A stretch of DNA of 64,000 nucleotides from Bacteroidaceae bacterium. GTDB lineage: Bacteria > Bacillota > Clostridia > TANB77 > CAG-508. Location of the stretch: positions 15,940 to 79,939 of the forward strand of contig CAVFFR010000001.1 of NCBI GenBank assembly GCA_963621875.1, read 5' to 3'. The notes under the pieces were generated by a model. That model was not told the origin of the DNA, did not search any database, and was given only the letters and a program-made list of their open reading frames with translations. Of this stretch, positions 1 to 64,000 are shown one piece after another (the stretch's first letter is position 1; each line of letters opens with the position of its first letter). A program made the translations under genes and the position numbers.

Positions 1-91
1 TAAAAAGTACTTGAACTTTTTGTGACTTTGTGTTATAACAAAAATGAATAGTATGTATATAAAAATAAAAGAAATAAAGGAAGTATTGACT

Positions 92-1141
92 ATGAAAAAA
101 AATATTTATTTATTATTGATAATTTTAATAATTATTCTATCAATTAATGTGAAATCTTATGCTGTAACACCAACATTAGAACAAATTGCCGATACATTTA
201 ATAATTGTGAAGCTGTAAAACAACTGGAAAATTCAGGATCAGGAAGTTCATTGTTAGCGAGTAGCAATGAAAATACGTTAACTATAACTTCTGTAGGGAG
301 CGATTCAACAACAGAAATACAATATCTATTGGATGGCAACATTTTATCAACAACATTAGAACAGGATGATTTTGGTGGAGCTATGGCAAGTATATATCTA
401 GTAGATAGTATAGGTCAACTACAAGGATATGAAGATGGAGAACTTTTTTCAACATTAAATTCTGAAGAAGCAATGAATTATACAATAGATAACCAAGGAT
501 ATGAAATGAAACAGCTTGATGATGGAAAAGTATCAATCAAAGTAGATATAACAAAGAAAATACCTTTGATAGATGCAAGCAATATTTATATTGAAGTAAG
601 CGATTTACAAGATTTAAAAAGCTACATATCAGGAGATGGATTTGCAGAAAAAAGTAAAGGAAATATTTGGTTTAATAAAAATGGATATAATGGCGAGAAT
701 ACTGTACTTATTGCAGAAAAAGATAATTTGACTGAAAATACGTACAAATCAATACTATCAATCATTGAAGTTATGTTTGATTCAAGCCAGGCATCTGATT
801 ACTTCAAAACAAATTATTCTGGAATGTCTGTTGGAAATAAAGAGTTTACAGGAGTTAAAATTGAAATAAATCCAACAAAAACAGAATATGAAGAAACATT
901 AATACCTTCAGATAGTGGATATGAATTTGCTAGAATAACGGTAGATAAAAATTTGGTTAATTCTGCAATAACTGGAAACAATTCAAATACTGAAAAAAAG
1001 GAACAAGATAATACAACATCTCAAGGAAAATTACCACAAACTGGATTGAACATAATTTTACCAATTATAAGTGTTAGTATAATAACCTTGATTACTATTG
1101 TATTTTATAAAAAATATAATAACTATAAAGATGTAAAATAA
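92..1141 (+). CDS. LPXTG-anchored cell-wall surface protein (sortase substrate). A longer ORF from 44 is possible, but the RBS 'aaggaag' precedes the ATG at 92.
   Basis: N-terminal signal peptide MKKNIYLLLIILIIILSINVKSYA. C-terminal LPQTG + hydrophobic stretch + KKYNNYKDVK positive tail. Thr/Ser/Asn-rich body. Confidence 0.6.
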   Translation: MKKNIYLLLIILIIILSINVKSYAVTPTLEQIADTFNNCEAVKQLENSGSGSSLLASSNENTLTITSVGSDSTTEIQYLLDGNILSTTLEQDDFGGAMASIYLVDSIGQLQGYEDGELFSTLNSEEAMNYTIDNQGYEMKQLDDGKVSIKVDITKKIPLIDASNIYIEVSDLQDLKSYISGDGFAEKSKGNIWFNKNGYNGENTVLIAEKDNLTENTYKSILSIIEVMFDSSQASDYFKTNYSGMSVGNKEFTGVKIEINPTKTEYEETLIPSDSGYEFARITVDKNLVNSAITGNNSNTEKKEQDNTTSQGKLPQTGLNIILPIISVSIITLITIVFYKKYNNYKDVK

Positions 1142-1399
1142 AAAATATAAAAATAGTAAATAAAATGATTTTGAGATTACAAACATTTCAATCCTTTTAT
1201 TTACTATTTACACTTTGGAATTAATATATAAGCTTTATCTTCAATAAATTTATTTCATATCATTAATTTTTCAAAACTTATTAAAATTACATTTATCAAA
1301 GGTATACCTAAATAATTCTGAAAATTGTTGACAAAAAAAATTGAGGTATGTTATTATAAAAATGTAATGATTATTTATACAAAAGAGAGGAGATATATT

Positions 1400-2599
1400 A
1401 TGCTAAAATTTAGCAAAATAACAGTTGTAATACTAATTATTTTCTTATTAAACACATTGTTCTTTAGTTGTTATGCTACCCCTGTAACTGTAACAAAAGA
1501 AAACCTGAGTGAATCCTTACAAGAACTCGGTTCTTCAGATTCAATTGATAAAAATTATAAAGTTAATGTATCTGATGAAGTTATCACAATGACAACAACT
1601 GATGGAGAAAGTTATACTTTAAATTATGATTTAACTGACAAGCCTACATTCTCAATTGAAAGTTTGATTCAACAAGGAATGAGCTATGCAGATTTTAAAG
1701 AACAAACAGACAACCTGCTAAGTTTACCACTGTTTGGATATATGGCAGTAGCTAATATTCAAGGAGTAGAATTTGAAGATGTATTTATATATTTAGTATT
1801 ATCATCATTGGAAAGTGGTATCAATGATTCTAAGTCTAACGATAATCCCTATATTATTGTTGATGATACAGATTTATCAGATGAAGTTACAACAGTTACA
1901 AGTGAAAGTGATCAAGAAATTATATATGCTTCTGAATTTGGAGAAAGAGTAATGGAATATGTAAATGCTACATATAAAGATAAACAAACAACAACAGATG
2001 CAACAAATGGAATTAATTCTTATGAATGGACTATTGAAAAAAATGATGTTACTGAAAATTCCTGTAAATTAGTATCATCGGTAACTGTAAATGTTGACGC
2101 AGATTTTTCAAAAATAGAAGGATATGCAAATCAAGTGGAAGAAGCTTTTTTAAATAAAAATATTACAAAGGATAATGCAGATTATGCAGTTACATTAAAA
2201 GTTGGGCAAAAATGTAGATTTGAATCTACCGAAAAGATTACAAGTTATGAGATATCTGGTTCTGGTTGCGATTACGAGAAGATAAATGAAAACTGTGCAG
2301 AAATCACTGGAACAAGCGTCGGAAAAGCTAACGGTTATATCTATGTAGGTGAAACAAAAAAATCATTTTATATTACTGTTGAAGAAAATTCAGACAATCA
2401 AACTTTAGATACAATAACACTAAAAGTAGATAATGCAACGGAGCAACAAACCTCTGAAGTATCTAAAGATGGTACGACTGCGAAAGGTACTTTACCTAAA
2501 ACAGGGGTAAATAATACTATTTATATAATATTGGCATCTTGTCTTATATTCTCAGCAATATTTGGAATAAAATTAAAAAAATATAAAGATATTAAATAG
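1400..2599 (+). CDS. LPXTG-anchored cell-wall surface protein (paralogue of the upstream gene).
   Basis: RBS 'agagaggag' precedes the ATG at 1400. Signal peptide MLKFSKITVVILIIFLLNTLFFSCYA. C-terminal LPKTG + TM + KLKKYKDIK tail. Confidence 0.6.
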   Translation: MLKFSKITVVILIIFLLNTLFFSCYATPVTVTKENLSESLQELGSSDSIDKNYKVNVSDEVITMTTTDGESYTLNYDLTDKPTFSIESLIQQGMSYADFKEQTDNLLSLPLFGYMAVANIQGVEFEDVFIYLVLSSLESGINDSKSNDNPYIIVDDTDLSDEVTTVTSESDQEIIYASEFGERVMEYVNATYKDKQTTTDATNGINSYEWTIEKNDVTENSCKLVSSVTVNVDADFSKIEGYANQVEEAFLNKNITKDNADYAVTLKVGQKCRFESTEKITSYEISGSGCDYEKINENCAEITGTSVGKANGYIYVGETKKSFYITVEENSDNQTLDTITLKVDNATEQQTSEVSKDGTTAKGTLPKTGVNNTIYIILASCLIFSAIFGIKLKKYKDIK

Positions 2600-2654
2600 A
2601 AGAATTATGTTGAAATTAAGTGAATAAATAGCACAAGGATGCTATTAAGATATT

Positions 2655-2682
2655 AAAAAGCCTTGACATTCAAGGCTTTTTG
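2655..2682 (+). terminator. Rho-independent terminator after the second LPXTG gene.
   Basis: Hairpin gccttga-cat-tcaaggc followed by a tttttg run. Confidence 0.6.
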
Positions 2683-2725
2683 TGCAATAATAAGAAAGTG
2701 ATTTTTATAAAAGGAGGTATGTTTC

Positions 2726-4213
2726 ATGGCAGACATAAAAGAATTAATGCAAGTGCGTAGAGACAAAATGCAAAAAATAAAAGACAGTGGAATAAATGTA
2801 AGACCAGAAAGATATGAAAAAACGCACAGCATAAAAGATGCAAGAAATTTAGAAGATGGAACAAAAAATGTTTCAATAGCAGGGAGAATAATGTCTAAAC
2901 GAAAACTTGGAAAAATCAGTTTCTTAGATTTACAAGATTTACAAGGACATCTTCAATTATGTATAAAAAGAGATGACTTAGGAGAAGAAACATATAAATT
3001 CCTTCATGAGACTGTGGATATAGGAGATTTTATAGGAGTAAAAGGTGACATTTTTACAACAGAAGCAGGAGAGAAAACTTTGCAAGTATATGAATATACA
3101 TTTTTAGGCAAAGCTTTCAGACCACTTCCAGAAAAATTCCACGGAATAACAGATACAGAAGCTGTTTATAGAGAAAGACATTTAGACTTAATAATGAATG
3201 ATGATTCTAAAAAGAGATTTATATTAAGAACACAATTAATAAGATTAATGCGTGAATTTTTAGATAGCCACGGATTCTTAGAAGTTGATACACCAGTTCT
3301 TCAAAATACAGCATCAGGAGCAACAGCAAGACCATTTGTAACGCATCACAATGCTCTAGATATGGATGTATATTTAAGAATATCGCCAGAATTAACATTA
3401 AAAAAATTAATAATTGGTGGTTTTGAACATGTATATGAAATAGCGAGAGATTTCAGAAATGAAGGAATGGACGCAAATCACTTACAAGACTTCACAATGA
3501 TAGAAGGATATAGTGCATATTGGTGTTATAGAGACAATATGAAATTTCTAAGAGAAATGATTATCTATATATTAGACAAATTATTTGATGGAAATTTAAA
3601 ATTGCAATTAGGTGGACAAGAAGTAGACTTTGGCGGAGAATGGCCAGCAGTATCTTTTAGAGATCTAATATTAAAAGATTGTGGAATAGATATTGACAAA
3701 TATCTTACAGCACAAGAGCTTTTAGCAGAAATTAACAAACAAGGAATTAAACTAGAAGCAGACAACTTAGAAAATTTAGGTAGAGGAAATCTAATAGACA
3801 CATTATACAAAAAAGTAAGCAGACCAAAAATAATCAATCCAACATATTTAACAAAACACCCAATAGATTTATCACCACTTGCAAGAAGTAATGATGAAAA
3901 TCCACAAATAACAGATAGATTCCAATTAGTAGTTAATGGACAAGAAATAATAAATGGTTACTCAGAGCTTGTAGATTCAGACGAACAAGAAAAAAGATTA
4001 ATTGAACAAAGTAAGTTAAAAGATCAAGGTGATGACGAAGCCATGAGTATTGATACAGAATACATTAGAGCTATGGAATATGGTATGCCACCAATTTCTG
4101 GTTGGGGACTTGGAATAGACAGATTCCTACAATTCTTAACAAATAGCGACAATATAAGAGATGTAGTGTTGTATCCATTAATGAGACCAAGGGCTTCAGA
4201 AGAAGAAGAATAA
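2726..4213 (+). CDS. lysS: Lysyl-tRNA synthetase (class II).
   Basis: 495 aa. N-terminal OB anticodon-binding domain and class II catalytic core with motifs FRNEG and GxGxGxDR (GWGLGIDR). Strong RBS ggaggt. Confidence 0.9.
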   Translation: MADIKELMQVRRDKMQKIKDSGINVRPERYEKTHSIKDARNLEDGTKNVSIAGRIMSKRKLGKISFLDLQDLQGHLQLCIKRDDLGEETYKFLHETVDIGDFIGVKGDIFTTEAGEKTLQVYEYTFLGKAFRPLPEKFHGITDTEAVYRERHLDLIMNDDSKKRFILRTQLIRLMREFLDSHGFLEVDTPVLQNTASGATARPFVTHHNALDMDVYLRISPELTLKKLIIGGFEHVYEIARDFRNEGMDANHLQDFTMIEGYSAYWCYRDNMKFLREMIIYILDKLFDGNLKLQLGGQEVDFGGEWPAVSFRDLILKDCGIDIDKYLTAQELLAEINKQGIKLEADNLENLGRGNLIDTLYKKVSRPKIINPTYLTKHPIDLSPLARSNDENPQITDRFQLVVNGQEIINGYSELVDSDEQEKRLIEQSKLKDQGDDEAMSIDTEYIRAMEYGMPPISGWGLGIDRFLQFLTNSDNIRDVVLYPLMRPRASEEEE

Positions 4214-4222
4214 ATCTATATA

Positions 4223-4259
4223 AAACAAGCATTAATTTAACCAAGTGCTTGTTTTTTTA
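4223..4259 (+). terminator. Rho-independent terminator after lysS.
   Basis: Stem aacaagca/tgcttgtt followed by a T7 run. Confidence 0.55.
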
Positions 4260-4312
4260 TATGTTTTGGTATAAAATATTATCAAATTTTATTTAAAGTA
4301 GGTAATTGAAAT

Positions 4313-6001
4313 TTGAACAAGAAATGGAAAATAAATGATACAAAAACCGACATAGCTGAAAAAATAGCAAATGAATTTAATATAAGCCGATTAGTGGCGA
4401 ATATAATTGCAAACAAAGGACTAAAAAATAAGAAAGAAATAGAAACTTTTTTAAATCCCACTAGAAAGGATTTCTATGATCCTTTTTTGATGCCTGATAT
4501 GAAAGATGCAGTAGATAGGATAGTAAAAGCCATTAATAACAAAGAAAAGATCACGATATATGGAGATTATGATGTTGATGGAATTACCAGTAGTACAGTG
4601 CTATCAAGATTTTTAGAAGAAAGAGGCGTAAAGCCAGACATATACATTCCAGATAGAATAAATGAAGGATATGGAATGAACCAAAACGCAATAAAAAATA
4701 TTGCTAAAAATAAGACAAAGCTCATAATAACAGTAGACTGTGGAATTACGGCGATAAAAGAAGTAGAATTTGCAAAAAAACTAAATATGGATGTTGTTGT
4801 TACAGACCATCATGAGCCGGGAACGGAAATCCCAAATACTATAGCAGTAGTTGACTGTAAAAGAAAAGACAATAAATATCCATTTAGTGAACTTGCTGGA
4901 GTTGGAGTTGCGTTTAAACTAATACAAGCACTGTCGATAAAAATAGGACTTCCAGAAGAAGCTTATCTAAAATATTTGGACATAGTATGTATTGGAACAA
5001 TATCAGATATAGTCCCATTAGTAAGTGAAAATAGAACAATTGCAAAACTAGGTCTAAAGCTAGTAAAACAAACAAAAAATGTAGGATTAAAATGTTTATT
5101 AGGAAGTATTGGGTATAAAAAAATTGACTCTAATACAATATCTTTTGGAATAGCACCAAGAGTGAATGCTTGTGGAAGAATGGGACAAGCTAGAAAAGCA
5201 CTTGATTTGTTTTTAACGAATAATATAGAACGAGCAAGAAAACTAACAGATGAGCTAAATGAGTGCAATGTAAAAAGGCAAGAGATAGAAAAAAAGATTT
5301 CAGATGAAGTTATTAAAATGCTAGAAAATCCAGAAGAACAAAATGCACCTTGTATAATACTTGGAAAAGAAAATTGGCATCACGGTGTTATAGGAATAGT
5401 ATCTTCTAAAATGACAGATATGTATTCTAAACCAAGTATATTATTATGTTTTGAAGATGGCAAAGCAAAAGGTTCAGGAAGGAGCATTCCGGGTTTTGAT
5501 CTGCACGAAGCTTTAGAAAACTGTAATAGATATATAGACCAATTTGGAGGCCATAGTATGGCTATTGGAATAACTATACAAAAAGATAACTTCCAAAAAT
5601 TCAAAAATGATATAGAAGAATATGCAAAAAACAAGAATGTTTCTGAGATGGTACCAGAAATACAAATTGACGAAAAGATACAATTGCAAGACATATCGAC
5701 AAAAGATGTGGCAGAACTCAATTTATTAGAGCCTTTTGGAGAAGGGAATAGAATACCATTGTTCCAAATAAGTGGTGTAAAAATATCTTCTATTAGAACT
5801 TTATCAGAAGGGAAACATCTAAAATTATTTTTAAAAGATGATAATAAATATATAGATGCAATTGGCTTTAATATGGGAAACGTTGCCAACAAGTATACAA
5901 TAGAAGACAAAATAGATATAGTTGGAGGACTAGAATTAAATAGCTATAATGGAACTGAGAAGATGCAAATTAATTTAAAAGACATAAGACACAGCATATA
6001 A
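4313..6001 (+). CDS. recJ: Single-stranded-DNA-specific exonuclease RecJ (DHH/DHHA1 family). Apparent TTG start.
   Basis: DHH motif VVTDHHEP, DHHA1-like GGH motif (FGGHSMA) and a C-terminal OB-like region. 562 aa. Confidence 0.8.
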   Translation: MNKKWKINDTKTDIAEKIANEFNISRLVANIIANKGLKNKKEIETFLNPTRKDFYDPFLMPDMKDAVDRIVKAINNKEKITIYGDYDVDGITSSTVLSRFLEERGVKPDIYIPDRINEGYGMNQNAIKNIAKNKTKLIITVDCGITAIKEVEFAKKLNMDVVVTDHHEPGTEIPNTIAVVDCKRKDNKYPFSELAGVGVAFKLIQALSIKIGLPEEAYLKYLDIVCIGTISDIVPLVSENRTIAKLGLKLVKQTKNVGLKCLLGSIGYKKIDSNTISFGIAPRVNACGRMGQARKALDLFLTNNIERARKLTDELNECNVKRQEIEKKISDEVIKMLENPEEQNAPCIILGKENWHHGVIGIVSSKMTDMYSKPSILLCFEDGKAKGSGRSIPGFDLHEALENCNRYIDQFGGHSMAIGITIQKDNFQKFKNDIEEYAKNKNVSEMVPEIQIDEKIQLQDISTKDVAELNLLEPFGEGNRIPLFQISGVKISSIRTLSEGKHLKLFLKDDNKYIDAIGFNMGNVANKYTIEDKIDIVGGLELNSYNGTEKMQINLKDIRHSI

Positions 6002-6018
6002 TTAGGAGGTGAAACTAA

Positions 6019-8211
6019 ATGTCTGAAAATATAAATCACACAATAGAAGAAGTTTTAGAAACGGTAAAAAAATCAAATAGGAGAGCAGACTTAAAATTAA
6101 TAAAAAGAGCGTATGAGTTTGCAAAAAATAAGCATAAAGATCAATTAAGAAGGTCGGGAGAACCTTATATAATTCATCCAATACAAGTTGCATATATTTT
6201 ATCGACACTAGGGTTAGACCATAGCACAATTTGTGCAGCACTTTTACACGATGTTATAGAAGACACAGATGTAACATTAGAAGATATTGCAAAAGAATTT
6301 ACACCAGAAATTGCAGAAATGGTTGATGGTGTTACTAAATTAAGCAAACTAAACTATACAAGCGAACAAGAACAACAAGTAGAGAACTACAGAAAAATGT
6401 TTTTGGCAATGGGTAAAGATATAAGAGTAATACTAATAAAGCTTGCAGATAGACTTCATAATATGAGAACATTAAAATATCTTACAAGAGATAGACAAAT
6501 AGCAAATGCTAGAGAAACTATGGACTTATATGCACCACTTGCAAACAGATTGGGTATGTATTCTCTAAAATGGGAACTTGAAGACTTATCTTTTAAATAT
6601 TTATATCCAGAAGACTATAGAGAACTAGTAGAGGGAATAGATAAAAAAAGAGAAGAAAGACTTAAGTTTATAGACCAAATATTGCAAGAAATAAAAGTAG
6701 AGTTAAAAAAGCAAAAAATAGTTGCCGAAATAACAGGAAGAGCAAAGCACTTGTACAGTATATATAGAAAAATGCAAAGAGATAATAAAACATTGGACCA
6801 AATATATGACTTGTTTGCACTAAGAATAATAGTAAATTCTGTAAAAGATTGCTATGCTGCACTAGGAATTGTACACGAATTATACAATCCGATGCCGGGA
6901 AGGTTTAAAGATTATATATCAGTACCAAAACCAAATATGTATCAATCATTGCACACAACATTAATTGGACCAAAAGGAACACCTTTTGAGGTCCAAATAA
7001 GAACTTGGGATATGCATAGAATTGCTGAATATGGTATTGCAGCACACTGGGCTTACAAAGAAGCGAGTTTCTTAGGTGGCAAAAAAGCAAATGTAGCAGT
7101 AGAAGAAGATAAACTATCTTGGCTTAGAGAAACATTAGAATGGCAAAAAGATATGCAAGATCCACAAGAATTCTTAAACACATTAAAAACAGAATTATTC
7201 GAAGACGAGGTATATGTATTTACTCCAAAAGGGAAAATATTAGTTCTTCCAAATGGAGCAACACCAATAGATTTTGCGTATGCGATACACGCTGAAATAG
7301 GCAATCATATGACAGGTTGCAAAATCAATAGCAAAATGATGCCAATAGTAACAAAGTTAAAAAATGGTGACATTGTAGAAATAGTTACATCAGATAAATC
7401 AAAAGGACCAAGTAGAGATTGGCTAAAATTCATAAAAAGTAGTACAGCCAAAACTCGTATACAGCAGTGGTTTAAAAAGAATGAAAGAGAAGAAAACATT
7501 ACAAAAGGAAAAGAAACTTTGGAAAGAGAAGTAAAAAGGATAGGAATGAGCTATCAAGAACTATTTAAACCAGAGTTTGTAGAAGTAGCAGTAAATAGAT
7601 ACAAGTTTAATTCTTTAGATGATATGTATGCTAGTGTTGGATTTGGAACAATAACAGCAGGAAAAATAGTTTCAAGAATACTAGAAGAATATAGAAAAGT
7701 TAATAAAGAAGAAAATATTGAAGAAAAAATTGAACAATTAACAAAACCAAAAGAAGACAAACCATCGTCAAGTGGTATAATTGTAAAAGGAATAGATAAT
7801 TGTTTAGTAAAACTTTCAAAATGCTGTAATCCAGTACCAGGAGATGAAATTGTAGGATATATAACAAAAGGCAGAGGGGTATCTGTACATAGAAAAGATT
7901 GCAAAAATGTAAAAGACTTATTTGAAGAAGAAAGCAGAATGATAGATGTATCGTGGTATACAGATCAACCATCAAGCTACAATGTTGATATAGTTTTATT
8001 CTCTAATGACAGAAACGGTTTACTAGCAGATATAATTTCTACTATTGCAACCGAAAAAGCTCCATTGATTTCTATAACATCTAAAGTTTCAAAAGAGAGA
8101 ATTGTAATAACTGAACTTACCATAGAAGTTAGTAATATTACACAATTAAACAATATGTTAAAATCTTTGAGAAAAATAGACAGTGTATACGATGTAAAGA
8201 GAAACAAATAA
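6019..8211 (+). CDS. relA: Bifunctional (p)ppGpp synthetase/hydrolase RelA/SpoT (Rel).
   Basis: 730 aa. HD hydrolase domain (HDVIEDT), RelA_SpoT synthetase domain, TGS and C-terminal ACT domain. RBS aggaggtg. Confidence 0.9.
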   Translation: MSENINHTIEEVLETVKKSNRRADLKLIKRAYEFAKNKHKDQLRRSGEPYIIHPIQVAYILSTLGLDHSTICAALLHDVIEDTDVTLEDIAKEFTPEIAEMVDGVTKLSKLNYTSEQEQQVENYRKMFLAMGKDIRVILIKLADRLHNMRTLKYLTRDRQIANARETMDLYAPLANRLGMYSLKWELEDLSFKYLYPEDYRELVEGIDKKREERLKFIDQILQEIKVELKKQKIVAEITGRAKHLYSIYRKMQRDNKTLDQIYDLFALRIIVNSVKDCYAALGIVHELYNPMPGRFKDYISVPKPNMYQSLHTTLIGPKGTPFEVQIRTWDMHRIAEYGIAAHWAYKEASFLGGKKANVAVEEDKLSWLRETLEWQKDMQDPQEFLNTLKTELFEDEVYVFTPKGKILVLPNGATPIDFAYAIHAEIGNHMTGCKINSKMMPIVTKLKNGDIVEIVTSDKSKGPSRDWLKFIKSSTAKTRIQQWFKKNEREENITKGKETLEREVKRIGMSYQELFKPEFVEVAVNRYKFNSLDDMYASVGFGTITAGKIVSRILEEYRKVNKEENIEEKIEQLTKPKEDKPSSSGIIVKGIDNCLVKLSKCCNPVPGDEIVGYITKGRGVSVHRKDCKNVKDLFEEESRMIDVSWYTDQPSSYNVDIVLFSNDRNGLLADIISTIATEKAPLISITSKVSKERIVITELTIEVSNITQLNNMLKSLRKIDSVYDVKRNK

Positions 8212-8226
8212 AAGGAAGTAAAACAG

Positions 8227-8874
8227 ATGATATTAAAAAGACTAAAAGTAGAAACAAGTTTAGGAGAACCTACTAATTGTTATATAGTAACAGATGAGAA
8301 AACAAAGGAAACTCTTGTGATAGATCCAGGTGGAGAAGCTGACAAAATAATAGAGATGTTAGATATATTAGAGGCCAAATTGAAATATATTTACTTAACC
8401 CATTGCCACGCGGATCACATAGGAGCTGTTACAGAACTAAAAAATAGAAAAGGTGGAAAGATACTTATTCACAGAGAAGATGCAGAAGGACTAAATGATG
8501 AAGACATAAATTTAAGTGAATGTATTAATATGGGAGAAATTGAACTTGAAGCAGATTCAAGAGTTAATGAAGATGATCTTATACATATAGGGAACTTAGA
8601 ATTTAAAGTGATACATACACCTGGACACACAAAAGGAAGTAGCTCGTTGTATTGCCAAGAAGAAAATTTATTATTCTCCGGAGATACCTTGTTTAGAGGT
8701 GCTTGGGGAAGAACCGATTTACCAACAAGTTCTTTTGAAGCTATCATTAAATCAATTTGCAATAAATTAATGATGATACCTGATGAAACAATAGTATATC
8801 CGGGACATGGCAAATCAACATTAATAAAAGAAGAAAAACCAATTTATTTAGAATTAAAACCTAGAGAATATTAG
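8227..8874 (+). CDS. MBL-fold metallo-hydrolase (glyoxalase II-like).
   Basis: HxHxDH zinc motif THCHADHIG. 215 aa. It sits between relA and hisS, where many Bacilli carry dtd. Confidence 0.7.
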   Translation: MILKRLKVETSLGEPTNCYIVTDEKTKETLVIDPGGEADKIIEMLDILEAKLKYIYLTHCHADHIGAVTELKNRKGGKILIHREDAEGLNDEDINLSECINMGEIELEADSRVNEDDLIHIGNLEFKVIHTPGHTKGSSSLYCQEENLLFSGDTLFRGAWGRTDLPTSSFEAIIKSICNKLMMIPDETIVYPGHGKSTLIKEEKPIYLELKPREY

Positions 8875-8887
8875 AAAGGAGGAAATT

Positions 8888-10201
8888 ATGGCAAAAACAG
8901 AACCAAGAACATTACCAGGATTTATGGAATTATTACCAAACGAACAAATTCTATTTAATCAAATGAAACAAACGATAGAAGAATCTTATAAAACTTTTGG
9001 ATTTTTACCAATAGACACTCCAGTAATAGAACTTGCTGAAGTATTACTAGCAAAAACGGGAGGAGAGACGGAAAAGCAAATTTATAAATTTGAAAAAGGA
9101 GATACAAATTTAGCATTAAGATTTGACTTAACTGTTCCTCTTGCTAAATATGTGGCAAAAAACTATGGAAATTTAAGTTTTCCTTTTAGAAGATACCAGA
9201 TAGGAAAAGTATACAGAGGAGAAAAAGTACAAAAAGGAAGATATAGAGAATTTTATCAATGCGATATTGACATTATTGGGGACGAAACACTTGATATAAT
9301 AAATGACGCAGAAATTCCTGTTGTAATAGCAACTACTTTTAAAAATTTAGGATTTAATGACTTTACTATAAAAATAAATAATAGAAAAATATTAAATGGA
9401 CTATATGAAAGTTTAGGACAAGAAAAAAATTCAGTTGAAATTATGAGAATAGTGGACAAACTAGATAAGATAGGAGTAGAAGCGGTAAAAGAAGAAATTT
9501 TGAAACTAGGAGTATCAAGTGAAACTACAGAAAAAATAGTAAAATTTATAAAAATAGAAGGCTCAACTGACGAAAAATTACAAAAATTAGAAGAACTAAA
9601 TATAGAAAATGAAAAATATTTAAAAGGTCTAGAGGAATTAAAAGAAGTAGTTAAATATATACGACTATTCAAAATGTCAGAGGAAAACTTTACAGTAGAT
9701 TTAACAATAGCAAGAGGCCTTGACTATTATACAGGAACAGTTTATGAAACATTTTTAAATGATTATAGAGAACTTGGAAGTGTTTGCTCAGGAGGAAGAT
9801 ACGAAAATCTAGCTGAAAAATACACAGACAAAAAACTTCCAGGAGTTGGTGTGTCAATAGGTTTAACAAGATTATTTTCAAAGTTAAATGAGTTGAATAT
9901 AATAAAAGCTAATAAAAAAGCTATCTCAGACATTTTAATAATTCCAATGACAGAAAATATGTCAGTTCCACTAGAATTAGGAACAGAGCTAAGAAAACTA
10001 AAAGTAAATACAGAAATTTACTTAAATAATAAAAAAATAAAAGCAAAAATGAAATATGCAGATAAGCTAGAAATTCCATATATTGTTGTTATAGGAGATA
10101 ATGAGATAGAAACAAATAAAGTAAAAATAAAAAATATGACAACAGGGGAAGAAATAGAGTGCAATTTAAATGCAAAAGAAATTCTTAATATAATAAAATA
10201 A
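8888..10201 (+). CDS. hisS: Histidyl-tRNA synthetase.
   Basis: Class II aaRS motifs (RYREFYQCDIDIIG, GGRYENL) plus a C-terminal anticodon-binding domain. 437 aa. RBS aaaggagg. Confidence 0.85.
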   Translation: MAKTEPRTLPGFMELLPNEQILFNQMKQTIEESYKTFGFLPIDTPVIELAEVLLAKTGGETEKQIYKFEKGDTNLALRFDLTVPLAKYVAKNYGNLSFPFRRYQIGKVYRGEKVQKGRYREFYQCDIDIIGDETLDIINDAEIPVVIATTFKNLGFNDFTIKINNRKILNGLYESLGQEKNSVEIMRIVDKLDKIGVEAVKEEILKLGVSSETTEKIVKFIKIEGSTDEKLQKLEELNIENEKYLKGLEELKEVVKYIRLFKMSEENFTVDLTIARGLDYYTGTVYETFLNDYRELGSVCSGGRYENLAEKYTDKKLPGVGVSIGLTRLFSKLNELNIIKANKKAISDILIIPMTENMSVPLELGTELRKLKVNTEIYLNNKKIKAKMKYADKLEIPYIVVIGDNEIETNKVKIKNMTTGEEIECNLNAKEILNIIK

Positions 10202-10222
10202 ATAAACTTTCAAAAATTATAA

Positions 10223-10262
10223 TAGATTAAGTTTGAACTTTACAAACTTAATCTATTTTTTT
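10223..10262. terminator. Bidirectional Rho-independent terminator between convergent hisS and spoIIP.
   Basis: 13-bp stem tagattaagtttg/caaacttaatcta with a T7 run on the + strand and an A-run on the other strand. Confidence 0.6.
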
Positions 10263-11416
10263 AACACTTCATCAATCACTTTTGCTAAATATTTCATACT
10301 AGTCATAGATTGTTCCAAAGTGTTTCCTGTAGCTCCGACTTCAATTATACAAGCGGCTTTGCCAAGTTGCTGATTATATCTACTGTTTCTAAGAAGAATA
10401 GACCTGAATAAACCAGGATATAATTCATTAGCTTTTTTCTGAACAGAAATAGCAAACTTTAAATTCTGTTGCCAATTAGGATGTTCAAGACCTCCACCAT
10501 CTGTACCAATAACAAACATCAATTGAGAGGCTATTTCGTCACCAATTTGAACAGAAGGAGCATATGTTGTGTCAGCAATAGCATCTCTGTGTAAATCAAT
10601 AATTATGTCTGTGTTAGGATTTTCGTTAAGAATGCCCTGCACTGTTTCCATAGATCTACCATATGAACCAGTGTAAGCAGGATAATCGTGATATGTTTTG
10701 TCGTGGATGACATTAAGGTTATATGAGGTTAGCTGTTCTGCGAGTGAATCTCCAACTCTAGAAACAGAATAATTTAAATCAGTGGTTCTAAAAGTTCCGC
10801 TTTCTTCATAAGAATAAGCTTCAGTGGGAGTATAACTTTCGCAAGTGTGTGTGTGAAAAATAATTACATCAGATTTATTATATTCCAGACCGCTAGGATT
10901 AAGCATTTCATCTGTTAAATTGTAATCGGTACCATTTTTTATATCTACACCGTCATAGCTATTTGTATAAGTATTAGGAACTGCACTGTCTATAACTTTA
11001 GTATTTAAATTTGTGTCAGCATGTTGAACTTCTGAAGGAGATACATCTGTATTGCTGTCTGCAGAGGACTGGAAGACTAGAGGAGAAACAGTTGCCGTCA
11101 TAACAGGAAGTTCTAGATTGAGTAAAAACTGTAAAGGATTTTTAGCTTCTGAAAAATAATTCTCATTAGTAGAAAGCTCTATACTATGAGATTCTTGCAT
11201 TAATGGTAATGTTCTACCAATAATTTCAATTGAAAATAAGTTCTTTAAAACAGGAGAATTATGCATCCTTTCGGAAAAATTAGAATTAATGGAAGCAAAA
11301 TCATTAGTCATGTTTTTTCTAAAAGAATACATCAAAAAAACTAATGCAAAAATAACAATGCTTAGTATAAAAAGTTTGAAAAGTTTCTTTACATTTATTA
11401 CTTTTACATTAATCAT
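10253..11416 (-). CDS. spoIIP: Stage II sporulation protein P (SpoIIP family, amidase-like engulfment hydrolase).
   Basis: N-terminal TM anchor. Conserved SpoIIP block VIIFHTHTCESYTP...IIDLHRD...IEVG. 387 aa. RBS aaggagaa. Confidence 0.6.
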   Translation of the reverse strand: MINVKVINVKKLFKLFILSIVIFALVFLMYSFRKNMTNDFASINSNFSERMHNSPVLKNLFSIEIIGRTLPLMQESHSIELSTNENYFSEAKNPLQFLLNLELPVMTATVSPLVFQSSADSNTDVSPSEVQHADTNLNTKVIDSAVPNTYTNSYDGVDIKNGTDYNLTDEMLNPSGLEYNKSDVIIFHTHTCESYTPTEAYSYEESGTFRTTDLNYSVSRVGDSLAEQLTSYNLNVIHDKTYHDYPAYTGSYGRSMETVQGILNENPNTDIIIDLHRDAIADTTYAPSVQIGDEIASQLMFVIGTDGGGLEHPNWQQNLKFAISVQKKANELYPGLFRSILLRNSRYNQQLGKAACIIEVGATGNTLEQSMTSMKYLAKVIDEVLKK

Positions 11417-11527
11417 AATTTTCTCCTTTGCTATATAAAATATATATTCAAAAAAATAAAAAATATGATTATAAAGTATTGAATATAAAAAAAAATTAAT
11501 ATATTATTATAAAAAAGGAGGGATAAA

Positions 11528-12844
11528 ATGGTAGGATTAAAACTAGATTTAACAAATTCTGATTTAGAGATTGAAGATATATATGGATATAAAGAAAAAG
11601 TAAAAGAAATTCATAATGAATTACATAAAAAATTAGATGATGATGATGAATTTTTAGGATGGCTAGAACTTCCAAGCAAATATAATAAAAGAGAATTTAA
11701 AAAAATAAAAGAATGTGCTAAAAAAATACAAAAAGATTCAGATATTTTGTTAGTAATAGGAATAGGTGGATCGTATTTGGGCGCCAGAGCAATAATAGAA
11801 GCTTTAACGAATAGCTTTTATAATTTACAAGATAAAAGTGTGAGAAGAAAACCTCAAATAATATATGTGGGAAATAGTTTAAGCCCGAGTTATATAAATG
11901 ATGTAATTGATTTGTTGATAGGAAAAGATTTTTCTATTAATGTAATATCAAAATCAGGAACTACAACAGAGCCAGCAATTGCATTCAGAATATTTAGAGA
12001 ATTGATGGAATCAAAATATGGTTTAGAGGAAGCTAGAAACAGAATATATGTTACAACAGATAAAGAATCGGGAGCACTGAAAAAGTTAGCAAATAACGAA
12101 CAATATACAACATTTGTAATACCAGACAATATTGGAGGTAGATACTCAGTCTTAACGCCAGTTGGACTACTACCAATTGCAGTAGCAGGAATAGATATTG
12201 ATGAACTAATGAAAGGTGCAAGATTTGCACAGGACAAATACAATGATGATAATATAGAATATAATGAAGCTTACCAATATGCTGTAGCTAGAAATTTACT
12301 ATATAAAGATGGAAAAAACATTGAAATTTTGGCAAACTATGAACCTAAAATGCATTATATTACAGAATGGTGGAAACAACTATTCGGAGAAAGTGAAGGA
12401 AAAGACAAAAAAGGTATATTCCCAGCTGGAGTTGATTTTACAACAGACTTACATTCATTAGGTCAATATATACAAGATGGTAGAAGATGTTTGTTCGAAA
12501 CAGTAATAAACATAGAAAGACCATACAGTGATATTTACATTAATTTAGATGAGGATGACCTAGATGGATTAAACTATTTAGTTGGAAAATCATTGGATTT
12601 TGTAAATAAAAAAGCAATGGAAGGAACAATAGAAGCACATGTTTCAGGCGATGTTCCTAATATATTAATTACAATGGAAGAACTAAATGAAGAAACAATA
12701 GGCCAGTTAATATATTTTTTTGAATTGGCTTGTGCAATGTCGGGAAAAATATTAGGAGTAAATCCCTTTGACCAACCAGGAGTAGAAGCATATAAAAAAA
12801 ATATGTTTAGGTTATTAAAGAAACCAGGACATAATAAAAAATAA
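11528..12844 (+). CDS. pgi: Glucose-6-phosphate isomerase (short Firmicutes type).
   Basis: SIS-domain motifs [12 protein letters not shown] and SKSGTTTEP. ~438 aa. Confidence 0.9.
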
Positions 12845-12867
12845 AGGAAAGCTACATAAAACACAAA

Positions 12868-13725
12868 CTACACTGGATTTACATGAATTATTGACAAATA
12901 AACAGGCTCTAAAGTATTTAACTCTTTTTCTAATTTGTCAGCAATCTTATGACTTTCAAATGTGGACATATTTCCATCAACATATATAGAAATAGATATA
13001 AGATATTTATAGCCAACTGGTTTCGAGGTAAGATGAGCGATACTTTGAATATCCTTATACTTCTTAACAATTTCTAAAATTTTTTCTTTTGTTTTTTCGT
13101 CCATAGATGAATCCATTAATACATTATAGCTATCTATAAAAAGCCTTATTCCTGTAAGACAAATTAAAATAGATATACCAATACCTACAACTCCGTCAAA
13201 CCAATAAATTCCAAATGTACTAAGTATAATAGACATTAAAGTAAAAGTAGTAACAATACAATCATTTCTATGGTCCTGTTTTAAAGCTGTAATAAGAATA
13301 CTGTCAGTTCTTTTTGAAATAAACTTTGTATATACAAAAAGAACTAGTTTTACTGTGATTGTTACTATACAAACAATTATTGCTAAATTAGGAATAGCAA
13401 TTTCTTTTTGGTTAAGCAAAGAAAAAGTGGAGTCATATATTAGTTTTAGAGCAACCAATATCATAGAAAAACTTATAAATAAAGAAAAAATATATTCAGC
13501 TTTACCGTGTCCAAAATTATGATTTTCATCACTTGGAACTTTTGAAATTTTTCCTCCTATATAACTCATTAACGACGCAAAAATGTCTCCGGCACTATTT
13601 ACTGCATCAGCAATTAAAGCCTGACTTCTGCTAAGAAAACCAACAATAAATTTAATAACAAGCAAAAAAATATTTCCAATTATCCCAGCAATAGTAACTT
13701 TTCGAATATCAGAATATCTATCCAT
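12868..13725 (-). CDS. Cation diffusion facilitator (CDF) family metal efflux transporter.
   Basis: Six TM segments, a HxxxD-like His-rich loop and a C-terminal cytoplasmic domain. RBS aaggaga. Confidence 0.75.
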   Translation of the reverse strand: MDRYSDIRKVTIAGIIGNIFLLVIKFIVGFLSRSQALIADAVNSAGDIFASLMSYIGGKISKVPSDENHNFGHGKAEYIFSLFISFSMILVALKLIYDSTFSLLNQKEIAIPNLAIIVCIVTITVKLVLFVYTKFISKRTDSILITALKQDHRNDCIVTTFTLMSIILSTFGIYWFDGVVGIGISILICLTGIRLFIDSYNVLMDSSMDEKTKEKILEIVKKYKDIQSIAHLTSKPVGYKYLISISIYVDGNMSTFESHKIADKLEKELNTLEPVYLSIIHVNPV

Positions 13726-13886
13726 AAAAATCTCCTTATATAAAATATACTATAGAATAATATCATAAATATACATTAATAGCTAGTTATAATTTATAAA
13801 ATTTAAAAAAATAATAAAATTCTTTGACTTTTTGTAATAAATAGCTTAGAATAGAGGAGATAATAAATAAGGAAGAGGTTTTATAT

Positions 13887-14426
13887 ATGAATATTTGGCA
13901 CGAAATATCAGAAGATAGAATAAAAAAAGACGATTTTGTAGCAGTGGTCGAGATACCAAAAGGTTGCAAAAATAAATATGAACTTGATAAAAAGACAGGA
14001 ATGTTAAAATTAGATAGAATACTATATACGGCAACGCATTATCCAGCAAATTATGGATTTATACCAAGAACTTATGCTGGAGATCATGATCCATTAGATG
14101 TATTAGTTCTTTGCCAAGAACCAATATATCCATTAACACTAGTAGAATGTTATCCAATAGGAGTACTAAGAATGACAGATAGCAATGAAGAAGATGAAAA
14201 AATAATTGCAATAGCAAAAAAAGATCCATTTTTAAATTGCTATAACGATATATCAGAACTTCCAAAACAAATATCTGCAGAAATAATGCATTTCTTTGAA
14301 GTTTATAAACAATTAGAAGGCAAAAAAACTACAATAGATAAAATGATGGGAAGAAAGGAAGCAGAAGAAATAATACAAAAAACAATTGATGATTATAAAA
14401 ATAAATTTGCAAATAAAAAGGAGTAA
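13887..14426 (+). CDS. ppa: Inorganic pyrophosphatase (family I).
   Basis: Conserved DHDPLDVLVL and EIPKG motifs. 179 aa. Confidence 0.85.
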   Translation: MNIWHEISEDRIKKDDFVAVVEIPKGCKNKYELDKKTGMLKLDRILYTATHYPANYGFIPRTYAGDHDPLDVLVLCQEPIYPLTLVECYPIGVLRMTDSNEEDEKIIAIAKKDPFLNCYNDISELPKQISAEIMHFFEVYKQLEGKKTTIDKMMGRKEAEEIIQKTIDDYKNKFANKKE

Positions 14427-14429
14427 TAT

Positions 14430-15650
14430 ATGATAGAAAAAATAGTATTTAATGTATTTGCATTCACACTATTTATACTAATTTTTATACAATTAATAAG
14501 AAAAAATGATGCGAGCTATGTATATCTATTAATAGCTCAATTTATAGGTATAACAATAAATTTTATAGAACTTAGTATTGGAAAAAGTTTTGGAATAGTA
14601 ACCAAAATAATTATGTATTTATTATCTGTAATACTTCCAGCATTTATAATATGGTTAGAATATAAAAAGAAAATTGAATTTGCAGAAATATTTAACCTAC
14701 TATTAGCTAAGATGTATATAAAATTAGAAAAAAAAGAAGAAGCAAAAAAGTATATAAACAAATTAATCGAAAAGTACCCAAATAGTTATAAAGGTCATAT
14801 GTTATTAGCTAAAATATACGAAGAACAAGAAAAGTATGATTTGGCGTTAGAGGAATATGAAAAAACATACAATATAAATCCTGAAAACAAAGATATATAC
14901 TTGAAAATAGGAAAAATGTATGGAAATGTTGGCAGAGAAAATGAAGCAATAGAAATATTTAGCGATTTATTAAAGAAAAAGCCAGACTATTACGAAGCTA
15001 GTATGATTTTAGGAGACATACTAAATAAAAAACAAGACTATAAAGAAGCTGTTCAAGTATATATGAATGCTCTAAAATATAGACCAGCAGATTATAATAT
15101 ATATTATAATCTAGGAATGACATACACATTACTAAATGATTTTGCAAAAGCAAAAGAATGTTATGAAAAAGCAGCGCAAATAAACTCAGACTTATATCAC
15201 GCAAAATACAGTATAGCGCAATTAAACCTTTTATACGGAGAATTGGACGAGGCAGAAAATCAATTTATGGAATGTATTGATGCAGACGAAGTGGAAGCAG
15301 GAGCTTATTATTATTTGGCTAGAATTGCAATGGTAAAAGGCGAAATAGATAAAGCAAAAAATTATGCCAATATTGCAATAGAGGAAGACCCTGAAATATA
15401 CACCAAAATATTGGAAGAAAATATATTCTTACCAATAGTAGAGGAAATAAATAAACCTAAAATAAATACTGAAACTAAAAAGAGAAATAAAAAGAAATTA
15501 TTAAGTAAAAAGGAAAAATACATAGATGAATATCTAGACAATACTTGCAAATTGGTTGGAAAACTTAATAATAATGATATTGAAATGATAGAAAATGTTA
15601 GAAAAACTAAAAAGCAAGATTTTATAGATAAAGATGATAGACAAATGTAA
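14430..15650 (+). CDS. TPR-repeat membrane protein.
   Basis: Two N-terminal TM helices followed by about 8 TPR-like 34-aa repeats (AxxYxxAL patterns). Confidence 0.55.
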   Translation: MIEKIVFNVFAFTLFILIFIQLIRKNDASYVYLLIAQFIGITINFIELSIGKSFGIVTKIIMYLLSVILPAFIIWLEYKKKIEFAEIFNLLLAKMYIKLEKKEEAKKYINKLIEKYPNSYKGHMLLAKIYEEQEKYDLALEEYEKTYNINPENKDIYLKIGKMYGNVGRENEAIEIFSDLLKKKPDYYEASMILGDILNKKQDYKEAVQVYMNALKYRPADYNIYYNLGMTYTLLNDFAKAKECYEKAAQINSDLYHAKYSIAQLNLLYGELDEAENQFMECIDADEVEAGAYYYLARIAMVKGEIDKAKNYANIAIEEDPEIYTKILEENIFLPIVEEINKPKINTETKKRNKKKLLSKKEKYIDEYLDNTCKLVGKLNNNDIEMIENVRKTKKQDFIDKDDRQM

Positions 15651-15706
15651 TACTAATAAAACGAAAGAATATATTTATATAAAAATATAAATAGGAAGGA
15701 AAAAAT

Positions 15707-16516
15707 ATGGAAATTTATCAATCAATAATACTAGGTATTGTACAAGGATTAACGGAATTTTTACCAATATCTAGTTCGGCACACTTAAATGTATTTCCTT
15801 GGATTTTCAACTGGGCAATGTTATCTGATGGAATGGATGTTGCACTACATATAGGAACATTACTTGCATTGATAATCTTCTTCTTTAAAGACTGGATAAA
15901 ACTAGTAAAAGCTGGATATAAAAAGGCAATAAAAAAAGAAGACTCGACAGAAGGAAAAATGTTCTGGTATATAGTCGCAGCTACTATACCCGCAGGAATA
16001 TTTAGTATAATATTAGACAAAATATCTTCAAAAATTATTGGAAATGATATAAATGTGCAAATGGCAGTAATAGCTGGTTCATTAATAATAATGGGTATAA
16101 TATTATATATAGTAGATAAAAAATCAGAATCGAAAACAACATACGAAAATATAACATTAAAGCAATCTGTATTAATAGGAATATCTCAAGCAATTGCAGC
16201 AGCTTTTCCAGGAGTTTCGCGTAGCGGAATCACGATGACTGTGGCTAGAGGATTAAAAGTAGAAAGAGAAAGTGCAGCAAAATTTTCTTTTATGCTAGCA
16301 ATGCCAATAACGCTTGCAGCAGTGATATTTGACTTGGGAAAATTTCAGTTTGATTTGTCACTCGTATTAGGGATACTTGCAAGTTTTATTGTAGGTGTAA
16401 TAGTAATAAAATTCTTATTAAATTACTTAAAAAAAGGTAGCTTTAAGATATTTGCAATTTATAGAATAATTATAGGTATCTTAATAATTGGAATACTAAT
16501 ATTTAGAATTATATAA
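15707..16516 (+). CDS. uppP: Undecaprenyl-diphosphatase.
   Basis: Signature LGIVQGLTEFLPISSSAHL at the N-terminus. Multi-TM. 269 aa. Confidence 0.9.
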   Translation: MEIYQSIILGIVQGLTEFLPISSSAHLNVFPWIFNWAMLSDGMDVALHIGTLLALIIFFFKDWIKLVKAGYKKAIKKEDSTEGKMFWYIVAATIPAGIFSIILDKISSKIIGNDINVQMAVIAGSLIIMGIILYIVDKKSESKTTYENITLKQSVLIGISQAIAAAFPGVSRSGITMTVARGLKVERESAAKFSFMLAMPITLAAVIFDLGKFQFDLSLVLGILASFIVGVIVIKFLLNYLKKGSFKIFAIYRIIIGILIIGILIFRII

Positions 16517-16526
16517 AATAAAAACA

Positions 16527-16560
16527 AGATGTAGACGAAAGACTACATCTTAATTACTTT
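16527..16560 (+). terminator. Putative terminator after uppP.
   Basis: Stem agatgtag/ctacatct with an 8-nt loop and a weak T tail. Confidence 0.35.
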
Positions 16561-16621
16561 CAGAGAAAATATTACAAAAATATTACAATATTGCATCTTA
16601 TTTACAATTATGTAAAATATG

Positions 16622-16649
16622 TTGACTTTTTTTCAAAAAAAGATAAAAT
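16622..16649 (+). promoter_or_regulatory. Putative sigma-A promoter for the pilus operon.
   Basis: TTGACT, a 16-nt spacer, then TAAAAT, inside a 250-nt AT-rich intergenic region. Confidence 0.3.
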
Positions 16650-16766
16650 AATAATGTATATTTGAAAAATAATCAAAAAAATACAAAAATTGATAAAATA
16701 ATACTGTATTTTTTATCAATTTTTGCAAAACATAAGTAAAAAGAAAAAATAACGGAAGGATTAAAG

Positions 16767-18377
16767 ATGGCTAGCTGTTTAGGTATATATATAAGTCAAA
16801 ATATAATTAAATATGCAAAAGTTTCTGGTGATAAAGGTAACCTAAAAATTGAAGCATTTGGAATTAAAGTGTATTCAGATTTGCAACAAACCATAGATCA
16901 AATTATATCTGAAACATTTAGCTTTAAGATTCCGATTAGTGTAAATATGTCTGAAGAAATGTATAATTACTTTTATATGTCAGACTTATTAAACAAAAAA
17001 GATTTAACAAAAGCAATAGATACTGAGTTTGAATCATTGTGTTATGAAAAACAATATAATCCAAATGCTTTAGAAACAAGATATGCATTAGTTAATGACT
17101 TAAACGAAAAAGGAAAGATAAAGGTAATACACATTTCAACAAACAAATTAAAAATAACAAAGATAGCACAAGACTTTGAAGATAAAAAAGTTCAAACAAT
17201 AACACCGATTTCTATAAGCATTGCAAATGTTGCCCCACTTGAAGAAAAAGAAAATTCTATAATATTAAATATAGAAGATACAACCACAATTACAACAATG
17301 GTTGGAAAGAAAGTATATGATGTCCAAACTGTACCAGTTGGATCAGCACAAATATTAAATGCTATAAATGAAAAAGAAAATTCATACTTAAAAGCTTACG
17401 AAATATGTAAAAATACGACTATTTATACAATGGAAGGTAGAGGGCTTCAAGAAAAAGAAAATGAATATTTACAAGACATAATTCCAACACTTTATACTAT
17501 ATCAAATCAAGTAAGAGACATAATAAGTACTAGCTTATTCAAGATAAATAAAGTGTATATAACAGGAACAGCATCCGCAATAAACAATATAGATTTATAT
17601 ATAGAAGAAATAATTGGTGGAATAAAGTGTGAAATATTAAAACCATTCTTTTTAGAGGATTCACCAAAAATAAATATGAAAGATTATATAGAAGTAAACT
17701 CAGCTATAGCTTTGGCTTTACAAGGGCTAGGATATGGTATACAAAATATAAACTTTAGCAAAAAGAGCTTTTGGGAAAACTTACCTGAGTTATTAGCTTC
17801 AGATGTTTCTATAGGAAAATCGAAGGGTGAAGCAAAAAAATCTGGAAAGATAAATATAGAGCTACCAAAACTAAGAACTTGGGTTTCACGCGAACTAGCT
17901 GGAGTTATAATATTGACAGTAGCATATACAGGAATAGCAATTTACATCAATGATCAAATTTCTAAAAAGAATCAAGAAATAGAAACTGTTAGTGCAGACA
18001 TAAATAAGCAAGTTAGTCTAATAGAATCTGATAAAACAAAAGTAGATTCTAAAACATCTGATTATAATACATTAATTAGCAATTTGGAAAATGCAACAAA
18101 CGAAATGAATGATAAAAATTCGTACAAAAATGTAATTCCAGTGTTACTTAGCCAAATAATGAACACAATACCAAAAGAAGTTCAATTAACTTCAATAGAA
18201 AACACCACTGGTAAAAAGATTGTAATTAATGCTCAATCAGAAAAATATGAACAGTTAGCATATTTTAAAACATTACTAAAATCTAAAGGAATATTGGAAC
18301 CAACATCAATAGTATCTTCTGCAGCTGTTAAAGAGGAAAATAATGTAAAAATTGTTATAGAGGGAGAAATGCCATGA
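16767..18377 (+). CDS. pilMN: Type IV pilus assembly protein, PilM-PilN fusion.
   Basis: Actin-like ATPase (PilM/FtsA-like) N-terminal ~350 aa. Then a TM helix (LAGVIILTVAYTGIAIYI) and a coiled-coil PilN-like periplasmic part. 536 aa. Confidence 0.55.
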   Translation: MASCLGIYISQNIIKYAKVSGDKGNLKIEAFGIKVYSDLQQTIDQIISETFSFKIPISVNMSEEMYNYFYMSDLLNKKDLTKAIDTEFESLCYEKQYNPNALETRYALVNDLNEKGKIKVIHISTNKLKITKIAQDFEDKKVQTITPISISIANVAPLEEKENSIILNIEDTTTITTMVGKKVYDVQTVPVGSAQILNAINEKENSYLKAYEICKNTTIYTMEGRGLQEKENEYLQDIIPTLYTISNQVRDIISTSLFKINKVYITGTASAINNIDLYIEEIIGGIKCEILKPFFLEDSPKINMKDYIEVNSAIALALQGLGYGIQNINFSKKSFWENLPELLASDVSIGKSKGEAKKSGKINIELPKLRTWVSRELAGVIILTVAYTGIAIYINDQISKKNQEIETVSADINKQVSLIESDKTKVDSKTSDYNTLISNLENATNEMNDKNSYKNVIPVLLSQIMNTIPKEVQLTSIENTTGKKIVINAQSEKYEQLAYFKTLLKSKGILEPTSIVSSAAVKEENNVKIVIEGEMP

Positions 18378-19096
18378 AAAATATATTATTAACGGTAATT
18401 TCGGTACTTGTAACAGCTCTAATAATTGTAACAATGATAAAAGGACTTACAATAGGCAAGATAAATATATTAAGCATTGCAGATATAAAAACAAATAGTA
18501 TGGAATTAGATAAAAAAATAGAAGATGTAAATACGCTAAAAAATGTAACTTATAAGAAAAAAGTTAGTGATTTAGATACTTCTATAAAAAGTCTGACAAC
18601 AGCGAAACAAAAGTACTTAGAATTAGCAAGCTTAAGCACAGATGCACAAATAAAAGCAGCAAACCAAGAACCAGTATATTCTATGGAATTCTTATGGGAC
18701 AAGGTTGGAAGCTATGCTACCAGGGAAGGACTAAAACTAAAATGGGTAGTAACTCCTACAGGGTCGACCAATAAAAGTACTTTATCATTTACTCTTACAG
18801 GAAGTTATTTAGGAATTATTAACTATGTGTATGCATTAGAAAATGATTCTGAATTAAATTTTAGAATAGAAAACTTTAAATTAGTACCAGATGGAACATC
18901 AACAGAAAGTCTATCTGCAACATTTATAGTTTCAAATATTGGAGTAAAACAAGAAACAACAAGTACTAAAGTATCTACACAAGAAAACAGTAATAATAGT
19001 ACAAGCAAACAAAGCAGTACTAATTCGACAAAAACAAATACAGAAACTAAAATTTCAAATGACATAAATGATAAGATTGATAATACTGTGAATTAA
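18374..19096 (+). CDS. PilO-like type IV pilus biogenesis protein.
   Basis: Start codon overlaps the pilMN stop. N-terminal TM, a coiled-coil and an S/T/N-rich C-terminal tail. Placement matches pilO. Confidence 0.4.
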   Translation: MKNILLTVISVLVTALIIVTMIKGLTIGKINILSIADIKTNSMELDKKIEDVNTLKNVTYKKKVSDLDTSIKSLTTAKQKYLELASLSTDAQIKAANQEPVYSMEFLWDKVGSYATREGLKLKWVVTPTGSTNKSTLSFTLTGSYLGIINYVYALENDSELNFRIENFKLVPDGTSTESLSATFIVSNIGVKQETTSTKVSTQENSNNSTSKQSSTNSTKTNTETKISNDINDKIDNTVN

Positions 19097-19113
19097 ACTG
19101 GAAAGGAGAAAAA

Positions 19114-19494
19114 ATGAAATCAGTTCTTAAAGAAATAATTATAATATTACTTCTATGTTGTGCAATATGCTTAATTTTAGGAGTACTATTCTACGATTAT
19201 ATACCAACTAATAAAGTTGTTCCAAGTACAGTTGAAGCGTATGCAACATCAAATACAATAAAAGAAGAAATAAATCAAGAAATAACTGAATTTCAAAAAC
19301 AAACAGTTGTAATGGAAATTACAGATACCGATTTGAAGGTTCATAAACAAGAAAACAGTTATGATTCTGGAAAATTAAATCCATTTGCAAAATCATCTGC
19401 AAATGCAACAAACACAACAAATAATACAATAAATGTTGATAATACACAAAATCCAGATTCAAAAGACTATTTTTTCAATACTCAAACTCGGTAA
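19114..19494 (+). CDS. Hypothetical single-pass membrane protein in the pilus cluster.
   Basis: N-terminal TM (IIIILLLCCAICLILGVLFY). No prepilin motif. RBS ggaaaggag. Confidence 0.3.
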   Translation: MKSVLKEIIIILLLCCAICLILGVLFYDYIPTNKVVPSTVEAYATSNTIKEEINQEITEFQKQTVVMEITDTDLKVHKQENSYDSGKLNPFAKSSANATNTTNNTINVDNTQNPDSKDYFFNTQTR

Positions 19495-19556
19495 ATAATT
19501 AATTAAGATATATTTTAAAATAAATATATACAAAAAAATCAAAGGAGGAATTTTAT

Positions 19557-19778
19557 ATGTTTAAGAAAGAAAAAGGTATTACATTAGTAGCTTTAGTAGT
19601 AACAATAGTAGTTCTATTAATATTAGCTGGTGTTAGTATTAGTTTAATTTTAGATAACCAAGGTGTAATTAACAAATCTAAAGAAGCTAAAACACAATAT
19701 CAAAATGCAGCTAATTATGAAAGACAAGTATTAGATACAGAGACAAACCAAATATTTGATAATTTATTAGCAGAATAA
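19557..19778 (+). CDS. Short type IV pilin / pseudopilin (ComGC-like, 73 aa).
   Basis: Prepilin-type leader MFKKEKG|ITLVALVVTIVVLLILAG. Mostly the alpha-1 helix. Ala rather than Glu at position +5. Confidence 0.5.
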   Translation: MFKKEKGITLVALVVTIVVLLILAGVSISLILDNQGVINKSKEAKTQYQNAANYERQVLDTETNQIFDNLLAE

Positions 19779-19867
19779 TTTATTATTGTAAAAATTTGGA
19801 AATATAGGTTACCTGAAATATATATGTTTAATGTTTTAGGTAACCTTGTATTAATATAAGGAGCAAT

Positions 19868-20653
19868 ATGAATATTATATTATATATATACATTTTTTTA
19901 ATAGGAATAACTTGTGGTAGCTTTTTTACTTTAGCAATTCACAGAATACCAAGAAATCAGGATATAACTCATACTAGATCTTATTGCCCAAAATGTAATC
20001 ATAAATTAGCTTTTTGGGACATGATACCTATGTTTAGTTTTTTGTTCTTAAGAGGAAAATGCAGATATTGTAAAAATAAAATAGCACCTAAATATTTTTT
20101 TATAGAATTATTAACGGGAATAGCATTTGTATTATTTGCATATTCGTTAAAGTTACAAATATTTAATATATATTTTGTATGTGGCTTGCTTTATATAGCT
20201 GGCTTATTTGTCATATCTGGAATAGATAAAGAAAAACATGAAATTATAATGGGTGGAGTTTTATATCTAACGGTAATACAAACAATTTATATAATATATC
20301 TATATATAATAGAAAATACTAATGTCTATAGATATGTTATATATTTAGCAATATTAGCAATACTAATATTATTAGACACAATATATTTCAGAAAGAAATT
20401 AAAAAATAATTATGCTTTAGAAAATTTAATATTAATAGATTTAATGTTAATGTTTACATATGAAGCTTGCACAATTTTAACTTTAGAAGGTACATTATTA
20501 GTAATTGCAATAAAATCAATAATAGATGCAATAATAAATAAGAAGAAGCAAATAAAAAAAGAAAAGACCAAAACCATTCCAATAGCATTTTATCTATGCA
20601 TACTGAACATAATTACACTGATAGTTACTAATATATTATGTTTTTACAGGTGA
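19868..20653 (+). CDS. pilD: Prepilin peptidase (A24 family).
   Basis: N-terminal zinc tetracysteine CPKCNHKL...CRYCKNKI and multi-TM DUF/A24 core. 261 aa. Confidence 0.8.
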   Translation: MNIILYIYIFLIGITCGSFFTLAIHRIPRNQDITHTRSYCPKCNHKLAFWDMIPMFSFLFLRGKCRYCKNKIAPKYFFIELLTGIAFVLFAYSLKLQIFNIYFVCGLLYIAGLFVISGIDKEKHEIIMGGVLYLTVIQTIYIIYLYIIENTNVYRYVIYLAILAILILLDTIYFRKKLKNNYALENLILIDLMLMFTYEACTILTLEGTLLVIAIKSIIDAIINKKKQIKKEKTKTIPIAFYLCILNIITLIVTNILCFYR

Positions 20654-20658
20654 TTAAT

Positions 20659-21060
20659 ATGATGAAAAAGAAGAAAATATTATATAATAGCAAAGGAATA
20701 ACAGGAATTGATTTAACATTAAGTATAGTTGTTTTAACTACATTTGTTGGGGTAATAATAGGCTTGATGGTAAATAATTATAGGATGTCCTTAGAAATTC
20801 AAAAAAGTGCAAATGCTATGTCATATGCAACAATGGTGTTAGAAAAAGTGGACGAAAAACCATATGAAAAAGTTACAGATGATTTTTTAGATGAAATATC
20901 AGAAGAACTAAATATAGATTCGGACTATAACATAAGTCTAATTGTATCACAATTAGATGAGAATGATTATATAAAAAAAGTTACTCTAAAAGTTTCATAT
21001 AAAGTAAATGATCAAACAAAAGACATTAATATTAGTAAATTAAAAATAAAGGAAATATAG
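20659..21060 (+). CDS. Minor pilin / pseudopilin.
   Basis: MMKKKKILYNSKG|ITGIDLTLSIVVL class-III-type leader, with Asp at +5. Start chosen at the ATG after RBS aggtga. ORF-track start 20638. Confidence 0.45.
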   Translation: MMKKKKILYNSKGITGIDLTLSIVVLTTFVGVIIGLMVNNYRMSLEIQKSANAMSYATMVLEKVDEKPYEKVTDDFLDEISEELNIDSDYNISLIVSQLDENDYIKKVTLKVSYKVNDQTKDINISKLKIKEI

Positions 21061-21062
21061 AA

Positions 21063-21524
21063 ATGGTTAATAGATTGAAATCTGAAAAGGGTATAACATT
21101 AACTACACTTGTAATATATATAATAGTTCTAATGGCAGCCTTGGGAATATTAGCAACAATTAGCACATTTTTTTATAACAATATAGTATTGGTAAAAGAT
21201 TCTGCTAAATATGCAGCCGAATTTGACAAATTTAACGCTAGTATTATTAGCGATGTAAAGGAAAATAAGCAAGTTATAGTTGATGAAACAAACAAAATGA
21301 TAACTTTTGAAAACGGAGTTACCTATGTTTACAATGAAGAAGATAAAGGAATATATAGAGATAAAGTAAAAGTAGCTACACATGTGGATTTATTTAATGT
21401 GTCGCAAAAAACCATATCAACAGATAATTTTGACAAACAAATAATTTCGGTTAATATTGTGATTGGAAATTCAACAAAAACATTAATAAACAAAAGTATA
21501 GACTATACTTTAAAATATTGGTAA
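21063..21524 (+). CDS. Minor pilin / pseudopilin.
   Basis: SEKG|ITLTTLVIYIIVLMAALGIL prepilin-like leader, with Thr at +5. Confidence 0.45.
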   Translation: MVNRLKSEKGITLTTLVIYIIVLMAALGILATISTFFYNNIVLVKDSAKYAAEFDKFNASIISDVKENKQVIVDETNKMITFENGVTYVYNEEDKGIYRDKVKVATHVDLFNVSQKTISTDNFDKQIISVNIVIGNSTKTLINKSIDYTLKYW

Positions 21525-21548
21525 TATGAAAGAAAAGGAGAAAACTTT

Positions 21549-23177
21549 ATGGATAATAAAAAAACGCAACCTATAGGAATTGAACTTGTAAAAAGAGGAA
21601 TTGTTACAGAAGGTGATATAAATAAAGCGTTGGAATATCAAAAAAACCATTCTTCTAAAAGAATAGGTGATATACTATGTGAATTGCAATTGTGTGATCC
21701 TTATATATTAATAAAAGAAATAGGCGATATTTTAGGCGAAAAATCAATAATGCTAAATATAGAAGATGTAAAACTAAATATAACAGATTATATCTCTATA
21801 GATACTGCAAAGAAAAATAAAGCAATACCATTTGAAGCAGGAGCTGGAAAGATAAAAGTCTGCTTTGCTGATGGCACTAATAAAAGAATGGTAGACGCAA
21901 TGAGATTATTATTCCTAAATAAAGGTTTAATAATGGATAAGTATATTACATTTGAATCTAATATCGCAAAAATAATAAATTCAATAGAAGGAACAGCATC
22001 AGAAAATATAGATGTTAGAGCAGATATTTCTGGATTAGTAGATTCTATAATAAAAACAGCTATGGAAAAAAGAGCTAGTGATGTTCATATAGAGCCTTTA
22101 GAAGATAGTGTAAGAGTTAGATATAGAATAGATGGCGAGCTTGTTTCGGCAGCTTCAATAGAAAAAGACAAACAACCACAATTAATAGGAAGACTAAAAG
22201 CAATATCTAATATGCATCAAGAGAAGCAAGAATCACAAGATGGTAGAATATTAATGTATCCAGACTATAATATTCGTGTATCTTCACAAAGAAATGTCTA
22301 TGGAGAAAAATTCGTTTTAAGATTATTAAAGAAAAATGCAGATGTTCAACAAATATTTGAATTAGGCTTTCCAAGAGATGAAGAACTTGTAAAAAAGAGC
22401 TTTAATAAGAAAAATAGTATAGTTCTAGTGGCAGCACCAACTGGAGAAGGTAAAACAACAACTTTATATAGTATAATAGATTTCCTTAACAGACCAGAAA
22501 TAAATATTACAACTATTGAAGACCCAGTAGAAATAAGAATACCAGGATTAAACCAAATAGAAATAGATACAAAAACATCATTCTCAGATTCTTTAAGAAC
22601 TGTTTTAAGACAAGATCCAGACATTATACTAGTTGGAGAAATTCGTGATAAAGAGACAGCAGAAATAGCTATGCAAGCTGGCCAAACAGGACACTATGTT
22701 TTATCAACAATACACACAATTGATAGCATAGAGGTTATAACAAGATTAAGAAAAATAGGAGTATCTGATTATGATATTGCAAGTACACTTGCTACTTCAT
22801 TATCACAAAGGTTAGTAAGAAAAATTTGTCCTTACTGTGCTCAAGAAAGAGACTATACGGAAGAAGAAACAGAAATAATGAATAAGATAGCTAAAAAGTA
22901 TAACATCGAGTATGACTTTAAGGGTAAAAAAACATATACCACAGTAGGATGCAGTAAATGTAACAATACTGGATTTTTTGGAAGAATTGGTATATTCGAA
23001 ATACTAAATTTAACTGAAGAAATAAAAGAATTAATTGTAAAAGGTGCATCAAGCATAGAAATAAGAAATAAAGCTATAGAAGAAGGATATAAACCTTTAG
23101 TAATAGATGGATTTAACAAAGTATTAGAGGGATACACAACATTAAATGAACTAAATTCTAAACTAATTATATTTTAG
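21549..23177 (+). CDS. pilB: Type IV pilus extension ATPase (GspE/PilB family).
   Basis: N-terminal GspII_E domain, Walker A AAPTGEGKTT, Asp/His boxes and a C-terminal CxxC..CxxC tetracysteine. 542 aa. Confidence 0.9.
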   Translation: MDNKKTQPIGIELVKRGIVTEGDINKALEYQKNHSSKRIGDILCELQLCDPYILIKEIGDILGEKSIMLNIEDVKLNITDYISIDTAKKNKAIPFEAGAGKIKVCFADGTNKRMVDAMRLLFLNKGLIMDKYITFESNIAKIINSIEGTASENIDVRADISGLVDSIIKTAMEKRASDVHIEPLEDSVRVRYRIDGELVSAASIEKDKQPQLIGRLKAISNMHQEKQESQDGRILMYPDYNIRVSSQRNVYGEKFVLRLLKKNADVQQIFELGFPRDEELVKKSFNKKNSIVLVAAPTGEGKTTTLYSIIDFLNRPEINITTIEDPVEIRIPGLNQIEIDTKTSFSDSLRTVLRQDPDIILVGEIRDKETAEIAMQAGQTGHYVLSTIHTIDSIEVITRLRKIGVSDYDIASTLATSLSQRLVRKICPYCAQERDYTEEETEIMNKIAKKYNIEYDFKGKKTYTTVGCSKCNNTGFFGRIGIFEILNLTEEIKELIVKGASSIEIRNKAIEEGYKPLVIDGFNKVLEGYTTLNELNSKLIIF

Positions 23178-23202
23178 TTAAATACGAGAGGGGAATAAAA
23201 TA

Positions 23203-24318
23203 ATGATAAATATAGATAAAGTTTTAAGAGAAGCAATACAAAAAGATGCATCAGATATTCACTTATTATGTGGCATAAAACCAATGCTAAGAATATCAAG
23301 AGATTTAATTCCTTATGAGGAATGCGAAGAACTTACTCAAGAAGATATGGCGGATATATATGACTACTTCTTAAAAGGAAATGTAGATAAAGACAGAGTA
23401 TTTAAAGAAACAAAAAAATTAGATTCTTCATTTGAATTTGAAGGACTAAGACTCAGAGTAAACATATCTCTATCAGGAGAAGTGCCAACATTTACCTTAA
23501 GAATTATAAAAAATGAATTACCAACTTTCGAGGAATTAGGTGTTCCTGATATAGTTAGAAGAATGATGTATCAGCCACAAGGTCTAGTACTAGTAACTGG
23601 TAAAACGAACTCTGGTAAAACAACAACTTTAAATGCCTTAATAAACGACATAAATGAAAACCAAAATAAAAAAATACTAACACTAGAAAGCCCTATAGAG
23701 TATAAACATAGCTGTAAAAAGTCAGTAGTAGTACAAAAGGAAGTAGGAGTTGGACAAGATGTCCTAAAATATAAAGATGGTGTTAAAAACTGCTTAAGAG
23801 AGGACTGTGATATTCTAGTAATAGGAGAAATTCGTGATAGAGAAACAATGGATGCGGCAATAGAAACAGCAGAAGCTGGACACTTAGTAATAGGAACATT
23901 GCATACTAAATCATGTGCCGAAACAATCGACAGAATGATAAACTTCTATGAGATATCAGACCAACAAAGTATAAAATACTTGATAGGTTCATTATTAAAG
24001 CTAGTTACATCACAAAGATTATTAAAAGGAAAAAATGGAAAATTAGTATTAGTTCCAGAAGTTATGGTTGTAGACAATATAATTTCTGGTATAATAAGAA
24101 AAGAAAAATTCAATGTTTCGGAAATTGAAGATGCAATACAAAGTGGATCTGCAAATGGAAGTATAGGACTTATAAATTCAATAGCACAATTATTTGTAGA
24201 TGATATGATTACATTAGAACAAGCAAAAGCACAAATAGAAGAAAAGAACATAGAAACATTAAACAGAACAATAATGCAATTAAAGATAAAAAAAGGGAAT
24301 CAGAATAAAATGGAATAG
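23203..24318 (+). CDS. pilT: Type IV pilus retraction ATPase (PilT family).
   Basis: Walker A VTGKTNSGKTTT and GEIRD Walker B region. About 370 aa. No N-terminal GspII_E domain. Confidence 0.8.
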   Translation: MINIDKVLREAIQKDASDIHLLCGIKPMLRISRDLIPYEECEELTQEDMADIYDYFLKGNVDKDRVFKETKKLDSSFEFEGLRLRVNISLSGEVPTFTLRIIKNELPTFEELGVPDIVRRMMYQPQGLVLVTGKTNSGKTTTLNALINDINENQNKKILTLESPIEYKHSCKKSVVVQKEVGVGQDVLKYKDGVKNCLREDCDILVIGEIRDRETMDAAIETAEAGHLVIGTLHTKSCAETIDRMINFYEISDQQSIKYLIGSLLKLVTSQRLLKGKNGKLVLVPEVMVVDNIISGIIRKEKFNVSEIEDAIQSGSANGSIGLINSIAQLFVDDMITLEQAKAQIEEKNIETLNRTIMQLKIKKGNQNKME

Positions 24319-24327
24319 GAGGTAAAT

Positions 24328-25680
24328 ATGCCTGAATATGTATATAGAGCTATTACAAAAGAAGGTGTAATAGTAAAAAACAGAGTTGACAGTCCAAGTA
24401 AGCAAAACTTAATAAAAAGGCTAAAAAGTGGCGATCTGCTACCAATAGATATAGTTCAAGTTGGATATGGAAAAAGAAAAGTAGGAAAACAAACAAGAAA
24501 AAATGTAACAGATATAGACCAAATTCTAAAAACAGCAAACTCTGCTACTATAGTACAAGGGAGAGAAAGAAAACAACAGACAGCAATAGAAAAAATAAAC
24601 TTAGCCTTATCAAAACAAGAAAAAGTAAAAAAAAGAGATATAGTTGTTTTTACTCAAAACTTTTATTTATTAAAGAAAGCAGACTTTAACAACATACATG
24701 CACTAAGTACTATAATACAAAGTACAGAGAATATAACATTTAAAGGAATATTAGAAGATATACTAGCAGGAGTTGAAGCTGGAGATTATATGTATACAAC
24801 AATGGAATATTACTCAGATGTATTTCCATATATATATATAAATATGATAAAAGTTGGCGAACTATCAGGATCTTTAACACAATCTTTACAACAAGCAATA
24901 AAGTATCTAGAAACAAACTCAGATACTACTAGAAAATTAAAAGGAATAATAATTCCAAATGTTATACAATTAGTTGCACTATTAGCATTACTGTTTGTTG
25001 GAAGCTTATATACAGTACCGACAATTCAAGGAGTTTACGATGCAGTAGGAACACAAGACAAACTGCCATCAATTACAATAGCATTTTCAAATGCTCTGCA
25101 ATGGATTGCGAGCCACTGGTATGTACCAGTTGGAATAATAGCAATAATAGTTGGTGTTATAATAGCTTATATAAATACACCAAAAGGAAAATACAATTTT
25201 GACTATTTTAAATATACAATGCCTGTATTTGGAAAACTTAATTATTCATTAGACTTTTCAAGACTTATGAGAGCAATGCTGTTAAACCTAGAAAATGGTA
25301 TGAGAATTCAAGATGCACTAGATGTAAGTAAGAATGTTGTTAATAATTATGTTATGAGAGCAATGGTAGAAACATCTATGAACAATATCTTAATAGGAGC
25401 TTCTTGGATAGAGCCATTTGAAAAATCTGGACTGTCATCATCAATGATAACAGAGATGCTTAAAGTAGGTATGCAAACAGATCTTTCCGAAATGATGCAT
25501 AAATTATTAGACTATATGGACGTTGATATAGATAATACAATGAAGAATATAATGGCAGTTTTACCACAAATAGTTTACTCTATAGTAGGTATATTACTAA
25601 TATTCGTTGTTGTTGTAGTACTTGTACCTTGTATTCAAGTATATATGGGTAACTTCTTATTCTCAGCAGCCGATGTATAA
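24328..25680 (+). CDS. pilC: Type IV pilus platform protein (GspF/PilC family).
   Basis: Two GspF repeats and three TM regions. 450 aa. Confidence 0.8.
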   Translation: MPEYVYRAITKEGVIVKNRVDSPSKQNLIKRLKSGDLLPIDIVQVGYGKRKVGKQTRKNVTDIDQILKTANSATIVQGRERKQQTAIEKINLALSKQEKVKKRDIVVFTQNFYLLKKADFNNIHALSTIIQSTENITFKGILEDILAGVEAGDYMYTTMEYYSDVFPYIYINMIKVGELSGSLTQSLQQAIKYLETNSDTTRKLKGIIIPNVIQLVALLALLFVGSLYTVPTIQGVYDAVGTQDKLPSITIAFSNALQWIASHWYVPVGIIAIIVGVIIAYINTPKGKYNFDYFKYTMPVFGKLNYSLDFSRLMRAMLLNLENGMRIQDALDVSKNVVNNYVMRAMVETSMNNILIGASWIEPFEKSGLSSSMITEMLKVGMQTDLSEMMHKLLDYMDVDIDNTMKNIMAVLPQIVYSIVGILLIFVVVVVLVPCIQVYMGNFLFSAADV

Positions 25681-25702
25681 AAATATTAAGCATATAAAAA
25701 AC

Positions 25703-25741
25703 AATGTCAGTAAAAATAATTCTACTGACATTATTTTTTTT
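25703..25741 (+). terminator. Rho-independent terminator closing the pilus operon.
   Basis: Stem aatgtcagta/tactgacatt followed by a T9 run. Confidence 0.65.
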
Positions 25742-25809
25742 ATGTGAACTTTTATTTTTTTATAATATATGATAATATATTAATACAATAAGAAAGGAAA
25801 GTGATAAGA

Positions 25810-26721
25810 ATGAGAATTGGTATAGACTTAGGTGGGAGTCATATTGCTATCGGATTAGTAGATGACAACTTAGAAATAATTGAAAAAAGAACTTATTATA
25901 TGAATGATAGGAAAAGCCAGTTATTAGAAGATTACATAGTTAGTTCAATAAAAGACGGAATAAAAGCAATTATAAAAAGTACAGATATAAAATTAGAAGA
26001 AATTGAACAAATAGGAATAGCAGTTCCAGGAAATCCTAAAAATGGATACATAAAAAATGTTGTAAATTTGCAAATAGAAGATTTTAACATAGCAGAACAA
26101 TTATCGAATACATTTGAGAATATACCAATAAAATTAGAGAACGATGGAAAATGTGCGGCTATTGCAGAAAAATATAATGGAGCATTAAAAGAATATAAGG
26201 ACTGTGTATTTTTATGTATAGGAACAGGAATTGGAGGAGCAGCATTTATAAACAATACATTCCTAAAACCTATAAGAAACTCTGGATTTGAATTTGGACA
26301 TATGATTATAAAAAAAGATGGAGAGCAGTGTAAATGTGGAAATAGTGGATGTTTTGAAGCTTATTGCTCTAAAAGAAAATTTAAAGAAGAAATGCAAAAA
26401 ATATTAAAAATAGAAGAATATGTTGGAGCAAAAGAACTAACAGATAAAATAGAAGAAAACATAGACAAAAAAGCAGTTAAAGAATTATTAGAAAAATATA
26501 TAGATAATCTAGCAGTAGGAATATCAAATATAATAAACATACTAGAGCCAGAAGCAATATGCATAGGTGGAAGTATGTCACATTATGAGGACTTAATTTT
26601 GGATAAATTAAGAGCAAAAATAAATAGTGGAGAATATTTATTCAATAAAGAAAATCCACCTAAAATAATAGCAGCAAAAAATGGAAATGATGCAGGAATA
26701 ATAGGGGCAACATTGCTATAG
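25810..26721 (+). CDS. glcK: ROK-family glucokinase.
   Basis: N-terminal IGIDLGGSHI ATP-binding motif and ROK zinc motif HMII...CKCGNSGCFEAYCS. A GTG at 25801 is an alternative start. Confidence 0.75.
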   Translation: MRIGIDLGGSHIAIGLVDDNLEIIEKRTYYMNDRKSQLLEDYIVSSIKDGIKAIIKSTDIKLEEIEQIGIAVPGNPKNGYIKNVVNLQIEDFNIAEQLSNTFENIPIKLENDGKCAAIAEKYNGALKEYKDCVFLCIGTGIGGAAFINNTFLKPIRNSGFEFGHMIIKKDGEQCKCGNSGCFEAYCSKRKFKEEMQKILKIEEYVGAKELTDKIEENIDKKAVKELLEKYIDNLAVGISNIINILEPEAICIGGSMSHYEDLILDKLRAKINSGEYLFNKENPPKIIAAKNGNDAGIIGATLL

Positions 26722-26733
26722 AAAGGACAAAAT

Positions 26734-27594
26734 ATGAGCGTATATGAAGAAACACAAGCAATATTAAATACATATAAAATTCAAGCAAATAAGAGCTTAG
26801 GGCAAAACTTCCTAATAGATGATAATGTTATAGAAAGTATAATAGAATCATCAGAAATAGAAAAAGAAGATTTAATAATAGAGATAGGTCCTGGACTAGG
26901 AGTATTAACTGAAAGATTACTAAAAAAATCAGATAATGTAATTGTTATAGAATTAGATAAAAGAATGATATCAATATTAAAAAATAGATTTTGTCTAAAC
27001 AAAAATCTAACAATAATAAATGATGATGTACTAAAAGTAAACTTAGAAGAATTAATAAAAAACAGAAAACAACAGAATAAAATAAATAAAGTAAAGATAG
27101 TAGCAAATCTTCCATATTATATAAGTACTCCTATAATAATGAAACTATTGGGAAATAAACTAGAAATAAATGAAATAATAGTAATGGTACAAAAAGAAGT
27201 AGCTGAAAGACTTTCAGCTAAAACAGGAGAAAGAGAAGCAGGAGCAATAACATATGCAGTGGAATATTATGCTCAAGCAACAAAAATAATTGATGTACCA
27301 AAAGAAGCATTTATTCCAAGTCCTAAAGTGGAATCACAAGTAATAAAATTAGAGGTGAGAAAAAATTCCAAAATAAGAGTAGAAGATGAGAAACTATTAT
27401 TTAGTATAATACAAAAGAGCTTTATGCAAAGAAGAAAAACATTATCAAATGCGTTAATAAATAATAAAATATTAGAAAATAAAGAAGAAGTAGAAAAAAT
27501 GTTTAAAACATTAAATATAGATAACAATGTTAGAGGAGAGAAATTAACTTTAGAAGAATTTGGAAAGATTACAAATTATGTATACAAAAAGTAA
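26734..27594 (+). CDS. rsmA: 16S rRNA (adenine1518/1519-N6)-dimethyltransferase.
   Basis: KsgA signature LGQNFLID and SAM-binding EIGPGLGVLT. 286 aa. Confidence 0.85.
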   Translation: MSVYEETQAILNTYKIQANKSLGQNFLIDDNVIESIIESSEIEKEDLIIEIGPGLGVLTERLLKKSDNVIVIELDKRMISILKNRFCLNKNLTIINDDVLKVNLEELIKNRKQQNKINKVKIVANLPYYISTPIIMKLLGNKLEINEIIVMVQKEVAERLSAKTGEREAGAITYAVEYYAQATKIIDVPKEAFIPSPKVESQVIKLEVRKNSKIRVEDEKLLFSIIQKSFMQRRKTLSNALINNKILENKEEVEKMFKTLNIDNNVRGEKLTLEEFGKITNYVYKK

Positions 27595-27642
27595 AAAGTA
27601 TGTTATAATATTATTTGTAGAAAATTGAAAGAAAGGATAAGT

Positions 27643-28380
27643 ATGAATCAAATTTTAGTTACAGAAAAATTATATATAACACCAGAACTACGAAGAAAAA
27701 AGAAGATATATAAAATAAGATTCTTTTTGTCCGTTTTTTTAATCTGTGCATTATTATCTTTTTACATATATAAAGAAAATGATAGAATACAGAGTGAAGC
27801 AGTTTCAAAAAGAATATTAGAATCAATGGTAGTAGCAAAAGATGATAGTGAAGAAACTGACAACACTACAAAGCAAATAATAAATGATGTATTAATAATA
27901 GCTTTGGATGAAAGACAATCTGAAGTAGCAGAAGAACAACAACCAGAAATTACAGAACAACAAAATGAAACATATAGTACTGATTCAGGAGAAGAATATA
28001 CAACAGATGCAATTTTAACAATACCTTGCATTGATTTAACTTATCCAGTATTATCAAAAACCTCAGACGAATTACTAAAAATAGCTCCAAATAAATATTG
28101 GGGAAATGGGCCAAACCAAATAGGAAATTATTGTATAGTAGGACATAATTATGCAAATGGAAAAATGTTTGGAAAACTTTATAAAATGGAAATAGGTGAT
28201 ACAGCAATACTTGAAAGCAATGGAAAGTCTGTTACATATGAAGTATATGATAAATATATAGTTGACCCAGAAGATGTAAGTTGTACAAGTCAGCTAACTG
28301 AAGGAAGAAGAGAAATTACACTAATAACTTGCAAAAATTATGGTACACAAAGATTAATTTTAAAATGCAGAGAAATTTAA
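27643..28380 (+). CDS. Sortase (class B-like transpeptidase).
   Basis: N-terminal TM anchor, catalytic His in IVGHNY, TLxTC active site (ITLITCKNY) and conserved Arg near the C-terminus (RLILKCR). RBS gaaagga. A TTG at 27625 is an alternative start. Confidence 0.75.
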   Translation: MNQILVTEKLYITPELRRKKKIYKIRFFLSVFLICALLSFYIYKENDRIQSEAVSKRILESMVVAKDDSEETDNTTKQIINDVLIIALDERQSEVAEEQQPEITEQQNETYSTDSGEEYTTDAILTIPCIDLTYPVLSKTSDELLKIAPNKYWGNGPNQIGNYCIVGHNYANGKMFGKLYKMEIGDTAILESNGKSVTYEVYDKYIVDPEDVSCTSQLTEGRREITLITCKNYGTQRLILKCREI

Positions 28381-28452
28381 AACAAAATGTATTGACTTTT
28401 ACTAATTAATTCAATATAATGTAGCTAGAAAAAAACGAAGGAGGAATAAGAC

Positions 28453-28713
28453 ATGGAAAAAAAAGAAGAACCAGTAAAAACAGCAGTATGGGTATTTTGG
28501 ATTTTAATGGCTATAATAGGCGTAGGAATGTTATTCACAGGAATACAAGGAAGCGTATTAGGAGATAATTTAACAACATCTATAATGCTAGTAGTAGTAG
28601 GAATTGTCTTATTATTTATTGGCTTAATAATGGTACTTGGAAAAGCTAATATTCATACAACAGAGATAATTGTTCATAAAGAAGTAGAAAAAGATAAAGA
28701 AGAAAAAAAATAA
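28453..28713 (+). CDS. Small membrane protein, two TM helices.
   Basis: RBS aaggagg. Two hydrophobic helices and a charged C-terminal tail. Confidence 0.4.
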   Translation: MEKKEEPVKTAVWVFWILMAIIGVGMLFTGIQGSVLGDNLTTSIMLVVVGIVLLFIGLIMVLGKANIHTTEIIVHKEVEKDKEEKK

Positions 28714-28733
28714 TAAGTACAAAAAACAAAGGA

Positions 28734-28778
28734 AAATTCTTAAGTACCAAGAGATGATACTTAAGAATTTATTATTTT
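28734..28778 (+). terminator. Rho-independent terminator.
   Basis: 13-bp stem aaattcttaagta/tacttaagaattt followed by a T-rich tail. Confidence 0.6.
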
Positions 28779-28806
28779 GAAATTATAAACTAGAGCGGAG
28801 GTTATT

Positions 28807-30378
28807 ATGGAAAATAAAACATTTTATATAACAACACCAATATATTATCCAAGTGGAAAATTTCATTTAGGAACAGCATATACAACGGTGTTGGCTGATA
28901 CAGTAAAAAAATACAAAAAACAAAGAGGTTATGATACTAGAATGTTGACTGGACTAGATGAACACGGTCAAAAAGTAGAACAAGTTGCGATAAAAAGAGG
29001 AATGACCCCACAAGCCCATGTTGATGATATGGCAGAAAAAGCTAAAACCTTATGGGAGTTAATGGACATACAATATGACGACTTTATCAGAACAACAGAG
29101 GATAGACATGTAAAAGTTGTACAAACAATATTTGATAGATTTATGGAGCAAGGTGATATCTACAAAGGTGAATATGAAGGCTGGTATTGTATGCCTTGTG
29201 AAACATATTTTACAGAAACACAATTAGTAGATGGAAAATGTCCAGATTGTGGTAGAGAAGTAAAAAAGATGAAAGAAGAAGCATATTTCTTTAATATGAA
29301 GAAATATCAAAAGAAAATAGAAGAATTTTATGAGCAACATCCAGATTTTGTAAGCCCAGAATCAAGAAGAAACGAAATATTAACTAACTTTATAAAACCA
29401 GGACTAGAAGATTTATGCGTAACAAGAACAACATTTGATTGGGGAATAAAGGTACCAAAAGATTCAAAACATGTAATATATGTTTGGCTAGATGCACTAA
29501 TAAATTATTTAAGTGCAATAGGCTATACAACAGAGGATGACTCATTGTTTAAAAAGTACTGGCCAGCAGATTTACAAATAGTTGGAAAAGATATAATAAG
29601 ATTTCACGGAATTTATTGGCCAATTTTCTTAATGGCATTAGGATTGCCTGTATCAAAAAGATTATATGCACATGGATTTTTAATGATGAAAGATGGAAAA
29701 ATGTCTAAATCAAAAGGAAATATAGTATATCCAGAAATGTTAATCGAAAGATATGGTTTAGATGCAACAAGATATTTCTTAATAAAAACATTCAAATATG
29801 GACAAGACTCTGTATTTACTCCAGAAGACTTTGTTAATTCGTATAATTTTGACTTATGCAATGACTTAGGAAATCTTTTAAATAGAACAATAGGAATGGT
29901 AAACAAATATTTTGGAGGAAATGTTCCAGAATATAAAGGACAAATTTTAGAAATTGACAAAGAACTAGAAGGAACAGTTGAAAACAAAATTAAAGAATAT
30001 GAAGATAATATGGAAAGTCTACATTTTTCTAATGCACTAGAAAGCATTTGGTCTATAATATCTAGAACAAACAAATATATAGACGAAACAGCACCTTGGG
30101 TTTTATCTAAAGAGGGAAAAACAAAAGAATTAGAATCTGTAATGAGTCATTTAGTAGAAAATTTAAGAATAATTGCCATATTAATAAATCCTGTAATGTC
30201 ACATACATCAGAGGAAATATTAAAACAATTAAGAATAAAAGACCAAGAGTATGATTCAATCTACAATTATGGAAATGTTACAAAAAACATTAAAGTTATA
30301 GAAAAAGGAGAACCAATATTTGTAAGATTAGAAGCAGAAGAAGAAATAAAATATATACAAAATCAAATGAAAGTATAG
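28807..30378 (+). CDS. metG: Methionyl-tRNA synthetase, short form without the C-terminal tRNA-binding domain.
   Basis: Class I HIGH-like region YPSGKFHLGTAYT, zinc knuckle CMPCETYF...CPDCG and KMSKS. 523 aa. Confidence 0.9.
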   Translation: MENKTFYITTPIYYPSGKFHLGTAYTTVLADTVKKYKKQRGYDTRMLTGLDEHGQKVEQVAIKRGMTPQAHVDDMAEKAKTLWELMDIQYDDFIRTTEDRHVKVVQTIFDRFMEQGDIYKGEYEGWYCMPCETYFTETQLVDGKCPDCGREVKKMKEEAYFFNMKKYQKKIEEFYEQHPDFVSPESRRNEILTNFIKPGLEDLCVTRTTFDWGIKVPKDSKHVIYVWLDALINYLSAIGYTTEDDSLFKKYWPADLQIVGKDIIRFHGIYWPIFLMALGLPVSKRLYAHGFLMMKDGKMSKSKGNIVYPEMLIERYGLDATRYFLIKTFKYGQDSVFTPEDFVNSYNFDLCNDLGNLLNRTIGMVNKYFGGNVPEYKGQILEIDKELEGTVENKIKEYEDNMESLHFSNALESIWSIISRTNKYIDETAPWVLSKEGKTKELESVMSHLVENLRIIAILINPVMSHTSEEILKQLRIKDQEYDSIYNYGNVTKNIKVIEKGEPIFVRLEAEEEIKYIQNQMKV

Positions 30379-30452
30379 AATAAAAGTAATAAAAAATAAA
30401 TAAAAAACATATATATTGATTAGTAACTTAGGCAAGTTGGAGGACAATATAT

Positions 30453-30629
30453 ATGTTTTTTGTGTTTAATAAAAGAAAAATAAATTCATATCTTATATCA
30501 TTAGGAATGGTTGCAATACTTTTTACAGTGTCTGCAATTACAACCAATAACTTAAAAACAGTAGATACATCAACAAACATTGTACAAAATTTAATAAGCA
30601 ACGAGACAACAGAAAACATAGCAGAATAA
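30453..30629 (+). CDS. 58-aa small membrane protein (absent from the supplied ORF track, which has a 60-aa cutoff).
   Basis: ATG preceded by RBS ggagga. One TM helix (LISLGMVAILFTVSAIT). Read directly from the sequence. Confidence 0.3.
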   Translation: MFFVFNKRKINSYLISLGMVAILFTVSAITTNNLKTVDTSTNIVQNLISNETTENIAE

Positions 30630-30656
30630 CAAAAGTTATAAAAAGGAGAGAAATTA

Positions 30657-31118
30657 ATGCCTTTTATAGAGATAATCACAGATACAAAAAGTCAAGTGCA
30701 ATTGAATAAAAGTATAAAAAAAGAACAAGTAAATAATTGTGAAATCTTGTATATAAAAGAAAAAAATATAGACAACATAAAAAATATAAAATTAGAAACA
30801 TTAGTCTTAAATAGAGAGATAGAGGATATATCAAAAATACAAAAGATAATGAACAATGCAAAAAATGTAATAATAAATTTCGACCTCAATCAAATAGAAA
30901 AGCAAGATAATTTTATTTCTTATGGCTATAATTCAAAATGTGATATTACAATATCAAGTATTAATGACGAAGATGTATTGATATATATTCAAAAAGAAAT
31001 TACTAGTATTTTTGGTAGAAAAATAGAGCCACAAGAAGTAAAAGTTAAAACGAAACCAGATATAAATATATACAATATTATGATAATAATAGCCTTAAAT
31101 GTGCTATATGCTAGATAA
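30657..31118 (+). CDS. Hypothetical protein, K/N/I-rich, with a C-terminal hydrophobic segment.
   Basis: RBS aaaggagag. No recognisable motif. Confidence 0.35.
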   Translation: MPFIEIITDTKSQVQLNKSIKKEQVNNCEILYIKEKNIDNIKNIKLETLVLNREIEDISKIQKIMNNAKNVIINFDLNQIEKQDNFISYGYNSKCDITISSINDEDVLIYIQKEITSIFGRKIEPQEVKVKTKPDINIYNIMIIIALNVLYAR

Positions 31119-31164
31119 AATTTAAGTTTTTTGTAAACTTTTTTTAAAAAATCAACTTTTTATG

Positions 31165-31193
31165 TAGACAAAACCAAAAAATGGTAGTATAAT
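31165..31193 (+). promoter_or_regulatory. Putative sigma-A promoter for the SSB-like gene.
   Basis: TAGACA, a 17-nt spacer, then TATAAT. Confidence 0.4.
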
Positions 31194-31263
31194 AAGTAAT
31201 GTAGGTTAGAAAAAAACTAAAAAATACAAATACTTTAAAAAAAGTAAGAGGAGGAAATTAAAG

Positions 31264-31962
31264 TTGGATACAGTTTATTTAGAGAATAACCACATAGTAT
31301 TAGTGGGAAAAGTAACTAGCGACAAAAAGTTTAGCCACGAAATATATGGAGAAAAATTCTATGTATTTGATTTAAGCGTTCCACGTTTAAGTGGCAATTC
31401 TGATATTATACCAGTAACAATATCAGAGAGATTAATGGTAAACGGAGAATTACCATTAGAAACAAAAGTAACAGTAGAAGGTCAATTTAGATCTTATAAC
31501 AGTTATGGAGAGGGCAAAAACAGATTAGTATTAACAGTATTTGCAAAAAATGTAACATTATTAGAAGATCAAGAAAGTGAAATAGAAGCAAAAAAAGATT
31601 TCGTTTCAAATGAAGTAACATTAATTGGTTATATCTGCAAAAAGCCAATTTACAGACAAACCCCATTTGGAAGAGAAATTTCAGACATATTATTAGCAGT
31701 TAATAGAGCTTACAATAAATCAGACTACATACCTTGTATAGCTTGGGGAAGAACAGCAAGATTCTGTGAGAATATGGAAGTTGGTACAGAGGTTAAAATC
31801 GTTGGTCGTGTTCAATCTAGACAATATGAGAAAAAGTATGAAGATGGAACAGTAGAGAATAAAGTTGCATACGAAGTTTCAGTTGGTAGCTTAGAAGTTG
31901 TTAACCAAGACGGCGAAGAAAAGAGAGAAGAAACAGAACAAGAAAATCAAGAGGCTATATAA
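31264..31962 (+). CDS. Single-stranded DNA-binding-like protein with two tandem OB folds and no acidic C-terminal tip. Apparent TTG start.
   Basis: Two SSB-like OB modules (HIVLVGKVT...VTISERL...VEGQFRSY and VTLIGYICK...CIAWGRTA...VGRVQSRQYE). RBS gaggagga. The acidic C-terminus ends ...QEAI, not DDDIPF. Confidence 0.55.
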   Translation: MDTVYLENNHIVLVGKVTSDKKFSHEIYGEKFYVFDLSVPRLSGNSDIIPVTISERLMVNGELPLETKVTVEGQFRSYNSYGEGKNRLVLTVFAKNVTLLEDQESEIEAKKDFVSNEVTLIGYICKKPIYRQTPFGREISDILLAVNRAYNKSDYIPCIAWGRTARFCENMEVGTEVKIVGRVQSRQYEKKYEDGTVENKVAYEVSVGSLEVVNQDGEEKREETEQENQEAI

Positions 31963-32004
31963 TTAGATAAAATGAAATAAATAAATTCCTTTAAGATAAG
32001 AAAG

Positions 32005-32040
32005 AAGTGTTTTTACAAAAGTAAAAGCACTTTTTTCTTT
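32005..32040 (+). terminator. Rho-independent terminator after the SSB-like gene.
   Basis: Stem gtgtttttac/gtaaaagcac with an aaaa loop, followed by a T6 run. Confidence 0.55.
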
Positions 32041-32097
32041 TAATAAACTGGATTAATATAAAGAATTACAGCATATCAGAAATATTCTACTGACAAA

Positions 32098-32130
32098 TTT
32101 CGCCCAATAGGGACGCCCTATTGGGCGAAA
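32098..32130. repeat. 33-nt GC-rich perfect palindrome (15-bp arms, 3-nt centre).
   Basis: tttcgcccaataggg-acg-ccctattgggcgaaa. It stands out against AT-rich surroundings at the left edge of the higher-GC block. Confidence 0.8.
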
Positions 32131-32200
32131 GGCTAGTATTAAAATTTTAGTAAAGAGAAATCCTACTAAAAATTTATACTATCGCAACTCTTGTTAAAAA

Positions 32201-32229
32201 TTGACATAATATCGTAAGAATGGTATAAT
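32201..32229 (+). promoter_or_regulatory. Consensus sigma-A promoter with an extended -10 element.
   Basis: TTGACA (32201-06), an exact 17-nt spacer, then tgGTATAAT (TG-extended -10, 32221-29). RBS gggagga 6 nt before ATG 32268. Confidence 0.7.
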
Positions 32230-32267
32230 ATAAGTGGATTAATTTTTTTCAAAAGGGAGGACTTTTC

Positions 32268-33278
32268 ATGATTACGACGAAACGGTGCATTTTGATTGCA
32301 GCAAAATCTGAGTTCTTAGAAAGATTTGAGGCAATTGAATTTGCAAACATTTCTGAAATTCAGAATGTATGGAAGAAAAACAAGACTCCGGTTATTTCAG
32401 ATAAACTTGTAGCAAACAGATTAGAAGGATATAATGTCCTGAATGTTCCGGAAGAAATCATCGGCAATGTGGAAGAATTTACTGATTTCTGCCATAAGAA
32501 TGGTTTTGAATGTGGTGAATTCATCAGCGGAATCACTTATGACACTGCACAGGAAAGATGCTTTATGTGTGAGTTGGCGAGACATCGTGGAATGGGTGAT
32601 TTGGTTAGATACAACCAGTATGTTGAAAAAACTGTTGACTGTATCATTTACGAGACGGAAAACTTCTATGTAACTTCAGAGCTGGGAGCTCTGAAATTGG
32701 GCTATCTTATGATTGTTCCTAAAGAGCATATCCTTTCGGTAGCTCAGTTTCCAGAAAGACTTTTTGGAGAATATCAGGAAGTAAAGGAAGATACTGAGAA
32801 GATTCTGAAGGAGGCCTTTGGAGATTCTAATGTAACCTTTTGGGAGCATGGATCTGGTCCAAGTGGCAAGACTTCGCATAAGAAATCCATTGTTCATGCA
32901 CATACCCATGTTGTAGTAGACTTTAAACTGAAAGAAAAGTATCAGGATATGGTACAGCTTCGGCCGTGTTTTGATATTACTGAAGCCAAAAATGTTCATT
33001 ACTTTTCTTATCAGGAAGGAAGCAAAGGACAGTTGATGATTTCGATGGATCCAAGTGTTTATATTCAGCGCCAATATCCTCGCCAGATTATGGCTGATGA
33101 ATTAGGTTTTGCACCTGATCAGTATAACTGGAGGAAAGTGAAGTTTGAAGAAAACACAGATGCAACTTTGTTCCATCTGTTCTGTATGCTTAATGAATGC
33201 ACTGACGACAGAATCAAGGAACGTACTCGTGGATTCGTGGATGGATTCAATAAAAGAAACATCCAGGAAGATGAGTAA
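32268..33278 (+). CDS. HIT (histidine triad) superfamily nucleotide hydrolase/transferase with unrecognised ~95-aa N-terminal and ~110-aa C-terminal extensions. The gene has foreign composition.
   Basis: CxxC start of the HIT domain (CFMCE), an LMIVPKEHI block and the His triad SIVHAHTHVVV. Codon usage is rich in ccg/ctg/cgt/ggc, unlike its neighbours. Confidence 0.6.
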   Translation: MITTKRCILIAAKSEFLERFEAIEFANISEIQNVWKKNKTPVISDKLVANRLEGYNVLNVPEEIIGNVEEFTDFCHKNGFECGEFISGITYDTAQERCFMCELARHRGMGDLVRYNQYVEKTVDCIIYETENFYVTSELGALKLGYLMIVPKEHILSVAQFPERLFGEYQEVKEDTEKILKEAFGDSNVTFWEHGSGPSGKTSHKKSIVHAHTHVVVDFKLKEKYQDMVQLRPCFDITEAKNVHYFSYQEGSKGQLMISMDPSVYIQRQYPRQIMADELGFAPDQYNWRKVKFEENTDATLFHLFCMLNECTDDRIKERTRGFVDGFNKRNIQEDE

Positions 33279-33285
33279 ATCCCTA

Positions 33286-33319
33286 CAAACGGCTATCTTT
33301 AATAAGATGGCCGTTTGTA
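33286..33319 (+). terminator. Putative terminator after the HIT gene.
   Basis: 13-bp stem acaaacggctatc/gatggccgtttgt with 1 mismatch and an 8-nt loop. Weak T tail. Confidence 0.4.
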
Positions 33320-33396
33320 TGTATATTATAAAAAAGAAAATGTTGTAAAAGGAGAAAGAATATATTATAATATAAGAAAAAATAAAGGAGAACCAT

Positions 33397-34548
33397 ATGA
33401 ATAACGAAATAGTATTACCAAATTATGAACATTGCATACTAAATACAATAACATCCATATTAAAATATTACAATGTAGAAACAGAACACAAATCACTAGA
33501 AGTTCTAGACAAAGAACTAAAAAAGAAATACAGAAATGTTGTATTTATAGTACTAGACGGAATGGGTGAACATATATTAAACAGAATGTCGCCAGAAGGA
33601 TACTTTAATGCAAACAAAGTAGATTGTGTAACATCTGTATATCCGTCAACAACAACTGCGGCACTTACAACTTATTATTCAGGTCGTCCACCATATGAAA
33701 CAGGATGGATTGCATGGTCACAATATTTTAAAGAATATGGAAGAGCTATGGATATGCTTAAACATACAGAATCATATATGGGAGAAAAATATCCAAAAGC
33801 AAACTTAGATGTGTTTGCAGAAGTCGTTGATTATGAAACAATATTTGAAAAAATAGAAAAGTCATCTTTAAACATAAAGGCTTATGAAATAGAACCTACA
33901 TATGCAGATAAAAGAGCAAAAAGAAGTATTAGGGCAGATTCGATAGAAGAAATTGTTGATTCTATTGAAATGCTTTGTAAAAATCCAGATGAAAAATTCG
34001 TGTTTGCTTATTGTGACTGTCCAGACGGACTATTACACAAATATGGAGCAAGCTCAGATGAAGCAAGAGAATTTATATTAGACGCGGAAAATAGAATTCA
34101 AAAATTAGAACAAAAACTTTCAGATGATACAATAATTATAATATCAGCAGACCATGGCCATAAAGATATAGAAAAAGCATACACTTTATTAGACTATCCA
34201 GAAATACAAGAATGCTTAATAATGCCACCATCTTTAGAATCAAGAGTTGTAACATTTTGGGTAAAAGAAAATATGAAAAAAGAGTTTGAAGAAAGATTTA
34301 ACAAAGTATTTAAGAACGAATTTTGGTTAATGACAAGAGAAGAATTTCTAGATAAACATTTCTTAGGCTATGGAAAAAAACATCCTAAAATAGAAGAATT
34401 CGTTGGAAATTATATTGCTTTATCAACAGCAGGAAGCATAATCAGACTAGAAACATTTTTAGCAGAAGGCAAAAAAGTAAAACAATCTACACATTGTGGA
34501 CTAAGCAAAGACGAGATGGAAGTTCCAGTAATAATATTGAAAAAATAA
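33397..34548 (+). CDS. Alkaline-phosphatase-superfamily protein (nucleotide pyrophosphatase/phosphodiesterase- or PglZ-like).
   Basis: Metal-site motifs VLDGMG and IIISADHGH. 383 aa. Confidence 0.5.
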   Translation: MNNEIVLPNYEHCILNTITSILKYYNVETEHKSLEVLDKELKKKYRNVVFIVLDGMGEHILNRMSPEGYFNANKVDCVTSVYPSTTTAALTTYYSGRPPYETGWIAWSQYFKEYGRAMDMLKHTESYMGEKYPKANLDVFAEVVDYETIFEKIEKSSLNIKAYEIEPTYADKRAKRSIRADSIEEIVDSIEMLCKNPDEKFVFAYCDCPDGLLHKYGASSDEAREFILDAENRIQKLEQKLSDDTIIIISADHGHKDIEKAYTLLDYPEIQECLIMPPSLESRVVTFWVKENMKKEFEERFNKVFKNEFWLMTREEFLDKHFLGYGKKHPKIEEFVGNYIALSTAGSIIRLETFLAEGKKVKQSTHCGLSKDEMEVPVIILKK

Positions 34549-34573
34549 AAAACGAAAATAATGGAATATAAAT

Positions 34574-34604
34574 AAAAAATAGCAAACAAATTGCTATTTT
34601 TTTT
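34574..34604. terminator. Bidirectional terminator between 33397..34548 (+) and a small convergent ORF (-).
   Basis: aaaaaatagcaa-acaaa-ttgctatttttttt. A-run and T-run on either side of a short hairpin. Confidence 0.45.
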
Positions 34605-34746
34605 CTTCGGGAATTATAACATTCTTTTTAGTATTGGTATCTTCTTCTGGATTTGCAATGTTTAGATTATCATAAACAGGGGAAATATCTAAATCTTTGC
34701 CGTTTCCAGAAACTATTTCGATGTCCTTGTTCTCATCATTATACAT
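34594..34746 (-). CDS. 50-aa acidic small protein (not in the ORF track).
   Basis: RBS ggagggt 8 nt before the ATG at 34746. Protein MYNDENKDIEIVSGNGKDLDISPVYDNLNIANPEEDTNTKKNVIIPEEKK. Read directly from the sequence. Confidence 0.25.
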   Translation of the reverse strand: MYNDENKDIEIVSGNGKDLDISPVYDNLNIANPEEDTNTKKNVIIPEEKK

Positions 34747-34893
34747 AAAATACCCTCCACACTATTGAATTTATATATATGTTATCACAAAATTTTATAA
34801 TATTCAAGAAATAACGCTATAATTCATTGAAATTATAGTACTTTTTGTGTATAATAATTATGACAAAAAATAACAAGATGGAGAACAATTTTA

Positions 34894-35589
34894 ATGAGAA
34901 TTCGATTCAAAAAGTGGGCAAGACCAGAGCTAGAAGCAAGCAAATTCTATATAAACAATCCAGAAGAATATAAAGGGAAATGGACAAGCTTATTTAACAA
35001 TAATCCAATATATGTGGAATTGGGGTGCGGAAAAGGAGGATTTATTTCTAAGCTGGCTAGCCAAAATAAAAAAATAAATTATATTGCAATAGACCTAGTA
35101 GATGCAATGTTAGGACTTGCAAAAAGAAATATAGAACAAACTTACCAAGAGATAAAAACAGAAATAGACAATATTTATATTACAAGATATGATATTGACA
35201 GAATACTAAACATATTTAATTCTGAAGATAAAATAAAAAGAATATACATAAATTTTTGTAATCCCTGGCCAAGAGGAAAACATCATAAAAAAAGATTAAC
35301 ACATACAAGACAATTGGAAAAATATAAAACTTTTTTAATAGATAATGGTAAAATCTACTTTAAAACAGATGATGATAATTTGTTTGTTGATAGTTTAGGA
35401 TATTTTAAAGAAGCAGGTTTTGAGCTAAAAAAATTAACTTATGACCTAGCAAACGAAGAAAACTTTTGGCAGGATCAAGTAAATATTGAAACAGAGCATG
35501 AAAATATGTTTAAAGAACAAGGAATCAAAATTAAAGCTCTTATAGCAGTAAAGGAGAAAAATAATGTTCAATTACGAAGTGGAAAATAA
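34894..35589 (+). CDS. trmB: tRNA (guanine46-N7)-methyltransferase.
   Basis: SAM motif VELGCGKGGF and conserved TrmB C-terminal half. 231 aa. Confidence 0.8.
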   Translation: MRIRFKKWARPELEASKFYINNPEEYKGKWTSLFNNNPIYVELGCGKGGFISKLASQNKKINYIAIDLVDAMLGLAKRNIEQTYQEIKTEIDNIYITRYDIDRILNIFNSEDKIKRIYINFCNPWPRGKHHKKRLTHTRQLEKYKTFLIDNGKIYFKTDDDNLFVDSLGYFKEAGFELKKLTYDLANEENFWQDQVNIETEHENMFKEQGIKIKALIAVKEKNNVQLRSGK

Positions 35590-36088
35590 CGAATACGAAA
35601 ATCTTGAAGAATGTGTAAACATTGTGTATGAGCTTGCTTCAAAATACGCAATTGATGGAGTTAAGAACAATATTGGAGGACCATTTGGAGCAGGAATAAT
35701 ATATAAAAAGGGAAACAACAGATATACAATATTAGTCATAGAAAGAAATACTGTTTTATATTCAAAGGATCCAACAGCACATGCTGAGGTAAATGCAATA
35801 AGAAGTGCTTGTAAACAATTAAACACAAAATCATTAGAAAATTGTATATTAGTAACAACTGCTAAGAGTTGCACTATGTGCTTATCAGTAGCTTGTTGGG
35901 CAAATATAAAAACAATATATTATTCACAAAGCTATGACAGTGCAATAGACAGTGGATTTAGAGATGAACAAATTGCAGAATATATAAAAGGTAATAATCA
36001 GATAGTGGAAGAAAAACTATTAAAAAATCCTTGTTGTGAATTTCCATTTGTAGAATGGAACCAAAAAGAAGATAAAGAGGAGTATTAA
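35564..36088 (+). CDS. CMP/dCMP-type zinc deaminase family protein (nucleoside/nucleobase deaminase).
   Basis: HAEVNAI and SCTMC zinc-ligand motifs. Overlaps the trmB end. RBS aaggaga. Confidence 0.65.
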   Translation: MFNYEVENNEYENLEECVNIVYELASKYAIDGVKNNIGGPFGAGIIYKKGNNRYTILVIERNTVLYSKDPTAHAEVNAIRSACKQLNTKSLENCILVTTAKSCTMCLSVACWANIKTIYYSQSYDSAIDSGFRDEQIAEYIKGNNQIVEEKLLKNPCCEFPFVEWNQKEDKEEY

Positions 36089-36108
36089 TCATAGGAAGGT
36101 GATAGAAT

Positions 36109-36786
36109 ATGGAGAATGAATACATATTTATAGTTGATGACGAAGAAAGAATGAGAAAATTAATAAAAGATTTTCTAAAACAAAAAGGATATCCTACCAT
36201 TGAAGCTTCTGATGGAGAAGAAGCATTAAAGATGTTTGAAGAAAACAAAAACAAAGTAAAACTAATACTTTTAGATGTAATGATGCCAAAATTAGATGGG
36301 TGGTCTGTTTTAAGACAAATAAGACAAGAATCAAATGTACCAGTTATAATGCTAACTGCTAGAGGAGAAGAACAGGACGAATTATTTGGCTTTGAACTTG
36401 GAGCTGATGAATATATATCAAAACCATTTAGCTTAAAAATATTAGTAGCGAGAGTTGAAGCTATATTAAAAAGACTTCAGACAGATAAAAAAGAAGTAAC
36501 AGAAGTTGGGGGAATAAAGATAGACAGTCAAGGAAGGACTGTTACAGTTGATGGAAAACAAATAGATTTAAGTTTAAGAGAATATGAGCTACTAATATAT
36601 TTAGTGGAAAACGAAGGAATAGCACTATCTAGAGACAAAATATTAAATAATGTTTGGAACTATGATTATTATGGTGATTCTCGAACTATAGATAGTCATA
36701 TAAAGAAAATAAGACATAAATTAGGAAAAAAGGGAAAATACATAGAAACTATTAGGGGTGTTGGATACAAATTTGAAATAAAATAA
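36109..36786 (+). CDS. OmpR-family two-component response regulator.
   Basis: Receiver domain (DDEE...LLDVMMPKLDG...K) plus a winged-helix trans_reg_C domain. 225 aa. Confidence 0.85.
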   Translation: MENEYIFIVDDEERMRKLIKDFLKQKGYPTIEASDGEEALKMFEENKNKVKLILLDVMMPKLDGWSVLRQIRQESNVPVIMLTARGEEQDELFGFELGADEYISKPFSLKILVARVEAILKRLQTDKKEVTEVGGIKIDSQGRTVTVDGKQIDLSLREYELLIYLVENEGIALSRDKILNNVWNYDYYGDSRTIDSHIKKIRHKLGKKGKYIETIRGVGYKFEIK

Positions 36787-36802
36787 TAGAAGGAATGATA
36801 AA

Positions 36803-38293
36803 ATGAAAAAGATAAAAACTGTTCGTATGAAACTATTTACAACACTAAGCTTAATAACAATATCAATTTTGTTATTACTAATTATGATAAATAGTCTATT
36901 TCTTAAAACATTTTACACTGTAACAAAAATAGAAAGTGTAAAAAGTGAATATTATAAAATAAATCAGTTATATAACCAACAAGATGAACTAGCATTGCAA
37001 AAAATAAAAAACGATGCTGTATCAAACAATTTCAATATATTAATAGCTAATGAAGAATACTTCTTAGTGTTTTCTACAGATGAAAACTTTGAAAATACAG
37101 TAAAACAATATATAAACAATTCTGTTCCTCTTATGAATCAAATAAAAGAAAAAACAAATATATTATTTAACAAAGATAATATATTAATTAGAAAAATTAT
37201 TATAAATGGAAATAACAGTATACTATTAGTAGGAAAGCTAGACAATAATTATAATGTATATATAGAGATGCCAATATCCATTATAGACGAAAGTGTAAGA
37301 ATTTCTAATAATGTATTATTTATAATTGGAATTATAATAATATTTATAGGTGGAATTGTAGCATTATATGTTTCTAAAAAGTTTGCAACTCCTATATCTG
37401 AGTTAAACAACATAGCAAATAAAATGTCGAAATTAGACTTTAGCCAAAAGTACAAAGGAACTGGTACTGACGATGAAATGGACGAGTTAGGACATAGCAT
37501 AAACATAATGTCAGATAAGCTAGAAAAAACAATAAAGCAATTAAGAAGAAGTAATTCTGAATTAGAAAGAGATATAGAAGAAAAGTCAAAAATAGATGAA
37601 ATGAGAAAACAGTTTATATCAGATGTATCTCACGAACTAAAAACACCAATAGCACTAATACAAGGATATGCAGAAGGACTTATAGAAAATGTCAATGTAG
37701 ATGATGAATCTAGAAAATACTATGCAGAAGTAATATTAGATGAATCAAATAAAATGGATAAGCTTGTAAAACAATTGCTAGAATTAATGAAACTTGAGGA
37801 TGGAAAACGAGAATTTGATAATAGCAAATTTAACATTTGTGAACTAATTCAAGAAGTTATAAGAAAATGCAATGTAATGTTAGAAGAACACAAAATAAAA
37901 GAAATCAAATTTGATACAAATAAAAAAGTGTATGTATATGCAGATGAATTCTATATAGAACAAGTATTTACTAATTATTTTACAAATGCAATTAAGCATA
38001 CAAAAGATATAAATGGAGAAAAATACATAGAGATAAAAATAGAAGAAAAAGAAGATAAAGCAAGAATATCAGTATTTAACACAGGAGAAATAATTCCAGA
38101 AGAAAAAATTGATAAAATATGGGGAAGGTTTTACAAAGCAGATGAATCTAGAAATAGATCCGATGGGGGAAGCGGAATAGGACTTGCTCTAGTAAAAGCA
38201 ATTATGAACAACATAGATTCTGACTATGGTGTTATTAATGAAGAAATGGGAGTAAGATTCTATTTTGATATAGCTAAAGATAAAGAAAAATAA
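36803..38293 (+). CDS. Two-component sensor histidine kinase.
   Basis: Two TM segments, HAMP, H-box SHELKTP and HATPase_c N/G boxes (NAIKHT, GSGIGL). 496 aa. Confidence 0.8.
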   Translation: MKKIKTVRMKLFTTLSLITISILLLLIMINSLFLKTFYTVTKIESVKSEYYKINQLYNQQDELALQKIKNDAVSNNFNILIANEEYFLVFSTDENFENTVKQYINNSVPLMNQIKEKTNILFNKDNILIRKIIINGNNSILLVGKLDNNYNVYIEMPISIIDESVRISNNVLFIIGIIIIFIGGIVALYVSKKFATPISELNNIANKMSKLDFSQKYKGTGTDDEMDELGHSINIMSDKLEKTIKQLRRSNSELERDIEEKSKIDEMRKQFISDVSHELKTPIALIQGYAEGLIENVNVDDESRKYYAEVILDESNKMDKLVKQLLELMKLEDGKREFDNSKFNICELIQEVIRKCNVMLEEHKIKEIKFDTNKKVYVYADEFYIEQVFTNYFTNAIKHTKDINGEKYIEIKIEEKEDKARISVFNTGEIIPEEKIDKIWGRFYKADESRNRSDGGSGIGLALVKAIMNNIDSDYGVINEEMGVRFYFDIAKDKEK

Positions 38294-38327
38294 TGTTTAT
38301 GACTTATGAGAAAGGAATGATATAAAA

Positions 38328-40130
38328 ATGAATAATCAAGACGATCTAAGAAAAACTGTAAGAAACAGTACTGGAAAGAAAAAGAAAAAAAACAATAAAC
38401 CAATAATAATATTTGCGATAATACTAATAATTGCGATTGTTGTTATAATAAACAATGCTAAAAAGAACGAAAAAGTATCAGTACAAGAAATAACAAATTA
38501 TAATTATTTTGTAATAACAACAAATGAAAGTAAATCAGGAGTCATAAACAAAGAAGGAGAAATAGTAATAAATCCAGAATATGATTCTATACAAATACCA
38601 AACCCAGAAAAGCCTGTATTTATATGCTTATATGACTATAATAGCGAAACAAGAGAATATTCTTCAAAAGTACTAAATGAAAAATCAGAAGAAATATTAA
38701 AAAAATATGATAAAGTACAAGCAATACCAAACAACAACACATCAGTAAATAATGCTTATCAGACTGCAGTACTAAAATATAAAAATGATGGCAAATATGG
38801 TCTAATAAAAATTAATGGTAAAAAATTAACTTCTGCAATATATGACGAAATAGAAACTCTAGAATACAAAGACGGAGTTTTAAAAGTAAAACAGGATGAT
38901 AAATACGGAATAATTGACCTCAATGGCAAAGAAATTATAAAAGCAGAATATAATTCTATTGTTGCGGATGGCTACTATAACCAAGAAACAAAATATGAAA
39001 AAGCAGGATACATTGTAAATGTAAAAACAGAAGAAGGATATAGATATGGTTATATAAATAACAATGGAAAACAAACACTAGACACAACATATACCAATTT
39101 AAAAAGAGCTACCAATATGGGAGATTCAGCAATTTATATGATTAATTATAAAAACGGAAAAGCGGGTATCCTAAAGGATTCTCAAACAATTATAAAAAAT
39201 GATTATGAAGACATAGAAATTGATGCAGAAAATCAAATAGCTTCAGTACAAAAAAATGGAAAAAAAGGTGTATATGATTTATTAGGTAATATGATTTTGC
39301 CAATACAATATGACGATATAATTTTTGCAGGAAAATGTATTAACGCGTCTAAAGATGGTAAGGTACTTGTATTTGATTTGGCAGGAGTAATACAAAGTGA
39401 AAGCCCATATAGAAGCATAACAAAAGTTGCTAATGGAAAATATAGCATTACTATAAATAGAGATAACCAATATGGAGTAATAGACAATAATAAAGTAGAG
39501 ATAATCGAAAATAAATATTCATACATTGAATATGCATTTGATAATTACTTTGTTGTATCTAAAAATGGAATGTCTGGACTACTAAATTCAGAGTCGAAAG
39601 AGATAATACAAATTAACAAAAATGTGGTGCAAAATATAAAAGGAACTCAAATAGTACAAACAATAGACTCAAAAGCAAAAATAACAGAATTATATAACAA
39701 AAATATGCAAAAAGTAGCAACACAATCAGATGCTAGAATTTATATAAAAGACAACTATATAGAATTAGTATCAAAAGATAATATAGAATATTTTGATTTT
39801 GACGGAAACAAAAAAGATGCAAAAGACTTATTTGATAATAAAATATATGCAAAAGAACAAAATGGAAAATGGGGATATGTAGATAAAGATGGAAATACAG
39901 TTGTAGACTTTAAATATGATATGGCAACAAATTTAAATAAATATGGTTATGGAGCAATAAGATTAAATGACAAATGGGGAGTAATAGACTCGAATGGAAG
40001 TATAATAAAAGAACCAATTTATGAGCTTTCAGATTATGAGCCAAATTTCATAGGAGAATATTATGAGGTAAATAACATATATCAAATGTCATATTTTTCA
40101 AATGAAATAAAGATAGAACAAGGAGAGTAG
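38328..40130 (+). CDS. Membrane-anchored WG-repeat (KWG-type) protein.
   Basis: N-terminal K-rich segment and TM, then 12 or more ~30-aa repeats of the form DGKYGLIxxNGKxxIxxxYDxI. Confidence 0.6.
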   Translation: MNNQDDLRKTVRNSTGKKKKKNNKPIIIFAIILIIAIVVIINNAKKNEKVSVQEITNYNYFVITTNESKSGVINKEGEIVINPEYDSIQIPNPEKPVFICLYDYNSETREYSSKVLNEKSEEILKKYDKVQAIPNNNTSVNNAYQTAVLKYKNDGKYGLIKINGKKLTSAIYDEIETLEYKDGVLKVKQDDKYGIIDLNGKEIIKAEYNSIVADGYYNQETKYEKAGYIVNVKTEEGYRYGYINNNGKQTLDTTYTNLKRATNMGDSAIYMINYKNGKAGILKDSQTIIKNDYEDIEIDAENQIASVQKNGKKGVYDLLGNMILPIQYDDIIFAGKCINASKDGKVLVFDLAGVIQSESPYRSITKVANGKYSITINRDNQYGVIDNNKVEIIENKYSYIEYAFDNYFVVSKNGMSGLLNSESKEIIQINKNVVQNIKGTQIVQTIDSKAKITELYNKNMQKVATQSDARIYIKDNYIELVSKDNIEYFDFDGNKKDAKDLFDNKIYAKEQNGKWGYVDKDGNTVVDFKYDMATNLNKYGYGAIRLNDKWGVIDSNGSIIKEPIYELSDYEPNFIGEYYEVNNIYQMSYFSNEIKIEQGE

Positions 40131-40132
40131 AA

Positions 40133-41404
40133 ATGGAATTGGCAGAAAATAAAATACTAGGATTAGTGAACAAATGTGAAGAAGATGTGGAAGAACAGTT
40201 TAAAGAAGCAGAAAAAGTGTGCGAATATAACAGCAACAAAGTATTAAAAGCATTTCAAGACAACGGAATATCAGAAGTAGATTTTGGAAGTACAACAGGA
40301 TATGGATATGGAGATATAGGCAGAGAAAAAATAGAAAAAGTATTTGCACAAGTATTAGGAGCAGAGGACTGTCTAGTAAGAACACAATTCATATCTGGCA
40401 CACATGCGCTTACAGTTGCCTTATTCGCATTTCTAAGACCAGGTGACAAAATGCTTAGTATAACTGGCAAACCATATGATACACTAGATGAAGTAATAGG
40501 AATAACAGAAAACAAAAGCTCATTAAAATCTTTTGGTATAAATTATGAACAAATAGAATTAATAGATAATGATTTTGACTATGAAAAGATACAAAGAAGA
40601 TTGCAAGAGTCAAAAGTAAAACTAATAGAAATCCAAAGATCAAAAGGTTATGCGATAAGAGAAAGCATAACACTTGATAAAGTGGAAAAAGTAATCAAAG
40701 CAATAAGAGAAATAGACCGAGATGTAATAATTATGATAGACAATTGTTACTGCGAATTTGTAGGAACAAAAGAACCTTTAGAAGTTGGTGCAGATGTAAT
40801 AGTAGGTTCACTAATTAAGAATTTAGGTGGAGGAATGGCTCCAAATGGAGCATATATAGCAGGAAGAAAAGATTTAGTGGAACTTGCTGCAGAAAGATTA
40901 ACAGTACCGGGAGAGGGCAGAGAAGTAGGTCCAACTCTTGGTATAAATAAACAATTTTTATTAGGACTATTTTTAGCACCATCTGTAGTAAGATCTAGTA
41001 TAAAAACATCAATATTAACAAGCAAAGTGTTAGAAAAATTGGGATATGAAGTTATGCCGAAATATGATGAAAAAAGAGCTGATATTGTACAAACAATAAA
41101 ATTTGCTAACAGAGAAAAATTAATATTATATTGTCAAGGAATACAAAAAGGTTCGCCAATAGATTCAAATGTATTAGCAGAGCCAAGTGATATGCCGGGA
41201 TATGATGATCAAGTTATAATGGCATCAGGAAGCTTTACACAAGGATCATCAATAGAGCTATCTTGTGACGCGCCATTAAGAGAGCCATATGTTGCATTCC
41301 AACAAGGAGCATTAACATATGAATATGGAAAATTAGGATTAATACAAGCGTTAACTTATTGTATAAAAAAAGATGAAAACTTTTTATATAGCAAATATAT
41401 GTAG
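40133..41404 (+). CDS. PLP-dependent methionine gamma-lyase-family protein (aluminium-resistance / YnbB-like).
   Basis: Fold-type I PLP enzyme with the Alum_res family pattern STTGYGYGDIGREKIE...GSLIKNLGGG. Confidence 0.65.
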   Translation: MELAENKILGLVNKCEEDVEEQFKEAEKVCEYNSNKVLKAFQDNGISEVDFGSTTGYGYGDIGREKIEKVFAQVLGAEDCLVRTQFISGTHALTVALFAFLRPGDKMLSITGKPYDTLDEVIGITENKSSLKSFGINYEQIELIDNDFDYEKIQRRLQESKVKLIEIQRSKGYAIRESITLDKVEKVIKAIREIDRDVIIMIDNCYCEFVGTKEPLEVGADVIVGSLIKNLGGGMAPNGAYIAGRKDLVELAAERLTVPGEGREVGPTLGINKQFLLGLFLAPSVVRSSIKTSILTSKVLEKLGYEVMPKYDEKRADIVQTIKFANREKLILYCQGIQKGSPIDSNVLAEPSDMPGYDDQVIMASGSFTQGSSIELSCDAPLREPYVAFQQGALTYEYGKLGLIQALTYCIKKDENFLYSKYM

Positions 41405-41421
41405 TAGAAAAGGAGAAAATA

Positions 41422-42690
41422 GTGAAAATTGCAGTAATAGGTGGAGGACCAGCTGGAATGATGGCAGCTATATCTGCTAGCCAAAACCAAAACGAAGTAT
41501 ATCTTTTAGAAAAAAATAGCAAATTAGGCAAAAAATTACTAATAACAGGAAAAGGCAGATGCAACATTACAAGTAGCCTAGACATTAGTGAATTTATAGC
41601 TAACATTCCAGGTAATGGAAGCTTTTTATATAGTGCATTTAATAATTACACAAATCAAGATATAATTGAGTTCCTAAAAAGAAATGGAGTATCTGTAAAA
41701 GAAGAAAGAGGCAACAGAGTATTTCCAACATCAGACAAATCAATAGATGTATTAAATGTTTTCACAAAAGAACTAAACAAAAAACAGGTAAAAATAAAAT
41801 TTGATGCAAGAGTAACAGGAATAGAAACAGAAAACAACAAAGTAAAAGCTGTTATATATATGGACAAAAATAACGAAAGTAAAAAGCTACTAGTAGACGA
41901 AGTAATTCTTGCAACAGGAGGAAAAACATATTCTGCAACTGGCTCTACAGGAGATGGATATGAGATAGCAAAAAAGTTAGGGCATACAGTTACGCAAATA
42001 AAGCCATCATTAGTCCCACTAACAGCCACAGGAGAATCGCTTAATATTTGCAAAGAATTACAAGGATTAAGCCTAAAAAATGTATCAATAAAATTAGTAA
42101 ATACAGAAAATAAAAAAGCAATATATGAAGACTTTGGAGAAATGCTATTCACGCATTTTGGAGTATCAGGACCAATAATATTAAGCTCATCCGCACACTT
42201 GTTACGATATAAAAATGTGGACAATTTGTTAGCACAAAACAAGATACAATTGCAAATAGACTTAAAACCGGCACTATCATTAGAAAAACTAGACTTAAGA
42301 TTACAAAGAGATTTTGCACAAGAAAAAAACAAAGAATTTAAAAACAGTTTAAACAATTTACTACCACAAAAGCTAATAGCAACCATTGTTAAATTGTCAG
42401 AAATAAAACCAGATAAGCAAGTAAATGAAATAACAAAAGAAGAAAGACTTAAACTTGCAAACTTATTAAAAGAACTGAAAATAAACATATCAGGATTTAG
42501 ACCTCTAGATGAAGGAATAGTAACATCAGGAGGAATAAACATAAAAGAAATAAATCCAAAAACAATGGAATCAAAAATAATAGAAGGACTATATTTTGCA
42601 GGAGAAATAATAGATGTTGATGCTTATACAGGAGGATTTAACTTACAAATAGCATATTCAACAGGATATACTGCAGGAAATAATGTGTAA
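41422..42690 (+). CDS. NAD(P)/FAD-dependent flavoprotein (HI0933/YhiN family).
   Basis: N-terminal Rossmann GxGxxG (VIGGGPAGMMAA). About 420 aa. Confidence 0.75.
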   Translation: MKIAVIGGGPAGMMAAISASQNQNEVYLLEKNSKLGKKLLITGKGRCNITSSLDISEFIANIPGNGSFLYSAFNNYTNQDIIEFLKRNGVSVKEERGNRVFPTSDKSIDVLNVFTKELNKKQVKIKFDARVTGIETENNKVKAVIYMDKNNESKKLLVDEVILATGGKTYSATGSTGDGYEIAKKLGHTVTQIKPSLVPLTATGESLNICKELQGLSLKNVSIKLVNTENKKAIYEDFGEMLFTHFGVSGPIILSSSAHLLRYKNVDNLLAQNKIQLQIDLKPALSLEKLDLRLQRDFAQEKNKEFKNSLNNLLPQKLIATIVKLSEIKPDKQVNEITKEERLKLANLLKELKINISGFRPLDEGIVTSGGINIKEINPKTMESKIIEGLYFAGEIIDVDAYTGGFNLQIAYSTGYTAGNNV

Positions 42691-42696
42691 AAAGAT

Positions 42697-43347
42697 ATGA
42701 AAGATATAGTATTTAATACAATAGAAGAAGAAAACTCTGCTGAAATAATAGAAAAGAAATCTAGATTTATTGCTAATATTTACAATGTTGAAAGCAAAGA
42801 AGAAGCGGAAGAAAAAATAAAACAAATAAAAAAGAAATATTATGATGCAAAACACCACTGTTTTGCATTTAGTATTATAGAAGAAAATGGAATTGCACAA
42901 AAAAGTAGTGATGACGGAGAGCCATCGGGAACAGCAGGAACACCAATATTAAACATTATAAAAAGCAATAATTTACAAAATGTATTAATAATTGTTACCA
43001 GATACTTTGGAGGAATACTTTTAGGAACTGGGGGATTAACCAGGGCATACTCAGAAGCGGCTAGAACAGTAGTAGAACAACCTAAATTAATACAAAAAGA
43101 ACCAGGAATGGAAATAGAACTAGAAATAGACTACAACGACAACGAAAAATTCAAGTATTACTGTCAAAAGAACAATATCAACATAATTAAAATAGAATAT
43201 GCTGAAAATATATTATATAAAATAGAATTAAATGAAAAAGAATACAAAAAAATAGAAGAAAAAAATAAAACGAATAATAAACAATTAGATATTAATATAA
43301 AAAATATTCAACTAAAATGTCGAAAATATGTGAAAAAAGTAGGATAA
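42697..43347 (+). CDS. YigZ/IMPACT family protein.
   Basis: UPF0029 signature KKSRFIA...HHCFAF...DDGEPSGTAGTPIL. Confidence 0.7.
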   Translation: MKDIVFNTIEEENSAEIIEKKSRFIANIYNVESKEEAEEKIKQIKKKYYDAKHHCFAFSIIEENGIAQKSSDDGEPSGTAGTPILNIIKSNNLQNVLIIVTRYFGGILLGTGGLTRAYSEAARTVVEQPKLIQKEPGMEIELEIDYNDNEKFKYYCQKNNINIIKIEYAENILYKIELNEKEYKKIEEKNKTNNKQLDINIKNIQLKCRKYVKKVG

Positions 43348-43461
43348 TGGACTACAAAAACTGGAAAAGTTTCCCAAATCTATTGCGAAAATAGCAAAAA
43401 GCATATATAATATGAATTGTAAAATATTTACAGTACTATTAAGTATAGGGGGAACGAAAGA

Positions 43462-44277
43462 GTGAAAGAAAAGATTACAGTTTTAATCTCAGATGATAAT
43501 GTGGAATTTGCAAACACATTATCAAGTTACTTAGAAAAAGATGAGGAAATAATAATAATCGGTAGAGCGAAAGATGGAGAAGAAGCTCTAGAAATGATTA
43601 CTGCAATGAGACCAGATATCGTTTTATTAGATGTTATTATGCCACATCTAGATGGACTAGGAGTATTAGAAAGACTAAATACAATGAATCTAGACCGTCG
43701 TCCAATTTGTATAATGCTTTCAGCAGTGGGACAGGACAAAATAACCCAAAAAGCAATATCATTAGGAGCACAATATTATGTTGTAAAACCTTTTGATATA
43801 GAAGTACTAATACAAAGAATAAAAGAAATAAAATATTATCTACCAAGAGAAAGAGCAACATACATTATAAGAGAGCCAAAGACACAATATATAGATATAC
43901 CAAAACAAGAAATGAAAAATGAGGATAGCCTAGAAGCATTAGTAACTAATGTTATTCATGAAGTAGGTGTGCCTGCACACATTAAAGGTTATCAATATTT
44001 AAGAGAAGCTATAATGTTGGTAGTAAATGATATAGATATTATTAATCAAATAACAAAACAATTATATCCAGAAATTGCAGAAAAATATCGTACAACACCA
44101 AGTCGTGTAGAACGTGCAATTCGTCACGCAATAGAAGTTGCGTGGGAAAGAGGAGAAGCTGCTGCAGTAGAAAACATATTTGGTTATACTGTCTCTGCTA
44201 GCAAAGGCAAACCAACAAATAGCGAATTTATCGCAATGATAGCTGACAAACTAAGATTAGAAATAAAAACAGCATAA
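43462..44277 (+). CDS. spo0A: Sporulation master regulator Spo0A.
   Basis: GTG start after RBS ggggga. Receiver domain with an Asp pocket. C-terminal Spo0A_C DNA-binding domain ([12 protein letters not shown]...[16 protein letters not shown]). Confidence 0.9.
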
Positions 44278-44320
44278 AAAAATCACCTCACAAGCAAAAC
44301 TTGTGAGGTGATTTATGTAT
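44277..44320 (+). terminator. Rho-independent terminator after spo0A.
   Basis: 14-bp stem aatcacctcacaag/cttgtgaggtgatt with loop caaaa. Confidence 0.6.
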
Positions 44321-44358
44321 ATGATAAAGTAATATTTATATTGCAGAAGCTCGAAAAA

Positions 44359-44365
44359 TGTCGAA
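44359..44365 (+). promoter_or_regulatory. Consensus Spo0A box TGTCGAA inside a tandem tcgaaaa duplication.
   Basis: gctcgaaaaaTGTCGAAaag, 120 nt upstream of the micro-ORF at 44484. Confidence 0.35.
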
Positions 44366-44483
44366 AAGTTGCAAAAATAAATTTGTTTAATTACTAGACA
44401 AATAAGTTAAAATATACTATACTGGAAATATAGAAAATGAGAATAAGCAGATGTGGTTTGCCTCCAACAAGGAGGTGAGGCTT

Positions 44484-44606
44484 ATGGTAGAAATACAGGC
44501 GTTAATCGCAACAATATACATATTATATTATTCATTAATTGGAGTAACTATCATAGCAATGGCCTTTATTATAGCATTAGCAATAATTCTGAGCAAGAGC
44601 GAATAA
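44484..44606 (+). CDS. 40-aa hydrophobic micro-protein (not in the ORF track).
   Basis: Strong RBS aaggaggtgagg 7 nt before the ATG. Single TM (MVEIQALIATIYILYYSLIGVTIIAMAFIIALAIILSKSE). A hairpin follows the stop. Confidence 0.35.
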   Translation: MVEIQALIATIYILYYSLIGVTIIAMAFIIALAIILSKSE

Positions 44607-44616
44607 ACCAATAAAA

Positions 44617-44650
44617 AAACACATCTGTTAACTTTGACGAGTCAGATGTG
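44617..44650 (+). terminator. Putative terminator after the micro-ORF.
   Basis: Stem acacatctg/cagatgtgt with a long loop. A second hairpin aaaccac-tttc-gtggttt lies at ~44667-44690 and may serve spoIIID on the other strand. Confidence 0.3.
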
Positions 44651-44746
44651 TTAAAACATTTTACTTGGCAAACCACTTTCGTGGTTTCTCATTTTCTATT
44701 TCTATTATACACGTATAAGTAAACTTTGTCAATCATTTAGAAAATT

Positions 44747-45001
44747 TTATACATGATGACTATATTTTAATTTTGTCGCTTGACCTCCTCTAATATGTCT
44801 TTCTGCTTTGTTTTCGTCTAAGATAATTCTGACCTCGGAAGCGAGAGCAGGATTTATTTTTAATAATCGTTCACTAACATCCTTGTGTACTGTAGATTTA
44901 GAAATTCCGTATTTTTTAGCTGCACCTCTAACCGTATCTTTTGAATCTATAATATATTGAGCTAATTTTACAGCTCGTTCTTCAATTGAAACTCCAATCA
45001 T
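44747..45001 (-). CDS. spoIIID: Stage III sporulation transcription regulator SpoIIID.
   Basis: 84 aa. HTH region GISKSTVHKDVSERL and C-terminal ENKAERHIRGGQATKLKY. Start chosen to match SpoIIID length. ORF-track start 45046. Confidence 0.85.
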   Translation of the reverse strand: MIGVSIEERAVKLAQYIIDSKDTVRGAAKKYGISKSTVHKDVSERLLKINPALASEVRIILDENKAERHIRGGQATKLKYSHHV

Positions 45002-45125
45002 AAAGAAAACCCCCATATGAATACATTTGTTTAATTGTATTCGCAATAAGGTTGTATTATGAATTTATTTCTACGAACAATAACATTCTACAAAATACGA
45101 CATATAATGTAGTAGGTGATATAAG

Positions 45126-45935
45126 ATGAAACTTAGAAAAGGAGATATTGTAGGAAGAAAATCTTATAACAAAGATATTGCATTTGTTATAAATAATATA
45201 ATAAAAAATAATGATGGAGAATTTGCAGTACTAAAAGGACTTATACTAAGAATTGAGGCAGATGCTCCAATTGGGGATTTGGAATTATTAGATAATAAGC
45301 AAGTAATTCATATAGTCAGTAAATTTAATAACGAATTAGAAAAAAGGAAAAAGAAAGAACAAAAAACTGTAAGTCATAATTTAAAAAGAAATAGAGAAAG
45401 ATACGGAAGAATACTACACTTGGATGGAGATAAAAAATATAGCGAAAAATCAGAAAGAGTATATAAAAGTATGGGACTAGATGTAGTTGTAAAAAACATT
45501 CCGGAAAGTAAACAACCACAAATGATATACGCATTATTAAGCAAATATAATCCAGATATTTTAATTGTTACAGGACATGATGGAATGATAAAGAAAGGAC
45601 ATAATTATAACGACATTTATAACTACAGAAATTCAAGGTACTTTATAGAAACAGTAAAAAGAGCCAGAAGATGGGAGTTTGGAGAAAATAAACTAGCAAT
45701 ATTCGCAGGTGCTTGTCAAAGTTATTATGAAGCAATAATGAAAGCAGGAGCAAATTTTGCATCATCACCAGCAAGAATATTAATAGATTTTAAGGATCCA
45801 CTAGTGGTTGCAGAAAAAATTGCAAAAACTGATTCAAACAAATTTATAACAATAAAAGATATAGAAGATGACTTAAGAGATGGGGAAAAAGGAATAAATG
45901 GAAGTGGCACTATGGGGAAGAAAAAAAATCCATAA
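45126..45935 (+). CDS. yabG: Sporulation-specific (spore-coat) protease YabG.
   Basis: YabG family (peptidase U57). Conserved VTGHDG...AGACQS blocks. 269 aa. RBS aggtga. Confidence 0.75.
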   Translation: MKLRKGDIVGRKSYNKDIAFVINNIIKNNDGEFAVLKGLILRIEADAPIGDLELLDNKQVIHIVSKFNNELEKRKKKEQKTVSHNLKRNRERYGRILHLDGDKKYSEKSERVYKSMGLDVVVKNIPESKQPQMIYALLSKYNPDILIVTGHDGMIKKGHNYNDIYNYRNSRYFIETVKRARRWEFGENKLAIFAGACQSYYEAIMKAGANFASSPARILIDFKDPLVVAEKIAKTDSNKFITIKDIEDDLRDGEKGINGSGTMGKKKNP

Positions 45936-45998
45936 AAATAATGGACAATTATAACTAGTTATGATAAACTTAATATAAATTAGGAGGATATTGCACAA

Positions 45999-46121
45999 AT
46001 GAATTTTAATGATTTAGAATCAAGAGAATTGCTAGAGATATACAATAAAATTGAAGTGTTTATAGACTTCTTGAATAAAGAAGCAAAAAACGCTGAAAAA
46101 TTAGGAGAAGCAAATGAATAA
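45999..46121 (+). CDS. 40-aa helical micro-protein, translationally coupled to the next gene (ATGA overlap).
   Basis: Strong RBS taggagga. Protein MNFNDLESRELLEIYNKIEVFIDFLNKEAKNAEKLGEANE. Its stop overlaps the start at 46114. Confidence 0.3.
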   Translation: MNFNDLESRELLEIYNKIEVFIDFLNKEAKNAEKLGEANE

Positions 46122-47682
46122 AATATTAGAAAAGATTGAAACAGATAAAGAAATTTTATCTACAATGCCAACAAATAACAAAAAGAATATTGCCCACTAT
46201 ATTGCCACAGTAAAAAAATTGAGCGAAGAATATGAAAAAAGTAAGCAAGAAATTTTTAATGAGTTGGATAAAAGGTTTAAAAAAATAATATCTGTAAACG
46301 AGAATAAAGAACTAAAAACACAAAAATCAGAAATATCAGAAATAGAAAATATGCTTGAAATAATAAATCCAATAAAAACCTCATACGAAAGGATGGGGTT
46401 AGATAAGAGAGTTTATAAATTAGGCAGATTTTATAAAGAAAATTTAGAGAGCATAAATGATGAAATAGCATCTTGTATAAACAAATTTTATTCAGTAGGG
46501 ATAGATATAACTGCAAATGATTTTAATTACAGTATGTATGTAAATGAATATATGCAGATATTTTTTGATGAGATGAAAAAAGAAGGTGTAAATTCTGATA
46601 TTGTAAAAAACAAATTTGAAGAAATTTATTGGAAATGTCCAGACCTAATAATCCATATAGAACTAAACATTAGATATATTTATATAGAAAATCAAAAACA
46701 AATAGATAAATATTACGAAAAAAGAAAAACAGAACTATTAAATAATATAAATGCAAAACCAGAACAAATAGAGGAAAAATATTTATTCTTAAAACAAAAA
46801 AATAAAGAACAAGAAGAAACTGATAAATACATTTTATTACAAAAATTCTTAAACGATGAACTAGATATAAATAACTATGAAGAAGATAAAATAAAAACAG
46901 AGTATTTGAAACTAATACCAGAGAATGTTATAAAAAATGCTTCTAAAAAACAAATAGAAGAAATAACTCAAAATTCAATAAAGTTTTTAAATAGTTTACA
47001 AGAATACAAAGAGTATTTAAAATTTCAATTTATAGTTGAAAATATAAAAAATAAATATAAAGATAAGGAACAATATAAAAATCTTTATAATGCTACTCAA
47101 AAAGAAATAAATGCTAAAGAAAAAAAGATAAAAAGCTTAAATGGCAAAATGAGTAGTAAAGGTCTATTTGGTAAAAAAGACAAAAAAGATAAACAGGCAG
47201 TGGAATATAATTCTATAATATTAGAGCTAAAAGAGCTATACAAAAAATTAGATGATGCAAAAATATATTCAAAAATAATAGAACAATTAAAAGACGACTC
47301 TACAATCTATGATGCATTATATTTTGCAAGCCAATTTAATAATTTTTTGGTTGATTGTATAATAGAAAACAATAAAAATATTACACAAGAAGAAATAGAG
47401 CAATTTGTGCAAGACTTAAAAATTTTCTTAGGAAGTCCATATAATATAATTACAAAAAATATTACAATTTTAGAAGAAAAGGATATTCCAATAATAATCT
47501 CAGACAGATATAAATTATTAAATTTTATGATTAATAAAGAAGATATAACAGAATCTAATTTAGACAACTTAATTGAAATATTACAAAAAATAAAAGAATA
47601 TGATAATTTACAAAAAAGTGGATTAAATCTGGAAGAAATAAAGTTTATATGTGATTTTAAGAAGATGCTAAACAAGAAATAA
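46114..47682 (+). CDS. K/E/N/I-rich coiled-coil protein of unknown function. No signal peptide.
   Basis: 522 aa of low complexity with heptad-like periodicity. First long gene of the operon that continues into the 2777-aa protein. Confidence 0.4.
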   Translation: MNKILEKIETDKEILSTMPTNNKKNIAHYIATVKKLSEEYEKSKQEIFNELDKRFKKIISVNENKELKTQKSEISEIENMLEIINPIKTSYERMGLDKRVYKLGRFYKENLESINDEIASCINKFYSVGIDITANDFNYSMYVNEYMQIFFDEMKKEGVNSDIVKNKFEEIYWKCPDLIIHIELNIRYIYIENQKQIDKYYEKRKTELLNNINAKPEQIEEKYLFLKQKNKEQEETDKYILLQKFLNDELDINNYEEDKIKTEYLKLIPENVIKNASKKQIEEITQNSIKFLNSLQEYKEYLKFQFIVENIKNKYKDKEQYKNLYNATQKEINAKEKKIKSLNGKMSSKGLFGKKDKKDKQAVEYNSIILELKELYKKLDDAKIYSKIIEQLKDDSTIYDALYFASQFNNFLVDCIIENNKNITQEEIEQFVQDLKIFLGSPYNIITKNITILEEKDIPIIISDRYKLLNFMINKEDITESNLDNLIEILQKIKEYDNLQKSGLNLEEIKFICDFKKMLNKK

Positions 47683-47705
47683 TTGTATGGAGAAAAACAT
47701 ATAAA

Positions 47706-50700
47706 ATGAGAAAAACTAGACAGAAAAAGCGAGCTATAATAAGCAAAAAAAGAGTATTTATTTTAATATGCTTAATAATGTTGACAATTTTCGAAATAAT
47801 AGCTTTTAGAGATTCAAGAGCAAATAAAGTAATAGAAATATCAGTCAACATTATTGATAGTGCTTCTCGTTTAGAAGATAAGCAAATGACATTGAATGCT
47901 GTAAATTCTAACGGAAAGGACTATTATTTAGCGTTGCCAGAATATGTCGACAATAAGAGAATAGAAGGGTATATAATAGAAGAAACTCAGTATGAGGAAA
48001 TAATAGAAGATAATAATGAAGATCAAGTTAGCGAAACAGACAACAATGTTATAACAGCTGAGGAAAATATAATAGAAGACTCTATAAACAATAAAGCAAC
48101 TAATGCAAATGAAGAAATAAATACAATTGACGAAGATAAAGCAAATACAGAAGAAACTATACAAGAAGAAAAAAAAGTAATAAAAACAAAAACAGAAAAA
48201 AGCATACAACCTAATGAAAGCATTATTCTAACAAAAGATGAAATTCAAAACAAAACAATTACAATAAAAGCTGTATATGATAGTAAAGAAAAAGATGGCA
48301 CTATTTTATATAATCAAGAAATTAATGCAGAGATAGTAGAAAATCAAGAAATATCAACTAAACACAATATAAAAATTGATGGTTATATGCCGATAGATGC
48401 AACTGCTAAAGCAACAATAGTTACAAGAGATGACATACAAGATAAAATTGATGATATGCTAACAGATAAGGTTTCGTTAAGAGTAGCATATGATATAAAA
48501 ATTATATATAACGAAGCAGAATTTGAGCCAGAAGAATTTGATACAGATGTTAAAGTAACCATAGTTGGAATGGAAGAAATAAATACTAGAAAGCAAAAAT
48601 ACAAAGTAATACACATAGATTCAGAAAATACTGTTGAAGAAATAAAGACAGTGGAATCTTTAGAAGACACAGTTTCTTTTACAGCAAAAGAATTTTCGAC
48701 TTATGCAGTATTACTGGAGAGTGATATAAGTACAACATCATTATCTGCTAATATGGATTCCGCAAATGTATGGGAAGGAAATACAGCAACAGGATTTAGA
48801 TTCGGAGAAGGAACAGCAAGTTACCCATATCTAATCTCTAGCGGAGAAGAACTTTCATATTTGGCAACTCAAGTAAATAGTGGAACTTCATATGAAGGAC
48901 AATATTTCTCTTTAATTAGAGATATAAACTTAAATGATAAAGAATGGACTCCAATAGGTAATTACAATAATTCATTTAAAGGAACTTTTAATGGAGAAGG
49001 ACATACCATAGCAAATGCAACAATTACTCTGCCAAGTGATATACCAACATCAGTATCTTCATATGGACTTTTTGGAAGTATAGGAGGAGGAAATAGCAAA
49101 ACAACAATAAAGAATTTGCAAATAGAAAATATTACTATTTCAATAACTGCAACTGGAACAACAGGAAACAATACTACTGCAAAAGGCTATAACATTGGAA
49201 TTGTAACAGGAACTATGTTTAATAACTCCGCTGTAAAAAATGTTATAATTAATAGTGGAAGTATAGAAGATACAAGTGCAATAATATTAAGAACAAATGA
49301 TACACAGATATTTGTAGGAGGAATAGCAGGACTTGCAGTTAATAGTACAAGCTCAACAGAAGATCCAGGAGAAGGAAAAAGATATGAAATAGAAAACTGT
49401 TATTCAAATGTAAATGTAGATTTAGCAATACGACCTTATTCTATTTTGTTTATCGGCTCACAATATGCAACAGCTGGTCAGTATGCTGCAGGTGGAATAA
49501 TTGGTGGAATAAAAAACCAAGCTGTTTGGCCACAAAATTGTTTATATAAAGGCAATCTAAATGCAGCTAACGCATTCACTGGCCCTATATTTGCATATGT
49601 AAGAGGAAATAGTACTATAGGAAATACTAATAATTTTAGAACAATTTGGTACGGATATGATGCGGGAACAATAGCAGATGCAATAAATAGTTATTTTACA
49701 TCATATAGTACAAATTCAAAATCTTTTACAACAAGTGTAACAAGCCAAAGTTCAGATCAGTATGTTAGTAGCAGTTATATGGGATATGTGCAGGGTGTAA
49801 ATAAAGGAATATATACAAGCAATACTAACTCAATGTTAAGCAATTTTAATAACTATGTATCACAAAACGCAGAAGAAGACTATTTAAACTGGTATTTTGA
49901 CGATGCAACAGACTCATATTACTTTACGCCAGTATTAACAGCAGAAATAATAAAGAATGTGCCAGAATATGTAGTGCAAGTCAATGATGGACTAGCTACG
50001 GGAAATTACACATATAAATGGTATATAGATGGTCAATTAGATGAAAGTGTAACAACTAATACTATGACAAAACCATCTTCGTGGGAAACAGAGTATAATG
50101 TTGAAGTTTTAGTTAGCAATGGAATTCAATATACAATGCTTAGCTTTACTATTCCACTATACGAAATACATATCTCATTTGAATATGCAAATAGTATACT
50201 TACAGGAAATCTGGAAGGAACAGGCTTACAAGATCCCAACTTTAATTTAGCCGATTATACATATCAATGGTATGAACTTGACATATCAGGAGAAGAAACA
50301 TTATTAGAAGGGAAAACGCAGAATAATATTACAGATTTAGAAAATGGTCTAGACTATAAACTAGTTGCTACAAATAATAAGTATGAATATATGTCAGTAG
50401 AAAACACATATACATCTACTACGAGAACTGTTATTTACTGTAGTTACAGTAGTGGTAGTGATTACAATGATGGATATACTCCACAGACACCAGTAAAGAC
50501 TTTATCAACTGCCTATGGAAAATTTTCTACATCAACAACGAGAGATGAAAATGTAATAGTGCTAATGGGGACCTATTCTGATTCAAGTAGTTGGTGGGGA
50601 AGTAGTAGATACTTAGACAGTGCCACTTCTACAACATATAATCGAAATGTTACAATAACAGGAAAATATGGAGGGCAAGATTATAGCGGAGAACTATATT

Positions 50701-64000: not shown

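Follow-up and report, generated by a model that had tools for sequence, protein, structure and literature searches.

A GC-rich HIT-family gene beside an NPP-type phosphodiesterase gene in AT-rich Clostridia: a candidate two-enzyme nucleotide-phosphoester module

How does a gene of clearly atypical composition come to lie in an AT-rich clostridial genome, and what might its product do? The gene in question is a 336-aa open reading frame on the + strand (32268..33278, called on the window) encoding a HIT-family protein, and it is referred to here as the HIT gene; "the window" is the whole 64-kb stretch of DNA that was analysed. The original prediction described a stand-alone, recently transferred cassette built for high constitutive expression and serving immunity, defence or nucleotide-signal degradation, with targets such as peptidyl-nucleotide antibiotics or phage-related signals. 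We now regard this explanation as very unlikely. The reading that we favour, with a probability of roughly 0.5, is that the HIT protein and the phosphodiesterase encoded next to it (AP) constitute a two-enzyme module for nucleotide-phosphoester processing in which HIT would be the variable accessory partner. The features of the locus are collected in Table 1.

Table 1. Coordinates of the features at the HIT–AP locus, numbered from the first letter of the window.
Feature	Position	Strand	Remarks
Terminator-like hairpin and T-run ending the SSB-like gene	32005..32041	+	arms AAGTGTTTTTAC / GTAAAAGCACTT, then TTTTTCTTTT; read from sequence
Strain-specific indel, ~84 bp	about 32097..32180	none	carries palindrome and AT-rich inverted repeat
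HIT gene promoter, sigma-70-type consensus	32201..32229	+	TTGACA, 17 nt, TG-n-TATAAT; 12/12 plus TG
Shine-Dalgarno GGGAGGA	32255..32261	+	6 nt 5' of ATG; invariant in sister-locus alignment
N-terminal family-specific alpha/beta domain	32268..32552	+	residues ~1-95, invariant N38-K39
HIT core	32553..32942	+	residues ~96-225: CxxC (C98, C101), H154, Gly-rich loop E193-S207, triad H210-x-H212-x-H214
Predicted CwfJ_C_2-like C-terminal domain and stop codon	32943..33278	+	residues ~226-336
HIT gene intrinsic terminator	33284..33319	+	16-pair stem, T-rich tail; scan and inverted repeat I2
Promoter-like site of the AP/NPP gene	33343..33371	+	TTGTAA-17-TATAAT, 10/12
AP/NPP partner gene, cytosolic NPP-type (alkaline-phosphatase superfamily) phosphodiesterase, 383 aa	33397..34548	+	native composition, GC3 0.17

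Composition and expression signals of the HIT gene

The GC content of the HIT gene, 0.386, exceeds that of the whole window (0.283). Its GC3 reaches 0.365, while the mean over the 47 other window ORFs that reach 150 aa is ~0.17 and the second-highest value among ORFs of this size is 0.236. The elevation is even over all deciles of the gene; third-position A drops from 0.51 to 0.29, and CTG, CAG, ATC and AAG codons are increased. The higher GC and deviant codon choice noted originally are thus real, as are all the other sequence observations of the original prediction (ORF, promoter, ribosome-binding site, palindrome and HIT triad). The use of high GC3 as evidence of transfer did not survive, because this is a property of the whole family in exclusively AT-rich hosts: all 51 paired loci show a high GC3 of the HIT gene, and at each of 65 metagenome loci its GC exceeds that of the flanks. 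None of these 65 loci belongs to a GC-matching host, which counts against a transferred cassette. No moderate-GC donor lineage was found either: the closest homologues beyond the immediate clade (P0002, P0005, P0007, P0012, P0076 and P0111) all come from AT-rich hosts, and the HIT-centred metagenome scan returned AT-rich hosts throughout.

High expression as the source of the high GC3 was considered and rejected, as RpoC, ribosomal protein L9 and SecA genes of the same loci have a GC3 of only 0.10-0.17. A real antisense gene was rejected too. In 8 loci the strand opposite the HIT gene is open over 344-383 aa, because A-ending codons, including TTA, CTA and TCA, are generally lost; in the window, five interruptions break this frame. 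Polarised synonymous changes in the window's clade comprise 36 GC→AT and 41 AT→GC, whereas simple decay toward a GC3 of ~0.15 predicts a ratio of ~3.8 to 1. The anomaly appears to be at equilibrium, and the GC-rich codon usage is stably maintained, for a cause that the two-enzyme model does not explain. Together with its presence at every one of the paired and metagenome loci, all in AT-rich hosts, this suggests that synonymous sites of this particular gene are under selection or subject to some bias, in connection with the conserved consensus promoter. The HIT gene is in this respect a counter-example to the annotation shortcut that takes atypical GC for recent horizontal transfer.

The perfect promoter and the GGGAGGA ribosome-binding site claimed originally are both present (Table 1). 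Only two perfect 12/12 promoter sites occur in the entire window, this one included, and it is kept alongside the gene in sister loci L006, L007, L003 and L005. Among 39 HIT-family members, 16 have a 12/12 promoter and 25 one of at least 11/12, compared with 4% and 14%, respectively, of 559 control genes. The upstream gene (31264..31962) encodes a two-OB-fold SSB-like protein (NCBIfam NF004476, E=1.9e-94), and its terminator-like hairpin is unlisted by the consensus scan because it contains few G-C pairs. From this arrangement of signals, the HIT gene would be transcribed alone from its consensus promoter and stopped by its own terminator. An Rfam scan of 31000-35000 gave no significant match.

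Between the SSB-like gene and the promoter lie a perfect GC-rich palindrome with 15-nt arms (32098-32130), the only one of its kind in the window, where chance would produce 0, and an AT-rich inverted repeat (32140-32176; 13 nt, 92% complementary). The ~84-bp stretch that carries them folds into two hairpins (-39 kcal/mol, z = -7.6). Both repeats exist as described, but they do not open an inserted block. The stretch is missing from L006, the closest sister (HIT protein 96% identical), and also from L007 and L003, and none of the 178 loci fetched has the palindrome. This identifies the stretch as an indel specific to the strain; it lies outside the conserved gene unit and marks no cassette boundary. 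The repeats were rejected as cassette ends or as an attachment site on the same grounds.

Architecture of the HIT protein and its likeness to CwfJ proteins

The AF2 model of the HIT protein (pLDDT 92.7, pTM 0.90) has the HIT alpha+beta fold and the two-domain fold of the CWF19 C-terminal region. On the strength of motifs and model, the product is probably a three-domain HIT-superfamily enzyme of CwfJ (CWF19/Drn1 C-terminal) type. The HIT core with a Gly/Ser/Lys-rich insert was recognised correctly at the outset. Its motifs CFMC (C98, C101), PKEH (H154) and HAHTH (H210/H212/H214) are all conserved, and the last of them satisfies the triad motif H-phi-H-phi-H-phi-phi as H210-A-H212-T-H214-V-V. 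A triad that is not conserved would have counted against the original prediction, but among 63 homologues H212 and H214 are invariant, and at least 90% retain H210. Over the five subtypes of the family, C98, C101, H154, H210, H212, H214, R268, R272 and W288 are invariant.

Both terminal extensions had been called unassignable. The C-terminal one can now be described as CwfJ_C_2-like, with invariant Y265, R268-Q269, R272-Q273 and N287-W288-R289, while the N-terminal domain still gives no assignment in a Pfam search. In the model, the latter is formed by four beta-alpha units (pLDDT about 85-96); it is common to all five subtypes and missing from ~210-aa relatives.

Pfam matches of the single sequence are marginal. 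HIT (PF01230) was matched at E=0.008 and 17.2 bits, below the 21.5-bit gathering threshold, and two collinear sub-threshold matches were obtained with CwfJ_C_1 (PF04677; E=0.081, residues 125-199) and CwfJ_C_2 (PF04676; E=0.053, residues 235-296). The family profile matches the Fhit fusion protein 1ems (E=8.7e-7) and eight more HIT proteins at E<0.05. Its match to CWF19L1, the product of a human ataxia gene, is weak (E=0.054-0.082) and collinear over ~170 residues; in this weak alignment, RQxPRQV and NWR stand opposite LQFGREV and DWR. The protein also matches PHROG 23000, a family without known function, at E=1.4e-7.

The closest structural relatives of the modelled protein are the eukaryotic spliceosomal CWF19/Drn1 proteins. 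The sub-threshold CwfJ_C_1 and CwfJ_C_2 matches of the window protein follow the order of the module in this family (S. pombe Cwf19, human CWF19L2, CWF19L1/yeast Drn1), and a CxxC...H...HxH pattern and a C-terminal Arg...Trp pair are found in both. Residues C269, C272, H366, R459 and W474 of Drn1 are needed in vivo (PMC4105757), and C98, C101, H212, H214, R268, R272 and W288 form a parallel cluster in the window protein. A tie to phosphoesterases is common to both as well, through a fused pseudo-metallophosphoesterase domain and Dbr1 for Drn1, and here through an adjacent NPP, YmdB or histidine phosphatase. The window protein differs from the CWF19 family in being bacterial, with no spliceosome, and in its N-terminal domain, and the similarity is marginal (E 0.05-0.08). 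Its HxHxH triad is intact, whereas no triad is seen at the aligned position of human CWF19L1, and this makes catalysis plausible for the bacterial protein. For the eukaryotic CwfJ module, by contrast, only binding to the lariat junction and to the branch-site/U2 duplex is known and no catalysis is demonstrated; the authors of the human ILS structure term CWF19L2 "functionally mysterious" (PMC6461851). In the literature covered, no description of catalysis by CwfJ domains was found, nor anything on bacterial members or on a pairing of HIT with alkaline phosphatase.

Canonical HIT proteins (Hint, Fhit, bacterial PDB 1y23 and 3oj7) share with the window protein the HxHxHxx motif, an N-terminal CxxC zinc motif and a Gly-rich loop before the triad. 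They measure ~110-150 aa, compared with ~336 aa and two extra conserved domains here; moreover, the pre-triad loop of the window protein exceeds theirs by ~5 residues and hardly varies within the subtype, and the phosphoesterase gene beside its own looks obligate. Short bacterial CwfJ_C_1-type HITs (~200-230 aa), several of which exceed the Pfam CwfJ_C_1 threshold, match residues ~96-300 (HIT core and C-terminal domain; E 1e-11 to 1e-16) and are devoid of the N-terminal domain. Fusions to P-loop kinases, NUDIX, methyltransferase or radical SAM domains occur in some of the distant CwfJ-type HITs. A deep search with the short relative P0190 recovered the query alone, on a 940-nt contig. The multi-domain HIT enzymes DcpS and aprataxin are similar to the window protein in overall size and offer a plausible analogy for a nucleic-acid-end (5') substrate. 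Their structural scores are, however, much below those of CWF19, and the window protein has neither the N-terminal swap domain of DcpS nor the zinc finger of aprataxin.

These likenesses raise the rather improbable prospect of a first recognisable catalytic prokaryotic CWF19/Drn1 CwfJ module, which, together with the phosphodiesterase, would act on an unusual nucleic-acid linkage or in reversible nucleotidylation and whose non-native codons would be selected for expression. Candidate linkages would be 2'-5' branches (group II introns, retron-like elements), NpnN/NAD-type 5' caps and 5'-adenylylated ends; alternatively, the HIT-AP pair may reversibly nucleotidylate a target. In that event the A-poor codons, combined with the consensus promoter, would have been selected for their effect on expression, and the codon usage would be no transfer remnant; such codons might free translation from NNA-reading tRNAs or protect the mRNA. 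In CWF19L1, CWF19L2 and Drn1, the CwfJ domains form conserved modules associated with the spliceosome that are not known to have a biochemical activity, and a compact bacterial relative with an intact triad and a defined partner would be a tractable route to CwfJ-fold chemistry.

Slot occupancy and age of the HIT gene

A HIT-like gene lies beside the phosphodiesterase gene in 40 of 79 sister loci. The slot holds one of five divergent subtypes, in either orientation, and is sometimes empty; the gene f3 and AP are then 7-53 bp apart, whereas a higher-GC segment of 1.3-1.4 kb separates them when it is filled. The HIT gene is accessory and, when some of the sister genomes are compared, polymorphic as an insertion. 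The synteny comparison suggested originally thus confirmed that the gene is accessory, but all of the closest sisters (L006, L007 and L099) carry it, as do L001-3. Horizontal acquisition as a recent event is contradicted by this distribution and by the synonymous changes in the window's clade (77 in HIT, 67 in AP), which are balanced and not AT-ward. The HIT gene is not recently acquired; it is long resident and has co-diverged with its neighbour in the window's clade.

Other observations bear on the cassette in both directions. Atypical composition, a consensus promoter and variable presence are what such a cassette would display. The AP tree needs at least 20 HIT presence/absence changes, with empty and filled states of the slot, and subtypes have been swapped between close genomes, since L016 and L094 have AP proteins 93% identical and HIT proteins only 25% identical. 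Against it, the usual marks of a recent islet reduce here to atypical composition: close relatives carry the gene, AT-ward decay was not observed, and the HIT locus shows neither mobility or tRNA genes nor flanking or boundary repeats. Its neighbours are housekeeping genes, the palindrome belongs to the strain-specific indel and, as described below, the HIT gene does not stand alone.

A defence role finds some encouragement in an Apyc1-like MBL-fold gene that adjoins the HIT gene in L097 and in a marginal match to the ThsC "HIT family" model, the sole match in PADLOC-DB 2.0 (window protein, E=0.031; L016 subtype, E=0.0016). The same search with AP, PHP and the gp30.3-like protein gave no matches, so that none of the four proteins has a significant defence-model match, and no relatives were found in 2.9 million viral contigs. 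The supposition of a nucleotide-processing enzyme is reasonable, but its assignment to defence is without support. A phage origin is not supported: relatives are missing from the viral contigs, and the viral structure library yielded generic HIT and DcpS matches only.

The phosphoesterase partner and candidate functions of the pair

The AP partner matches PF01663 at E=4e-16. It has the NPP fold and retains the full bimetallo active site, including the metal ligands and the Thr nucleophile; D54, T85-T87, D207/D210, H214, D252, H253, H255 and H366 are invariant. Segment 88-136 of AP is invariant as well, but it is poorly modelled. Of 62 informative metagenome loci centred on HIT, 57 have a PF01663 gene next to the HIT gene; the AP genes counted are at most 600 bp away, and the pairs may be co-directional, convergent or divergent. 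Only 4 AP-less HIT loci have adequate flanks, and 2 of these carry a non-homologous phosphoesterase instead, namely His_Phos_1 42 bp upstream (L107/L108) or a divergent YmdB (L163). Every HIT-centred look-up returned HIT and then PF01663 despite unrelated other flanking genes. The pairing outlasts SSB, PHP, GuaA, PFK, f3 and RpoC contexts as well as changes of side and strand. The description as a single, stand-alone gene must therefore be abandoned: whatever the surroundings, the HIT gene is linked to an AP/NPP gene in nearly every locus. The reverse does not hold, as AP occurs without HIT in 39 of 79 sister loci, which indicates that AP does not need HIT.

In the two-enzyme module that we favour, the CxxC/His zinc site and the intact HxHxH triad would form the active centre of HIT, with H212 as the likely nucleophile giving a covalent NMP-histidine intermediate, and the CwfJ_C_2-like domain would contribute conserved Arg and Trp residues. 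HIT and AP would act in sequence on a nucleotide-linked phosphoester. Candidate substrates are dinucleoside polyphosphates and nucleic-acid ends or molecules that carry a nucleotide cap, an adenylyl group or another nucleotidyl modification. HIT would remove or transfer NMP, and the phosphodiesterase would cut the leftover phosphodiester/pyrophosphate bond or provide the substrate. The fusions of CwfJ-type HITs to nucleotide enzymes are counted in favour of the module, as are the PHP, MBL-fold and Tmk-like genes that recur nearby (together with gp30.3-like ones) and share a nucleotide theme. What would be new is a two-component module in abundant uncultured gut Clostridia, defined by persistent phosphoesterase pairing, a non-homologous partner swap and a slot that may be vacant or hold any of five subtypes.

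The terminator between the two window genes and the separate promoters count against the module. They would suit a quite different situation, in which there is no coupling at all: the slot is permissive or inherited and exchanged through flanking homology, and HIT is a lone Hint/Fhit-like hydrolase in Ap4A or NMP-amidate housekeeping. Filled loci of differing subtypes share their flanks and the AP promoter frame, which fits allelic exchange; the dedicated AP promoter and leader are also present in other filled loci and missing from empty ones. Ordinary HIT hydrolases are, in addition, the best sequence-level matches. A passive slot nevertheless fails to explain a pairing that outlives full neighbour turnover and side or strand change, or the substitution of AP by other phosphoesterases, and the two extra conserved domains and CwfJ-type architecture disfavour a generic Hint role. 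We consider a complete lack of coupling unlikely, although HIT-AP adjacency could be partly an inherited slot rather than biochemical coupling.

The one-sided dependence of HIT on AP can also be read as a conflict-type "writer and eraser" pair, to which we give a low probability. HIT would be a GalT-like nucleotidyl transferase that modifies a protein, nucleic acid or small molecule through a His-NMP intermediate, and the phosphodiesterase would reverse or detoxify the modification. Such a pair would account for the near-absence of HIT genes that lack a phosphoesterase neighbour and for the frequency of phosphoesterase genes that stand alone. The replacement of AP by the analogous His_Phos_1 or YmdB, the deeply divergent subtypes exchanged between close genomes and the strong promoter of the HIT gene are all in keeping with it. 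NPP-type phosphodiesterases can strip AMP from adenylylated proteins, a classical use of snake-venom phosphodiesterase. Any toxicity or transferase activity of HIT is conjectural, however, and a partner acting in trans needs no adjacency. The native composition of AP and its operon-like arrangement with f3 in empty loci suggest a separate housekeeping role for this enzyme. Finally, non-synonymous/synonymous singletons within the clade (30/77 for HIT, 27/67 for AP) reflect ordinary purifying selection on both genes rather than a short-range arms-race signature.

The HIT gene and its expression signals

The window is AT-rich (GC 0.283), and the sister loci place it among uncultured gut Clostridia near 'Clostridium sp. 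CAG:780' and Candidatus Scatovivens-type MAGs. The sequence observations of the original prediction held, and its interpretation held only in part. The predicted 336-residue ORF of the HIT gene is present, with a GC content of 0.386 and a GC3 of 0.365 vs a mean of about 0.17 (maximum 0.236) for the 47 other long ORFs. Also found were the GGGAGGA ribosome-binding site, the palindrome, the inverted repeat and the perfect TTGACA-17-TATAAT promoter, one of two such sites in the 64-kb window. Transcription signals of the HIT gene and of the downstream phosphodiesterase gene (AP) are independent in the window, AP having its own, distinct promoter (10/12). The consensus promoter is a trait of the HIT family and not of the window alone: scores of 12/12 and of at least 11/12 were obtained for 16 and 25 of 39 non-redundant members respectively, vs 4% and 14% of 559 control genes.

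Features of the window around the HIT gene and elsewhere
Feature	Position	Strand	Remark
SSB gene	31264-31962		two-OB-fold PRK05813-type, 232 aa (NCBIfam NF004476, E=1.9e-94); start codon TTG per ORF list
Stretch with both repeats	32097-32180		~84 bp
Perfect palindrome	32098-32130		15-nt arms
Inverted repeat	32140-32176		AT-rich
HIT-gene promoter	32201-32229	+	TTGACA-17-TATAAT, TG upstream; 12/12
HIT gene	32268-33278	+	336 aa
Terminator	33284-33319		good; 3' of HIT gene
AP gene	33397-34548	+	PF01663
AP residues 88-136	~33658-33804	+	
Second perfect promoter	44704-44732	-	inside 44501-45000, a short stretch with GC skew and AT skew locally reversed
Very long ORF	47706-56039		2777 aa; second-position GC unusually high, 0.39

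The two repeats had been taken as the start of an inserted block. Intergenic alignment with the closest sisters (L006, L007 and L003) showed that the ~84-bp stretch holding both is missing there, even from L006, where the HIT protein shares 96% identity with that of the window. It is therefore a strain-specific indel and marks no cassette boundary. Promoter, ribosome-binding site and gene are kept as one block among these sisters, even where a PHP phosphoesterase lies upstream instead, and the palindrome did not occur in the 178 fetched loci. The stretch follows the SSB terminator and precedes the HIT promoter, and no sister locus has it. It forms a pair of strong hairpins side by side (-39 kcal/mol, z = -7.6), of which one is a perfect GC-rich stem, and its minus strand gives a sub-threshold match to the Rfam SpF22 sRNA (E=0.12). 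A miniature mobile element, a terminator/insulator and a small RNA are possible identities for this insertion.

Domains of the HIT protein and comparison with CWF19/Drn1

The family of the HIT protein consists of full-length members of ~338 residues (249 matches, best 92% identity), nearly all unnamed. Its Pfam matches are all sub-threshold but collinear (HIT/DcpS_C/CwfJ_C_1 at ~121-219, CwfJ_C_2 at 235-296). In a 63-sequence alignment, C98, C101, H154, H194, H204, H212 and H214 are invariant within subtype, H210 is kept in at least 90% and the loop E193-H-G-S-G-P-S-G...S-H-K-K-S207 is nearly wholly invariant. The predicted HIT core with its triad is present in all five subtypes, the divergent versions of the protein found beside AP: H210/H212/H214, C98, C101 and H154 are invariant in all of them, as are N38-K39 in the N-terminal domain and the C-terminal motifs Y265..R268-Q269..R272-Q273 and N287-W288-R289.

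Matches span 178-211 residues, as against a top score of 11.5 over ~100-127 residues for plain HIT proteins. The family profile matches HIT proteins significantly (a Fhit fusion protein at E=8.7e-7) and human CWF19L1 weakly but collinearly; in this weak alignment RQxPRQV and NWR of the bacterial family face LQFGREV and DWR. Both extensions had been considered unassignable. The C-terminal one is a CwfJ_C_2-like domain; the description still fits the N-terminal ~95 residues, a small alpha/beta domain common to all subtypes. Broader relatives of ~200-230 residues match residues ~96-300 only and are devoid of this domain. Fusions to P-loop kinases, NUDIX, a SAM methyltransferase, radical SAM or a second HIT domain occur among distant HIT proteins of CwfJ type.

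Lariat-intron turnover needs residues C269, C272, H366, R459 and W474 of the Drn1 CwfJ domains (Garrey et al., PMC4105757), and the bacterial protein has the same CxxC...HxH...R...W layout. The CWF19L2 module, termed 'functionally mysterious', has been described as a two-domain unit that clamps the lariat junction and binds the branch-site/U2 duplex (Zhang et al., PMC6461851). The full HxHxH triad, not seen in the part of human CWF19L1 that was aligned, is retained in the bacterial proteins and makes catalysis plausible. The CwfJ module of Drn1 acts with the Dbr1 phosphodiesterase and is joined to a pseudo-metallophosphoesterase domain, and the bacterial HIT gene adjoins a phosphoesterase gene; the parallel is suggestive only.

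Linkage to phosphoesterase genes

The HIT gene had been described as a stand-alone, single-gene insertion. Eighty sister loci were fetched with the AP protein as query; of the 79 that were scored, 40 have a HIT-like gene flanking AP. Synteny with SSB, MetRS and TrmB is gone past the two closest genomes, and HIT-AP adjacency is still present in about half. All six homologues looked up from the HIT side show HIT then PF01663 amid unrelated housekeeping genes. An unbiased HIT-centred metagenome scan (80 loci) contradicts the stand-alone claim: AP lies within 600 bp in 57 loci and at 854 bp in one, and is absent despite adequate flanks on both sides in four, the remaining 18 contigs being too short to judge. 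The two genes are co-directional, convergent (gaps 53-99 bp) or divergent. In two of the four exceptions the HIT gene lies beside a different, non-homologous phosphoesterase. A histidine-phosphatase gene (His_Phos_1) is found 42 bp upstream of HIT in L107/L108 (L107 3626-4210, same strand) and a divergent YmdB metallophosphoesterase gene in L163 (3596-4369). These data show a persistent phosphoesterase linkage that includes analogous partner substitutions.

The AP partner (PF01663, E=4e-16) keeps every bimetallo-site ligand and the Thr nucleophile invariant and is an active-looking NPP-type enzyme. Together, these results show a HIT fold of CwfJ type, with triad and zinc motif intact, beside such a partner. 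Within the HIT superfamily the protein is an uncharacterised bacterial variant of CwfJ type, and its gene and that of the NPP-type phosphodiesterase make up a two-gene module. AP residues 88-136, which follow the Thr nucleophile motif and include the invariant W104-IAWSQYFKEYG-115, have pLDDT <50 in an otherwise good model, suggesting a family-specific lid or interface without counterpart in known NPP structures.

The HIT gene is accessory. At least 20 presence/absence changes, or 25 with subtype counted, are required to explain its distribution over the AP-protein tree, and L016 and L094 have AP proteins 93% identical vs HIT proteins only 25% identical, on opposite strands. In one syntenic lineage, some genomes have nothing in the slot between AP and the upstream f3 gene, the two lying 7-53 bp apart in an operon-like manner, and others carry there a higher-GC segment of 1.3-1.4 kb, placed either way round. 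Common to the filled loci are a dedicated, conserved AP promoter, TTGCAA-17-TATAAT (L016 5794-6000, L083, L029 and L094), and a leader with a short hairpin, AAGTAT...ATACTT, overlapping the ribosome-binding site; empty loci have neither, and their AP gene lies 7-29 bp past f3. An alternative reading is an uncoupled Hint-like hydrolase in a permissive slot.

Age, possible function and recurrent neighbours

The original prediction saw a horizontally acquired gene with a possible role in defence or immunity, and a recently acquired gene of this kind is a rival reading. No support was found for known defence systems or for a phage origin. Recent horizontal acquisition is also disfavoured: HIT-gene GC exceeds flank GC in 65/65 metagenome loci, whose hosts are all AT-rich (GC 0.24-0.35) and among which no donor of matching composition was seen, and synonymous changes are balanced in the clade of the window. 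HIT GC3 is above AP GC3 in 51/51 loci (mean difference 0.21). The shift is general and uniform along the gene, third-position A falling from 0.51 to 0.29 with C and G up. Singleton substitutions polarised by four-taxon parsimony in this single clade (window, L006, L099 and L007) gave modest numbers: 36 synonymous GC→AT, 41 synonymous AT→GC and 30 non-synonymous changes for HIT, and 25, 42 and 27 respectively for AP. Simple decay toward a GC3 of ~0.15 predicts a GC→AT excess of ~3.8 to 1, whereas an equilibrium GC3 of ~0.44 follows from the HIT counts. Synonymous totals (77 vs 67) and non-synonymous/synonymous ratios are alike, and a mild AT-ward drift (18 changes vs 8) is seen in the window's own lineage only. 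The HIT gene has therefore been inherited with AP inside the clade, under ordinary purifying selection and with its GC-rich codons maintained; this stable compositional anomaly, among the reasons for the moderate interest of this gene, cannot be read as recent transfer.

TTA, CTA and TCA codons are totally absent from the HIT gene of eight loci (L001-L003, L006, L007, L024, L025 and L036), vs ~35 in the adjacent AP. Hence the antisense frame is open there, as a 344-383-residue shadow ORF over the whole gene; in the window it is broken by five such codons. A second gene was rejected in favour of a general loss of A-ending codons, although a total lack of these three codons in two independent lineages goes beyond simple expectation.

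For the HIT-phosphoesterase module, we propose that the HIT enzyme, via H212, would attack the alpha-phosphate of a nucleotide-linked substrate and that the partner would then act on the neighbouring phosphodiester, pyrophosphate or phosphomonoester. Candidate substrates are dinucleoside polyphosphates and nucleotide-capped, adenylylated or branched nucleic-acid ends, as suggested by the kinship with the CWF19 module, which binds RNA, by the analogies with DcpS and aprataxin, and by the fusions to NUDIX, kinase and methyltransferase domains. A nucleotidylation pair, 'writer and eraser', is a rival reading. The two-gene module occurs widely among uncultured gut Clostridia, and the HIT protein may open the chemistry of the CWF19/Drn1 module to experiment.

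Recurrent HIT-AP neighbours are a PHP phosphoesterase, an MBL-fold hydrolase, a T4 gp30.3-like protein and a thymidylate-kinase-like P-loop protein, none of which is encoded in the window; the theme of neighbours and fusions is nucleotide and phosphoester chemistry. The thymidylate-kinase-like gene (~213-248 residues) likewise has a persistently raised GC3 (0.32-0.54; 5/5 members at least 0.30), travels with the PHP gene beside HIT-AP (L023, L051, L061, L082, L088, L105 and L106) and may be part of the same extended nucleotide-centred module. On L097, the contig of the 77%-identical homologue (2877-3482 and 6175-6783), an MBL-fold hydrolase gene with a weak, sub-threshold match to Pfam Anti-Pycsar_Apyc1 lies between the PHP and HIT genes, and AP is followed by a T4 gp30.3-like gene, a kind of gene (family f21, E=1.3e-25) that was found near AP in further loci too.
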